A stretch of DNA of 64,000 bases, from NCBI GenBank assembly GCA_030390025.1, contig CM059432.1, positions 52,640,001 to 52,704,000 on the forward strand, in the 5' to 3' direction. Position numbers and translations under genes: made by a program. Source of the DNA: Squalus acanthias (taxonomy: Eukaryota). This document shows positions 1 to 64,000 of this stretch, piece by piece. Numbering within the stretch: the stretch's first letter is position 1; every line of letters starts with the position of its first letter. The notes below the pieces were generated by a model, which had not been told where the DNA came from, did no database searches, and saw only the letters and a program-made list of their open reading frames with translations.

Positions 1-1389
1 TGACCTGCTGAGTGTTTCCTGCATTTTCTGTTTCAGATTTCCAGCATCCGCAGTATTTTGCTATTTTTAAAATTCTGTTGGGCAGTGTGATTTACACCTC
101 CTGGATAGTGCAGTGGTTTAAAATACCATTGTTTCACTTCTGGATAAGATATTCATCTCTGCCTGCTAGCTGGCACAAAAGTGGTTTTGCGTCAACATAA
201 ATGACAAAATTGTGTATCACTCTCCCATGTTTTATGAGCTGGATATGACATTCTCTATCATTCTGCATGCCAAAAGAAATGAAATATAACGAGCCTAGAA
301 ATCGTTTTGTTCTCTGGCTCCAGAGGCAGCGTTTGGTGTTTTGCCAATGATCAGTAGGCTTTGTGATAACTTTCCACCATATATTATGCACGTCGTGTTA
401 AATTGGGCTGCATATAGGTTGGAAAAAATCCAGTGTTCTGGATGATCCCCATATTTATCCATGATGCATTTTGCCTCTTTGTTTTGTTGGATTACATGTA
501 TGAATTATGTTTATCACTAATGGGACTGCAAAATGCACATACAGACGGAAATCCTGTCTGAGAGAAGAGCAGAACTTCTTCAAGGTGGACATTCCTAGAA
601 GAGAAGTGGCAGTGAATTAAATACTAATGCAATAGTGAAATACTGCGGATGCTGGAAATCTGAAATAACAGAAAATGCTAGAAATACTCAGGTCAGGCAG
701 TTGCTGAGTATTTCCAGCATTTTCTGTTTTAATTAAGAGTGGTCACTGTTTTCTAGGAAAACGTGGCACCTCACTTTTTGCACAGCAAGACCCCAGAGAC
801 GACATGAGAGAAATGCGTTGAGGGATGACTGTTCCCCAATATACTGGAAGAACTCCTTTTTCTTCTTATAGTGCCATGGATCTTTTACATTCACTTGAAC
901 AGGCAACTGGATCCTCTGTTTTAATATCTCATCCAAAAACAGCAACTCCAATAATGTAGCCTCAGTGAAGTATCAGCCTAGAATATGTGCCCAAACCCTG
1001 CAGTGGGGCTTGAACTCTCTCTCCTGACTGAGCACTGAGCCAAGTTGCCACTAATACATTTAGTTAAGCCTGTCCAATCCAAACCATTTGGTCTTAATCT
1101 GTTTTAGCAGATATTTTCCAACTCTGTCACAAGTAGTTATGCTGTGTGGCCCACAGAGAACTGTGAAGCGTTCACTTTATTTTAAGAATGTGTGCACCAA
1201 TGCTTCTCGGACAATTTTTCTCTGACACTTCTGCTTTTTCCTTTTTGATTTTTTTTGGTCTTTTTTTAATTCTCAGATTTTGGTTGTTGCAATCAGTGCA
1301 AAAGCTGTTTTGAAAGGTTTATTAAGTTCTTCAACGAAAACTCTATGCCCATGGATAGTTTCAAAAGTCTGTTTAACTGAGGAAGAAAA

Positions 1390-1833
1390 CAAATACGTCA
1401 ACAGTAAACATGATTTCAAAACTAGTCAAAAATGTCAACAGTTGCTCCTCAGGTGACGTTTGTTTTGTTGCTTTGTGAAAGACATGTGACTTGTTCTAAT
1501 AATTAACGAGTTCTTGTCGACTTCATAGCATTCCCTCTGTCAGACACGTGTTTTTGCTAATCAAGATGCGCCTGTTACTATCAATTCAAATTCAGAGTAG
1601 CCTTTGACCATATCTTTCTGGTAAGAGGTTGGAGCAGATTTGCTGTTTCTATTGGCTAGTGACTTTTTTTGTTTTACTTTTCAAGCTGGCGTTAATCAGT
1701 CGATGTACTTTGTAATAGCGCACATGGTAAACTTGGATTCCTTGATGTTAGCTGTCTTCCTGTGAGCGCAAACTATTGGAAAACATTTACAATGAACTAG
1801 CGTTTGTGAAGAGGGGAAATACTCCTTTTTAAA
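1390..1833 (+). promoter_or_regulatory. Putative promoter/5'UTR of the upstream exon
   Basis: Repeat-free stretch with CRE half-sites (ACGTCA 1395, TGACGT 1454), forkhead GTAAACA (1404), E-box CACGTG (1545) and two reverse CCAAT boxes (ATTGG 1651, 1775). Motif inspection only. Confidence 0.35.
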
Positions 1834-1920
1834 ATGTATTTCTCCAATGAGGATTGTGATTCTTCAGGAGAAAGTAGCAGTCTAAGTCAAGATAGCAGCT
1901 TTGGAAGATCCTGGCTCTGG
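1834..1920 (+). CDS. LPIN2: Candidate upstream (alternative first) coding exon of lipin-2: MYFSNEDCDSSGESSSLSQDSSFGRSWLW
   Basis: aaaATG at 1834 with an in-frame TGA upstream (1807-1809); 87 nt open; strong donor TGG|GTGAGT at 1921; a phase-0 join to the acceptor at 23730 gives ...[13 protein letters not shown] in frame. Confidence 0.7.
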
Positions 1921-2156
1921 GTGAGTTTGTGAAGCTGGTATAACTAGGACAATGACACTTCATGGAAAAAAGGATCTGTGACCTTTTTTCATAACTTATG
2001 TTAATGTTCTTGCAGTTTGGTTTGTTTTAAGAGCTCTGGAGGTCTCTCTAGTGTATATTGGGTGGGGTGCAGAATGACACAGTATATTAACAAAACCTGA
2101 AATTTAAAAATAAATATAGTTGTAAAATATTTGTATTGTGATCTACATGGTATAGT

Positions 2157-3523
2157 TACATAGGAATAGGCCATTCAGCCCCTCCAGCCTGTTCTGCGTT
2201 CAGTCGGTTCTGCCTTCAGTCAGATCCTGGCTGATCTGTACCTCCACTCCATTTACCTACCGTTGCTCCATATCCCTTGATACCCTTTTCCCAACAAAAA
2301 TCTATGAATCTTAGTCTTGTAAATTTCAATTGACCCAGCATCCACAACCTTTTTCAGGGAAAGAGTTTTAGATTCCACTACCATTTGTATGAAAAAGTGC
2401 TTCCTGATTTCACTCCTGAATGGCCTAGTTCTAATAAGATTGTGCTCCCTTGCTTTGGATTCTATCACCAGAGGAAATAGTTTCTCTCTATATACCCTAT
2501 CTAATCCCTTTATCATTTTAAACACCTCAATTAGCTCTCCCCTCAATCTTCTAAACTCAAGGGAATTTATGTAACCTGTCCTCATAATTAATCCCTGGTA
2601 TAATTCTGGTGAAGCTGTGCTGTACCCACTTCCAAGGCCAATATAAGAGCATAAGAAATAGCAGGAGTAGGCCAATCGGCCCCTCGAGCCTGCTCCGCCA
2701 TTCAATAAGATCATGGCTGATCTGATCCTAACCTCAAATCTAAAGAACACAAGAAGTAGGAGCTGGACCCGGCCACTCAGCCCCTGGGCCCGCTCCGCCA
2801 CCCACAGGGCCTTGACCGATCCGAACTCAGCCTCATGTCCAATTTCCTGCCTGCTCCCCGTAACCCCTAATTCCCTTTACTTCTAGGAAACTGTCTATTT
2901 CTGTTTTAAATTTATTTAATGATGTAGCTTCCACAGCTTCCTGGGGCAGCAAATTCCACAGACCTACTACCCTCTGAGTGAAGAAGTTTCTCCTCATCTC
3001 AGTTTTGAAAGAGCAGCCCCTTATTCTAAGATTATGCCCCCTAGTTCTAGTTTCACCCATCCTTGGGAACATCCTTACCGCATCCACCCGATCAAGCCCC
3101 TTCACAATCTTATGTTTCAATAAGATCGCCTCTCGTATATCTTTCATGAGGTTCGATGCCCAAAACTGAAGGCACTACTCCAGATGGGGTCTGACTAAGG
3201 CTCTGTACAACTGAAGCATCACTCCTGCACCACCAACCCCCCCGCCCCCCACCCCGGAGATTAAACCAACATTACATTAGCCTTTATAATTACATTTTGT
3301 ACTTGTGCGCTAGTTTCTAGTGATTTGTGTACGTGAAAACCTAAATCCTTTTGCTCCTCCACAGTCCCTTATCTCTTGCCATTTAGAAAATATTCTAATT
3401 TGTCTTTCTTGGATTCGAAGTGGATGACCTCGCACTTCTCCACATTGAAGTCCATCTGCCACTGTTTTGCACGCGCACTTGCTCTGTCTATCCTTTTTGT
3501 AACTTCATGCTCCCATCTACATA
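2157..3523 (-). mobile_element. CR1 LINE 3' fragments; a second CR1 (about 2647-3135) is nested in an older copy
   Basis: ORF2 C-terminal motifs (RRLRGELIEVFK, TRGHNLRI, RRNFFTQRVV) and CR1-type 3' tails. Confidence 0.9.
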
Positions 3524-4473
3524 ATTGTTTGCAGGAAGGAGGAGATGATTATTTGGAGACCATAGTTGCAGTATCATTCTACTGAATTACAACATTTAAT
3601 AAGTAATTAGCAAAATAATTTTGTTTAAAGGACATTGAAAAGCATTTTTTGTGAATTGGACTAAGCCTTAGTTGTATTAGAATTTTGCAGACATACATTG
3701 ATGGTTCACTCCATTTCTGTTCTGAAATTGGTTTGCAAGTATATGCAGCTATTTATTAAGTTACTGATACTGTTGTCTATTTAGGAGATACTATACAATC
3801 AGCAAGGGCACTCACTATTGAATAAGTAGGGGGACCACCATGACCACAAAGGTTTTCAGGTGTGGGGGGTAAGTAGGAAGTAATCGGGAGCGATTGAATG
3901 TATTTAATATTGGATTTTATAACTGGACAGGTGCAGATGACATCCATTTACACAGGAGCTTTATACCCAAGGATTCTACTGAGTATTGTTGGTATATAAA
4001 TATGAGGCTTTTGGGCATTGTTCCACAGATATTTTCCAGATTGAATCACAGAACAGTAATCAAGCAAAGACCTCAAGAAAGGAATGAATGGATTTTTGTC
4101 TTTTGGGAGAGACTTTTTATTCACAATGCAATTGCCTCTTTGGCTGATTCAATGCTGCAGTATGAGTGGCTAATAATGTGGGATATCTGAAACTCTTAGG
4201 GTGGGAAAGCTGGGATTGACTGCCCTGTGCTTTAGTTGGATTGCCATTTTTTCATGGTTGCCAACAGCAATAAGTTGTCATTCATGTGGATCAAGTGGTA
4301 ATATCCAATGTAAAGGCAGAAAATAGGAATAAATTCACCTAGCCTCTATTCTGTGACCTCGCTTACCACTGATAAAATTGGAGCCAAAAATTGGAGTGTG
4401 ATTTGCTATAAAGCTAAGATTAAGGGGTGATTTGAAGAAGTTGTAAATAGATTCAAGTATGTAGAACTATGCC

Positions 4474-4607
4474 AAAAGCAAAATACTGCGGGTGCTGGAA
4501 ATCTGAAATAAAAACAGAAAATGCTGGAAACACTCAGCAGGTCAAGCAGCATCTGTGGAGAGAGAAACAAAGATGATGTTTCAGGTGGATGACCTTTCAT
4601 CAGAACT
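4474..4607 (-). mobile_element. Short repeat of a second hammerhead-bearing family (probably Penelope-derived); related pieces at 1-66, 638-731 and 30588-30760
   Basis: Four copies share CTGAGTRTTTCCAGCATTTTCTGTTT...CAGATTTCCAGCAYCYGCAGTATTTT; the minus strand here reads CTGATGA-A-AGGT-CATCC-ACCT-GAAAC. Confidence 0.7.
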
Positions 4608-4745
4608 GTTATCACTTCTGCACAAGCAAGCTGTAGTCATTATACCATATTGTGATCGCAGTAACAATTGTTTTTAAAATCTGTCATCATAAAATGTTCC
4701 ACACAGCAGCTTTCTCTCCCAGATATCTTTTTATATAAAGGCATA

Positions 4746-4942
4746 GGGGGAAAAATTTGGTTGCTTTGCGCCTCCTGTTAGCGCCCTAAGAGGGCGATGT
4801 GCCGGGTGGCCATTTTTGTTGCTGGCCGCCTGCCAGCACCTGTCTCTGCTGCCGTCCCCGGCCTCATGACACCCCCACCCTCCACGGAGTGCGCCCTGGC
4901 GAAGTTAGCGCCCCAAAAGGGGCGCGACACAACTTTTCCCCC
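4746..4942. mobile_element. MITE (Harbinger-like)
   Basis: GGGGGAAAA / TTTTCCCCC termini flanked by ATA on both sides; GC-rich interior. Confidence 0.6.
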
Positions 4943-7356
4943 ATAGTACTTAAAACTGTTGCTGTGTATTCATTTCTCAGTGTAGAAATAGTTAAAGGAA
5001 TTCTGCTTTAATCGCATAGGTTGCCATTTGTCATGAACAGGTTCCTGAAATCTTTAATATAACTTGAATAAACACAGAGCTCTAAATCCACAGGATGTGG
5101 TCCTTCTGGTTTCATAAATTACAGAAAGGTTTGCTATATGAAGTTTGCTCTTTTTAAAAAAAAAGAAGTTTTGTTACTGATTTGTGTATAAAAGAAAATT
5201 TGTTGAAGTTTCGTAACAAATTAATTGTAGCTAGCTCTTAAGTGAATACTAATTAATGACAGTGATTTTCTGTTCATTGGTCTAGTGTGGTTCTCATGTC
5301 AAGCTGGCTTGCAACACCTTAAACCACTTTAGTGTTGATGTAAAATGGTTCCTCTTATGCCTCAAGGAAGTACTATATGTTTTTGTTTTGAAATATTTGA
5401 ACTTTTAATTTGGAAATCTCACGCTCTGTAATGGAGCAGCAGTAGTGTGACTGGTGTAATTGAAACTATTGTCTGATGTGCTGCTGTAGAAAAGAGGCCA
5501 GTCTGCAGCATACGGATTTTGACCACTTAACCAACTTTTAGAATGGCACTATTTTAATTTGAATCTCGGGTGACCGATGTAAGCCAGGTTCCAGCATTTA
5601 CACTGCTAAATCCGCCTCTTATCCTTGCAACAAGCTCACAGACCCACAAAAACAACCTGGGAGCTGGATTTAACAGTGTACATGTTGGGAGCTAGCTTTA
5701 TAGACTGTTGGAATTAAACCGCACCATTATAAAAACATGACCTCAGGATGTCCCAAAGCACTTTGCAACCAATGAAGTACTTTTGAAGTGTAGTCACTGT
5801 TGTAATGTAGGATAGCCTGCTGACGCTTACTATGTCGGCTGAAATATGAGTGGCCATTTGAACAAGGTACCGGGCTTTGGGGGGCGGGGTGCGGCGCATC
5901 GGAATCCAAGGAGCCATGCTCCAGCATGAAGTTTGATGCCTTCAAGGGAGGAGAGAAGTATATATTTAAAATGCTTGGTTTTGAATGTTTGCAGCAGTGA
6001 AATCGCTGCTCTCTCTGACTTGTTAATGGAAAACCAACTCACCATTTCATTTTCATTCTTAATCTGCTTTCAAATGTGCACTGTTAGTTTATCAGTGAGT
6101 GTTCTGTTACTGGCTGATTTGCAGTACTCTATGACCTCAGAATCTTCCAGTGATTGGTTTTGGAATTTGTTTTTATTTAAAGTACACTCACCTGGCATTG
6201 AACTTTACTTTTGATCTGATAAAAGTACATGGCTTAATGTTCTCCTTTCGGCTCCTCTGATTTGTGTTTATCTTGGGTGTGTCTGGCTCTGTGATAGACC
6301 TTTCCAGAATGTCTGTTATAAGGTGTATGGCCTACCATACAGGTTTCCTGAGTGGTATTTCTGAAGCTTTCTTTTGTATATAGGCATGATTCTCTGAGCT
6401 ACTTTTATTTGGTTTCATCAAGGCCAGCCCATTAATAGCAGAACAGTCTCAACTGAGCAGACCTTTGCGAAAAGAGGTAATCTAAGGTCACACATACATA
6501 CATATATCTGCTTTGTATTACAAACTAAAGCTTTCAAGACCACACAGGTAACTATTAAGGATAATGGAATTTGGGGGAGTAATACATTGGATTAAAACTA
6601 GTTAGAAGGGAGGAAGCAGATTGCAGGAGTTACAGGCAGTTTTGCAGTGGTTTGACATGGGTGGGTTATGATGTCCTACAGCGTTCTGTTCTTGAATGAC
6701 TTCTGTTCACTCTGTACATCAATGCCTTGGATATAGGGCTGGAGGGAGTAGTGTCCAAGTTTACAGACAATATTAAATAGGAGGAAGAGTAAGTAATTCT
6801 TGAGTTGTGGGGCCAGTGGGATAATTAGAGGGTCCTGGATGTGGCAGCATTGGGAGAGGTTCCAAGGTGGGAGTGCTGGAATGGTAGTGGAGGCGTGTGG
6901 CAGTAGCTTTGGCAAGTTTTAGTTGAAATGGACAAAGCACATTAAAGTACAAGAAATCCATAGTCCTGAATGGGTGACTTAACCAAATAAACATAAATGC
7001 ATAGATTATATTGTATTCACTTCCATTGTTCAATTTAATTGTGTTATCAGTCCACATGATTTAGAATCTGGGTAAATTGATCTGTTTTGCTTTGTGTTGT
7101 ACTTTGATGAAAGAAAAATTGTATCTGAAACATTCTTTTAAACTTAGGATTTTTTTTTTCTTAGTGAGTCAACTCGGGCAATTCTCATTTGCTGTAATTA
7201 TTATTGAAATAAAATTCACTGTTCCCTACCAGAGGATGAAAATACAACTCCATTCATAAAGCATCTTCCATTTATCCAGAAGAATCAGAACTGAACTCTG
7301 ATGCTTCACCATATAATCTAAAATGTATTAATATAAAGGTTACATGTATTAAACTA

Positions 7357-8418
7357 AAGCTCATCTTGTCCATGAGATCCACCTCCTGCTCCCTCAACCC
7401 TATTCCCTTCAAATTGCTGACCACCCAACCTCCCTTCCTGGCCCCCATGTTGGCTGCTATTGTAAATGGTTCCCTCCCCTTCAAATCTGCTGTCATCCCA
7501 CCCTTGACCCCTCTGTCCTTGCAAACTACCACCCCATCTCTAACCTCCCTTTCCTTTCAAGTCCTTGAACGTGTTGTTGTCTCCCAAATTCGTGCCCATC
7601 TTTACCGCAACTCCAGGTTTCCGCCCTTGCCACAACACTGAAACGACCCTTATCAATGACATCCTATGTGACTGTGACCAAGGCAAACTATCCCTCCTCG
7701 TCCTTCTCGATCTGTCTGCAGCCTTTGACATGGTTAACCACACCATCTTCCTCCAATGGCTCACCTCCATTGTCCAGCTGGGTGGGACCACCTACTTCCA
7801 CTTCCGTAACATCTCCCGTCTCCATCCCTGCCTCAGCTTATCCTGCTGAAACCCTCCTCCATGCCTTTGCTACCTCTAGACTCGACTACTCTGAAGCTCT
7901 GCTGGCCAATCTCTCATCTTCCACCCTACATAAACTTGAACTCCTCCAAATCTCTGCTTCCCATATCCTAACTCTCTCCAAGTCCCATTCACTCATCCCT
8001 CCCCCTGTGCTCGCTGACCTACATTGGCTCCCGGTCCGGCAACACCTCAATTTTAAAATTTTCATCCTTCTTTTCAATTCTGTCCATGCCTTGCCCCTCC
8101 CTATCTCTAACCTCCTCCAGCCCTACAACCCCCACAAAGATCCTCCAATTCCAGCCTGTTGCGCATCACCCGATTTTCATCGCTCCACCATTGGCGGCCA
8201 TACCTTCAGCTGCCTAGGTCTTGACCTCAGGAATTCTCTCCCTAAACCTCTCTCTCTCCTCCTTTAACACACTCCTTAAAACCTGCCTCTTGACCAAGCT
8301 TTTGGCCACTTGTCCTAATATCTCCTTCTGCAACTCGGTGTCAAATTTTGTTTAACTCTCCTATGAAGTGCCTTGGGGTGTTTTGCTACGTGACAGGCGC
8401 TGTATTAATGCAAGTTAT
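7357..8418 (+). mobile_element. L2 LINE fragment, internally deleted
   Basis: LLDLSAAFD, SRLDY and LHWLPV motifs; 3' end TTAATGCAAGTT. Confidence 0.9.
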
Positions 8419-9024
8419 GTATATTTCAACCAAATTTTATAAGGTTTATAACATTTTTTCCTCTGCAAAACATTTGCTATGACCTATACATAGTACTGGT
8501 CTAAATGCTTTAAATAAACTATCTGCACCACAAAAGCTGTATTTTTTTTTCCTGTTCAAACTGGTAGCTACAGTACAAGTTCCAGCCAGGCACTGCATTG
8601 TTCATACTGCTTGACTTCTCACTAGCTCCGATTCAACTTCTCCTGCCCAAGAGGGAAGCTCTTGAGCATACTTGTACTCATTTGCAGAGCTCTGCTGGCG
8701 GCTGTTAAATTTTAAATATTTCCGTGGCATAGGTAGGGGTACCCAGGCACTCAATGTATTTACATAATCTATGGTTAAGGTATTGGTAAATATTAAATTC
8801 TCTAGCTTTTTAAAAAACCTGGTTTGACAGCACACCAGTGTTTCCCTCCTCACCAATCACTCTCACCGGGCAGGGTTTTGCACTTTGAGCGGCTGTGTGC
8901 TACTTCCTGCTACTGGAAGAGTTTTCCTTAGTCATTTCAAGGTTCTTTGGTATCAGGGAGTGTTCTGGCAAATACAAAACTCCCTCATTAATTTTGAAAG
9001 GCTTCAAAATACAACACTTGCTAA

Positions 9025-10400
9025 AAATCACTCGCTCATCTAATGTGCAGTTGGTGTGCGACCACAGACAGCGAATCCTCAGTCAATGCCCGCTATCCTG
9101 GCAGCAGCCACGATGCCTTCATCCTGCGCCAGACTGGTTTGCCAGCACTTTTCCAGCCACCACATCAAGCTCTAGGGTGGCTGCTTGGAGACCTGGGCTA
9201 TCTGCTCCCCACCTGGCTCATGACTCCCCTCTGCAACCCCAAAACTTGTGCCCAGCACTCCTATAATGAGAGCCATGCTGCCACCAGGAACATCATCGAG
9301 CAGATCATCGGCTTATTAAAGCAACGGTTCCGCTGCCTTGACCGCTCGGGAGGAGCCCTCCAGTACTCGCCAGAGCAGGTGTCCAATTTCGTGGTGGTCT
9401 GCTGTATGCTGCACAACTTGGCCAGCAGGGATTGCGGGACCACCTCGAGGACGAGGAGGGTGGAGGCAGCGAGACAGGCTGTCCGTGACCGACTCATCAG
9501 ACTGCGATTTGAATGAATGATATCCCAGATCCCCGTTGCTCACCACACCCGGTCATACCATCCCTGTCTCTCGCCATATCACAGCGTCCTCCTGGGTGCA
9601 AAGGTGAAATGAGAGAGACCACAAAATATTCCAAACACCATTAATAAATTTATCTATAAACATATCACATTACATGAATTTTAATAACCACTGACCCTTG
9701 TGCCTGCCATAGTTGAATAGCTAATCATTGTGTGCAGTGTGTGAGATGTGGGTGTGAGTGTTGCTAGGTAGAGATTGTTGGTGGATGAGTGCTGGGTGTG
9801 TGGTGCATTAAGCAGTGTGAAGCTTGTGGTACAGATGGTGGTATGTAGCATTTGTTGAAGCCTTCACTCACCCTGACCACCCACATGAGCTCGTTAAACT
9901 TCCTCTTGCACTGGGTGTGGGACCTCGGAACCACAGTGCTGCCCGTGATGTGGTGTGCCACCTCCCTCCACATAGTCTGGCAGACTTGTGGTGAGGGCCT
10001 CCTGCCAGTTGGTACAGGACCGCCCGCCTTCCCTCCACCGCTAAAACCAATGCCTCCAAAGCGTCATTGGAAAACCTCCAGGCTCTCTCCCTGGGGCAGT
10101 GATCTACCATCAGGATTTGTAAGTAAGTGCTCCTTCTTGTCCTTATGAATGTTGAGGCAGCTGCACACCCAACAATGCTGAGAATGAGGTGCTGCAGCAT
10201 CAATGAACCTCCCGTTTAAGTAGTGAAAAAAGGCCCGTGGTAAACATTACTTGAGTTTAGACTACACCTAGAATCATGACTGCAATCATTTTAATGAGGA
10301 GTGAGGACGAATTTTGCGTGCAGCATAAACGATTTTCGCCTGGTGCTACTTTTTTTAGTCTAAACACTGCCCATTCCTTGGCTTTAACGAATTTCTAGCC
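9025..10400. mobile_element. Degenerate PIF/Harbinger transposon: transposase remnant (+, 9025-9516) and convergent Myb/SANT gene remnant (-, about 9865-10100)
   Basis: NVQLVCDH / ARYPGSSHDAFIL / LLGDLGY / YNESHAATRNIIEQIIGLLKQRFRCL / CCMLHN; RFSNDALEALV...WREVA...RSHTQCKRKFNEL; both frameshifted; right end GAATTTCTAGCCC|TTA. Confidence 0.88.
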
Positions 10401-10545
10401 CTTAGTCTGTTGGAGTCTAATTATGATTATAACTTGGTGGACAGTGAGAGAACATTCTCCGCGCATGCGCTCTCACCTCCTTTATGGTAGTGACCTGTGC
10501 TGATGTATGGTTCCACGGATGCTCTCCAATACTTGGTTCAAATGG

Positions 10546-10907
10546 TCACCTCTGTGCTCGCTGTCCTACGTTGGCTCCAGACCCACCGTATTCAGATCCA
10601 TCCATGGCCTCGCCCCTTCCTATCTCTAACCTCCTTCAGCCCTACAACCCCCAAGATCTTTCCTCCAACTCTGGCCTCTTGTGTATCTCCTACTCCCTTT
10701 GCTTCACCATTAGCGACATGCCTTCAACCGTTTAGGCCTTGAGCTCTGGAATTCCCTCCCTAAACCTCTTTGGCTCTCCTCTCCCCTCCGCAAAGCCTAA
10801 TATCTCCTCCTTTGTCTCGGTGTCAGTTTTTTGCCTGATTATGGTCCTGTGAAGTACCTTGGGATGTTTTTCTACGTTAAAGACGCTATATAAATGCAAG
10901 TTGTTGT
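10546..10907 (+). mobile_element. L2 3' end fragment
   Basis: Similar to the 3' ends of the other L2 copies (CTCTGGAATTCCCTCCCTAAACC...TATAAATGCAAGTTGTTG). Confidence 0.85.
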
Positions 10908-11060
10908 CATTTTTCAAATGTGAAATGTGGGCATTGCATGTCGGCAGGCTGCTGAACTTGTTGAGGAAAGCATCGTAGTCAATCCCAAACCTGTCCATCG
11001 ACACACCTTGCAGCAAGGCTCACTGGATCTCAGCTACATTTCTTCTACTTTGGCTCATCA

Positions 11061-11557
11061 TAAGAACATAACATAAGAAATAGGAGCAGGATTAGGCCAT
11101 ATGGCCCTTCGAGCCTGCTCCGCCTTTCAATAAGATCATGATCTTTGACTTCAACTCCACTTTCCCGCGCGATCCCCCATATCCCTTGATTGCTAACTTA
11201 CCTGACGAAGGAGCGATAGCTCCGAAAGCTTGTAAAATTAAATAAATCTGTTGGACTATAACCTGGTGTTGTGCGACTTCTCATTTTTGTCCCCTAGAAT
11301 AGGTAGAGAATTTCAAAGACTCACAACCCTCTGAGTGAAGAAATTCCTCCTCATCTCTCTTAAATGGCTGACCCCTTATCCTGAGACTTTGCCCCCTAGT
11401 TCTAGACTCTCCAGCCAGGGGAAAACAACCTCTCAGCATCTACCCTGTCAATCTCCCTCAGAATCTTATGTTACAATGAGATCACCTCTCATTCTTCTCT
11501 CTGGGGTTTAGTATAGGCCCAATCTACTCGAGACCTCCACATAGGACAACCCTCTAA
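11061..11557 (-). mobile_element. CR1 3' end interrupted by the hammerhead-bearing fragment
   Basis: AACATAAGAAATAGGAGCAGG tail; the CCCTTGATT/CCCCTAG motif (contiguous at 28991-29006) is split here by 11192-11290. Confidence 0.88.
11198..11235 (+). ncRNA. Minimal type-I hammerhead ribozyme motif within a Penelope-like fragment (about 11192-11292)
   Basis: UUAC-CUGACGA-A-GGAGC(GAUA)GCUCC-GAAA-GCUU-GUAA, followed by the same downstream sequence (CTGTTGGACTATAACCTGGTGTTGTGCGAC) as the 14.8-kb element. Confidence 0.8.
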
Positions 11558-12316
11558 CTCTCATATCTACACTTGCCAGCAATCAAAACCATTCCTAATG
11601 TAGTCAAGAGTTTACAGATCGAATACCCATTGTCCATTTTAAGGGATCACCAACTCAGTTACTATCTAGAACAATGTTTCTGGTTGATCTGTACTTGAGG
11701 CAACCCGCTTACACTCCTGTACATAATTTGTGTCTATTCAAACTGGATGAATCAGGTTCATTTTGTGTATTGCCTATCTGCCAGTCACAAAAACAAAGAT
11801 TTTTTTTCAGCTATAGGTATCTGAAGCCTCTTTGAATTCACTTATGCCGTAGCTCTTTTTAGGTGACTTTAGATAGATATGAAAATGTTTCCGATTTGAT
11901 GCAGGAACAAAACTGTGCTTGTGTCACAGTAAAGAAAGAGGGAATGGCATAGACATGGAGGGCAATAGAGATGTAGTAAATGGAGCAAGGCAAATAGTCT
12001 AACCAAAATTACTGTCTGCTGTTTAACATTAAACTGATGTTTGCTGCGGTATTTTTGGAGCGACTGCAAGCATTATCCCTGTGACTTATAACTTCCTGTG
12101 CATTTGTGGTTTTACTCTACAATCTTGTGGTTAATTAAGTATGGTAGGTAGTACTTCTTTGGTTTAAATTAAATGGTGACAGTTTTTGACCTACTTAAAA
12201 ATCAATCCGTGAAGTTTAAAAAAATTATGGTGGACAAAGATGAGACTACTTTAGATGATGGATGTGGTGTCATAAACATTATGGACTGTAAGCGTTGTGA
12301 AATGTAACTAAATAAT

Positions 12317-13036
12317 GCGCCAGATTTTGCTGTAGAAATAACGGTGAGGCTAACTGTGCTCCCCATTATTAAAGTGTAAATAGGACAACAACTTCCAGCG
12401 CCTGAACATACGCAGTTAAATGCAGAAATCAGAAAGTTGCTGTGCGAGAATGGTATCTGAGATTCTGCATTGAAATTCACGGAACACCGTGAAGTTATTA
12501 CTGTACTTACGTATATGTGTGTGTGTACACCCACTAAACTCTCCGGAGAAAGTTAGGGCTTGTCCATTCCAGTGTAAATATATTTTTAACGGCGTGATAA
12601 GTCTTTAATTACTGCCAACAGCCTCTCTGGCACTGAAAATTTACTTTTATAAGTGTGGCGTCTCATTCCTTCAGATTTTAATTATTGTTGGAGATTTAAA
12701 ATAACGTCATTTTTTGCTCTCGTGCGCGCGCTCTCTCTTCCATCATTCTTTCACTCGTTATTTCGCTTTCTGTATCTGATTTGACAATTAAATATTTTAA
12801 CTGACACTTCCTGGTTCAGACTCTGCGCTGCTCATAACGATTCTTCAATCTGATTGGTTAAGGGATGCACAGTTGCTTGTCCTGTTTACGCAGGTCCCAG
12901 ATCCCCTGTAGATGGTGCTGCGCCAAAATGGCTTTCTAATCACAGCAAGTTCCAGTGCATAATCCCATGGAAAGTCTGTGAGCAAGTGCAATGAACGGCT
13001 AGCGCCGTTCGCTCACCACTGAGCAAAGTCCGGCCC
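12317..13036. mobile_element. Non-autonomous Harbinger-type element (MITE)
   Basis: TIRs GCGCCAGATTTTGCT / AGCAAAGTCCGGCCC, AAT duplicated on both sides; similar to 62468-63140. Confidence 0.8.
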
Positions 13037-13237
13037 AATGCGGTGCTGCTTTCAGCCTCCACTATTCAAATTATCCAATTTTAAAGACCACATAAACGAA
13101 AACACATGCGCAACAGTATCATTACTGAACCTTAAAAATTAAACACAACATTTAAAATTGAACCCTAGACTTTAGGCACATCCTTTACAATGCCCGCCGT
13201 AAACAGCAACCAAATCACGACACATTAATACCCTGTA

Positions 13238-14315
13238 CTACTACTACTTCTTGGGCAGTCCCTCGGCACCGAGGATGACTTGCTTCCACACTAAAAATGA
13301 GTTCTCAGGTGACTGATGAGTTCAATGCGGGACCTACAGTCTCTGTCACAGGTGGGACAGACGGTGGTTGAAGGGGCGGGTGGGTGGGGTGCTTGGGTTG
13401 ACGTGCGCTCCTTCCGCTGTTTGCGCTTGGCTTCCGCTTGCTCCCGGCGAAGAGACTCGGTGTTCGGCGCCTTCTCGGATGCTTCTCCTCCACTTCGTGC
13501 GGTCTTGGGCCAGGGATTCCCAGGTGTCGGTGGGGATGTTGCACTTTTTCAAGGAGGCTTTGAGGGTGTCCTTGAAGCGTTTCCTCTGCCCACCTGGGGC
13601 TCTCATTGCAGTGTCAGAGCTCCGAGTAGAGCGCTTGTTTTGGGAGTCTTGTATCGGGCATGTGGATGATGTGGCCCATCCATCGGAGCTGATTGAGCAT
13701 GGTCAAAGCTTTGATGCTGGGGATGTTGGCCTGAGCGAGAACACCGACATTGGTGCGCCTATCTTGCCAATGGATTTGCAGGATCTTGCGGAGGCAGCGT
13801 TGGTGGTACCTCTCCAGTGCTTTGAGGTGCCTGCTGTACATGGTCTATGTCTGAAGCATACTCCGGAGGGCGGGTATCACTACTGCTCTGTAGACCATGA
13901 GCTTGGTGCTGGGTTTGAGGTCCTGGCATTCAAACACACTTCCTCAGGCGATTGAAGGCTGCACTGGCACACTGAAGGCGGTGTTGGACTTCATCATCGA
14001 CGTCTGCCCTTGTTGACAGGCTCCCAAGGTATGGAAAGTGGTCCACGTTGTCCAAGGCCTTGTCGTGGATTTTGATAATCGGGGGGTAGTACTGTGTGGC
14101 GAGGGCAGGTTGGTAGAGGACCTTTGTCTTACGGATGTTTACTGTAAGGCCCATGCTCTCGTACGCTTCGGTAAAGGTGTTGACGATGGTTTGGAGTTCG
14201 ACCTCCGAGTGTGCGCAGACGCAAGAGTCGTCTGCATACTGTAATTCGACGACAGAGGATGGGATGACTCTGACTGGAGGTGACGGAGGTTGAACAGTTT
14301 CCCGTTTGTTCTGTA
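13238..14315 (-). mobile_element. RTE-clade LINE 3' portion
   Basis: GLTVNIRKTKVL, FPYLGS, QLRWMGHIIHMPDTRLPKQALYSEL, GGQRKRFKDTLK; short trinucleotide tail (TAC)n at 13237-13248. Confidence 0.92.
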
Positions 14316-14674
14316 CCGTTGCTGGATAACTAGTACTTTAAGGAATATAAAAATGAAACCAAACACCAATGATAGGACACAAAAAAAAGTGTTTATTTGT
14401 TTGCCGTTCTTTTGGTTTTGCTTCAACAAATTGCTGTCATTTACTATTGCTACTCCCGGTGACATAGCTCTACTTAACCAGCTAGCGTTAATAAATTTAA
14501 TGTAAGGTAACGAGAGGGAACTCTGAACTCTTAAAACCTCCCTTTCAGAATTGTATGTTCAAATTGTTTTTCTTTGAATTATGAGTTTGTAGTTGGACCA
14601 TAGAAATTTTCAAAATTTGTTGGTCTGCTGAAGCTTAATAACGAAGTACTTAACACCACTGCTACCTTAGCTAT

Positions 14675-14921
14675 TGAGAGGTCGCACAACACCAGGTTAT
14701 AGTCCAACAGTTTTATTTTAACTCACAAGCTTTCGGAGTTACAACTCCTTCGTCAGGTGAAGTGAGGAGATACAGAAGCTGTATCTCCTCACTTCACCTG
14801 ACGAAGGAGTTGTAACTCCGAAAGCTTGTGAGTTAAAATAAAACTGTTGGACTATAACCTGGTGTTGTGCGACCTCTCAATTTTGTCCACCCCAGTCCAA
14901 CACCGGCATCTCCGCATCATG
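14675..14921. mobile_element. Young Penelope-like pLTR insertion in inverted (palindromic) configuration
   Basis: Perfect 103-bp arms 14673-14775 and 14779-14881 around an AAG loop; direct repeat ACCTTAGCTAT at 14664-14674 and 14922-14932; arms carry a hammerhead core followed by an A-rich tract. Confidence 0.85.
14793..14832 (+). ncRNA. Minimal type-I hammerhead ribozyme motif (mirror copy on minus strand at 14722-14761)
   Basis: UUCAC-CUGACGA-A-GGAGU(UGUA)ACUCC-GAAA-GCUU-GUGAG: intact core, 5-bp stem II, 5-bp stem I, palindromic AGCU helix III. Confidence 0.8.
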
Positions 14922-16523
14922 ACCTTAGCTATAACATTGAAATATTTAATACGAGAACAATCTCGGCTAGTGTTCCACAAATTCTGATACTGTCACTCAT
15001 TACTTATAGCTCAATTCTCCTTTACTTCAAAAAACATGCAAAATATATGTATATTGCTTGGTTAAGCAGCTTGTTTCAAACTGCGCAAGTGCTAGAATTA
15101 AGCTTTTTCCATTCAATTTTTTAAAAAGCTGAAATACTTCTTTTTTCTTTGTGATTTTCAAAGGTTTCAGCTTGCTCAAGTTACTCAGTTACAGTGCTTA
15201 CATGCCTTTTCAAGTAACATTACCCCATTCTCCTGGTGTCGTCAGGGTGAACGTGTCCTGAACTTAATTATGGCTTCGACTGCCTGATTTGAAATATTAC
15301 CTTTTTGTCTTGAGCGATGAATAGGATGGGTGGCCTATTGACTCAAAATTACAAGGATGCAGAACATTGTTGGATGCAGAACATTGTTGTATAACTGTTC
15401 ACTCTTGAACAAAACAAAGCAGCTTGGTCCATTCTGACAGACAACCGGCCCATTACTAACAGGATGTTGATGGTTATTTCCCCACTGCCTTTTCTCCATG
15501 ATTCTTTGCTTCCACTGTCAAACCTGGATGTTTCCTCAAGAATAAATATCTGCATCAAATTTGCAGTTTACAATTATTACTACATTGCTTGTTTTCATAC
15601 TTTGGTGTATGCTGAACTCTGGGGAAACAAAGGCCCGGATTTACTGGGGCCTATGCCCACGTACGCGCTATAAGTGCCTCGTAAGTTCTGGGTTTTCACA
15701 TGCGCTGCACATGCACGAATACCTGGCACTTGCGATCTGTGAAGAATCTTCTTGACAGATCCTCCACATCCCCGGGAAATGGACATCCGCTGGCGGAGAG
15801 TTGGCCTGTTTGCCCATTAATTTTAAACATGTAATTGTTTTCATTTCGTGATAAAATGTATTTTTTGGGTTATTCCTGGACCATCTACCTGGTGCGTAGA
15901 TTTATTGCGGTTCAGAGGCATCCGCCCATGGGAAGCCTCCGACCGCAAATTGAGGCTCAAAATCTTCAATTTAACTCTGATTTTTTCATGTTTTTTCATT
16001 CCATCTAATAGTTTATTTCAAGGCTGTTATCCAAGAAATGCCAGCCTTCTCGCTGATTTTAGTTTATATTGCAATCTGAAGAGGCAAGTAATGAAATAAA
16101 TCAAAGTTTAATTGCAGGTCAGAATAGTTTTGGGATTACAAGCCTTATTTGAATTTACTGTTAATTGTTTCAGTTTGAAACTTGCTTTCTCTGTTTTTCA
16201 CGTTGTTGGTCAGTAACATCTAGATCAGCTATCTGTAAAGGTTGCAGTGATGTCTTACTACACAGGAAAGGAATCAAACACTTTTCTACAGTTTTATGCT
16301 TTAAGCAAAGATTGGTTACTGCAAATTACTGATCTGAATATCCTTGTGTATAATACAGTATGAGCTCTCATGTATGCATAATCTAATCCCTTGGTATTAA
16401 AGCACAAATATGTTTTAATGTCCTAAATTTAATCTTGTAAAAGTCATACCTGCCGATTTTTTAAATTTCCTGTTTTTTTAATTCTTTGCTTCTGAATGTA
16501 ACAAATTCAGGTCTGCTTGTAGG

Positions 16524-16671
16524 CAGTGTTCCCTGTAAGCTGCACTTTGTTCTGAGCGGCTTGTTTCTTTTAATGCACAGTCCCTTTAAATTTCTGAGCA
16601 ATGTAAAAGCTGGTGAGCGGCCTGCGCGGGACCTTTCCCATTACTGTGCGGCCGCCTTAGAGGGAACATTG
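16524..16671. mobile_element. hAT-type MITE
   Basis: TIRs CAGTGTTCCCTGTAAG / CTTAGAGGGAACATTG; flanks share GTAGG; related to 33228-33384. Confidence 0.7.
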
Positions 16672-18905
16672 GCCGTAGGTACTTCTCTGGTTCAGTAGCA
16701 ACAGTCTGAGCATTTTGTGGGCGTTGACTCTCTCTGCCCTATATCTACTTGTACAATACCATAACCCAGGGATGTTACAGTAGCATCCCCTTAGGATCTG
16801 GACGAGACCCTCATGTCTTTTACACATGCATTTATTCAAACTCTCCAAAGGCAGACCGAGTTGAGGCTTGGTTCGAATTGTTAAGCTGCTTTATTTCACA
16901 GTAAGCTGAATGTACAGAACAATAATTTGGATTGGACTCCAACAAAACTTTTCTACATATAGCAACATAATAATGAACATTATCTGTAGACACCTTCGAT
17001 GGATTTTTCAATGTTAATTGTGTCTACACTACTGTTCTGTTTATGTAATTGCTGTTGGTGCCTGTAGGTGGAACTATAATGGGTTTCCCAATTGGAGGAC
17101 TTGGCCAATTGTCATATTTTCCCTGCGACGCTGCAATTCCCCTATTTTTTAAAAAAAAACAACACTTTGCGTCTATGTAGTTCTGGGCTTTGGTCATTGG
17201 GTGACGTTGTAGAGCAGATTTGTTGACCTACATCTGAAAATGTTTCATGTCATTTTTCTTCTCGGCGACTGAAATTTCTAATGTCTGAAGTAAGACTTTG
17301 AACAAACTGCTTCAAAAAATGTTACGTATTTCACAATAGCATGATTAAATTATAACATTATATTCAATAGAATTCTTTTTTGACACTGTCATTAAAGTTT
17401 TTAGTTGAAAGCCTTGCCCTGTGTCAAAAGCTGTGCTCCGACTGGATATTTTTACATCACAACAGATAAATTAATCATCTGTGCATTCTGAGCATGTGCA
17501 GTTTGCAGAATTTCCCTGCCACAATCTGTATATCAAAAGGAGTTGAAGGGTGGAAGTCTGTGTTTCCTCATCCAGGATTTGAGACTTTCCTTGCTTTTCC
17601 TAAAGACTTTGAAATAACTTGGAGATTGAATTCTCAAAGCTTTTGTTTCAGGCAAGTGATGAATTTATCTAAATATTTTACAGTTGTGCTTTTTCTATAA
17701 TGAATTGCTCACAGGAAAAGAGGCAGTAGTGTGAACAGCCGCAGCTGTTGTGCGAGAGGCAGCATGTGGGAACAGAGGTACCTGCAATCGTGGGGGGTTT
17801 TCGTTAATGGTTAGGAAAGACAACAGAGATTGACTTTTTTTAATCCATTGTCTATAAAAGTGTCTCTTCATTGTGTATATGTATATATTCAGTTTTAAAA
17901 CAATCGCTCCTGAACCATTTTTGGAGCTTAACATTTTTCAAATGAAAAGTTGAAAATTGATGTTTTAAGGTCATTTTATGGTCAATAGTAGTTCCCCACT
18001 TCTTGTCCCAGCTGAAGTTGCCACCGAGTTGAGCCTGGGAACTTCTCTCTATGGCTTACCAAGCTACCTTGTTCATTTTAGAAACTGTTGAAAAATATGT
18101 TTCAAAAACAATACAGCAGGGACTAATATTATTGGCTAAGTACTGTGTTGACGTGATAACATTCATATTGTGTAAGTTGGGGTTTTGCTTTCAACAAGCC
18201 AGGAAATGACAGAAACCCTTTGACTAGAATTTGCCACTGTAGGCATTCCAAGCTAGATCACTGTGCTGAGAAGGAAAATTAGTTGGATGATTAATTGATT
18301 TTACAATTTTAAAAATAGTCAAGAAATTTGGGGGGAAAAAAACAACTGGTGCCTGATTAGATTTCAGCATAGATAAATTTATGTATGTTCTCGACATGCT
18401 AGTGCAGCAGGAAGTAGAGTGCTCCAAAAATACGACTGTCAGCATGCATTACAGACACGTCTGTGAACCACAACTCTCTTGTGGCTTATGTGGTGCATTT
18501 ATTATGTCTGCACTCAGAGCTCAACACTTTAATTTTTCTTTCAGTAGCACCTGCATAAGCAATACCTGAATGGGGGTTAAAGGGGCCATGCACCCAAAAA
18601 AAGATTAGAGGGAATATTGATTCTAGGTATTTCTAAGCTTGGGCTTGCAAGCAATACTACAAAAACTTGGAATCCGCGAAATGGGCATAGATTGAATCCC
18701 TGAAAGCCAACTTAGCTGGATTTGACATGAAAGAATGTTAGTAAAGATGTTAGGCTTTGCAATGTAAGATCAAGATGAAGACTAGGGAAATGTTGCTTTA
18801 ACTATTTTTTATTAAGGATTATATTCGGGCCAAGCAACTTAGTTTATGGAATGACAAAGGGTTGGTGTAGCTTGTTTATTATGTCTCATTCACTGATTTA
18901 ATAGT

Positions 18906-20840
18906 GAATCACAGAATGGTTACAGCACAGATGGAGGCCATTCGGCCCATCGAGCTTGTGCCAGCTCTCTGCAAGAGCACTTCAGCTTGTCCCACTCCCC
19001 CGCCCTTTCCCCGTAGCCCTGCAAATGTTTTTTCATTCAGGTACTTATCCAATTCCCTTTTGAAAGTCGCGATTGAATCTGCCTCCACCACCCCCTCAGG
19101 CAGTGCATTCCAGATCCTAACTATTCACTGCATAAAATACTTTTTCCTCATGTCGCCTTCGGTTCTTCTGCCAATCACCTTAAATCTGTGTCCTCTGGTT
19201 CTCGACCCTTCCGCCAATGGGAACAGTTTCTCTCTATTTATTCTGTCCAGACCCCTCATGATTTTGAACATCTCTATCAAATCTCCTCTCAACCTTCTCT
19301 GCTCTAAGGAGAACAACCCCAGCTTCTCCAGTCTATCCACGTAACTGAAGTCCCTCATCCCTGGAACCATTCTTTTAAATCTTTTCTGCACCCTCTCTAA
19401 GGCCTTCACATCCTTCCTAAAGTGCGGTGCCCAGAATTGGACACACTATTCCAGTTGAGGCCGAACCAGTGTTTTATAAAGGTTCATAACTTCCTTGCTT
19501 TTGTACTGTCTCTATTAATGAAGCCCAGGATCCCATATGCTTTTTTAACTGCTTTCTCAACCTGCCCTGCCACCTTCAACTATTTGTGCGCACATATAAC
19601 CCAGGTCTCTATGTTCACGCACTCCCTTTAGAATTGTACCCATTAGTTTATATTGTCTCCCCTTGTTCTTCCTACCAAAATGTATCACTTTGCACTTTTC
19701 TGCGTGAAATTTCATCTTCCATGTATCCGCCTATTCCACCAGCCTGTTTATGTCCTCTTGAAGTCTATCATTGTCCTCCTCACTGTTAACTATACTTCCA
19801 AGTTTTGTGTCATCTGCAGATTTTGAAATTGTGCCCTGTACACCCAAGTCCAAGTCATATATAGAAAAGCATTGGTCCTAGAACCGACCCCTGGGGAACA
19901 CCACGATACCTTCCTCCAGTCCAAAAAACAACCGTTCACCATTACTCTCTGTTTCCTGTCACTTAGCCAAATTCGTATGCATGCTGCCACTGTCCCTTTT
20001 ATTCTTGGCTTCAACTTTGCTGGCAAGCCTATTATGTGGCACTTTATCAAATGTCTTTTGGAAGTCCATGTACACCCGTCAACCGCATTGCCTTCATCAA
20101 CCCTCTCTGTTACCTCATCAAAAAACTCAATCAAGTTAGTTAAACACGACTTTGCCTTTAACAAATCCGTGCTGGCTTTCCTTAATTAATCCACACTTGT
20201 CCAAGTGACAATTTTGTCCTGGATTATCATTTCTAAAAGCTTCTCCACCACCGAGGTTAAACTGACTGGCCTGCAGTTGCTGGGTTTATCCTTACACTTT
20301 TTTTTGAACAAGGGTGTAACATATTTGCAAATCTCCAGTCCTCTGCCACCACCCCCGTATCTAAGGAGGATGGGAGGATTATGGCCAGTACCTCTGCAAT
20401 TTCCATCTTTACTTCCCTCAGCATCCTAGGATGCATCCCATCCGGTCCTGGTGACTTATCTACTTTAAGTACAGCCAGCCTTTCTAGTACCTCCTCTATC
20501 AATTTTTATCCCATCCAGTATCTCAACTATCTCTTCTTTCATTATGACTTGGCAGCATTTTCTTCCTTGGTAAAGACAGATGCAATGTACTTATTTAGTA
20601 CCTCAGCCATGCTCTATGCGAAGGCCTCCCTTTTTGGTCCCTAATCAGCCCCACTCCCCTCTTATTACCCGTTTACTATTTATATGCCTATAGAACACTT
20701 TTGGATTCCCTTTTATGTTAGCCGCCAGTCTGTCCTCATACTCTCTCTTTGCCCCTCTTATTTCCTTTTTCACTTCCCCTCTGAACTTTCTATATTCAGC
20801 CTGGTTCTCTCTTGTATTCTCAACCTTACATCTGTCATAC
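18906..20840 (-). mobile_element. CR1 LINE, 5'-truncated, frameshifted ORF2
   Basis: KSPGPDGMHPRMLRE, KSCLTNLIEFF, LERVQKRF, RRLRGDLIE. Confidence 0.95.
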
Positions 20841-21329
20841 GCCCCATGTCTCTGTCGGCTTCTTTTTGAAGGTTAATAGTTTTAATTTTAACCCTATAGC
20901 CCAGATTTTAAAAGCTGTAGTGATGCACAAATCATTTAATGCTTACTGTATACAAGTTTAAACAGGTTTCTGTACTTTCAGCTGTTCAGTCATTTGTAGA
21001 TTGAGATGGTGATAGTTCTCATTGCTACTGTTTACTTTGGTGTACTTTATTTGTACTATAACAAACAAGCTGTGATATCATCTAGTCAAATTCCCATTTT
21101 CAATATATCGCCATTGATCAAATCGTAGGTAACATTAAACCATGTCAAACTGTGAAACATACACGGGAGCTTGCTGCTTGCTTGAAATGGGCCAGTCTGG
21201 AAGTTTCATAATTCGTTCAGTGAAGTGGTTAAAACAAAAATCCTTGTAATGCACACATCTGCATATATCCTGCATGTAAATGAGAAGCAATGGTTAGCAT
21301 TTAAAGAATTAATACATAATTTACAACAA

Positions 21330-23612
21330 ATAAGGCCCAAAAACCCCGCCGGAAAAGTGGTCCAACCGTGGCTAACGAGCAGTTAAAGATCGTATTCGAT
21401 CAAAGGAAGAGGCTTATAATGTTGCCAAAAATAGTAGTAAGCCTGAGGATTTTAGAATTCAGCAAAGGAGGACCAAGAAATTGATAAAGAAATGGAAATA
21501 GAATGAGAGTAAACTAGTGAGACATAAAAACAGACTGTAAAAGCCTCTATAGGTATGTAAAAAGGAAAAGATTAGCGAAAGTAAATGTGGGTCCCTTACA
21601 GGCTGAGACAGGAGAAATTATAATGGGGAATAAGGAAATGGCTGAGAAATTAAAATACTTTGTGTCTGTCTTCATGGAAGAAGACGCAAAAAACTTCCCT
21701 GAAATAGTGGAGAACCGAGGATCTAGCGTGAATGAGGAACTGAAAGAAATTAGTATTAGTAAAAAAAAAAATAGTACTGGAGAAATTAATGGGACTGAAA
21801 GCTGATAAATCCCCTGGACCTGATGGTCTACATCCTAGGGTTTTGAAAGAATTGGCTATAGAGATAGTGGATGCATTGGTTGTCATTTTCCAAAATTCGA
21901 TAGATTCTAGAACGTTCTCGCAGATTGGAAGGTAGGAAATGTAACCGCACTATTTAAGAAAGGTGGGAGAGAGAAAACGGGGAACTACAGACCAGTTAGC
22001 CTGACATCAGTAGTAGGGAAAATGCTAGAATCTGTTATTAAGGACGTGGTAACGGCACTTAGAAAATAATAATAGGATTTCGCAGAAAATAATAGGATTT
22101 CACAGAGTCAACACTGATTCATGAAAGGCAAATCATATTTGACAAATAGGTTAGAGTTTTTTGAGGTTGTAACTAGCAGAATAGATAAGGGGAAACTAGT
22201 GGATGTGGTGTATTTGGATTTTCAGAAGACATTCGATAAGGTGCCACACAAGAGGTTATTAAACAAAATTAGGGCTCATGGGATTGGGGGTAATATACTC
22301 GCATGGATTAAGGATTGGTTAACAGACAGAAAACAGAGTAGGAATAAACGGGTAATTTTCAGGTAGGCAGGTTGTAACTAGTGGGGTACGTAAGGATCAG
22401 TGCTTGGGCCTCAGCTATTCACAATCTATATCAATAATTTGGATGAGGGGACCAAATGTAATGTATCCAAGTTTGCTGATACAAAGCTGGGTGGGAAATG
22501 TAAGTTGTGAGGAGGAATCAAGGAGGCTTCAAGGGGATATAGACAAGCTAAGTGAGTGGGCAAGAACATGGCAAATGGAATATAATGTGGAGAAATGTGA
22601 AGTTTTTTTTGATTCGTTCATGGGATCTGGGCGTTGCTGGCAAGGCCAGCATTTATTGCCCATCCCCAGTTGCCCTTGAGAAGGTGGTGGTGAGCCGCCT
22701 TCTTGAACCACTGCAGTCTGTGTGGTGAAGGTACTCCCACAGTGCTGCTAGGTAGGGAGTTCCAGGATTTTGACCCAGCGAGGATGAAGGATCGGCGATA
22801 TACTTGTAAGTCAGGATGGTGTGTAACTTGGAGGTGGTTATCCACTTTGGTAGGAAAAATAAAAAAGCAGAGTATTTTTTAAATGGTGAGAAATTGGGAA
22901 ATGTTGGTGTTCAGAGGGACCTGGGTGTCCTTGTACACAAATCACAAAGTTAACATGTAGGAACAGCAAGCAATTAGGAAAACAAATGGTATGTTGGCCT
23001 TTATTACAAGAGGATTTGAGTATAAGAGTAAAAATGTTTTGCTGCAATTATATAAGGCCCTGGTGAGACCACACCTGGAGTATTGTGTACAGTTTTGGTC
23101 TCCTTACCTAAGGAAGGATATTCTTGCCGTAGAGGGAGTGCAACGAAGGTTCACCAGACTGATTCCTGGGATGGGGGCATTGTCCTGGGAGGAGAGATTG
23201 AGTAAACTAGGCCTATATTCTCGCGTTTAGAAGAATGAGAGGTGACCTCATTGAAACATACAAAATTCTTACAGGGCTCGACCGGGTAGATGCAGGGAGG
23301 ATGTTTCCACTGGCAGGGGAGTCTAGAACTTGGGATCACAGTCTCAGAATAAGGGGTCGCCATTTAGGACTGAGATGAGGAGAAATTTCTTCACTCAGCG
23401 GGTGGTGAATCTTTGGAATTCTCTACCCCAGAGGGCTGTGGAGGCTCAGTTGTTGAGACAGATATCGATAGATTTTTGGATATTAAGAGAATCAAGGGAT
23501 ATGTGGATAGTGCAGGAAAGTGGAGCTGAGGTAGAAGATCAGCCATGATCTTACTGAATGGTGGAGCAGGCGCGAGGAGCTGAATGGCCTACTCCTGCTC
23601 CTATTTCTTATG
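21330..23612 (+). mobile_element. CR1 LINE, 5'-truncated, with a nested minus-strand LINE 3' end at about 22604-22835
   Basis: YLDFQKTFDKVPH, YKALVRPHLEYCVQFWSP, RRNFFTQRVVNLWNSLP; 3' tail ends about 120 bp upstream of the ATG exon. Confidence 0.95.
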
Positions 23613-23738
23613 ATGAGTTAAGCATGGAAATGGATAAACTTTTGCACAGCACAAAAAATATTTAGTTGAATACAAGATTGTTCATGCAATGTTTTTCTTA
23701 CCTTTTTTGGGTTTCTGTTTTTTTCCCAGTCCCAAACC

Positions 23739-23918
23739 ATGAACTATGTTGGACAGTTATTGGTAACAGTCAAGGAACTGTATAAGGGATTGAATCCTGC
23801 AACACTCTCTGGATGCATAGATGTGATTGTGGTCCAACAGCAAGACCGCACTTACCAATGCTCACCATTTCATGTTCGATTTGGAAAGCTAGGCGTACTT
23901 CGGTCAAAGGAAAATGTG
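23739..23918 (+). CDS. LPIN2: Lipin-2 exon with canonical ATG (exon starts 23730); N-Lip [32 protein letters not shown]...[18 protein letters not shown]
   Basis: Polypyrimidine tract and CAG acceptor ending 23729; ACCATG; hallmark lipin N-terminus ([15 protein letters not shown]); donor GTG|GTAAGT at 23919. Confidence 0.97.
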
Positions 23919-25671
23919 GTAAGTCTCCAATTATGTTTAGAAATGTATATAATGTTGAAGGCAGTGAATGAATGAATGCTACTTGAGCCAATGTATTCAT
24001 GCATTTGTCATTTTATATCAATCTACCATAATTGTGCAATGCAGTGTTAATCCGACAGTAAAGTTATATATCCCATTATGATGGGTATTATGTTGTTCGC
24101 TTTTGATATTACGCCAGTTACATATTCACATGTATTTTTCAAAACTGAAAGGTTCCGAGGCTTTGCTATCTCCATGCTGAAGATAGAGAAGCCCCAAAAA
24201 GACCACTGAAAAGTGGGTACAAAGCAAAACCTGAAATTTCAAAATCTTCTGCTAGTATTATATTTAGCATGGAGAGAGAGATCTGACTTTTGTTCTGTCA
24301 TTATTAAACTGAAAGGATTCAGAAAATTCAGGGATGATAAATATCCATCTGGCCCATCCCTCTAGTACATTATCTCTTGCATCACCACATCTAATTTGTA
24401 TTTTATGTTTTTCTGTCTCTATTACCTTGCTTAGCAGGTTATTCCAAACCTGGGAATATACAGGATCAGAAAAAGACTATCTAGCTATGTTTGGCTGGGC
24501 CCAAAGTTCTCCCTTTTGAATCTGCTGACCCCCATCCATCTCAACTGTCTCCCAGAGTGTTATTCCACACTATCCCCTCTCTAGTGTCAAGTAGTTAAAT
24601 CAAAACTGGCTGTCCACCTTTCCTCTTCTGAACTCTGGTCCACGTCCTCACGAGGTGTAGTACTCGGCCATGTCTCCTAGGACGGTCCCAGGCTCGATCC
24701 CTAGTTCGCTGATCTCAGGCAGGGAAACAGCTGGCAAAGGATAATAGAAATTGACGGTGTTCCTGCTCCTGAGCTCTATTTTGTTGAACAGCCAGAACAT
24801 CAAATGCTGTGCTGAAATTTTATAAAAGTCAATAGGTTTGACCTGGTTGCTTCATTTTGATGCCTTTGGGGCTGGTTTTCCAGCCATTCAGAAACCAATT
24901 TTGAAACCCTGGAGTCATTGGAAAACAGACATAGAACTTGCGCTCTCTTTTTTTCTCTGTTTAGAAAAAAGTAAAGTTGAAAAAGTAGAAGGCAAATTGA
25001 AGGAAAGAAAAGCTGGGACAAGAAGTAAAATATTTAAAATGTCCCTTTCTGGTTGATTGGCATTGCATTAACAATTATCACATTAAAAGGGTACAAATAC
25101 TCTTCATTACCAGCCCTAACTTTCTGCTGTGGGTTTAATAGGGAATTCATGTGCAAATCCAGCAAGCTCTTAAAAAAATAATGGGGAGGCTAAGGACAAG
25201 ATGCCGTTCGGAGCCCCGTAAATCAAGCAGCAAGTTCTGGAGATTCACAACTCCGTGTATCACTTATATCCTGAACTTTCTGGCTGATTTGTGCATTAAT
25301 AATGGCGTGTGTTGTTAACACGCCGTTATTTTTCCAGAAAGATTTGGCCCATTATTTTTTTTTCCTGCTCACAGATGGCTTATTGATATTTGAAATTGTT
25401 TGCTGTTTGGAGGTGGGGGGGATAAAAAGCGCACTCATCACAAGAATGTAATATATTCTTATCCAGTTGCAAAAGCATCTGTTTTTAGTTTTGCATAATG
25501 AATATATGAAGTATAAGTTAATATGAAGAACTTTGCCAAATTGAAATACAAATACAAAATGCACTGCACCAAAATGGTGCCAAAGGCTAAATGTGTCATT
25601 TCTGTTAAAATCTTAAACTGTACATGACGTGGAAAATTTCTCCAGTTTCTCCGATCTCCCCTCATGCCCCC

Positions 25672-27232
25672 TCCGAGCTCATCTTGTCCATGAGACCCAC
25701 TTCCTGCTCCCTCGCCCCTATTCCCATTAAACTGCTGACAACCCAACTTCCTTTTCTGGCTCCCATGTTAGCTGACATTGTTAATGGTGTTCTCTCCTCA
25801 GGTACTGTCCCCCTCTCCAAATCTGCCGTCATCACCCCGCTCCTCAAAAGAAACACCCTTGACCCCTGGATTCCTTGCAAATTACCGCCGCATCGCCAAC
25901 CTCCCTTTCCCCTCAAGTCTTTGAACGTGTTGTCGCCTCCGTGTCCATCTTTCCCGCAATTCCATGTTTGAATCCCTCCATTTGGGTTTCCTTTGTGACT
26001 GTGTCAAAGATTAAACTATCCCGCCTCGTCCTTCTTGACCTGTCTACAGCCTTTGACACAGTTGACCACTCCATCCTCCTCCAACACCTCTCCACCGTCG
26101 ACCAGCTGGGTGGGACTGCACTCGCCTGGTTCCATTCTTATCTATCTAATCATAGCCAGAGAATCACCTGCAATGGCTTCTCTTCCTGCTCCCGCATCAT
26201 TGCTTCTGGTGTCCCGTCCCCCCACCCCCCTCAAAAGCATCTATCCTTGGCCATCCTCCTATTTCTCATCTACATGTTGTCCCTCGACGACATCATCTGA
26301 AAACACAGCGTCAGTTTCCACATGTGCACTGATGACACCCAGCTCTACCTCACCACCACTTTTCTTGACCCTGCCATGGTCTCTAAATTGTCAGACTGCT
26401 TGTCCAACATCCAGTACTGGATGAGCAGAAATGTTCTCCAATTAAATATTGGGATGACCGAAGCCATTGTCTTCGGTACCCGCCACAAACTCTGTTCTCT
26501 AGCCACCGACTCCATCCACCCCCACGCCATCAGTCTGAGGTGGAACCAGACTTGTTCGCAATCTTGATGTCATATTTGACCCTGAAATGAGCTTCCGACC
26601 ACATATCCACGCCATAACTAAGACCGCCTATTTCCACCTCCTGTAACATCGCCCGTCTCCGCCCTGCCTCAGCTCATCTGCTGAAACCCTCATCCATGCC
26701 TTTGTTACCTTTAGACTTGACTATTCCAATGCACTCCTGGCTGGCCTCCCACGTTCTATCTTGCGTAAACTTGGTCGTCCTAACTCGCACCAAGTCCCCA
26801 TCACCCCTGTGCTCGGTGACCGACATTGGCTCCCACTTAAGCAGCGCCTCAATTTTAACATTTTCATCCTTTTAAATCCCTCCATAGCCTCGCCCCTCCC
26901 TATCTCTGTAATCTCCTTCAGTCCCACAACCCCTTGAGATATTTGTGCTCCTCTAATTCTGCCCTCTTGATCATCCCTGATTTTAATCGCTCAACCATTG
27001 GTGGCCGTGCCTTCAGTTGCCTAGGCCCTAAGCTCTGGAATTCCCTCCCTAAACCTCTTTCCTCCTTTAAGACGCTCCTTAAAACTTACCTCTTTGACCA
27101 AGCTTTTGGTCATCTGCCCTAATTTCTCCTTGTGTGGCTCGGTGTCAAACTTTTGTTGTTGTCTTGTAACGCTCCTGTGAAGCGCCTTGGGATGTTTTAC
27201 TCTGTTAAAGGTGCTATATAAATACCAGTTGT
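25672..27232 (+). mobile_element. L2 LINE fragment
   Basis: LLDLSTAFDTVDH, TDDTQLY, LQLNIGMTE, FKTLLKTYLF. Confidence 0.95.
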
Positions 27233-28865
27233 TGAAATTTATGACTAGCTAGTGTAATTATTCCACATGAATGATGTGCCTTGGCAAATACTCTGCTCAT
27301 TATAGTGTTTTAACTGGCATAAGTTTATGCTGCAATTACTTAGTACTGATTTTGAGTGACATTAATATTCAATTTTGGAATATTCAATTTTGGGAAATTT
27401 ACCAACTGCTCATTAAAGGAGTCATTTGCTTCCTGCCCCTAAATACTTTCTACTGTACTCTTGTCTATCTAATGTTATTAAATAGATATTTATGAAATAG
27501 TTAAAGTATTTAATCTTTTACTCCCAGCATGGGGTACATCACTGGTTGCCCATTACTGGGTGGCAAAGATCCCTTGAGTGAAGTGAACCCAGTAGCAAAC
27601 ACAGTGCAATATTCTATGTTATAAACTCTACTATTGCTTATTTATTTTTAAATTTGAAAAGGTGTTGCATTCTTTTTTCAAGGTCGCCCAAGGATCTGTA
27701 CAGCTGCTGAATACAAACTGTTTGTGCTATCATTGGATATGGTTGTTATCTCTACATATGTAGTATAAGATTAATTTTCACTGATCCTCTTGTGATTTAT
27801 CAAACAGTGACTTTAAAACAAATTAAAAATGATCTTCTTCTGTATTTTGCATATTGGACACATTTCCCTCTTCTCCCCATCAAATACTCTTGTCCACCAT
27901 CCTGAATATAAAAGCCAAAGTGATATTAAAGCACGAGTGTTACACCATTAAACAAGTAAATATTGTGGATTAGACACTGGCACTGCATCTCTGCGACTTG
28001 TGTTCAAATCCATCCCAGAAATGAAAGTTCTCTGCCTGCTGGTTATAAAATGAGCTTAGGGATTCTCAATCCAGTTTCTAATGGGCACGTATCCACAGCA
28101 TAAAACTGTCCCTAAATCCGCACTAGTTGGCAGTCTTGCTCAGAGGCCACGGGGCAGCCAATGTGGGAAATGGAAATTTTACACTGGTGAAATAAGATAT
28201 GCTCTTCTTGGCTGGGGAGTGAAAACCATGCTATCCTGACCTGGCAATGCTTGATGCTGATGTTGGGTAGCTGAAATAGAAAGTTTTCATTCCCTAATTG
28301 GTGCCTTTCACCTAGAGCACAACATTTGCATACAAGTGTTTTGGAAAAATAAGCATTCTTTTTAAGTTAATATTTATGCTATTCATTTCTGCCAGGGATC
28401 TATCTCCCACCACAACTTTAGCAGAAATGGCCATTTTTCCGAGGTTTCCACTGATCTTGCACCAAAGCTAAGCATGTTGCATTAGCTGCATCTCGCTCTC
28501 CTTTCTAGAATGGCAATGATTTTAAAAATCCCATAACCAAAATGAAGAAAGAAATTCACAGATGTCACTGCAAAAATTAAGTATATTTCAGCACCGAGTC
28601 ACATGACTGCAAATTTTGCTTTGTCTCAATATAGAGGAAGTGTAAATCAAATGCTTTTCTTTGAGGGGGAAATATTTTAGTTCTTGTAACTGTTATAATT
28701 GCATACATATTCACTTCCTTAAAATATCAGAACTTGGTCTTAAAAAGCTTTACATTGTTTTGTCATTAAATTACATTAGTGCAAATACACTGTTCACTTC
28801 GTGGGTGAGTTGGACCATTTGTGTTTTAAAGGGCATTTTCAAGAAATATAAAGAACTGTTGATTA

Positions 28866-29840
28866 GAACATAAGGACATAAGAAATAGGAGCAGGAGTAG
28901 GCCATACGGCCCCTCGCACCTGCTGCGCCATTCAATCAGATCATGCCTGAACTTCGACCTCAACTCCACTTTCCTGCCCTATCCCCATATCCCTTGATTC
29001 CCCTAGTGCCCAAAAATCTTATCATTCTCAGTCTTGAATATAGTCATCAATTGAGCATCCACCGCCCTCTGGGGTAGAGAATTCCAAAGATTCACAACCC
29101 TCTGAGTGAAGAAATTTCTCCTCATCTCAGTCCTAAGTGGCTGACCCCTTATCCTGAGACTATGACCCCTAGTTCTCGACTCTCCAACCAGGGAAAACAG
29201 CCTCCCAGCATCTACCTTGTCAAGCCCTCTAAGAATTTTATACATTTCAATGAGAATGCCTCTCATTCTTAAAGTCCAGAGAATATAGGCCCATTCTACT
29301 CGATCTGTCCTCATAGGACAGCCCTCTCATCCCAGGAATCAGTCTGGTGAACCTTTGTTGCACCCCCTCTAAGGCATGTATATCCTTAGGTAAGGAGACC
29401 AAAACTGTACACAATACTCCAGGTGTGGTCTCACCAAAGCCCTGTATAATTGCAGCAAGACTTCCTTACTCTTGTACTCCAACCCCCTTGAAATAAAGGC
29501 TAACATACCATTTGCCTTCCTACTTGCTTGCTGTACCTGCTTGTTAACTTTCTGTGATTCGTGTGCCAATCCCTCTGAATACCAACATTTAATTGACTTT
29601 TTTTAAAAGAAAAATATTCTGCTTTTTCATCCTTCTACCAAAGTGGATAATTTCACACTTCCCCACGTTATATTCCATCTGCCACCTTCTTGCCCAATCA
29701 TTAACCGGTCTATATCCCTTTGCAGCCTCTTTACGTCCTCCTCACCGCTTACTTTCCCACCTAGCTTTGTATCATCATCAAACTTGGATATATTACACTT
29801 GATTTTTTCCCCCCTCCCCCCTCCCCCTCAAGTCATTGAT
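28866..29840 (-). mobile_element. CR1 LINE 3' portion
   Basis: LYRALVRPHLEYCVQFWSP, TRGHSLRI; CATAAGAAATAGGAGCAGG tail. Confidence 0.95.
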
Positions 29841-30181
29841 TAGGGAGGAGAATGAAATATTGTAGCTAAAGTTACCAAATGAACTCAATAAACAAGACAC
29901 TTGCAATATAATTTATTCTGTGGTCACCACTGTTAACAATTTTCCCCGTTCATAATTCACACATTATTTATAAATGGTCATTTGGGTGAAATCCTAAAGG
30001 GTGCCTGGTGTTTGATTCTTGCACTATTGTGGCTCTGAACCCATAAGTGTTCAGTACTTTAAACATACACTGCCTCCCCCGCCCCCCACCATCTCAAACT
30101 GACTGGAATCCTAATCCTCTCAATGATATTAAAGCTACAGTTTCAGTTATGAGGCTGTTTGAATGTGTCTTGCTTTTATAG

Positions 30182-30394
<213 letters not shown>

Positions 30395-30398
30395 TAAA

Positions 30399-30442
30399 TG
30401 TTTAATGCAAATACAGTGTGTTTAATGCAAATACAGTGTGTT
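30399..30442. repeat. 20-bp tandem duplication just 3' of an exon donor
   Basis: TGTTTAATGCAAATACAGTG twice. Confidence 0.9.
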
Positions 30443-32152
30443 GTAATATGATTGTGCCTTATGGCAAGTGGCTAAGAAAGCTGTTTATTCATTTAAGTGT
30501 CTTCGTGTTTAAGTTGGATGTAGGCCATGCCTCTCATGACAAAGTTGCATTTACTGCATACTACCTAAATGAAATACATTTAAAATCACAAAAACAAAAT
30601 ACTGCGGATGCTGGAAATCTGAAATAGAAACAGAAAATGCTGGAAATACTCAGCATGTCAGGCAGCATCTGTGGAGAGAGAAACCGAGTTACTGTCGATG
30701 ACCTTTCGTCAGAACTGGAAAAAGTTAGAGATGTCACAGATTTTAAGCAAGTGCGGGGGGGCGGGGGAGGGGGAGGGGAGGAAAGAACATTTAAAATCAG
30801 TTTGGTGCAGATAGGGGGAACACAATTTCCCATGTACACTCTTTTATTTGCCACAATATTTTAATTGATTTCTGTTCGGTTTAAGATCAATGAAACAACT
30901 AAACAAGTATTGAAAGGGAGGGCAAGCATTTGTGAGATGGTGACTGGACGTGATCTCACATTCACACCACAAATTTTACCAATCAGTGTGCCAGTGTGCA
31001 TAATGGAAAGGGTGCCAGATTTGGTCCTTTTGTAATAACAGAAATGTACCAAGGTGGAGAATTCACTGTGAAGCCGGAGGACGAGTTATTTTTGCTTATG
31101 TTGGTAACTAGAAAAAAGGCCCTGAAATTCCAAAGTCCCTGCTCTATCTCCAGAGTGCCGGACTGAAACTCCCAGCCATTTGCTGCTGTAGATGCCATCA
31201 CCGTCCCAGTTTAGGGGGACAAGATCATTAGCATGTTTCAGGTGGGTGCTTGGCATCTGTAGTGGCACCTGTATGGCGCTCACCCCAGCAGACCCCTGGA
31301 ATGTTGGAGCAGCTCCATGCTCCTCCAACATAGCTGAGGAGACCTGGGAAGGACCTCACCTGAAAAAGAACTGGATGAGTCTTCATCTCTCAAAGTAGCT
31401 ATCTGCCCATCTCTGCAAGGTAATCAATCTCCTCTGGGATTGATTATCTTTTCTCTAAGGCATTTTGGGACCTTTTGAAGGCACATAATGGAACCTATGC
31501 AGGTTGTATGTATAATGCACTGCCCCAGAAGGCCATAGAGGGCAAACTCAATTAAGGTATCTTTTCAGTGAAAGATATGGAGAACAGATAGGGAATTGAA
31601 GTTTTTTTTAACAAAAGAGCTGCCAATGCTGCTACCAATGCTAAATAAATGGTAGAAAAGGCTCCGGGCTGAATTACCTCCTCTTCTATGTATGGCAATT
31701 TCTGGAGATTGTGAAGCTTATGTGGGTGCAAGAGAGAAAGAAGTGATGAACTTCCATAAAATAAGAGAACACTGTTGGTGTTCGCTGTGAAGTTTATGAA
31801 GTGATGGACTCTGTTGTGTGTTCGTGTTATGCTGAAATTGGTCTCCAAGGTTAGGATGGCAGGGGCTGGAACCTCCAAAAATTCTAAGGGTATAGTCATA
31901 CTATAACTCTATTGTCAATGTAAAGTGGTTTTGTTTAAATCTGATGCCATTGATCCAGTATAAGTATATCTTGAATCCAGAGTCAGGGTGTGGAGTGAAG
32001 AGGAATGAGACTCCCTGGAAGAGGTGGTCCTGCACTACTTCATTTCAGAGAATTTGAGTGTTGAAACCAGATTTATAGTGCACATTTCCAAGCTCCATTT
32101 TGCAGGTAATTTCACCAATGAACCTTAAAGGTGCTAGTCAGTTTGTCACAAT

Positions 32153-32820
32153 GGGCCGGATATTCCGATCCCTACGGGTGTGCACGCACATTGGAAATGC
32201 CGGTTTCAGGCATGCGCAGCGCATGTGCTGAAAACCGGCATTTACGATCTGTCAAGAATGCTCTTGACAGATCGGGCGCCTGCCCTGGAGAAGGGCCCCT
32301 CCGCGGGCAGAGTTCCACTTTCTGGAGACCCTCCGCCCGCAGAAAACCCTTAGAATTCTTACGGTTGGTAAAAGTAGGAGTGCGGCCTGCTTTTACCAGG
32401 ATAAGAGTTGAAAAAAAAATGTGTAAATTTTTTTTTCACTCATTTATTGTTTAAAAATACTTTTTAAAAAAAGGTAAGTTTATTTTTAGCCCTGTAAAAA
32501 AAAAAAAACTCATTTTTTTTCAAAATTTAATTTTTGTTTAAAATATTTAATTTATTGTAATTTTAACTAATTTTTAAAAAGTGATGGTTTAAAAAAAATT
32601 ATTTCAAGTTTGTGTTTTTGGGGTAATATCCATTCATATATTTGACAGGTCTTTCTGTCAAGTGTATGAAGGGAGATTCCCTTCTCCTATTGGCTCCCCA
32701 TGGCCCACGTGATCCCAGGGATGCTGCGAACTGCCTGCGCCTCTGGGATACGTGGGCCCTGCGCACTTGGAGTTTGGAGAGGCCCAGGAGCGGAAGTGTG
32801 TGCGTCCCAGGAGCCCTCTG
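32153..32820. mobile_element. Harbinger-like non-autonomous element, right end unclear
   Basis: AAT|GGGCCGGATATT terminus; GC-rich ends with a very AT-rich centre; partial similarity to 15632-15815. Confidence 0.55.
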
Positions 32821-33227
32821 GTAATGTCGATTAGCTCTACCATTTTGATATTGGCATTTATATCTATACGCTGTCACGTTACTTGTGCCACTTTCCGTGG
32901 TAAATACCAAGAGAGAATGACCGCTGAAGGCTGGGGTCGATTCTTCTACTCATCTCTTTTACCCCAGCAATTCTGTTAAATAAAATTATGCATGCAGAAA
33001 TCTCAAAGGCTGCAAGAACTGCCTGACCCTCTTTCTGAAGTTCCTTTTTTCTCAGTTATTTTTGATGCGAAAAGAGGGAATTCCAAAGGCATAGGGTATT
33101 GAGACTGCCACCAAAACCATATTCTCAAGTATACATAGGAAAAGGTAGGTGTTTCAGCACTAAAAATTTATTTCCATTCCATTGGTGTTACGAGTAGCAG
33201 TCCCTACAAGCTTTGATGCACCAGGGG

Positions 33228-33384
33228 CAATGTACCCTTTAATTGTTTTTTTGGCCCGCACCGCTCCTTTAACAGCTGCTGCGCTGGTCTTTCAAAATTC
33301 CGCGCGTGCACTTTTTTTTCTATTTAAAAGCCGGCTCACCGACTGCGCGGGGCCTGCTGACAGCGCAGCTTAAAGGGAACATTG
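33228..33384. mobile_element. hAT-type MITE with perfect 8-bp TSD
   Basis: TIRs CAATGTACCCTTTAA / TTAAAGGGAACATTG; ACCAGGGG at 33220-33227 and 33385-33392. Confidence 0.88.
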
Positions 33385-33388
33385 ACCA

Positions 33389-33505
33389 GGGGTTATTTTC
33401 ACTTGCGGGTGGCAAGCCGGCTGTTGCGGATTAGGCGGGAGGTATAATGGCCAGCTAATCCGCAACCGCCAGTTTTTTGCCTGCACCCAAAGTGAAAATT
33501 ACCCC
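33389..33505. mobile_element. Short Harbinger-like MITE
   Basis: TIRs GGGGTTATTTTCACTT / AAGTGAAAATTACCCC; CCA on both sides. Confidence 0.7.
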
Positions 33506-36500
33506 CCACCAATCCACTTTTCCCAGGTGAAAAGGTTTAGTGATCAAGCAAAATCAGTTTGCAAAACATTTTATTTGCTGTGGTGTAGTTGACTATTACA
33601 AGGCCTGTAAATAAAACTGCTGACTTCCCTCCCATCTTTCTTCCCCCGGCCCCTTTTTGAGAAGGGGGTGGGGGAGGTGGTGGAAGCCGGCATTTTCTGT
33701 TACTGAAAATGTATATTCCTGGTTTATGGCCATGGTTACGGCCTTCTATCCTTCCAAAATATGCGGCCAGTGTTCAGGTAATGTAAAAGATTACTTTTTT
33801 TTTTAAAAAGAGTATTATAAGTGTGTTTACTGTTCCCTTTTTTTCAGCGTCAAAAAACTAACCACTGCACTGTATAAACTCCAATTACCTATTCTATTTT
33901 TAAACAAAAATTATACTGCTGCCATTCAAACTGGTGCTACTCAATTAGGAAAAAGTTCCACCCAGTGACTCTGGTGGGGGTTGGGGAGGGAGGGATGCAA
34001 GTTTTGTTGAACTAAAGTGTTGCATCATTTAAAAAAAAAAGCTAAGCAGTCCCTGACAGGGTCACGCTCTCGCATGTAATACCTGGTTGCCCGGGGCAGT
34101 TCACTTCTTTGCTTTTTATTGTCCAGGGAATTGGATTTCAAAAAGAAGCTCTGTGCTGATTAGTTTTTGTTCTGTATACATACATACAGTGCTATTTTAA
34201 AAAGTACTGAGGAAGTAGGTAATTACTCTAGTAAAAAAATGTGCTTCCTTTGTTGTCAACATATGTTTTAAGCAGTAGCCAAGACATGTGGTTTTAATTA
34301 TAAGCTTTGAATAGTGTTTTGTAAGAAAGCAATCCCACCATCCTCTTGATTTCATCAGCAGCTGGTTTCTATGGTTTCCTTCATCTATAGTTTTGTGTTT
34401 TAAGATTTATTTGGTCTCTTAAATTTGACATGCCTAGACCTCTGTCTCTTTCTTGTACAAAAATCCAGTTATATTAATTGTTAAAATAAATATTTGAAGA
34501 AGCCCAAGCAGGGATTTTGTTTTTAATGCCCCTGTTACTGTTTCAGGCTTTTGGGCCTAACACAAAAGCCTGTTCTCCTAAGAAAGCGTGAACTGAAGCA
34601 AGACCTTGTGCACAGAGTAGTGTAGGATAGCATGCCCCGGGCAAACAAGCTTGTTTATTGTTTCAGGGTTATATGTAGAATTTACGTGTAAGAGTCGCGC
34701 TATGTGCCCCATCACTTCAGGAAATTATTAATTTCATTTTTGTAACAGACTAAACTACTAAACATTCATTCACAGAAATAAGCAAAACCAGCTGGTAGTG
34801 GAAGCCTGATCAAAGCAGCTGTCAGCCAATTCAAGAAAGGGTTCTCATTGCAAATGTTTCAAAATAAATAAGTTTCAAGATAAATAATAGACCAACTTGT
34901 CTTAGAAAGTGGTCGGCACCTGATTCATACTAGTGGGTTTTTATCAAAATTATGTGGGCATCATACTCGTGGAGTCTCGCTTTGACCCTGATCAGAGTTG
35001 TTAAGTCTTGCATCTGACTTTGCATGAACAGCAGCTTATTGTTGCTGAATCCATCCCATTTATAGCTACGCAACAGAATTCAGCATAATGGAAGCAGTTC
35101 AGTAATACGCATCGGTATTCGTGTGATTTCCTTCAGCCTGAGCGAAAAATAAGTTTCATTTTTTGCTTTGGAGTATTTTTGTGAATCCAAATGAAGTTAA
35201 TAATTCAGAAACTAATCATCATCCTATCTATTAAAGGAGCTATAAGTTTATGTAAAAATCAGAACTTCTGTTATTTCGTGTCTGAGCAATCTTTAATTAA
35301 AAGTTATGGTAGTTAATTTAAAAAAAAGTTTAGTTTAATTGATTCATTGACCTCAACATTGCCAGGAGAGCCATTATGGAATCTGGTCTCTAGACAGCAA
35401 GGGCACAGGGAAGAAAAACTCACCTCAGCCCCCCCCCCCCCCACCCCCAAAGACATTTTCCAGGCAGGCTGCATGCCTGATTCTGCCGGTTGTAGGATCC
35501 CATTTGAAATTTTCAGATACAAATGGGTGGAGCGAGAGCATGCAGCCCAGACAGCGCCCTCAGTGTGGGCAGCCCAGGAGCGCGCCACTCCCTCTGCCAC
35601 CCAGAGAGCACAAGCAGTCTTCGCATCCCAGATGTTAACCGGCCTAACCAGTGGTTTTTAATGAGACCTCCTCTGGTGGCTGCTGAAGAAATGGCTCAAA
35701 CAATATTTTGGGAGAATTATTGTGGGGCCAGGAGGAAAAGGATTGTGAGCCTCTGTCGGCCCGTGCTTGATCCCCTCTGGGATGGGATGCCTTCACTTTT
35801 GGGAGCTCAGGAACCGATCGATTTCCTGAGCTCCCAAAACTGGCAAGGCACACGTTTGGCGGCCATAGCTCACCATCCGGATTCAAATGAGGTTTGATGC
35901 TAGGTTTGGACAGACAGCGTGGCCATTCGCTCATTTCGGGCAGAAGTCGAAGATTCTCCCCCCCCCCCCCCCCCCCCCCACTGTCTTTAGCAAGAGGCAC
36001 CTAAGTAGGTTCTTTTATACTGGAATAGCTGTATGTCGAGTCCAATACATTCTGTAGAGTTGTCATAGTGCTCCAAAAATCACTAGTCGCAACACACGTT
36101 ATGAACCTACCTTCTATTATTCCTGCCACAAGTTGGATCTATTTTTTAATTGGTGAATGCTCACCAGTAAGTAGATGCAAGTGTGCACAGGTAGATGAAT
36201 TTGAGTACAGTAAGCACTCCAGTTTCCTACCGACCATGATGGATATATAACCTTGCTGGTCTGAGTGGCCGTATTTAATGCACTTCATTTCACTTAAGAG
36301 CAGAATGCTGTTGAGTTCATAGGTTTGAGATTAAAGCCAGGCTAATTTCACTAAGTCTGAGGCTACAGGGTCATTGGTATGGTAAATGGCTGTCACATTG
36401 GTGCAGTAAATGGTATTCTTGAGAGGTCGTGTTTAAGGCTTTTTATTTCTATGGGCTTGAGGCTTTTTAAAAAAAAATGATAGAGCAAATAGTCTTTAGT

Positions 36501-36747
36501 TTACAATTGAAATGATTCTATATTTCGAAGTACAACACGTAAACTGCAAAAGATTTCTTTGTGATTAAAAGGTCTGGTGCTCAGTAATTTCTTTCCTTTG
36601 TATACATGAACATTTCCTGTGCTGTCTCAGAATATTCTATATAAAAAAAATTATAATTTACCGCATTCAGTTTTTCAATTTAAATATTAATTTTTTTTGT
36701 ATGAGTAATTTATTCTCCGTACACTTTGCAATTTTTTTTATAACTAG

Positions 36748-37055
36748 GAAAAAGTTCCTCCTCACTTGGCTACCTCTCCCATCCCGACAGAAGAAGGGCA
36801 GTTCTTCAAGGATGTGCAGCTGAACTTGGGAAAATCTAGAGCTGACCTGGGAATGGGACAGAACTTGGAGAATATTGTGCACGGCACAGCTCCAGAGACC
36901 ACACTCTGCATCAGCTCAGTGAAGAAGAAAAAGCGGCGGAAGAAGAAATTTAAACCAGATGGCAAAAAGGAAGACCGTACATCGTCAGCTGGCAGTGAGG
37001 ACATATTTGAAATGGACATGAGTTCTGAGGAAGACAAACCAGTGCATTCTCCCAG
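36748..37055 (+). CDS. LPIN2: Lipin-2 exon EKVPPHLATSPIP...SSVKKKKRRKKKFK...VHSP (polybasic NLS)
   Basis: TAG acceptor, CAG|GTAAAA donor, 308 nt, phase 0/2; LATSPIP motif and polybasic tract typical of lipins. Confidence 0.95.
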
Positions 37056-37676
37056 GTAAAAATAAACTTTTATCTTCTAGTTTGTAACTCTCTTTTTAGA
37101 ATTCCTTTTTATTAATCACTGCTATTCTTGATTTCAAAAATGATTGAATAAGCAAATAAGAAATTAAGCAAAATATATATTGGGGTTCCCTGATGACTCT
37201 GTGGATAAATGGACGGTCCATTGTAATACTAGAGATTGTCAGCATTTTGTTCTTTATAGAAACATTTAACTGTCAATGGATTGACTAATATCTGCAAGTG
37301 GACCTTATCCCCTATGATCTGCCTTCTGTGGAGTTGCACGGTTTGAGAGCTAGCAATTAACATACTTGTAGTGATCTGCTTACTGAATTAAACAATAGTA
37401 TTGTGCTATACTACCACATTCACTTCAGATTGGTGGCTATTGAATATCAGAATATTCAGATTATAGTCAATACTACGTATTTACAATTAAATAGAAATAT
37501 TGAGTATACAACATTCAGTAAAATACTATAGTACAAGACAGACAAGAAAAGTTTGTAATGAGTTAATTACCCTTTGTAAGAATAGACTTGAATATAAACA
37601 ATCTTTTTAGTTTTTAAAGGCAGAAGTACTGGTTACTGACAGAAGTTCAATTTTCTTGTACCATTCTTAACATAAT

Positions 37677-38536
37677 GGGCCAGATTTTGGTGAAAAAATG
37701 ACGATGTCTGAACGACCCACGCCGTTATTAATGCGCAAATTGGCGAGCAACTTGTAGTGAGGAAGAGATGCCCAGTGAATTGCGAATCGCCACAAGTTGC
37801 TGGCCGCTTTACACCGCTCTGCCATTAGCTTCACAAAAATGGTATCTTGTGCTTAACCTCCCACTGATTTTCATGACTTTGCTGCATTTGCACATTAATT
37901 ACTCATTAACAGCATAAGTACCCTTTTAACAATGTGATAATTGTTAATGACTGCCAATCAACCTCTCTTGCCCAGAAAGTAAACAATTATATCCCATGCA
38001 GCAGGCGCATAGGAACACCATCACCTCCAAGTTCCCCTCCAAGTCACACAACATCCTGACTTGGAAATATATTGCCGTTCCTTCATCGTCACTGGTTCTA
38101 AGTCCTGGGACTCATTCCCTAACAGCACTATGGGAGTGCCTTCACCAGTGTGGAGTCTCATTCCTTCAGGTTGCGAATTGTTTTAGGAGATTTTAAAAAT
38201 GGCAATTTAATTTTTTTTCCTCTCAATCTAATCTTTCTTTCCCTCTCTTTATTTCTCTTTCTGTAACTGATTTGACATTAAATTCATTCACTCTAATTTA
38301 CTCTCCTTCTCTGTACTTCTGTTTATTTCTCACTCCTTTACTCTCAGTTAGTTAAGTAGATACCCTGTTTGTCCCATTATTCAGTCAGGTTCCAGATGCC
38401 CTGTTGTCCTTGATGCGCGTTACCAGCTTGCACTTCCAGCAACATTGTGGGCTAAAAATGTTAACCTAAACTTGCACGAACAAGTCTAACTAATGGGACA
38501 TGCCACGAAATGCTCCGCTGCAGCAAAATCTGGCCC
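37677..38536. mobile_element. Harbinger-type MITE containing a LINE fragment at about 37993-38148
   Basis: Perfect TIR GGGCCAGATTTTG / CAAAATCTGGCCC with AAT TSD; partial reverse copy at about 25050-25350. Confidence 0.88.
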
Positions 38537-38611
38537 AATATGTTCCTCATGCAGGGCATTAAAAGTAATCTGTCTTGGTGTGTGTGTTGGGCATGTACTG
38601 CATGTTTATAA

Positions 38612-39127
38612 CAACAACTACTTGCATTTATATAGCACCTTTTAGCGTAGTAAAATGTCCAAAGGCACCGAACCACATAAGGAGAATTTAGAGAGATCAC
38701 CAAGAGCTTGGTCAAAGAGGTAACTTTTAAGAAGCGTCTTAAAGGAGGGTAGAGACAAGAGGTTTAGGGAGGGAATTCCAGGGCTTGGGGCCTAGGCAGC
38801 TGAAAGCACGGCTCCCAGTGGTGGAGCAGTTAAAATCGGGGATGCACAAGAGGCCAGAATTGGAGGAGCACTGAGGGTTGTAGGGCTGGAGGAGGTTAGC
38901 GATGGGGAGGAGTGAGGCCATAGAGGGATTTGAAAACCAGGATGAGAATTTTAAAATTGAGGTGTTGCTGGACCGGGAGCCAATGTCTGTCAGTGAGCAC
39001 AGGGGTGATGGGTGAACAGGACTTGGTGTGAGATAGGACACAGGCAGCTGAGTTTTGGATGAGCTCAAGTTTATGGAGGGTGGAAGATGGGAGGCCAGCC
39101 AGGAGAGCATTGGAGTAGCCAAGTCTA
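38612..39127 (-). mobile_element. L2 3' end
   Basis: Reverse complement of the L2 3' ends at 26.7-27.2 kb and 54.5-55.0 kb. Confidence 0.9.
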
Positions 39128-40598
39128 AAGATATATCTACGGATAGATCAGTACCTTGATTTAACTACTCAATTTGCTTGAATTCTGGTTATCAGTTGAA
39201 TTCAACAATATTGCACACAAATATATAATAGATCAGTGGCTCACAAAATACCCAAATATATACATTAAGTAGAATGGAGTTATAATTCTCTCAATCCAAT
39301 CGTGAGGATAATAATTGTGTCTGCGATGATCAAAACCACAGTAACAATTTCTTAATGGTCATTGAAATTGCCCACTTTGAACTTGAGCGAAATACATAGT
39401 CTGCTTCTGTGGTTAAAAAGAAACACAGCAAATTAAAATTCTTGACACAGATCAGGAAGGTCCTCTGATGGATGCCTGATCTATGCTGAATTTGTTGGGG
39501 CAGCACAATGGCTTCTAAGCTCAGGAAGGTAAAATTATCCAATGATCTTTCCCTGATCACTCATCAGTGAGCTGTGGTGAAAAGTGCGCAATTGTGGATG
39601 TTGAGTGGGGATAGGACCAGACCTAACTATGATAGCCTTCCAGCACTTGCTGTAGGCTCTCACCTAGCCACCAGGGCAAGCTGCTGGTGGCCATGGAATC
39701 CTAACCCAGCATAAGTCACTGCTTTCAGGAGAGATGGGGAAAGATATGTCTTTCACTTCATTTAAGTGTGTGGTTGTCTGTTTCAAACTATTCAAAATTT
39801 ATACACAGACCATTTTCCAAAGTATTTGACAGATTTTCTTTTGTTTACAAATATATGCCACTGTGATAGTGTAATCGGACCACTTGTGCATTATGCGCTG
39901 CCTGAAAAGGTGGTGGAGGCAGGTTCAATCGTAGCTTTCAAAAGGCAATTGGATAAGTACCTGAAGGAAAAACGGGCCGAATGGCCTCCTTCTGCGCTGT
40001 AACCATTCTATGATTCACTGCCCGTTTTACCTGCCCAATCAAAAAGAATTTCAAACAGTTTTTTTCATTCCTTGTTTGTGCATATTGATTTGTTGGCTAA
40101 TCATTTCTGGATCACTCGTCATTTGGTTTCTTTGCTTTGCAAGAGATTTCATTTGAGTATTCATTAAGTGTAACTTGAATGGAACATTGTGGAAGTGACT
40201 CTTTCCCACCACAAACTCCATTCCCTAAGTACTAATGTTTACTTGAGAGAGAAAACAACACCGTAGATAACTTGAATGCTGAAAAAAAAATCTGAGAAAG
40301 GGGATTACACTACGCCTTTTTGTCTCTAGGACTTTGGTTTGAATCCAACTCTGATTACAATATATCTTTCCAAAATTCACAAAGTGTTTGTCCTCCCAAT
40401 CCTGTTTTGTGGCTTTATGATTTTTTAGCACCTCGTCTAGGTTCCCAGAACCCTCCAGTGTGTGTATTGAAAGCAATCATTAAGGTAGTCGTGGTTTAGA
40501 AAAATTTGAAACACTTGCAAATATTTTCAGTATTATATATTTATGAATAATTTTATAAGAATGAAATAAAGCATATGCAATTATTTTCTTTTATCCAG

Positions 40599-40703
40599 GG
40601 GATTGGTATACTCTTTGAAGGAAAATGAGTTAAAAGAATCTCCAACCTTTCACCATGAGGTCAATTACCCATATTCTGATGGTGATTTGTCTCCAAATGA
40701 GAG
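40599..40703 (+). CDS. LPIN2: Lipin-2 exon (R)GLVYSLKENELKESPTFHHEVNYPYSDGDLSPNE
   Basis: TTATCCAG acceptor, GAG|GTACGT donor, 105 nt, phase 2/2; YPxSDGDxSP motif. Confidence 0.9.
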
Positions 40704-42113
40704 GTACGTAATACAACCCTAAATCAAAGCACATTATAACATTAAACCATTTTTTCTCCTGCTTTTGATGTTTTTTTAAATAAAATATTACATATTCATT
40801 AATCTAACAGAGAGACTCTAAAATTACAGACAATTGTCCTTGTGACGTGAAACCTGCTAGTATGAGTTAAACTCACTGATGTCATCTCAGTTATGCTGTC
40901 CAGTTTATAACCAGTTAGGCTTCCTGGCCTCCCTGAAACCTAGAATACCACTATGTCTGCACCAACAAGTGCATGCTATGTTGTGCATCACACAAACGTC
41001 TGTAGTAATTGAGTTTTTATAGAAGCCTACATGAGCAGTGTGATTTTGATGCACAAAGATTATATATATATGAGCACAAAGGGTCAGCTTAATGGATAGG
41101 TGTACCACAAAATCCTAATATAATAAACCTTTGTCAAAATACAATAGAGTGAGGGTCATTTTTCACTAGTCATACATCTTTAGTCAAGGACCTTAGAAAT
41201 GATTGGGATATTGTATGGACTAAATGTCCGTTCATGGTGAACCACTTGAGCACCTCTGGCTTTTAAATAGAATTAGTATTTCACAAACTCCTAATGCCAT
41301 TGTAGGAAATTGCTACGATTTCCAACTGTGGCAATTCATTTGTGCAGTACTGTGTATTTGCAAAACTGTTTTCTAGATCTGCCACAGTTGTATGCACGCT
41401 GTGATCTTTACTACCAGAAATGGACCTGAGAATTCTGAGCGCAAATCAAGTTTTGTCCTTGGCTGGTAAGAAATTTTGGACAACTGCTAAATAAATATTT
41501 GGCAGTTTTGCGAGTAGAGAGTTCCCCTTAGCTCAGTGGGCAGATACAGGACTGAGCCAAATAGATCGGGAAGTTCCAGATTTGTTTCTTGATCTGTGCC
41601 GAGTTGGTAGATCTCATTCTGAGCAGCAGCGGAGTCCTGTAGTTGGCCAGGTCTCCCACTCCTAATTGGTATTCAGGATGTTCACATGTTGATGTCTGGT
41701 TAGCATCAGCACCCTGAACTTGTAGTTTTCACTGTGCAGGGTTACGAATGAAGAATGGTTACTTTTGAGGTGCTGGTTTGTGCTAATCTCTGCTGAGGCA
41801 TTCTACCTCTGTTATTGGGTGAGGGAGGGTAAGAGTTAGCTTACAGTTCTTGCTTCTAATTGCTACCCCTGCTATAGTGTGCGGACAGGATGACGCTTAT
41901 ATAGGCTCGCACATGAAAAATGACCACTTGGACAAGATCCTAGAAAGCTGGCTGTGTCCATCAAAATTGACCCCAACATGAGTTTTAGATTTCGAGTAAA
42001 ATAATTACAAGTCACTTAGAACCGTTGCTGACAGATTTGTTTGCTTGTTCTGAAATATGATGTATTCCATTGCAAATGCAGTTTTTTTTTTCTTTTGTTT
42101 TTCTCTCATTTAG

Positions 42114-42237
42114 CATATCCATTTCCCAGCCCTTTTCCCCTAAAAGTGACTCGGAATTAATGGTGAAACCATCTGATCTGCTGATGTCTGAGTCCCACAT
42201 GCGGTGGTCGTGGGGAGAATTTCCAGAATCAACAAGG
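42114..42237 (+). CDS. LPIN2: Lipin-2 exon (S)[41 protein letters not shown]
   Basis: Long pyrimidine tract with TAG, AGG|GTAATG donor, 124 nt, phase 2/0; PKSDSEL and MxWxWGxFPES motifs. Confidence 0.95.
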
Positions 42238-42672
42238 GTAATGAATTTAATTGAATTCTTAATATCCCAGCTAGAATTACACTTTGGCATTATTAGAATG
42301 AATATTGGCAAACAAAACTACAGCTATACATTAGATGGTTAGTATCTTTTCTAATTGAGATATTGCCATAAAAGCATAAGTGCATAATTCTGACATTCAT
42401 AAAGCATCGTGATAAAGATCTAGGAAACTAGATGAATTTATGGGTCTTCAGGAATTTAAAAAAAAAAACCCTTGCATGAAGATTGTGATTATTTTAATGG
42501 TTGAAGTCCTCTTTATAGTTGAACTCGCAAGATATTTGAATCTTCTGACCCAAAGGTGTTAACTATACTGACTGCAGGAAAGAGTAGAATTGAGGTCTGG
42601 AAAAGGAAGTTCCAATAATTAAGAGCTAGGTTAAAGAGCAAGAAGTCATTTTCAGGATTACTCCTAGTATTG

Positions 42673-43123
42673 AAAGAAAGACTGACTTGCATTTATATAG
42701 CGCCTTTCACGACCACCGGGCGTCCCAAAGCGCTTTACAGCCAATCAAGTACTTTTTGAAGTGTAGTCACTGTTGTAATGTAGGAAACGCAGCAGCCAAT
42801 TTGTGCACAGCAAGCTCCCACAAACAGCAATGTGATAATGACCAGATAACCTGTTTGTGATGTTGATTGAAGGCTAAATATTGGCAAGGATAACTCCCCT
42901 GCTTTTCTTCAAAATAGTGCCATGGGATCCACCTGAGAGAGCAGACGGGGCCTCGATTTAACGTCTCCTCAGGAAGACTGCACCTCTGACAGTGCAGCAC
43001 TCCCTCAGTACTGCACTGGAGTGTCAGCCTAGATTTTTGTGCTCAAGTACCTGGAGTGGGACTTGAACCCACAACTTTCTGATGTGGAGGCGAGAGTGTT
43101 GCCAACTTAGCCACAGCTGACAC
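42673..43123 (-). mobile_element. tRNA-derived SINE with L2-like tail, near full length; fragments also at about 840-1052 and 5740-5822
   Basis: Minus strand has A-box TGGCTAAGTTGG and B-box GGTTCAAGTCC; 3' end GCGCTATATAAATGCAAGT shared with L2. Confidence 0.88.
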
Positions 43124-44109
43124 TATTGCATACTACTCCATATAGAAACAGCAAGATAAAGGAGATAAATGCAGGACTGGAGAGATGGTATAGGAGGGAA
43201 GGGTTCACATTCCTGGGACAAATCCTGGGGTAGTGTGTTCTGCAAAGATTGGATGGGCATCACCTGTACAGACCAATGTTCTTGCTGGGTAAGCAACTAC
43301 TGCTTATGAGGAAGATTTAAAGTAATATGGAAAGGGAGAGATAAGAAACAACATAGAAGCAGAAAGGAAAAACCAGTGCCATTTTATGTTTTATAAGAAG
43401 GGGCATTGAATACAGAAGTAATGATGAATTTGTACAAGTAAATCATGAGGCCACTGTTAGCATATTTCATTTCAAAATTGTCACTGATTGGAGAGAAAAG
43501 TTAGGAGAGATTTCTTTATGCAGATGAATTGCTTTGCCACAGGAAATAGTTGAGACGAAGACTATTGCATTTTTTCAGTGAATAGTTGAATCTAAATATT
43601 TTAAGATTGTTTATCAATGTATGAATGGTGGAAGGATAGTGTTTTTTGATGATGCATCCTAACACGCTATTTGCTTTCACAGTAGTCTTGCAGCACTGGT
43701 CATGGACCTTCAATAAATCATGCACTAAACCCCCAGGTGCTGCTTCTCACTCAGCATCCTTGTGCACACAATCCTGCATCGTGCCTTTATACAAGACTCG
43801 AGTCATTCCGCATCACACCCAGATCTGTCTGTATTCTTTTCATCTAAGTTCCTTGCATCCCCACGTATCTCGCATCATCTGCAAACTTGTGATTAGTTCC
43901 CCCCCCTCCCCAATGCCTCCATTGATGAAGAGCTTTTGCCATTGGTTCATAATTCTACTCATCTTCCATTCACCTGAACTGGTTTACATTGTGACTATTT
44001 GATTACTTAAATAAAATGTTTTAATTCATGCTTTTCTAAGTCGGTAAAAGTGAAATTGTTTCCTTAAGGCACAAGTGGAATTGCAAAATGTTTGATTTGA
44101 ACTTTACAG

Positions 44110-44473
44110 GTTAATAAAAGGGAGAGACTGGAACAGCCAAAAACCTTTACTATTACACCATCTGAAAACACTCACTTCAGGGTTATTCTCAGTTCTGATG
44201 CCATGGATTTGGATGTCATCGTTGGGGAAAGCACAACTCATACAGTATTAAAACCTGAGCCTAGAGCGCTTGTGAACATTAGCCAGACCGTTACTGACAG
44301 TGGAGTTGCATCTTCTGAGGAAATTCCCGTTGACGTACTTTCACAATCCCCACATTCAGAGAGTATCCCAGCAGCTGGAGTCTCTGTAATGTCTCAGATG
44401 GACAGCTCCCCTACAGACCCTGGAATACCGACTCCAGCCATTACAAAATTAGATTCTCCATCAAAGAAAAAAG
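44110..44473 (+). CDS. LPIN2: Lipin-2 exon VNKRERLEQPKTFTITPSENTHFRVI...KLDSPSKKK
   Basis: TTACAG acceptor, G|GTAATG donor, 364 nt, phase 0/1; TITPSENTHFRVI and DSPSKKKG are lipin-2-like. Confidence 0.95.
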
Positions 44474-45341
44474 GTAATGTCTTTGCATAGGGTTCCCACT
44501 AACACTATTTTGTTTCTTTAAGAGGATATGAGCATGTGATAATTAATCTGTATATTACTGATTTGTATTGCTTAACATCAATGGGTGAGATATCCAAATG
44601 AAACATTTATTTTTGGAATTTCATTTTAATAGCCCAAGAATGTAGTTAAGTTGATTTCCTACCCAGTGCCGCTGGAATTCTGAGACATCAATGGAGATGC
44701 AGGGATATTTGTTCAACTTAAGTAATTATTTACACAGTGGTATGAAACCTTGCTTTTTGCTGCAAAACTCTCCTTGAGGCACAGCATGTCCATCCATGCC
44801 CACTTTGAAACAATGTTAAGTGATAGGATTTGGCTGTGTTCCATGCATTTAAAATGTAACTTAAGTATTATGGGACCTGTTTCAAAGTGCATTGTTTTGT
44901 TATCCATGGCACTGTGCTCAGTTTTATCTGTGCTGTAGCCAGTTTACAGTTCAGTTTCAGGAAAAGGACTGGAATGCAGTCAAGCTGGGCAGACTATTAA
45001 TAAAGGAATAAAATGTTTTAGAAGCATTTGCAAAATGGTGAATTACCAAAGAGAAAAGATGCTAAATGCTCACTCCACTTTGCACGTCAGAAAACAAAGA
45101 TGCTTATCACGTACAAGACCTGATCTCTAACATTTTAAAACTTTTAGGCCTGCATGCAGAGAATTTTTTTTGCAACTTTGTGGGTTGGGGCGCATGGAAG
45201 TGAGTCTGCTTCCCTTGCACCAGGAAAGTAAATCAAGGGAGGGAATTAGGATTTTTACATAATTTCAAGAGTGTGGAAAGCTGTTGGAGATAGCAGCTTT
45301 GTGGTTTCTGTTATGAAATGTAATTTTGTATATTTATGTAG

Positions 45342-45441
45342 GTCTCCATAAACGAAGTCAGCATCAGGGACCTGATGACATTTATTTGGATGATCTGACT
45401 GTTTTGGAACCTGAAGTTGCTGCTCGCTATTTTCCCAAAAG
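45342..45441 (+). CDS. LPIN2: Lipin-2 exon (G)[32 protein letters not shown]
   Basis: TAG acceptor, AG|GTACCA donor, 100 nt, phase 1/2; [17 protein letters not shown] matches lipin-2. Confidence 0.96.
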
Positions 45442-46917
45442 GTACCACGTTGTCTCCCTGTGTATGTAAAGATTCCCTTGATGGGCTGGTTTGGGAATGC
45501 TGAGATAGGGAAAGTCCTAGAGAGAGGTCTGTCATTTTTGGGCTTTGACAGCTTCCAGCGGGTGTGCTGGTAAATGATCCATTTTTTTTCAATTGTTGGG
45601 AGTCAGTTTTTCCTTTTTACAACCAATTCCTTGAGAGTATGATGATAGATTCGAGGGTGGGAGTGAAAGAATACAAGAAATTATCTTGCCGGTTTTATAG
45701 TGTATTTCCTGCTAAATATATGCCTAATCCGAAGCCCTGCCTCATGCTGACAACCATTGTAGGAGGGTGAATAGTCTTTGGAATACCCAGGGTGTTTCCA
45801 GTAAAATTGGCATCCAAGTGAATTCACCAGGATGGTGAACACATTGAAAATACACAATTATGCAGGGAAGTTAGTAAGGGGGGTATGTCATTGTTTAAAT
45901 CCAGACTTTCCCTCTACTCATTGTTAAGGCATCATGTCCTGTTAAAGGTATAATGATTATTTCTACTTCTGTACTGCTCAGTGTTTAAATGTTATATTCA
46001 TTTGATGAATCTGATGTCCATGTTCCTCCCCTCCTGGCTTGTGAAAGTACCACTTTTTTTCCATTGGGGAAGGTTTCGCAATTCATCAAATATAGGGGTG
46101 AGAAATGGCTGCTGTTGCTCTGCTGGCTTCCTGACCTTTGTAACCAGCCCTACAATCCCATGCAGCAATGTTCCCTGATTGACCAATGTACCATTTGTAA
46201 GTGGCTAGATAAAGTTCCAATAAAACATTACAAAGAATGCATGGGGATCGGGCGGGAAAGTGGAGTTGAGGTCAAAGATCAGCCATGATCTTATTGAATG
46301 GCGGTGCAGGCTCGAAGAGCCGTGTGGCCTACCCCTGCTCTTCTTATGTTCTTATGAAAACAACCAATCCCCATGAAAACAACCAATCCCCAGAATGAAG
46401 AGTTAGCAAAAGCTACCAATAAAAAAGGTGACCTAATATTATTGCTCAGAATATTTTTTAGAAACCTTTTTGGCCGTCATCTTGATTTCTCCACTAAGTT
46501 GGGGATTTAGTACTGGTTAAAAAGTGAAAAACATAATGATTTACAAAATTTATAAGGAAGAAATTAAACTTGCCCATACAACGATATTTTCTTCATTCAA
46601 AATGTGTTTTCTGTTGGAAGCTGATGTCTGTCTTAGAAGCCTAAGTTATAAGTTTGCACTTTCCACTGAAGAAGCTAGTGTACAATTCCTGTTAATCACA
46701 CTGGTTGCACTACACAGTACACTTTAAAAAAAATCTCTCTTGCACATCAAAAAAAAAATGAAGAAACAGTAAACTAACAAAATACCAGTGGTGATTGTTG
46801 ATCCACTGGCAGAGTCCAAGGGGATAGTTATTGTGTCAGCCGTGTCTCCGTTAGTAGCGCCCTCACCTCTGAGTCAGTAAGGTTGTGGGTTGAGGAAGTG
46901 CTGCACTGTTGGAGGTC

Positions 46918-49900
46918 ATAGTCATAACGGCACAGAAGGAGGCCATTCGGCCCATCGAGTCCATGCCAGCTCTCTGTAGAGCAATCCAGTCAGTCCCATT
47001 CCCCTGCTCTAGCCCTGTAGCCCTGCAAGTTTATTTCCCTCGAGTGCCTATCCAGTCTCCCCTTGAAAACATTGAGTGTGTCTGCTTCCGTCAGCAGCGA
47101 GTTCCAGGTCCTCACCACTCGCTGCGTAAAAATGTTTTTCCTTGCATCCCCCCTGTATCTCTTGCCCAAAACCTTAAATCTGTGTCCCCTAGTCCTTGTA
47201 CCATCAACTAATGGGAACAGCCTTTCCCTGTCTAGCCTATCCAATCCCGTCATAATCTTGTACATCTCTATCAAATCACCCCTCAACCTCCTTTGCTCTA
47301 ATGAAAACAAATCCAGTTTCTCCAACCTGTCCTTGTAGCTAAGATCCCCCATCCCCGGAACCATTCTAGTAAATCTCCTCTGCGCCCTCTCAAGGGCCTT
47401 CACATCCTTCCTAAAGTGTGGTGACCAGAACTGGATGCAATACTCCAATTGTGGCCTAACCAGCGCTTTATAAAGGTTCAGCATAACTTCTGTACTCAAT
47501 ATCTCCTATTTATGAAGCCCAAGATCCCATATGCTTTGGTAACCACTCTCAATATGTCCCGCCACCTTTAGGGACCTATGCACATTAACTCCCAGGTCCC
47601 TCTGTCCCTGCACACTCTGTAAAACTGCCATTAACTGTATATTGCCTCTCCCTGATCCTTCTGCCAAAATGCATCACCTCACACTTCTCTGTATTAAATT
47701 CCATCTGCCACTTGTCTGCCCATTCTGCTAGCCTTTCTATGTCCTGTTGCAGTCGATTGATATCATCACTGTTTGCCACACCCCCAAGTTTGGTGTCATC
47801 GGCAAATTTAGAAATTCTACTCTCTCCCAATATCCAGGTCATTTTATTTTTCATTTATTTATTTATTTACAAAAAAGCAGTGGCCCCAGCACTGACCCTT
47901 GGGGAACACCACTGTCCACCATCCTCCAGTCTGAAAAACAGCCATTTACCACAACTCGCTGTTTTCTGTCCTTAAGCCAATTCCTTATCCAAGCTGCACT
48001 GACCCACCTATTCCATGAGCCTCAATTTTGTTAACCAGCCTTCTATGTGGTACTTTGTCAAACGCCTTCTGAAAATCCATGTAGACAACATCCATTGCAT
48101 TCCCTTCATCAATCCTCCGTTACTTCATCAAAAAATTCAATTTGATTAGTTAAACACGATCTGCCTTTTACAAATCAGTGTTGGCTCTCCTTAATTAGTT
48201 TCTTCAAGTGCCCGTTAATTTTTTTCCTTGATTATTGTTTCTAAAACTTTACCCACCACTGATGTTAAACTGACCGGCCTGTAGTTACTACGATTATCCT
48301 TACACCCTTTTTTGAACAATGGTGTCACATTTGCCACTTTCCAATCCTCAGGCACCTCCCCCGCATCTAGGGAAGATTGGAAAATTATGGCAAGCCTGTC
48401 CGCTATCTCCTCCCCCAATTCCCTTAGCAACCTGGGATGCAAGCCATCTGGACCAGGCGACTTGTTCACTCTAAGCATACCCAGCCTTTCTAGTACATCC
48501 TGTCTATCAATTTTCACCCCTTCCATTGCTTCTACCTTTTCCACTTTTACTGATATTTTGTCAGCATCCACCTCCTTAGTAAACACCGATACAAAGTACT
48601 CATTGAGTATTCTAGCCTTGCCCTGCGCCTCTAAGCATATATCACCACCTTTGTCCCTAATCGGTCCCACCCCGCCTCTTACTACCTGCTTACTGTTTAC
48701 ATGCCCGTAGAAGGTTTTTGGGTTCCCTTTTATGTTAACTGCCATTCTACACTCGTATTCTCTCTTTGCCAATCTTATTTTCATCTGCACTTCCCCACTC
48801 AACTTATTGTATTTGGTCTGGTTCTCTCTTGAAGAATTCACCTGACATGCATCATACAATCTCATACACCCTCTTTTGTTTCATCATCATCTCTATCTCC
48901 CTCATCATCCAAGGAGCCCTTGCTTTGGTTCCCTTACCCTTCCCTCTTGTTGGAATGTACCTAGCCTGTACTTGGAACATCTCCTCCTTAAAGATCACCC
49001 ATTGTTCCGTTAGTTTTTCCTGTCAGTCTTTGGTTCCATTTTACTCTGGCTAGATCCTTTTGCATCCCACTGAAGTTAGCCCTCTTCCAGTTTAGAAGTT
49101 CCACTCTAGATTGTTCCTTGCTCCTCTCCATTGCTAATCTAAATCTTATGATACGATGATCACTCGTACCCAAGTGTTCTCCCACAGACACTTGGTCAAC
49201 CTGGCCCACCTCATTCCCCAGCACCAGATCCAGCAATGTCTCCTTCCTTGTTGGGCCAAGAAAATACTGGTCAAGGAAATTCTCCTGAATACATTTCAGA
49301 AATTCCTCCCCCTCCTTTTCTACCCTAGCATTATCCCAATTGATATTTGGGTAATTAAAGTCCCCCAATATCACCACTCTATAGCTCTTGCATATCTCTG
49401 CGATTTCCCTGCAGATTTGCTCCTCTACTTCCCCCTCACTATTTGGAGGCCTATAGAATGCCCCCAATAGCGTGATCATACCCTTTTTGCTCCTCAACTC
49501 TAACAAAATGGATTCTGTCTTTGTCCCCTCAGAAACATTCTCCCTTTCCAACCCTACAATGTCTTCCTTAATCAGCACTGCCACCCCACCTCCCTTTTTT
49601 CCTTCCCTATCTTTTCTGAACACCTTGTACCCTTGAATATTAAGTGCCCAGTCCTCACCGTTTTTAAGCCACGTTTCTGTTATTGCCACAACATCATATT
49701 GCCACGCGGCTAATTGTGCTTGTAGCTCGCCAACCTTATTCACCACACTTTGTGCGTTTACGTACATGCATTCTAAACCCATTTTTGAATTTTCCGTAGT
49801 TTTCCCCGTCCGCTCCTATCTAATATAGTACTACTTTCTTCTCTAGTACTATCCAACACGCTCACTCTTTTACGCACCTTATTCCTCTTTTCTACTCCTT

Positions 49901-50285
49901 TATGCTGGTGCCCATCCCCCTGCCAAGCTAGTTTAAACCCTCCCCAACAGCACTAGCAAACCTCCCCGTGAGAATATTGGTCCTGGCTCTGTTGAGGTGT
50001 AACCCGTCCGGCTTGTACAGATCCCACCTTCCCAGAAATGGTCCCAATGCCTCGGGAATCTAAAGCCCTCCCTCCTGCACCATCTCTCCAGCCATGCATT
50101 CATCTGTTCTATCCTCCTATTCCTGTACTCACTAGCACGTGGCACCGGGAGTAATCCGGAGATGGTTACCTTTTGAGGTCCTGCTTTTTAATCTCTTTCC
50201 TAGCTCCCTATAGTCTGCCTGCAGGACCTCATCCCTCTTTCTGCCTATGTCGTTGGTACCGATATGGACAACGACCTCTGGCTGT
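46918..50285 (-). mobile_element. CR1 LINE of about 3.4 kb (ORF1 esterase C-terminus, APE endonuclease, RT), inserted inside a SINE
   Basis: GLHLN-type SGNH remnant at 49933-50280; APE ORF 48988-49782 (ITETWL, GDFNYP, SDH); KFADDTKL; SINE halves at 46834-46917 and 50286-50592. Confidence 0.95.
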
Positions 50286-51057
50286 GTCGTCTTTCAGATG
50301 AGATGTTAAACCAAGGCCCTGTCTGCTCTCAGGTGGATGTAAAAGATCCTGTGACACTATTTTGAAGAAGAGCAGGGGAGTTATCCCCGGTGTCCTGGCC
50401 AATATTTATCCCTCAATCGATATCAATAAAACAGATTATCTGGTCATTATCACATTGCTGTTTGTGGGAGATGGCTGTGCTGAAATTGGCTGCTGCGTTT
50501 CCTACATTACAACAGTGACTACACCACAAAAAATACTTAATTGGCTGTAAAATTGGTGGTCGTGAAAGGCGTATAAATGCAAGTCTTTTTTTATTGGAGG
50601 GGTAAGTGGGATGGTAAGAAAGTTAACTCCCAGCAGGCGCATCGGTAAAAAGGTTGGCAAGAGTGGAGGAATGGCAGTCAGGGATGTTGCTTCCTAAGGA
50701 GACAGAGACTGGTACCTTGAATGGCTCTTCGGAGAGTGCCGAGAGGCGCACAGGGCAGCTTTTCACTTATTCAAGCGGGACACAAGCCTGGGACAGTGGC
50801 AGAAGAGGAGGAAGGCAGAGTAGCGATGAGATTAAGTAAAGATTGGGCATACAAAGTCCCTGACTGGAGAAATGAAAAGTGGCATGACTGGATGGCAGGA
50901 AGGAGAGAAGACAGAAGGGCCCAAGAGCAGTTAAGAGGGCAAAAAATGTGAAATACAAATAATGTGTTCGGGTATGGAGCAACAGCTAAACTGTGCAAGC
51001 AAATGGAGGTAGAACGAATTTGGACTAGATGGGTATGGCAAGAGATTAGATGAGACT

Positions 51058-51726
51058 CTTTTTTCATTCATGGGATGTGGGCGTCGCTGGCAAGGCTAGC
51101 ATTTATTGCCCAACCCTAATTGCCCTCGAAGAGGTGAGCTGCCGCCTTGAACCGCTGCAGTCTGTGTGGTGAAGGTACTACAACAGTGTTGTTGGGTAGG
51201 GAGTTCCAGGATTTTAACTCACCGATGAAGGAACAGCAATATATTTCTAAGTCAGGATGGTATGTGACTTGGAAGGGGAACTTGAAGCTGATGGTGTTCC
51301 CATGCGCCTGCTGCCCTTTCCTTCCAGGTGGTAGAGGTCGTGGGTTTGGGAGGTGCTGTCTAAGAAGCCTTGGCGAGTTGCTGCAGTGCATCTTGTAGAT
51401 GTTACACACTGCAGCCGGTGGTGGAGGGAATGAATGTTTAATGTGGTGGATGGGGTGCCAATCAAGCAGGCTGATTTGTCCTGGATGGTGTCGAGCTTCT
51501 TGAGTGTTGTTGGAGCTGCACTCATCAAGGCAAGTGGAGAGTATTCTATCACACTCCTTACTTGTGCCTTGTAGATGGTGGAAAGGCTTTGGGGAGTTGG
51601 GAGGTGAGTCATTCACCACAGAATACCCAACCTCTGACCTGCTCTTGCAGCCACAGTATTTATGTGGGTAGTCCAGTTGAGTTTCTGGTCAATGGTGACC
51701 TCCAGAATGTTGATGGTGGGGGATTT
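51058..51726 (-). mobile_element. Non-LTR retrotransposon 3' portion (CR1/Jockey-group RT C-terminus; clade not resolved)
   Basis: LEVTIDQKLNWTTHI, IYKAQVRSVIEYS, LDTIQDK; same 3' end as 22604-22835. Confidence 0.85.
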
Positions 51727-51822
51727 GATAATACCTTTGAATGTCCTGGCCTGTACACCCCAGTGCCGTGGGGGATTTGATAATACCTTTGAATGTCCTG
51801 GCCTGTACACCCCAGTGCCGTG
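51716..51822. repeat. Exact 52-bp tandem duplication
   Basis: GTGGGGGATTTGATAATACCTTTGAATGTCCTGGCCTGTACACCCCAGTGCC at 51716 and 51768. Confidence 0.95.
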
Positions 51823-52163
51823 TAGCAGATAGATGAAAAATTGTTGCACTTGGTACCTTTTTAATATTGCAACATCTGTCAGCTCAAAGGTGCCAAATTT
51901 CACTGGATCAAGAACCTCACCAATCACAAAAGCACTCCACAAAACAAGGAACACAAATTCATGGAAGTTATCCCGTCCTTCACTGAGTCCCTCCCGCCGT
52001 CTCCCGTTCTTCAGAGTTGCTCCTACAATGAGTTAGGTGGGGAATTCCAGGATATTAATCCCGCAATGATGTATGTCCAAGTCATGTGTACAACAATGTC
52101 CATTAATGCAATATAGATGCAATATTAGCATTGAAAATTATGGGTTTTTTTCCTCCTCTATAG

Positions 52164-52351
52164 TGAGTTTGACAGCACTTCCAAACGATGGACTGAATCA
52201 GATACACGTTCTGGTTCTCAGTCGCCACAGTCGGTGGGAAGTGCAGCAATGGATAGTGGCACTGAATGCCTCTCTGATTCAGCAGCTGACCTGCCGGATC
52301 TCGTTCTCTCACTCTGTGGGGGTCTCAGTGAAAATACTGAGATTTCCAAAG
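52164..52351 (+). CDS. LPIN2: Lipin-2 exon (S)[62 protein letters not shown]
   Basis: Pyrimidine tract with TAG, G|GTAAGA donor, 188 nt, phase 2/1; SQSPQSVGS and LSLCGGL (start of M-Lip). Confidence 0.96.
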
Positions 52352-52499
52352 GTAAGACAAAAGATGGAAACTGAAGGCTTAGAAAAATTATGGAAGGTTT
52401 AATAGAAAAGTATATGTTCTATATTTTCTCTCATTCCTAAATTTTAAGAGAAGGGAGATGTCTCCTAGTCATCCTTTGTTACCATGATTAACATCAAGT

Positions 52500-53812
52500 T
52501 ACATTGAGTCTGCAGCACAGAAATGGGCCTTTCGGCCCAACTGGTCTATGCCGGTGTTTATGCTCTACACGAGTCTCCTCCCACCCCTCTTCATCTAACC
52601 CTATAAGCATATCATCTATTCCTTTCTCCCTCGTGCTTATCTAGCTTCCCCTTAAATGCGTCTGTTATTTGCCTCAACTACTACTTGTGGTCTCATGTTC
52701 TACATTCATACCACTCTGGGTAAAGAAGTTTCTCCTGAATTCCCTATTGGATTTATTAGTGACTGTCTGTCTTATAGTTATGACCTCTAGTTTTCCCACA
52801 AGTGGGAACATTTTCTCTACATCTACCCTATGAAACCCTATGAAACCCTTTCATAATCTTAAAGACCTCTATCAGGTCACCCCCTCAGACTTCTCTTTTT
52901 TCTAGAGAAAAGAGCCCCAGCGTGTTCAGCCTTTCCTGATAAGTATATCCCCTCAGTTCTGGTATTATCCTTGTGAATCTTTTTTGCACCTTCACTGCGC
53001 CTATATCCTTTTTATAAGAGAGACCAGAACTGTGCGCAGTACTCCCAAGTGTGGTCTCACCAAGGTTCGATACAAGATTAACATAACTTCTCTGCTTTTC
53101 AATTATATCACTCTAGAAATGAATCCCAGTGCTTGGTTTTTGTTATGGCCTTATTAACCTGTGTCGCTACTTTTAGTGATTTGCGAATGTGTACTCCTAG
53201 GTCCCATTGCTCCTCTACCCCATTTAGACGCTTATTATCCAAGCATTACGTGGCCTCTTCATTCTTCCTGCCAGAATGCACCACCTCACATTTGTCTATA
53301 TTGAAATTAATTTGCAAATTATGTGCCATTCTGCAAGTTTATTAATGTCGTCTTGTCTTTTGTCGCATTCTTCCTTGTGTGTTAATAAAACTCTTTCCTC
53401 CACCCCCCCCCCCCCCCCACCCAAATTGGTGTCGTCAAATTTTGAAATTCTACTTCCGATTCACGTGTCCAAATCATTAATGTAAATTGTGAACAACAGT
53501 GGTCCCCGCACCGATCCTTGTGGAACACCACTTCCCACCATTTGGCAGTCTGAGTAGCTACCCTTAACCTCTACTGTTTTGTTTTGTAGCCAGCTTGCTA
53601 TCCATTCTGCTACTTGTCCTGACTCCACAAGCTCTGACCATAATCATGAGTCTACTATGCAGTACCTTTATTGAAGGTCTTTTGAAAATCCAAATATATT
53701 ACGTCATCTACATTACCCTTAGCTACTCTTTCTGTTACTTTTTCAAAGAATTCAATAAGGTTGGTCAAGCATGACCTTACCTTTTGAAATCCTTGTTGAT
53801 TACTCTAATATT
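52500..53812 (-). mobile_element. CR1 LINE fragment
   Basis: Same RT and C-terminal layout as the other minus-strand CR1 copies; degenerate. Confidence 0.88.
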
Positions 53813-53819
53813 TTTAGTT

Positions 53820-55046
53820 TCCAGACTGTCCCTCTTCGTCCTTCTTGATTGTCTGCCGCCTTTGACGTGGTTGACCACTCCATCCTCCTCCAACGCCTCC
53901 ACTGTCGTCCAGCTGCATGGGACTGCACTCTCCTGGTTCCGTTCTTATATATCTAATTGTAGCCAGAGAATCACCTGCAATGGCTTCTCTTCCCACTTCC
54001 GTATTGTTACCTCTGGTGTCCCCCCAAGGATCTATCCTTGGCCCCCTCCTATTTCTCATCTACATGCTGCCCCTTGGCGACATCATCCGAAAACACAGCG
54101 TCAGTTTCCACATGTACGCTGACGACACCCAGCTCTACCTCACCACCACTTCGCTCGACCCCTCCACTGTCTCCAAATTGTCAGACTGCTTGTCCGGCAT
54201 CCAGTACTGGATGAGCAGAAATGTTCTCCAATTAAATATTGGGAAGACCGAAGCCATTGTTTTCGGTCCACGCCACAAACTCCATTCCCTAGTCACTGAT
54301 TCCATCCCTCTCCCTAACATCTGTCTGAGGCTGAACCACACGGTTTGCAACCTTGGTGTCATATTTGACCCTGAAATGAGCTTCCGACCACATATCCGTG
54401 GCATAACTAAGACCGCATATTTCCACCTCCATAACATCGCCTGTCTCTGCCCTTGCCTCAGCTCATCCGCTGCTGAAACCCTCATCCATGCCTTTGTTAC
54501 CTCTAGACTTGACTATTCCAACGCACTCCCAGCTGGCCTCCCACATTCTATCCTGCGTAAACTTGAGGCCACCCAAATTTCGGCTGTCTGTGTCCTAACG
54601 CGCACCAAGTCCCGTTCACTCATCGCCCCTCTGCTCGCTGACCTACATTGGCTCCCGGTTAAGCAACACCTCGATTTCAAATATCTCATCCTTGTTTTCA
54701 AATCCCTCCATGACCTCATCCCTCCCTATCTCTGTAATCTCCTCCAGCTCCATAATCTCCCGAGATATCTTCGCTCCTCTAATTCTGCCCTCTTGAGCAT
54801 CCCTGATTATAATCGCTCAAGCATTGGTGGCCGTGCTTTCTGTTGCCTAGGCCCTAAGCTCTGGAATTCCCTCCCTAAACCTTTCCGCCTCTCTACCTCT
54901 CTTTCCTCCTTTAAGACATTCCTTAAAACCTACCTCTTTGACCAAGCTTTTGGTCATCTGCCCTAATTTCTCCTTATGTGGCTCGGTGTCAAATTTTTGT
55001 CTTAAAATACTCCTGTGACGTTCCTTGGGATGTTTTTCTATGCTAA
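53820..55046 (+). mobile_element. L2 LINE 3' portion with a long open RT frame (53917-54966)
   Basis: PQGSILGPLLF, YADDTQLY, SRLDYSN, LHWLPV, FKTFLKTYLF. Confidence 0.96.
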
Positions 55047-55089
55047 AGGTGCTATATAAATACTAGTTTTTTTTTTCATTATTGGCTAG

Positions 55090-55930
55090 CTTGTTCTTGT
55101 TTTTTTTTTAAAGAGGATTATATTTCTCCTGAACACACTTGATCACAGTTCTAAAGATTTCCCACTGTTCTATCTTTGTCTTTTTTTTTTTTCCCTGTTT
55201 ACTGTCCCTACTTCCATTCTCATCCCCTCAATTAGTGCTTTTTTCCCCAATCTACTAATTTTGGTCTTTTGTCTTGTGTCTTTCTCAATCATTAGTTTAA
55301 ACCTTACTATGTTCTGATCGCTATTGCCTAAATGTTCCCTTATGCTTACTTCTCTTATCTGCTCTGGTTCATATCCTATTACTAGATCCAGCTGTGATTC
55401 CTCTCTGGTTGGGCTTCTTGCGTACTGGGTAAGAAAGGAATCCTGTACACAATGTAAAAACTCCATTCCTTTTCCCCCTTACCCTACCTCTTGCCAGTTT
55501 ATTTGGGGATAGTTGAAACCTCCTGTGATTATTCTTTGATGTCTTTTACTTATTTCATAGATTTGCCTACATATTTCTTTGTTCACTTTCCTTCCATCAT
55601 TGGGTGGTCTGTAGAATAACCCTATTAACGTGAGTGATCCTTTCTTATCCTTATCTCAATCCATATGGATTCTGTTTCTATCTTAATGTTAGTTATGTCC
55701 CTTTTTGCTGCTGCCATTATGTTGTCTCTAATTAATACAGCTACCCCAACCCCCTTCTTCCTTCCTTATACTTTCTAAATAAGTTATATCCTGCAATATT
55801 TAACTGTCAGTCCTGTTCTTTATATAGCCAATTTTCAGTTATTCCTACCATATCTGGCTCCTCACTGTGAATTATTGCCTCTAGTTCCCCTCTTTTGTTT
55901 CAGATGCTGTGCACCTTGCTGTACAGGCAG
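55090..55930 (-). mobile_element. CR1 endonuclease-region fragment
   Basis: FLHCVQDSFLTQY...PTREESQLDLV...HLGNSDQNIVRF. Confidence 0.85.
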
Positions 55931-57339
55931 TTTAATTTGTTTTTATTAATTGTTCCCCTCCCTTTATTTTTTGTCATTTTATACTTCTTCTGTTCTATAA
56001 CTGTAATTGTTCCCTGACCGTTTTATGTTGCCCTTATTCCTTACCTTGGTCTGACCTTACACTCATCTACTAATTCTTTTATCTTCAGACTTGGTTTATT
56101 CCACCAGATCTCTTCCCCCCCCTCCCCGCCATACTAATTTACTGGTTAGCAGCTTGGAAACATTTTTTGTATATTATCCCACTCTGTGACATAGTGGAGC
56201 TTTTTTCCAGTAAGACATGAAAATAGTGAAGGTGCTTTTCTCTTTTTTTTTTAACAGAGAAATTGAAATGGGGCTTGAAAATTGCTAAAATGTCAGGTAT
56301 TCTGGTTTGCCCCTTTTCCTTTAAAACCTAGTACAGTAACTTGTTTATTTATAATGGTGAAATGCTTGAGTTTGCACTTGAAAGTTAAAATGCAGCAGAG
56401 TTGGCCCTAGTCACAGGATGCCCCCCATATAAACACTGCTACTGGGTCCACCTCCATGTTCCTGGTTTTTGTGCACACGCATGTTGGTTCACTCTGGAGT
56501 CACTTTACAGTACAAAGTCTCCCATTTCATCCTAGTGTGTAACTAGCAATAAGGTGCTTTTCCTTCATACTGGGATGATTTTAGAAATGAAAAATTGCTT
56601 GATTTACATTATTTCATAAAAACAACAGATTTGGGCAGATGCTATGCTCTGACTTCAAAAGCACACTGCAAAGGGTATAAGATATTCAAATCTCTTCCCC
56701 ACGATGTGGAAACTATGTCTTGAAATGTTTCCTACATCGGTAATCATAGAATTGATTTTTCTCTACACTTTTATTGTGGGAGTGATGTTAACAAATCGAT
56801 AGTCTAATTCAACTGTAAAGTGTAAAGTTAAATGCCATAAAGAAGGTGTCAACAGGATTAAAATTATTGTGAAGCGGAGGAAGTTGGCACTGTGCAATAT
56901 AGTGGTGAGACTTGGGTTTGTGCTCTGAATTCTTGGCACACAGAGTTTCCAATTTTAACCGCATCATTGAGGAGAAGCACTCGGTGATGTCTGGGTACTT
57001 TCCCAATCAGGGAGCCGGCCAGAGGAAATTGAAGGAGAATTTCACTCAGACCTTTTCAAACTGCTAGTAGGGATCAACTGAGGCTTGGGGTCAGGTTTTG
57101 TGGTTGAGAGAAAAGGGAGCGAGGAGGTAACTTGAAAAAGTGCGATTCACCTGCATCTCTTGGGGGTGGGTGGGGGGGGGTGGGGGGGGGAACGGACGAA
57201 GAAGAGAGCAGGAAGAGGTAAATCATTATTTATTGGTTACACATTCAATCCCTAACTTATTGGTAGGGAGTGTCGAAAGGGACAAAGATCATTCAAGCAT
57301 CAAAATACTTGTTGAATGGCATCTTGCATTCTTTTGCAG

Positions 57340-57433
57340 AGAAATTCTTGCAACATGTTGTTACATATCATGAGTTTGCTGAAAATCCTGGAATTATAGA
57401 TGACCCTAACCTAGTTCTACGAATTAATAACAG
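57340..57433 (+). CDS. LPIN2: Lipin-2 exon (E)[30 protein letters not shown]
   Basis: TTTTGCAG acceptor, CAG|GTATGA donor, 94 nt, phase 1/2; M-Lip. Confidence 0.96.
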
Positions 57434-59020
57434 GTATGATATCTAATAACATGACCTTGTGTTCTCCTTATTGATTTTGTGTGAAGGGAATTTGTATTTT
57501 AACTGAAACAATACTTGATTTTATAGCAACAGTTACAGATATAAGTTGCTGTCTGCTGTGTTTGATTTCTTCCCATGTAGTATACTTCTAACAAAACACC
57601 ATACGCCCTTCCACTCTTATCCAATTTTAAATCTTTAACTATGTAACATTAAATTCAAATGTTTCATTTATTGATTAGCAAGCTACAATTTCTGTTCAAC
57701 TGGGCTTTATTTTCAAATACAGCAGTTTCTGATATCTCATTGCTGCAACAGTCTTCAGTGAAAATGTACTCAATTTCGTTACCACTGCATTGACCGCATT
57801 GAAGCAATAAGTAAAAAATGCTTCCAAGTTGCTCGCTCAATAGCTGCAGTGCCAGATACTAATTGTTGGAACCCTGTACACCAAGAACATTCAGGAGCCA
57901 CCGGACAATCCCCAATTCCCCCCTCTTTCTCTTCTCTTCCCCCCCCCCCCCCCCCCCAATCCATTAAAACACAAACCTGTAGTAAAAGGGATGAAGAAAT
58001 GGGCCCATGGAATGTTTACACATTGCATTAAAAGCAAATCATTTCACAATATATTGTGTTTTAATTGAAACAGATCGAGTGGTTGTCTGCAGTTTTTCTG
58101 AGTTATGGTGAGCTTTAGCTGGGGCCCCTGGGCATGGGCCCTGGTATGTTTGTTAACCCACCCCTGACTGGCTTAGTTGGTATGTTCAATGTCCATTGTG
58201 GTACTGAGCCATAGCGTTCAGAAACATTCAAGGGTTGGACCCTGGTTTGTGCTGTTAGCTTATCTGAACTGGAGCAGGGTCATTGTAACTTGTTTCAGCA
58301 TTCCTGGGCTGTGGAGAAGCCAATCCCCCCTCTCCTGCGCCCTCACCCCTCCCAATTGCTGTGTATTGGCTTGGGAAGAGCATCTGTGTAAATGGTGAGT
58401 GAGGACAAGTTTGGGCTCCCTTGTGATGCATCCTGCAGTTGAATAGCCTGCTGACACTCACTGGGCGCACACAAATAATGGGCACCTGCTTGGCAGCTGT
58501 ATACCCACGCTTCAGGATGAATCAATGCCTCCAGGGAAAGAGAAGATAAAATTGGAAGATGGTGGGAAATTTAAAAGAGGGAGATCTGCAGCAAGGTTCA
58601 TTTATTTCCAGACTTAATTTAGACTTTAAAGCAGTGAAGATTTTATAATCTCTCTGGAGTCGAACATGAATAGTTTTATTGCTGCCCATTGTATAATGGG
58701 GATTATGCCAGCTGGAAATGGCAAGGAATGTGGAGTATTTAAGCATAGAAACAAATGGACTTAGTTTCTCTTATGCATGTGTTTATCTCTATTCTGAAAT
58801 TCTGTGGATGGCATTGATTTTAACATTGCAAGATGCAACTTGATTCTTTAGTGTAACCTTTTGATTAGTGAAAGACCCTTTCAGCTTTATCTCCAGTATT
58901 CTTGCTATAACCAAAATTGTGATGGTCTTTTCAATCCTACATGTTTCTATTTTGTTGCAGGGAACTGAGCACTGTTTTATTTTTTCTGGATTTATTTATG
59001 CAAAATATACAATTTTACAG

Positions 59021-59090
59021 ATACTTTAACTGGACGTTGGCTGCTCCCATGATTCTCAGCATGCAGGCTTTCCAGAAGTGTCTACCCAAG
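59021..59090 (+). CDS. LPIN2: Lipin-2 exon (R)YFNWTLAAPMILSMQAFQKCLPK
   Basis: TTTTACAG acceptor, AAG|GTAAAA donor, 70 nt, phase 2/0; M-Lip. Confidence 0.96.
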
Positions 59091-59439
59091 GTAAAAAAAA
59101 AAAAAGAAATCTGACTTGCAACAGCACTTGCCTTTTTAAGATTGCTTAATTAATGTGCCATTTGTTAAAAATGTAAAGAATCTACTTATAATAATTGGCA
59201 GTGCAATGTTTGAATCGTCACTTATCTATTATGAACAAAAGATGTACCTTTTTTAAAATCCATTATATTGGGTGCACCACTGTAAAATCTCTTCCCCCAA
59301 GGTTTGCAGGAGTCACAAACAGGCTATCATACTGAATAGTTTTTCAATCCATTTGGAACTCTGCACTCGGGAGACAGTTCTTTTTGTGGATACTAAGTGA
59401 CCATAAAAAGCCAGGTTGTTGGCTGGCGAAGATAGCTAA

Positions 59440-59970
59440 ATTCATAGAAAGTTACAGCACAGAAAGAAGCCACTTGGCCCATCGTACCTGCACTGGCCCA
59501 CAGAACTGTCCACTTAGTCCTATTTCCCTGCCTTTTCTCCATACCATTTTTTCCCACTTCCCTTTTAACATATATTATGGATTCTGCTTCCAGCACACTT
59601 TCTGGTAGGGTATTCCATGTCCTAACAACCCACCATGCTTTTAAAACAAATCAATTTGGTGATCCTAAATTTATGCCCTTTGATTATCAGCTCACCAACC
59701 AGTGAAAATAGTTTATCCCAATTTACATTATCGAAATCCTCCATCAGGTTTCCTCTTCACCTTCTAGTGAAGAGAACCCCAGTTTTCGAGTCTCCCCTCA
59801 CATCACTGGTATCAAGCTAGTGACTCTCTTCTACAGCTTCTCCGTGGTCTTGGCATCCTTCCTAAAAATAGTGCCCAAAACTGGACCTAATATTCTTTGT
59901 GACCTAACTAATGATTTTTATAGGTTTAGCATAACCCTTTTGCCCCTATTTATAAAACCTCTATGGTTTT
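59440..59970 (-). mobile_element. Old CR1 3' fragment
   Basis: Degenerate match to the CR1 3' ends at 18906 and 46918. Confidence 0.7.
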
Positions 59971-60190
59971 ATGTGTGGGATTATACACCATACAATAATA
60001 GCAGGCTAAATTATCGAATATAAATCACTTCAGCTGTAAATAAGCTCTAGATGTGAGGAAACTGGAAAAAATTGTCATAATTGAGCAAAGATATGAATGG
60101 GTAACTTTGTTTTTGTTTAACTGTATTGCAAATGTTGTAGTTCTTTATATATTTTTTTAAAAAGCGCACACTCAAATTCTGTACCTGTAG

Positions 60191-60280
60191 GCAGCAATTG
60201 ATGACTGGGTAAAAGTGAAGATGCCAAAGAAGTCTGGCAGGTGGTGGTTCTGGCCCAAGAGGGACAGTGCTGTCAAACAG
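60191..60280 (+). CDS. LPIN2: Lipin-2 exon [30 protein letters not shown]
   Basis: TGTAG acceptor, CAG|GTATTA donor, 90 nt, phase 0/0; [11 protein letters not shown] motif. Confidence 0.96.
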
Positions 60281-61792
60281 GTATTATTATTATTGCCAAT
60301 TTGTTCTGTTAAGGATGGAATGGTGTAAATTGGAGAGTCTATAATTGCTTCAGGCGTTTTTCAATTGCTTCTATTATGATTGCACAGTGTGTCTGATTGC
60401 TCAGTTAAGAAACTTGAAACCATCTCTTTTTCAGCATTTATCTGAGTACTAGATCCAAAGTGGCAAATTATTATTCACCCTCATTTCCAAACTTTAACAT
60501 TTACCCATTGAGTGTTTTTTCAAAGTAATCTTAAACATTTGATACACAAATTTGCAATAAAAAAATCTTTTATCTATTACTTGTAATGAGTATTTTCTTA
60601 AGGATTATTCTTGGACTTTGGTAGCGATATTTAGGGTAGTTATTCATGTCAGGCCGTGAGCTAGAAGACACCTGTTATTTCTGCTGTGATTCCACAAGAT
60701 GAATAACTTTTACGATTGGTAAAAGGCATTTGGTAATGATCATGTTGTGTAACTACATTTTAGAAAGTAATAAGCTGAGAATGGCAATTGGGGTGATTGC
60801 AAAATCTTGCTGGACACACTGGGAGGTTGGGAGTTCTCTGCACCAGAGCATGTTGGAAAATTTGGGCAGTAAAGCCTACTGCCACTTCACTGCCCAATCA
60901 GGATTTCACTCCTCCTGCCCTGCCGGGGCTGCTGCTGCTTGCTTCTTCCACACCTGTGACATGTGGTAGGGAGTTAGAGCTTGGGGGTGCCTGGTGAATT
61001 TCCCTGCTGTCCGCCACCCTTGCCACCATTTCTTGGAGCTGCCACGTGGAAGATAGCAGTAAATCCCCAGGAAGCGGCGGTAAATACCCAAATGGAGGGA
61101 GAGCAGCCTTCTCTCCTGCCCGATGGTCCCAGAGACTTGCCTGCTGAATGCCTCATTCCAATCTTCAGGACGCGTCTGCCCCTTTAATTCCCTTGTCTGT
61201 GTCCCCCACTGCAGCACCGTCAGAGTTTCCTTTGTGGCACTAGCAGCCTCTTTTGATGGTGGGAATCCCGCCAGGAGACTGCCGTGCATCTCTGAATCCC
61301 GATGCACGAAATGGGTCAGGGCTGGTGTGGGCACAGAGGGGTGGGCAGAGGTATGTTCCAAAGAGGAAAATCCAGGTCATGATGTATTTTCTAATTCATC
61401 TTGGGAGTTTGAAATTGAGCACTATTTTGTAAATTAACTTTCCAGATGTATGATATTTATGTAAGTGGGGTAGGGAGAGGAGGAGAAAACCAATCTTATC
61501 TTGTGATGTATTGAATGGTAAAACATAATGCCAGAAATTACTATTTTAAAACCTACTTTGTTTTTTGTATATATTTATGATATAGAATGTGACAGATATT
61601 CTGGAGTTTTGAGTGGTTTACCCTTTGAGCTAGAGGGAATGAGGACATTTCTGCAAAATCTCTCGAGTAGACTAAAAGGTTGACTGGATCACAACTTTGA
61701 AAGAAATGAGATTGAAGGCTTGAACAGACTTTTCCCGTTCTATAGTTTCTTGTGATCATCTCTCTAATAACTGTTTCTATGTGCATTGGCAG

Positions 61793-61863
61793 CCTGAAAC
61801 AAAACAAGAGAACTTGAATGAAAGCAACAAACCTGATCAAAACCGAAACTCTGTCACCAGCAG
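61793..61863 (+). CDS. LPIN2: Lipin-2 linker exon PETKQENLNESNKPDQNRNSVTS
   Basis: GGCAG acceptor, CAG|GTAAAT donor, 71 nt, phase 0/2; bridges the phases of the neighbouring exons exactly. Sequence is poorly conserved. Confidence 0.8.
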
Positions 61864-62467
61864 GTAAATCTTGACACTTTACTACAACTCCTAATAACAA
61901 TTATTTTCATTGGACTGCATTGAAGAGTCTTTAAAATTCAAGCATCCTTGGTTTTAGCTGAAATTAAATTTTTCCTCATCAGAAGCTATATGGGAGCAAA
62001 CTCTCTTCCCATATCCCTTGAACAGCATTGATTTTATGACCATAGGCTGGAGTAACCCTCGCTCACACCAAGAAGGAGCACAAGTGTTGAGGATGTGAGG
62101 AAGGGGGATGCTAACTTGGGGGAATGGGGTTGGTAGTTTCCCCTCCCATTTTATCTCTGCTTTTGTCTCCATCCACACGTGCATTCCAGTAAGAAAGCTT
62201 TCAGGATCTGTACCTGATTTAAATTTTTCTCCCCTCCCTAGTCCAGAGACACTGAACTGTCCCACTACCACCCCAGCTGAAATTAGTTAACTTGGGAATC
62301 TTTTCGGTCTGGCTCAGTACTACATCTAGCCACCGAGCCACCAGAATTAAAGCAAACTACATTTAGTAAGTGATAAAAGCAATTAAATAGCACATGCAGC
62401 CATGTGGTTACTAATTGCTATGCCAAGTAACACAGTTGCAGAAACATAAATGCAGCTGGGCAAGAAT

Positions 62468-63140
62468 GGCCTGGATTTTGTGGTGAAAATAACAGTGAGG
62501 CTATCAGTGCTCACTGTTATTGGAGTAAATCGAACAGCAACTTCCGGCGACCGCACATGGGTAGTTAAATGTGGGAATCAGGAAGTTGCTGTCTGAGTTG
62601 CCCTGCTCCTCCAAAAGCTTCACTATAACAGCATCTCATCTAGATAGACATAGAATGGTGTGAAGTTGGGGTACTTGCGTGACATACTAATCACACCAGA
62701 AGTAGTTTGGGCTTGTCCATTTTAAGTCTTAATTACTGCCAAACAACACCTCTGGCACTGAAAATTCGCTTTTACAAGTGTGGAGTCTCATTCCTTCAGA
62801 TTTTAATTATTCAAAATTTTCTCATATACACACTTTTTCTGTCTTTTATCTCTTTCTCTCTCTTTCTTCCCCTCTTTATTTCACTTCTGTACATGATTTG
62901 GCATTGAATTAACTATTCTAATTGGCACTTCCTGGTTCAGACTCCGCGTGTCTCAGTAAGGATTCTTCAATCTGATTTGTTAAGGAGACACAGTTGCTTG
63001 CTTTGTTCACTCAGGTCCCAGATCCCCTGTAGAGGGCACCACACTGTTTTAGATTTCTAATAACCAAGTTCCTGTACAAAAGCCCATAGAGTGTCTGTGG
63101 GCAAGTGTAATGAATAGCTAGAACCGTTTGTTCACTGTCA
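62468..63140. mobile_element. Harbinger-type MITE related to 12317-13036; right TIR missing
   Basis: Shared blocks such as TAATTACTGCCAA..CCTCTGGCACTGAAAATT, CACTTCCTGGTTCAGACTC and CAGGTCCCAGATCCCCTGTAG. Confidence 0.8.
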
Positions 63141-63410
63141 GTTATATTAGATTGTATTGATCTGATTTTTTTAAAGAATTTTGTTTAAATGTGTAGTTGT
63201 ACATATTGGATTGAAAAATGATTTCTTTTTGGTCTACATCAGTAAATATGTAATAATGAGATCTGCGAGTCCACCTAGGTGTCAACTGTGGAACTATTCC
63301 TAATGTGGATTAGAATATGGAATACTTTTTATGGAGATCAGTACATGCTCGCTCTTTGCCACCATTTCTGAGAAGGTATTTTTTTTTCCTTTTATCAACA
63401 TTTTGATTAG

Positions 63411-63555
63411 ATCCAAAGAAGAGGACTCTTCTAGTGATGAAGACTCAACTAACCTAAATGAACCAACAGCAAGTGATCCAAAACTCTCCGAGAACCTTAA
63501 TCAGGGATATTCCATCATCTACAAGAAGTCTCTGAGATTATCCTCGGAGCAAATT
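63411..63555 (+). CDS. LPIN2: Lipin-2 exon (R)SKEEDSSSDEDSTNLNEPTASDPKLSENLNQGYSIIYKKSLRLSSEQI; gene continues beyond the window
   Basis: TTAG acceptor, ATT|GTAAGC donor, 145 nt, phase 2/0; DSSSDE and YKKSLRLSSEQI precede the C-Lip catalytic domain. Confidence 0.96.
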
Positions 63556-64000
63556 GTAAGCATTTTTTTCCAGAATATGAATTTTCTGTTTTAGTCATTA
63601 TAAATGTACATGGGTGCACGATTACTGTATAATACATTACATTGGTGTTGGAAAATCACAATTATGTTGATCTTTTCCTTTTTGTTAACTGTATGCGGAA
63701 AACCTGACTTCAGAAGGGATTGATTAATTGACTAATTTTGTTCTGAGACATTTCTGCTCTTGTATTGTACTGAGTTGCTGTAATAATTGCTAAAATATGC
63801 TAAAAATTACTGAAATGCACTTTTGTTAATATATGTTTACTTCCTGCAACATAGAACCTATAATCCATGTAAGTATGTAATCTATCAGATTAAATATTCA
63901 GCTTTGTAATAGACCAATAACTGAGCATACAAAGAAGAGAGTTTACTTTCCTGACGCCTTCCTACCAAAGCTCATGTAGTTATGGAGTTGCAAGAGCTCC

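Follow-up and report, generated by a model that had tools for sequence, protein, structure and literature searches.

A truncated Penelope-like element end in Squalus acanthias bearing a predicted minimal hammerhead whose structure was likely under selection in source elements

Within the 64,000-nt stretch of Squalus acanthias DNA analysed here (the window), the hammerhead-like sequence at 11.2 kb lies in the 5'-truncated end of a young Penelope-like element (PLE) of subfamily B. Its fixed paired differences from subfamily A likely persisted because transposition continued only from source elements whose stems and core were intact. Selection on RNA structure and on the core likely acted in these source elements, because templated changes keep pairing, mutants at core position A6 are unamplified, and the motif is 84% identical between subfamilies within a UTR that is 46% identical. 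The features on which the analysis rests are as follows.

11060..11191, minus strand: 3' end of the host LINE, tail side of the insertion, presumably CR1-type by its ORF2 C-terminus and tail repeat
11189..11292, plus strand: 5'-truncated PLE pLTR fragment, subfamily B, short tail, ending 61 nt after the predicted cut
11198..11235, plus strand: predicted minimal type I hammerhead, with the architecture given in PMC4209133
11198-11201 and 11232-11235, plus strand: stem I, with core CUGACGA at 11202-11208 and an extra A at 11209
11210-11214 and 11219-11223, plus strand: stem II of the 11.2-kb hammerhead, with loop GAUA
11224-11227, plus strand: GAAA, followed by the palindrome AGCU at 11227-11230 and H17 = U at 11231
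11291..11500, minus strand: host LINE, ORF2 side of the insertion, by comparison with uninterrupted copies
14664..14674 and 14922-14932, plus strand: left and right copies of the 11-bp target-site duplication of the 14.8-kb twin, read from the sequence
14673..14775, minus strand: subfamily A copy, minus arm of the inverted twin, short tail, hammerhead core from 14756
14779..14923, plus strand: subfamily A copy, plus arm, long tail to the element's ATG, by sequence comparison
14794-14831, plus strand: predicted hammerhead of the plus arm, predicted cut after 14827

The 11.2-kb motif (11198-11235) reads UUAC-CUGACGA-A-GGAGC-GAUA-GCUCC-GAAA-GC-UU-GUAA and its 14.8-kb counterpart (14794-14831) reads UCAC-CUGACGA-A-GGAGU-UGUA-ACUCC-GAAA-GC-UU-GUGA, so that 6 of 38 positions differ. 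Stem I pair 3 and the stem II closing pair are each changed on both strands, the other two differences lie in loop II, and the core and AGCU palindrome are unchanged. Four stem changes would fall as two whole pairs among nine with a probability of 0.012, and the chance that all six changes avoid the 16 unpaired core and palindrome bases is 0.027. The paired changes in stem I and in the stem II closing pair had been reported in the preliminary description of this DNA and are confirmed by both sequences, and the cut it predicted after 11231, with U at H17, fits hammerhead numbering. Its statement that the core is invariant is correct for these two copies but not for the family, in which N7 is C, G or A and H17 is U or C. 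A one-base deletion, as the upstream register of a MAFFT alignment would have it, was rejected as the sole cause of the UCAC to UUAC change, given that UUAC/GUGA, CUAC and GUAC variants exist with unshifted upstream sequence; an upstream deletion in subfamily B is possible.

The motif pattern has three matches in the window versus none in 100 shuffles. Both conserved boxes and a U-H cleavage site are present (CUGANGA at 11202-11208, GAAA at 11224-11227, U-H at 11230-11231), as are helix I, which has only 3-4 bp, helix II, an unpaired base before position 10.1 and the G10.1-C11.1 pair, and a palindromic minimal helix III from which a dimer fold can be drawn. An Rfam scan gave no hammerhead match at the gathering score or at E<=10; these minimal forms are without helix III. 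A match to mir-1759 was set aside as the palindrome alone, and a search of PDB sequences returned 0 matches. Single-strand folding is weak (z of -2.2 for 11190-11245, -1.6 for the A copy and close to 0 when longer pieces are folded). In modelling of the dimer, the hammerhead fold reaches -18.7 kcal/mol, whereas a competing 6-bp AAGCUU duplex in which A14 and U17 are paired is more stable at -25.1 kcal/mol, which would be in line with low unaided activity.

The fragment interrupts the 3' end of a minus-strand LINE, presumably CR1 judging by its ORF2 C-terminal motifs and 3' microsatellite tail; the translation agrees with CR1 motifs. Other copies of this LINE, at 2.6, 23 and 28.9 kb of the window, are uninterrupted at the corresponding point (GATT^CCCCTAG), and the fragment is therefore younger than its host, as had been claimed. 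The location 11192 to 11292 given earlier is refined to 11189-11292, the junctions being formed by bases common to host and fragment (ATT at 11189-11191 and CC at 11291-11292). No target-site duplication of the insert was found at these junctions. Separately, about 55 nt of the host LINE are absent between 11301 and 11302, starting 11 nt beyond the insert, by comparison with uninterrupted copies.

In a search of the 3.7-Gb genome, 11190-11290 was 100% identical to 41 of the 44 genomic matches listed (40 of 695 candidates scored), and the exact 11.2-kb motif was found in both arms of 17 inverted twins. The 14.8-kb sequence, itself an inverted twin with arms of 103 nt that are 100% complementary, has a separate set of 99-100% matches. 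Because 41 identical copies exist elsewhere in the genome, the differences between the 11.2-kb and 14.8-kb copies are fixed differences between subfamilies B and A, and the 11.2-kb copy is no mutated sister of the 14.8-kb copy. That the 11.2-kb copy is a decayed sister which acquired its paired changes by chance after insertion is extremely improbable: the pairwise probability in its favour, about 0.01, comes from two visible copies, but the 41 identical copies refute the idea, and the 17 twins with the exact motif in both arms speak against it too. A third subfamily, C, combines the stem I of A (UCAC/GUGA) with the stem II of B (GGAGC-GAUA-GCUCC); the changes in stem I and stem II are therefore unlinked.

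Genome-wide, a loose pattern recovers 68,838 copies of the family, about half of which sit in inverted twins. Full-length copies of A (L092) and C (L093) are units of about 3.1 kb with an 892-aa ORF and one motif per pLTR; two motifs flank the ORF in A (L091, L092) and in C (L093), and they lie 3114 nt (L092) and 3140 nt (L093) apart around a 921-codon open frame. In the subfamily B copy examined (L094), 788 codons of this ORF are present, followed by the motif 224 nt further on. The ORF matches RVT_1 above the cut-off (E of 8e-9), and its C-terminal GIY-YIG match lies just under the cut-off (E of 2e-4; 22.0 versus 22.6 bits), with the motifs visible in the ORF product (P0001). In that product a C-x4-C-x2-C linker precedes the endonuclease, and VVY and YIG are separated by a segment with two Cys (CCHH). 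The hammerhead motif lies 224-343 nt past the stop codon, and the ATG follows the motif at a distance of about 92 nt; because it is outside the coding sequence, protein coding places no constraint on it. Between B and A, identity is 93% over the last 900 nt of the ORF, 46% in the UTR, 84% in the motif and 91% in the tail.

Copies of the family bear the PLE signature of pLTRs, inverted 5'-truncated copies and an optional tail of 30-40 nt. Their 3' ends are bimodal, 104 of 107 copies ending 51-62 or 84-103 nt past the predicted cut, a distribution that matches the two-start tail described in PMC11167929; their 5' ends are scattered, with continuous extents. A fixed 5' end that would mark a transcription start was rejected on account of this continuity, the apparent piles at 195 and 52 being the stop of ungapped extension against the reference used. 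Of 15 sequencing runs listed, all at contig level and one of them recorded as RNA, four were examined, and the family, including its GUGA variant, was seen in three. We also observed that the 3' UTR diverges much faster than the ORF (82% versus 98% identity for A-C, 46% versus 93% for A-B; L092, L093, L094), which suggests UTR replacement or fast evolution. The genome holds a second, older hammerhead-like repeat family as well, with stem I AGUU/AACU, stem II AGGUC/GACCU, the palindrome ACGU and the same core; 13 copies occur in loci such as L004, L046 and L047, and decayed copies lie in the window at about 4603 (minus strand) and about 30712 (minus strand).

Inverted twins allow changes that were templated by the RNA to be told apart from those that arose after insertion, assuming that both arms have one source. 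At stem I pair 3, counted as copies and not as events, the genome holds 44,920 C-G, 25,822 U-A, 2,263 U·G and 464 C·A, and among the first 100 matches listed for each class, the copies lying in twins with the same state in both arms numbered 48, 54, 44 and 8, respectively. The difference in twin copies between U·G and C·A (p=9e-6) indicates that U·G was an RNA state and that C·A mostly was not. Against strict pairing, the 464 copies with C·A exceed about 7-10 times the 40-70 per substitution expected from decay, and four twins share this state. Stem II pair 3 is G·U in 18,802 copies versus A·C in 27 and G-C in 13, with no twins for the last two states. Of the 198 core A6 mutants, the first 100 in the list contain not one inverted twin, and in all four cases in which the partner arm was fetched the mutation was private to one arm.

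The same pattern holds across stem II in the 126 twins analysed, nine of an original 135 having been left out because their stem II state was the reason for choosing them. The 39 changes in stem II that are common to both arms all keep pairing, and two of the six private changes break it. One-sided changes common to both arms are all G·U, and pair-preserving one-sided changes are confined to three stem II sites. Among 52 recurrent haplotypes, each seen at least twice in a sample of 415 copies that was deliberately enriched for rare states, 95.9% of cells are paired, a value reached in none of 500 shuffles and compared with 23-48% in slid controls; this count includes 13 haplotypes classed as CpG decay, selected mutants or near-duplicates. 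AGCU is kept in 52 of 52 haplotypes, a figure obtained with search patterns that required AGCU; 11 of the 52 have a broken outer pair in stem I. Apart from A6 and N7, the patterns also prescribed the core bases, and only A6 was tested free of that bias. Random mixing of young-subfamily RNAs in twins was rejected, since the two arms of twins picked via A, B or C belong to one subfamily.

These paired differences correspond to few independent events. The stem I switch amounts to roughly one event along one backbone transition of the ORF tree; in trees of 42 and 51 rows, the latter with at most four rows per haplotype, the U-A clade is linked to the C-G clade through a middle group of poor resolution in which U·G, C·A and C-G all occur. 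On the 51-row tree there are three changes of the 3' letter and five of the 5' letter, and an independent-pairs test, which found three supported independent pairs (p=1), has no power. The U-A closing pair of stem II occurs in 272 copies, and among the first 100 listed 86 have the loop of A and five have GAUA in C flanks, contexts that point to one or two origins. Pairs with a two-sided change number two, which is not above shuffles (139 of 500). The earlier claim that two covarying pairs show selection is thus upheld as to selection, through the twins, A6 and motif conservation, and not as to the pairs themselves, which are few independent events.

Such small numbers leave room for an account in which the paired changes come from one or two lucky source lineages together with wholesale exchange of the stem II hairpin, by gene conversion or template switching, in place of stepwise compensation. 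Stem II is identical in B and C, which sit at opposite ends of the ORF tree, and A and C, with 98% ORF identity, differ at four stem-loop bases. Block differences in stem II occur in 10 of the 37 twins whose arms are at most 30 nt apart versus 4 of 89 with longer spacing (p=7e-4), and the tails of block-differing short twins are nearly identical. The U-A closing pair is found in A, but also within C flanks at L307-L309 and in a single arm of L310, a twin of the old group, and the tree test is without power. However, this account leaves stem I unexplained, whose two strands are separated by 30 nt and in which 2,263 copies make up a templated U·G class, and it explains neither why one-sided changes common to both arms are all G·U nor why core mutants went unamplified; we therefore consider it unlikely, though a genuine competitor. 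A somewhat less probable reading again is that the fold is kept as a binding or positioning site for the element protein or a host factor, with cleavage vestigial or dispensable. All counted copies come from uncleaved RNA, stem I is merely 3-4 bp with an outer pair that is often broken, and the tail is conserved as well as the motif (91% versus 84%). By the rules of the hammerhead, N7 is free and H17 is U or C, and the variation seen here obeys them, the palindrome being kept and A6 mutants unamplified, which speaks against this reading, as does a second family in the genome with other stems and another palindrome around the same core. In published work on PLEs, ribozyme mutants of the anole element insert normally in vitro (PMC11167929) and Naiad PLEs thrive without canonical hammerheads (PMC8557442), but the anole motif cleaves with protein, and C3G or G8C abolishes its activity (PMC11167929).

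Closely spaced twins were also observed whose arms differ in the stem II hairpin alone, often carrying the version of another subfamily (L252, L253, L254, L259, L260, L278, L299, L310); in L299 a private tail variant is common to both arms. The block differences in short twins could stem from conversion, from two templates or from assembly polishing. We offer only tentatively, as a doubtful reading, that the family's roughly 69,000 copies preserve the ribozyme variants present in active RNA, a natural mutational scan of a PLE hammerhead, and that the stem II hairpin of about 15 nt is swapped as a block between subfamilies in close twins. If true, active PLE RNA or cDNA would rewrite the hairpin of resident copies, or one insertion would use two RNAs.

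For a subfamily B element whose sources were selected for intact stems and core, a course of events can be proposed by analogy with the anole element. The element protein would nick AT-rich DNA, and reverse transcription would begin internally, from either of two sites that lie about 55 and 95 nt beyond the ribozyme. The RNA copied would be uncleaved, and every counted copy spans the cut site, from which it follows that the counted copies were made from uncleaved RNA. Copying would usually stop early, leaving fragments like 11189-11292, often as inverted twins. Helix III would be built only when two motifs pair via their AGCU palindromes, with predicted self-cleavage after 11231 then following, probably aided by the element protein. 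The exchange of C-G and U-A in stem I most likely passed through single-change intermediates, mainly U·G. An assay of the monomer 11190-11260 against a G5A mutant, as had been suggested, would probably show no cleavage with either the wild type or the mutant and hence be unable to refute a ribozyme, because a single minimal PLE hammerhead did not cleave in PMC4209133 and the anole one needed its protein in PMC11167929.

Reading the motif as a minimal hammerhead of dimer type rests on PMC4209133 and PMC11167929 and on two reviews (PMC6765202, PMC6155905). Minimal hammerheads in metazoan PLE pLTRs have already been reported (Cervera and De la Peña 2014, PMC4209133), in a study that found thousands of copies in each genome, truncated or on opposite strands, and families rich in compensatory changes, but no cleavage by a single minimal PLE hammerhead. 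The 11.2-kb hammerhead is thus ordinary for PLEs, its type and its compensatory variation known since 2014. As far as the available text of that paper goes, copy numbers in coelacanth and Xenopus are 4,000-9,000, compared with about 69,000 in the shark family, sharks and rays are not named, helix II differs from the 5 bp found here, and templated and post-insertion changes are not separated, in contrast to the twin analysis. Our literature search for shark PLE hammerheads and for G-U intermediates in retrotransposon hammerheads, whose coverage did not extend to Repbase/Dfam or the majority of subscription papers, turned up nothing published on the family. Only two points go beyond print as searched: the use of twins to read out which variants were tolerated, and the possible block exchange of stem II.

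The element most closely comparable in mechanism is Poseidon of Anolis carolinensis (PAc; Frangieh et al. 2024, PMC11167929), which likewise has two internal starts of reverse transcription, an optional tail of 30-40 nt, ATT at the insertion site, a pLTR hammerhead and insertion from uncleaved RNA. Its ORF begins in stem II, whereas the ATG of the shark element lies about 92 nt past the cut and the stems are non-coding; its hammerhead needed the element protein for cleavage, and in that study no RNA reads ended at the cut site. The shark ORF has a CX4CxxC linker, which the Penelope/Poseidon clade lacks. Since a CX2-5CxxC linker and a CCHH motif mark Neptune and Nematis PLEs (Craig et al. 2021, PMC8557442), the shark element resembles the Neptune clade of EN+ PLEs in linker and CCHH, a likeness that Nematis may share. 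Animal non-LTR retrozymes (bioRxiv 10.64898/2026.07.22.740005), reported in one chondrichthyan among others, carry type I hammerheads related to those of PLE pLTRs and are tandem non-coding repeats, whereas the 11.2-kb fragment is a solo truncated copy of a coding element.

In vitro, PLE hammerheads show poor cleavage and can be dispensed with for insertion (PMC4209133, PMC11167929). This family gives genomic evidence that points to purifying selection on the stems and on at least one core base in sources that transposed, and it supplies a natural variant series (C-G, U·G, U-A and C·A, with H17 as U or C). Finally, large subfamilies, among them L163, L225, L229 and numerous further loci, carry a self-complementary AUCGAU in loop II that may form a second contact between dimer partners.

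Follow-up and report, generated by a model that had tools for sequence, protein, structure and literature searches.

The closest described counterparts of the locus studied here are insertions of endonuclease-bearing (EN+) Penelope-like elements (PLEs). In Arkhipova et al. 2013 (PMC3846280), such insertions have an inverted pseudo-LTR (pLTR) and a target-site duplication (TSD), one inverted pLTR bears a tail of 31 bp, and a TATA sequence is followed by an Inr, TCACT. Craig et al. 2021 (PMC8557442) report an inverted 5'-truncated copy with a 30-40-bp tail, often at a single end. Minimal hammerhead ribozymes (min-HHRs) sit in PLE pLTRs, some as near pairs on opposite strands (Cervera & de la Pena 2014, PMC4209133), and the published ones are described as weak cleavers that need to dimerize or to have the help of a protein (PMC4209133, PMC11167929). 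For Poseidon, a PLE of Anolis carolinensis (Frangieh et al. 2024, PMC11167929), two reverse transcription (RT) start sites bound the tail, both target strands are cleaved and extended in vitro, and insertion by TPRT in vitro was independent of hammerhead catalysis. In Drosophila, Penelope siRNAs map exactly to inverted regions (PMC3681739). The structural features described below have all been published already (PMC3846280, PMC8557442, PMC4209133, PMC11167929), including dsRNA and siRNA from inverted Penelope (PMC3681739), and as a single object the locus carries little weight: it is one of very many PLE insertions in a repeat-rich genome and has the textbook PLE shape.

We analyzed a 64,000-nt stretch of the spiny dogfish genome (Squalus acanthias, GenBank assembly GCA_030390025.1, contig CM059432.1, positions 52,640,001 to 52,704,000, forward strand), hereafter the window. 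It holds a 247-bp near-perfect hairpin insert without an open reading frame (ORF), or 258 bp (14664-14921) when one copy of the bordering repeat is counted (Table 1). An inverted-repeat search returned two arms of 103 nt each with 100% complementarity around a 3-nt AAG, an unpaired 40-nt segment 3' of the plus-strand arm, and an 11-nt direct repeat, ACCTTAGCTAT, at both borders (100% identical). The first-pass annotation had placed the palindrome, its AAG loop and the 40-bp tail exactly. Its 11-bp TSD stands as a direct repeat and is less sharp as a duplication: the final 2 nt of the left repeat (AT, 14673-14674) double as the opening 2 nt of the arm, and the right repeat opens with ACC, as does the sequence downstream of the tail in longer copies (ACCACT...), so the true target duplication measures somewhere from 6 to 11 bp. 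We read the insert as a by-product that an active EN+ PLE left in a single recent retrotransposition, neither a gene nor a device, and give this reading a probability of about 0.93.

Table 1. Features of the palindromic insert and its surroundings (window coordinates)
Feature	Position	Strand	Basis or remark
Target-site duplication, left copy, ACCTTAGCTAT	14664-14674		Repeat search; the empty allele holds a single copy
Tail-less inverted arm, PLE element positions 103 to 1	14673-14775	-	Outer end within an AATTTT run; 100% identical to the reverse complement of 14779-14881
Minimal hammerhead motif, inverted arm	14722-14756	-	Exact match, 0 expected by chance
Centre AAG, 3 nt	14776-14778		AA could extend the inverted arm; G templated by neither arm
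Direct arm, PLE element positions 1-103	14779-14881	+	Retains the Inr-like TCACT (14789-14793); without the upstream TATATAT of longer copies
Minimal hammerhead motif, direct arm	14798-14832	+	CUGACGA, extra A, 5-bp helix II with UGUA loop, GAAA, AGCU, U17
PLE tail, 40 nt, plus arm only	14882-14921	+	Final ATG (14919-14921) is the PLE ORF start codon in full-length copies
Target-site duplication, right copy	14922-14932		Repeat search and X1 contig
First coding exon of a lipin gene (MNYVGQL...), context only	23739-23933	+	Lipin_N positions 1-65, 97.3 bits; translation

As in the EN+ PLE insertions of PMC3846280 and PMC8557442, a 5'-truncated copy lies inverted and head-to-head with the direct one, a single end carries the tail (30-40 bp in the published cases), the TSD is short and the inverted junction is palindromic. 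The pLTR TATATAT with TCACT about 20 nt further on, and an ORF start inside the pLTR or tail, are further likenesses. The insert departs from those descriptions in that the direct copy is itself cut to 143 nt, an extreme of size within the same architecture. Two other classes of mobile element were considered and rejected. Animal non-LTR retrozymes are likewise non-autonomous, hammerhead-bearing and PLE-linked (PMC7229834; bioRxiv 10.64898/2026.07.22.740005), but they are direct tandem units yielding circRNAs, whereas the window holds a single inverted pair between TSDs and no direct tandem. A MITE or fold-back DNA transposon was ruled out by arms that are the end of a PLE pLTR, by the tail, which makes the ends asymmetric, and by the range of arm lengths among copies, 74-892 nt.

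The source element was identified from other copies in the same 3.7-Gb genome. A first look gave at least 920 candidate matches to 14779-14921, and all 40 of the 40 that were scored were 99-100% identical. Longer copies ran past the stump on both sides: the upstream continuation ...TATATATGCTTTGACG(A/T)TT was present in 13 of the 13 examined, with ...GACGATT immediately preceding element position 1, and the downstream continuation ACCACTATCGACACC... in 5 of the 13. The right arm and tail are the 143 nt of the PLE that end with its ORF start codon, where the minimal hammerhead of the element resides; the left arm repeats this stretch in inverted form, minus the last 40 nt. The TATATAT of longer copies lies upstream of the truncation point, and we infer from this that the stump lacks a promoter of its own.

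One locus, L015, has two same-orientation copies of the 143-nt end, 3115 bp apart, flanking an ORF in the pLTR partial tandem arrangement. This ORF is a 916-codon open frame, apparently intact, whose first Met is the ATG that ends the tail. It matched RVT_1 (E 6.3e-9, 36.3 bits, cut-off 29.6) and contains a YIDD motif, so that the source element is predicted to encode a reverse transcriptase. The final 173 residues scored 21.9 bits against GIY-YIG (PF01541, E 2.2e-4), 0.7 bit below the Pfam cut-off of 22.6. By eye, we found VVYLIRC-x10-WYIGET with CxxxxCxxC upstream of it, which we take to be a putative GIY-YIG-like C-terminus.

The insertion is missing from another haplotype. In a public run with the same organism label (X1), contig record 2, 1201 nt long, maps to 14286-14663 and then to 14922-15400 at the adjacent record positions 381 and 382. 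This is an exact empty allele, on a haplotype with several other differences, in which the repeat is present as a single copy. With 14663 and 14922 adjacent in this contig, the insertion is shown to be both real and polymorphic, and the empty allele called for by the first-pass annotation has been found. The same exact empty allele indicates that this PLE subfamily was active recently enough for polymorphism. Arms 100% identical to each other and 99-100% identical to other copies likewise point to a recent, very young insertion. Anatomy, source copies and empty allele together support the earlier description of a recent, ORF-less, PLE-derived insertion with an inverted 5' segment, a min-HHR on each strand and a TSD.

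Among the public contigs, no palindrome-spanning read or contig was found, as k-mer contigs break in a high-copy repeat, and the assembly is the one place where the filled allele appears. For runs X5, X6 and X7, neither the unique left flank nor the insertion site had a contig, and these runs are silent on the allele carried. It might be argued from the unspanned palindrome, from the empty allele in the sole flank-covering run and from the trouble that PLE inverted structures are known to give assemblers (PMC8557442) that the palindrome is a long-read fold-back chimera absent from the animal. We consider this extremely improbable: an exact 11-bp duplication, single in the empty allele, bounds the insert, and a fold-back chimera makes no such duplication. 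The same architecture with proper TSDs was also found at 10 of the 10 loci examined and in 19 of 20 pairs, and the insert agrees with the published PLE insertions (PMC3846280).

Searched genome-wide, the min-HHR pattern gave 47,985 matches, against 4 for a reversed control. Neighbouring pairs within 6 kb were head-to-head in 21 of 24 and 26 of 34 cases. Of 28 pairs, 27 had the tail on a single arm, 1 had none and 0 had it on both; in a sample of 20 pairs chosen irrespective of their centre, 19 had it on one arm. At the ten palindromic loci examined, the flanking repeats were all different, measured 6-13 bp and enclosed varying centres. Twelve loci matched a pattern anchored at the window's centre; their spacers were AATT (six), AAT or ATT (three), GATT, AAG and ATA. 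In the 20 pairs chosen irrespective of their centre, spacers spanned 0 to about 3500 nt and arms were 74-892 nt long, the arms being symmetric within 7 nt in 8 of the 20. Where the arms differed by more than 50 nt (n=13), the tail-less arm was the longer in 11 pairs and the tail-bearing arm in 2. The head-to-head, one-tail layout spans arms of 74 to about 900 nt and occurs also in older PLE families. By these sequence counts, hundreds to thousands of PLE insertions in this genome share it, with differing centres and target duplications.

A suspected junction hot spot at element position 1, possibly the RNA 5' end, seemed indicated by the best genome matches, where it held for 7 of 9 palindromic copies, and by the 12 centre-anchored pattern matches. 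We dropped it as selection bias: among the first 100 subfamily copies listed, 21 head-to-head pairs had motif spacings of 36-5176 nt, and the window's spacing of 80 occurred in none. The Inr-like TCACT occupies element positions 11-15, not position 1.

These regularities bear on the suggestion, made in the first-pass annotation, of a mobile ribozyme-hairpin family. On such a view, the PLE machinery would retrotranspose the transcript of a palindromic master whole, and the insert in the window would be one of its daughters. The unit does recur at many loci with different TSDs, and an AATT spacer and a CCGACGA core on both arms are common to six loci. Against this, centres vary among copies otherwise 99-100% identical, the 21 listed pairs avoid the window's spacing altogether, and template mutations are necessarily common to both arms, however the arms arise; four of the six AATT loci, moreover, lie within a satellite of 67-bp period and may be one event. 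CCGACGA itself has 830 exact matches, which include single copies as well as pairs at every spacing. It is a subfamily marker, not hairpin-specific, of a large subfamily with a changed catalytic core, and a hairpin master marked by an AATT centre and CCGACGA was dismissed for this reason. Since centres, arm lengths and target duplications vary, we take the copies to be repeated by-products of PLE integration and not a self-propagating family. The recurrence with different TSDs stands; the family reading is otherwise largely refuted by centres, spacers and arm lengths that change from copy to copy, and the hairpin is remade at each insertion, not copied. We regard a self-propagating hairpin as very improbable. 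Copies L007 and L023-L026 share flanks, and loss of bases at the centre was considered as what sets L007 apart from the other four; the flanks consist of the 67-bp-period satellite, so descent from a single event cannot be shown.

Retrotransposition of an EN+ PLE could have joined the two arms in more than one manner. In a two-primer route, a staggered endonuclease cut would leave two 3'-OH ends, both of which would prime reverse transcription on the PLE RNA. One cDNA would begin at the distal start site and include the tail, and the other would begin in the AAUUUU run, where the proximal start site lies, and be tail-less. Both minus-strand cDNAs would end near element position 1, where their 3' ends would be joined by template switching. 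We place this route a little short of even odds. Poseidon (PMC11167929) offers a parallel in two adjacent RT start sites 3' of the hammerhead with the tail between them, an AC-rich start site, and cleavage and extension of both target strands; its start sites lie 111-118 bp inside the ORF, whereas the presumed distal site of the spiny dogfish PLE coincides with the start codon. Start-site use in vitro, however, did not differ between the strands (Frangieh et al., PMC11167929) and does not predict a strict one-tail rule, and near-symmetric arms (within 7 nt in 8 of 20 pairs) are unexpected unless independent cDNAs stop at a common RNA end. The alternative proposed by Arkhipova et al. 2013, in which a single cDNA folds back and primes itself, is somewhat less probable; it has against it that either arm can be the longer one. 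The predominance of longer tail-less arms (11 of 13 unequal pairs) speaks against the tail-bearing cDNA as the sole primary strand in a simple fold-back, and the opposite strict rule, a tail-less arm that is always longer, fails in 2 of 13.

One tail per pair (27/28), together with equal arms or a longer tail-less arm (11/13), fits a model of priming at two start sites, which differs from the published self-priming idea. LINE-1 twin priming also produces a 5' inverted segment and TSDs and uses both ends of the target break as primers. There, most of the inverted segment comes from another region of the RNA, farther 5', and its junction has a small deletion or duplication, whereas the window's arms copy the same stretch (the palindrome), starting at two defined sites 40 nt apart. 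A more doubtful extension is that stumps are natural records of PLE integration in which the proximal, tail-less cDNA would lead and the distal, tail-bearing cDNA would trail, the two being joined 3' to 3'. If so, a genome-wide stump census would reveal the PLE integration pathway without biochemistry, and any stump that a host gene transcribes would serve as a ready dsRNA trigger against a still-active element. The regularities among the copies (one tail per pair, a tail-less arm that is usually the longer, a changed-core subfamily) constrain models of PLE integration, which is poorly understood.

We sought the host gene by two Pfam family searches of the genome; the window also has 635 ORFs of at least 45 codons. 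The ORF of one of three lipin paralogues starts at window position 23739, 8.8 kb downstream of the insertion. Placement in the lipin-2 pre-mRNA, as proposed earlier, was not borne out, as a site this far upstream of the start codon may be intergenic or lie in an intron of the 5' UTR. Transcribed from either strand, the RNA is predicted to form a perfect 103-bp hairpin (about -198 to -206 kcal/mol), in which the predicted hammerhead fold, about -10 kcal/mol, lies buried. These predicted folds favor the idea of a self-masked ribozyme within a long hairpin: if read through, the stump RNA would be a perfect hairpin that sequesters the hammerhead. By analogy, such RNA could feed dsRNA pathways, as do rearranged Penelope copies in transformed Drosophila melanogaster, whose inverted copies are predicted to give dsRNA (Evgen'ev 2013, PMC3681739); that case concerns another organism and another PLE family. 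None of the listed runs is recorded as RNA; X6 may be an RNA run, though this is a guess, and its 230-nt flank contig (15133-15362) is unusable as transcription evidence.

A domesticated hairpin RNA gene (a miRNA- or siRNA-type precursor) or a lipin regulatory element might be read into the position upstream of the lipin gene and into the scores of long-hairpin miRNA models: 120.6 bits for MIR821, 34.9 for mir-4079 and 34.6 for mir-1759. Those scores are far under the gathering thresholds of 249, 62 and 58, respectively, and reflect the perfect stem only; generic long-hairpin miRNA and snoRNA Rfam matches, all sub-threshold, were set aside as stem artefacts. The insertion is, besides, polymorphic, and its 100% identity to other fresh copies leaves no time for selection, so that we find a gene or regulatory element here barely credible. 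Where perfect palindromes of 100 bp lie close to genes, they are prone to breakage and cruciform formation and difficult to assemble, and for this reason should be annotated as PLE stumps and not as novel RNA genes.

Each arm carries the string CTGACGA-A-GGAGT-TGTA-ACTCC-GAAA-GCTT-GTGAG (35 nt), once per strand, with 0 expected from 100 shuffles. The min-HHR pattern has 3 matches in the window against 0.07 expected, with the CUGANGA and GAAA boxes correctly ordered and spaced. The motif reads CUGACGA-A-G...C-GAAA-GC-U, in agreement with the min-HHR description in the discussion section of PMC4209133; helix I is GUGAG, and the palindromic AGCU would form helix III. The min-HHRs of metazoan PLE pLTRs in that paper share the two boxes, a long helix II, a short helix I (4-5 bp) and a palindromic AGCU replacing helix III, which implies a dimer; the stump differs in having its motifs on opposite strands. 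One stump transcript contains one sense motif and the full antisense of that motif. Rfam hammerhead models gave no match at gathering across the window, and none at E<=10 on 14600-15000 (401 nt) or on the single arm 14779-14860 (82 nt). As the Rfam models are silent, the name hammerhead rests on the published min-HHR descriptor: the annotated motif is present once per strand, and the covariance-model scan lends it no match. Standard hammerhead numbering (U17 after A15.1-G-C-U16.1) places the predicted cleavage site after 14827.

We also aligned the stems of 23 copies, a non-random sample of 20 hand-picked stem-II variants from the first 100 pattern matches listed and 3 other copies. In this sample, 87.8% of stem cells were paired, compared with 25-54% when the partner was slid, and in 2 of the 10 stem pairs both bases varied, CG becoming UA by way of UG. 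Of 500 shuffles, 1 attained the covariation score and 27 attained the number of pairs with a change on both sides, so that compensatory changes in these sequences appear to give modest backing to helices I and II.

A repeat search of the window showed that the two arms of the insert, each 103 nt long, are 100% complementary and 3 nt apart; with the unpaired tail and the flanking repeats (see table), this is the structure that the first-pass annotation had described. The repeat borders are uncertain by a few bases. AT at 14673-14674 is shared by the left repeat and the inverted arm, and the right repeat opens with ACC, the bases found 3' of the tail in longer copies. The sequence CTGACGAAGGAGTTGTAACTCCGAAAGCTTGTGAG was found once per strand, against a chance expectation of none. 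The insert consists of the last 143 nt of a Penelope-like element (PLE) up to its start codon, which is included, and of the first 103 of these nucleotides repeated in inverted orientation. The TATATAT found upstream in long copies is absent from the insert.

Coordinates of features in the window
Feature	Position	Strand	Remark
Older PLE end	11193-11292	+	87% identical to the young one
Hammerhead copy in the older end	11194-11237		helix I variant
High-depth repeat	14200-14322		loose ends 14268, 14272, 14315
Left direct repeat	14664-14674		ACCTTAGCTAT
Inverted arm	14673-14775	-	no tail
CTGACGAAGGAGTTGTAACTCCGAAAGCTTGTGAG, second occurrence	14722-14756	-	
Direct arm	14779-14881	+	14779 is element position 1
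CTGACGAAGGAGTTGTAACTCCGAAAGCTTGTGAG, first occurrence	14798-14832	+	
Tail	14882-14921	+	40 unpaired bases between right arm and right repeat
Right direct repeat	14922-14932		ACCTTAGCTAT
Right-flank contig of run X7	15022-15180		depth ~3
Tandem duplication of a 17-mer	15355-15388		GGATGCAGAACATTGTT, perfect
Lipin ORF start	23739		MNYVGQL...

Four public sequencing runs (X1, X5, X6 and X7) were aligned to 14200-15400. X1, which carries the same organism label as the window, yielded a contig (1201 nt, depth 7.13) in which 14286-14663 is followed by 14922-15400, the two segments meeting between record positions 381 and 382. Since 14663 is joined to 14922, this contig lacks exactly the insert and one repeat copy, and it is the empty allele called for in the first-pass annotation. 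Compared with the window it has several base differences, an additional TTA at 14409 and one 17-bp tandem unit fewer at 15355, and thus represents a separate haplotype. The empty allele and the exactly duplicated repeat support the recent insertion with a target-site duplication (TSD) proposed earlier, and they rule out that the insert arose as a fold-back assembly chimera. No contig in the four runs crosses the palindrome, as expected for k-mer contigs at such copy number, and X5, X6 and X7 showed nothing at the insertion junction. The 17-mer, duplicated in the window and single on the empty-allele haplotype, adds another small polymorphism in linkage with the insertion. Contig depth over 14200-14322 was very high in all four runs, with loose ends in common, which points to another high-copy repeat immediately left of the unique flank.

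We searched the 3.7-Gb assembly to which the window belongs with the 143-nt arm and tail, obtaining at least 920 first-look candidates. All 40 scored candidates were 99-100% identical to the query, three of them at 100% over all 143 nt. Upstream of element position 1, 13 longer copies, once oriented, read ...TATATATGCTTTGACG(A/T)TT, and 5 of the 13 go on 3' of ...CATCATG as ACCACTATCGACACC.... At one locus (L015), two copies in the same orientation lie 3115 bp apart, and between them runs an open frame of 916 codons whose first Met is the ATG closing the tail. This frame matched RVT_1 (E 6.3e-9) and, in its last 173 residues, GIY-YIG (E 2.2e-4, 0.7 bit below the Pfam cut-off), and both YIDD and VVYLIRC-x10-WYIGET were seen in it. 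From these sequence features, the layout appears to be that of an endonuclease-bearing (EN+) PLE with pseudo-LTRs, and together with the 99-100% identical genome copies it bears out the suggested PLE origin of the insert.

A palindromic PLE stump is an already known kind of object. Arkhipova et al. describe palindromes at inverted junctions, ascribed to self-priming, and give TATATATA followed by TCACT 20 bp later (PMC3846280). In the long copies here, 22 nt separate TATATAT from TCACT. The same scheme is drawn for all EN+ PLEs by Craig et al. 2021 (PMC8557442). Two long copies (L047:1510-3780 and L048:2230-4379) are each interrupted, at one shared element position (unit ~1704/1844), by an unrelated insert of ~2.2 kb, perhaps a nested element or a piece specific to a subfamily. 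In X7-X24, runs labelled as seven other organisms, 7-17% of sampled words of the 1.2-kb stretch were present; X7, the only one of these aligned, showed high depth over the PLE part and the 14200-14322 repeat, along with a right-flank contig at low depth. The PLE end seems common to related species.

The first-pass annotation had raised the possibility of a new mobile hairpin family. An inverted arm lies beside 9 of the 40 best matches in the genome listing, and where flanks were fetched, 10 out of 10 palindromic loci, including the window, had flanking repeats of 6-13 bp, all different. The centres of these loci mostly differ (AAG, AAT, GATT, ATA, ATT and overlaps of 1-2 nt), and some junctions lie farther upstream, by ~33 and ~230 nt. 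When a search pattern was anchored on the window centre, 12 loci were recovered, with spacers AATT in six, AAT/ATT in three, and GATT, AAG and ATA; four of the six AATT loci, all within a 67-bp satellite, may stem from a single event. Of the neighbour pairs no more than 6 kb apart, 21 out of 24 in the young subfamily and 26 out of 34 across all families were head-to-head. The 21 pairs of the young subfamily, an unbiased set, come from the 100 copies listed first out of 1,233 exact ones; their motif spacings were 36-5176 nt and none equalled the window's 80, so a junction hot spot was rejected. By an ungapped method, 20 fetched pairs had arms of 74-892 nt, with spacers of 0-7 nt in eight, 21 nt in one and at least 100 nt in 11. 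In the genome, 20,054 arm ends were counted, of which 8,591 run exactly into the tail; among the first 100 ends listed, the tail was on one arm only in 27 out of 28 head-to-head pairs, on neither in one and on both in none. Given the differing centres, spacings and arms and the one-tail rule, the insert is a small, fresh case of the element's standard landing, and each insertion builds its hairpin anew, with no hairpin master being copied, which does not support a new family. Six loci (L007, L013 and L023-L026; unplaced contigs C2055, C1857, C53 and C1571) carry PLE insertions of differing structure at one AC-rich target (..CCATCAAACAC..) within a satellite of ~67-bp period; this could reflect insertion preference or co-amplification with the satellite. 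The target is similar to the AC-rich sequence adjoining the element's own RT start site.

In every case the tail-less arm had its outer end within the AATTTT run (positions 96-112), whereas that of the tail-bearing arm was at positions 135-152, and each outer end adjoined a target-repeat copy. Pairs were also mapped onto a single natural period of 3115 nt. Among 13 unequal pairs (arm difference >50 nt; L045, with one end truncated, left out), the tail-less copy was longer in 11 (L029, L030, L032-L035, L047, L048, L070, L072 and L075) and the tail-bearing copy in two (L046 and L073), an association that we did not find stated in the parts of the PLE literature available. Frangieh et al. 2024 reported a tail bounded by two RT start sites, with both target strands cleaved and extended (PMC11167929). 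In the model that we tentatively prefer (probability about 0.45), both break ends would prime, one at the proximal and one at the distal start site, and the two cDNAs would then be linked 3' end to 3' end. Self-priming of a single cDNA, the origin ascribed to published palindromes, is possible but somewhat doubtful. Neither two-primer priming nor self-priming accounts for everything.

Folding of either strand's transcript was computed to give a 103-bp stem (-198.2 or -205.6 kcal/mol), compared with -10.2 kcal/mol for the hammerhead-like fold of the 62-nt core. Because the stem is far more stable, the hammerhead would be masked within a transcribed palindrome. As the Evgen'ev review describes siRNAs in transformed flies that match inverted Penelope regions exactly (PMC3681739), the dsRNA idea of the first-pass annotation is already in print for this class. 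The suggested placement in a lipin-2 pre-mRNA was not supported: given the ORF start, the insert lies 8.8 kb upstream of the start codon, and the genome has three lipin paralogues. The LNS2 exons of the lipin gene are immediately beyond the window end.

Rfam hammerhead models gave no match, not even when an 82-nt slice was searched at E<=10. By contrast with this, the window motif has every feature listed by Cervera and de la Pena for metazoan PLE minimal hammerheads (PMC4209133): both boxes (CUGANGA and GAAA), one base left unpaired between positions 9 and 10.1, the G10.1-C11.1 pair, a long helix II, which here has 5 bp and a UGUA loop, a helix I of 4-5 bp and a palindromic AGCU replacing helix III. 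With AGCU instead of helix III, action as a dimer is predicted; such hammerheads are reported to cleave weakly and to require a dimer or protein (PMC4209133, PMC11167929). A genome pattern fixing only the boxes and GAAAGCTNGTG matched 47,985 places, versus 4 with a reversed control. In a non-random alignment of 23 copies (20 stem-II variants hand-picked from the first 100 matches, and three others), 87.8% of cells were paired, versus 25-54% with slid partners. Both sides had changed in 2 of 10 pairs (C-G to U-A, with U-G intermediates), the variant being the window's own older copy for helix I and the window's subfamily for helix II. The covariation score was equalled in 1 of 500 shuffles and the number of pairs changed on both sides in 27 of 500, so that compensatory change would give modest backing to the hammerhead helices in this sample. 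In the hammerhead of the older PLE end, helix I (GUAA/UUAC) and helix II (GGAGC-GAUA-GCUCC) are both paired via compensatory changes; its tail is truncated, and BLAST matches included no inverted partner.

Outside the window, CCGACGA replaces CUGACGA, a change at core position U4, in 830 places of the genome (L021:403-545, L022 and L027 are examples). This amounts to some two thirds of the youngest subfamily when exact matches of a 28-mer (830) are set against those of a 29-mer that reaches from helix II into the 3' strand of helix I (1,233). The U4C change would be inactivating for the hammerhead. These copies bear TSDs of their own, so the youngest subfamily seems to have multiplied with an altered catalytic core. 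Such amplification fits the finding of Frangieh et al. 2024 that hammerhead catalysis is dispensable for insertion in vitro (PMC11167929).
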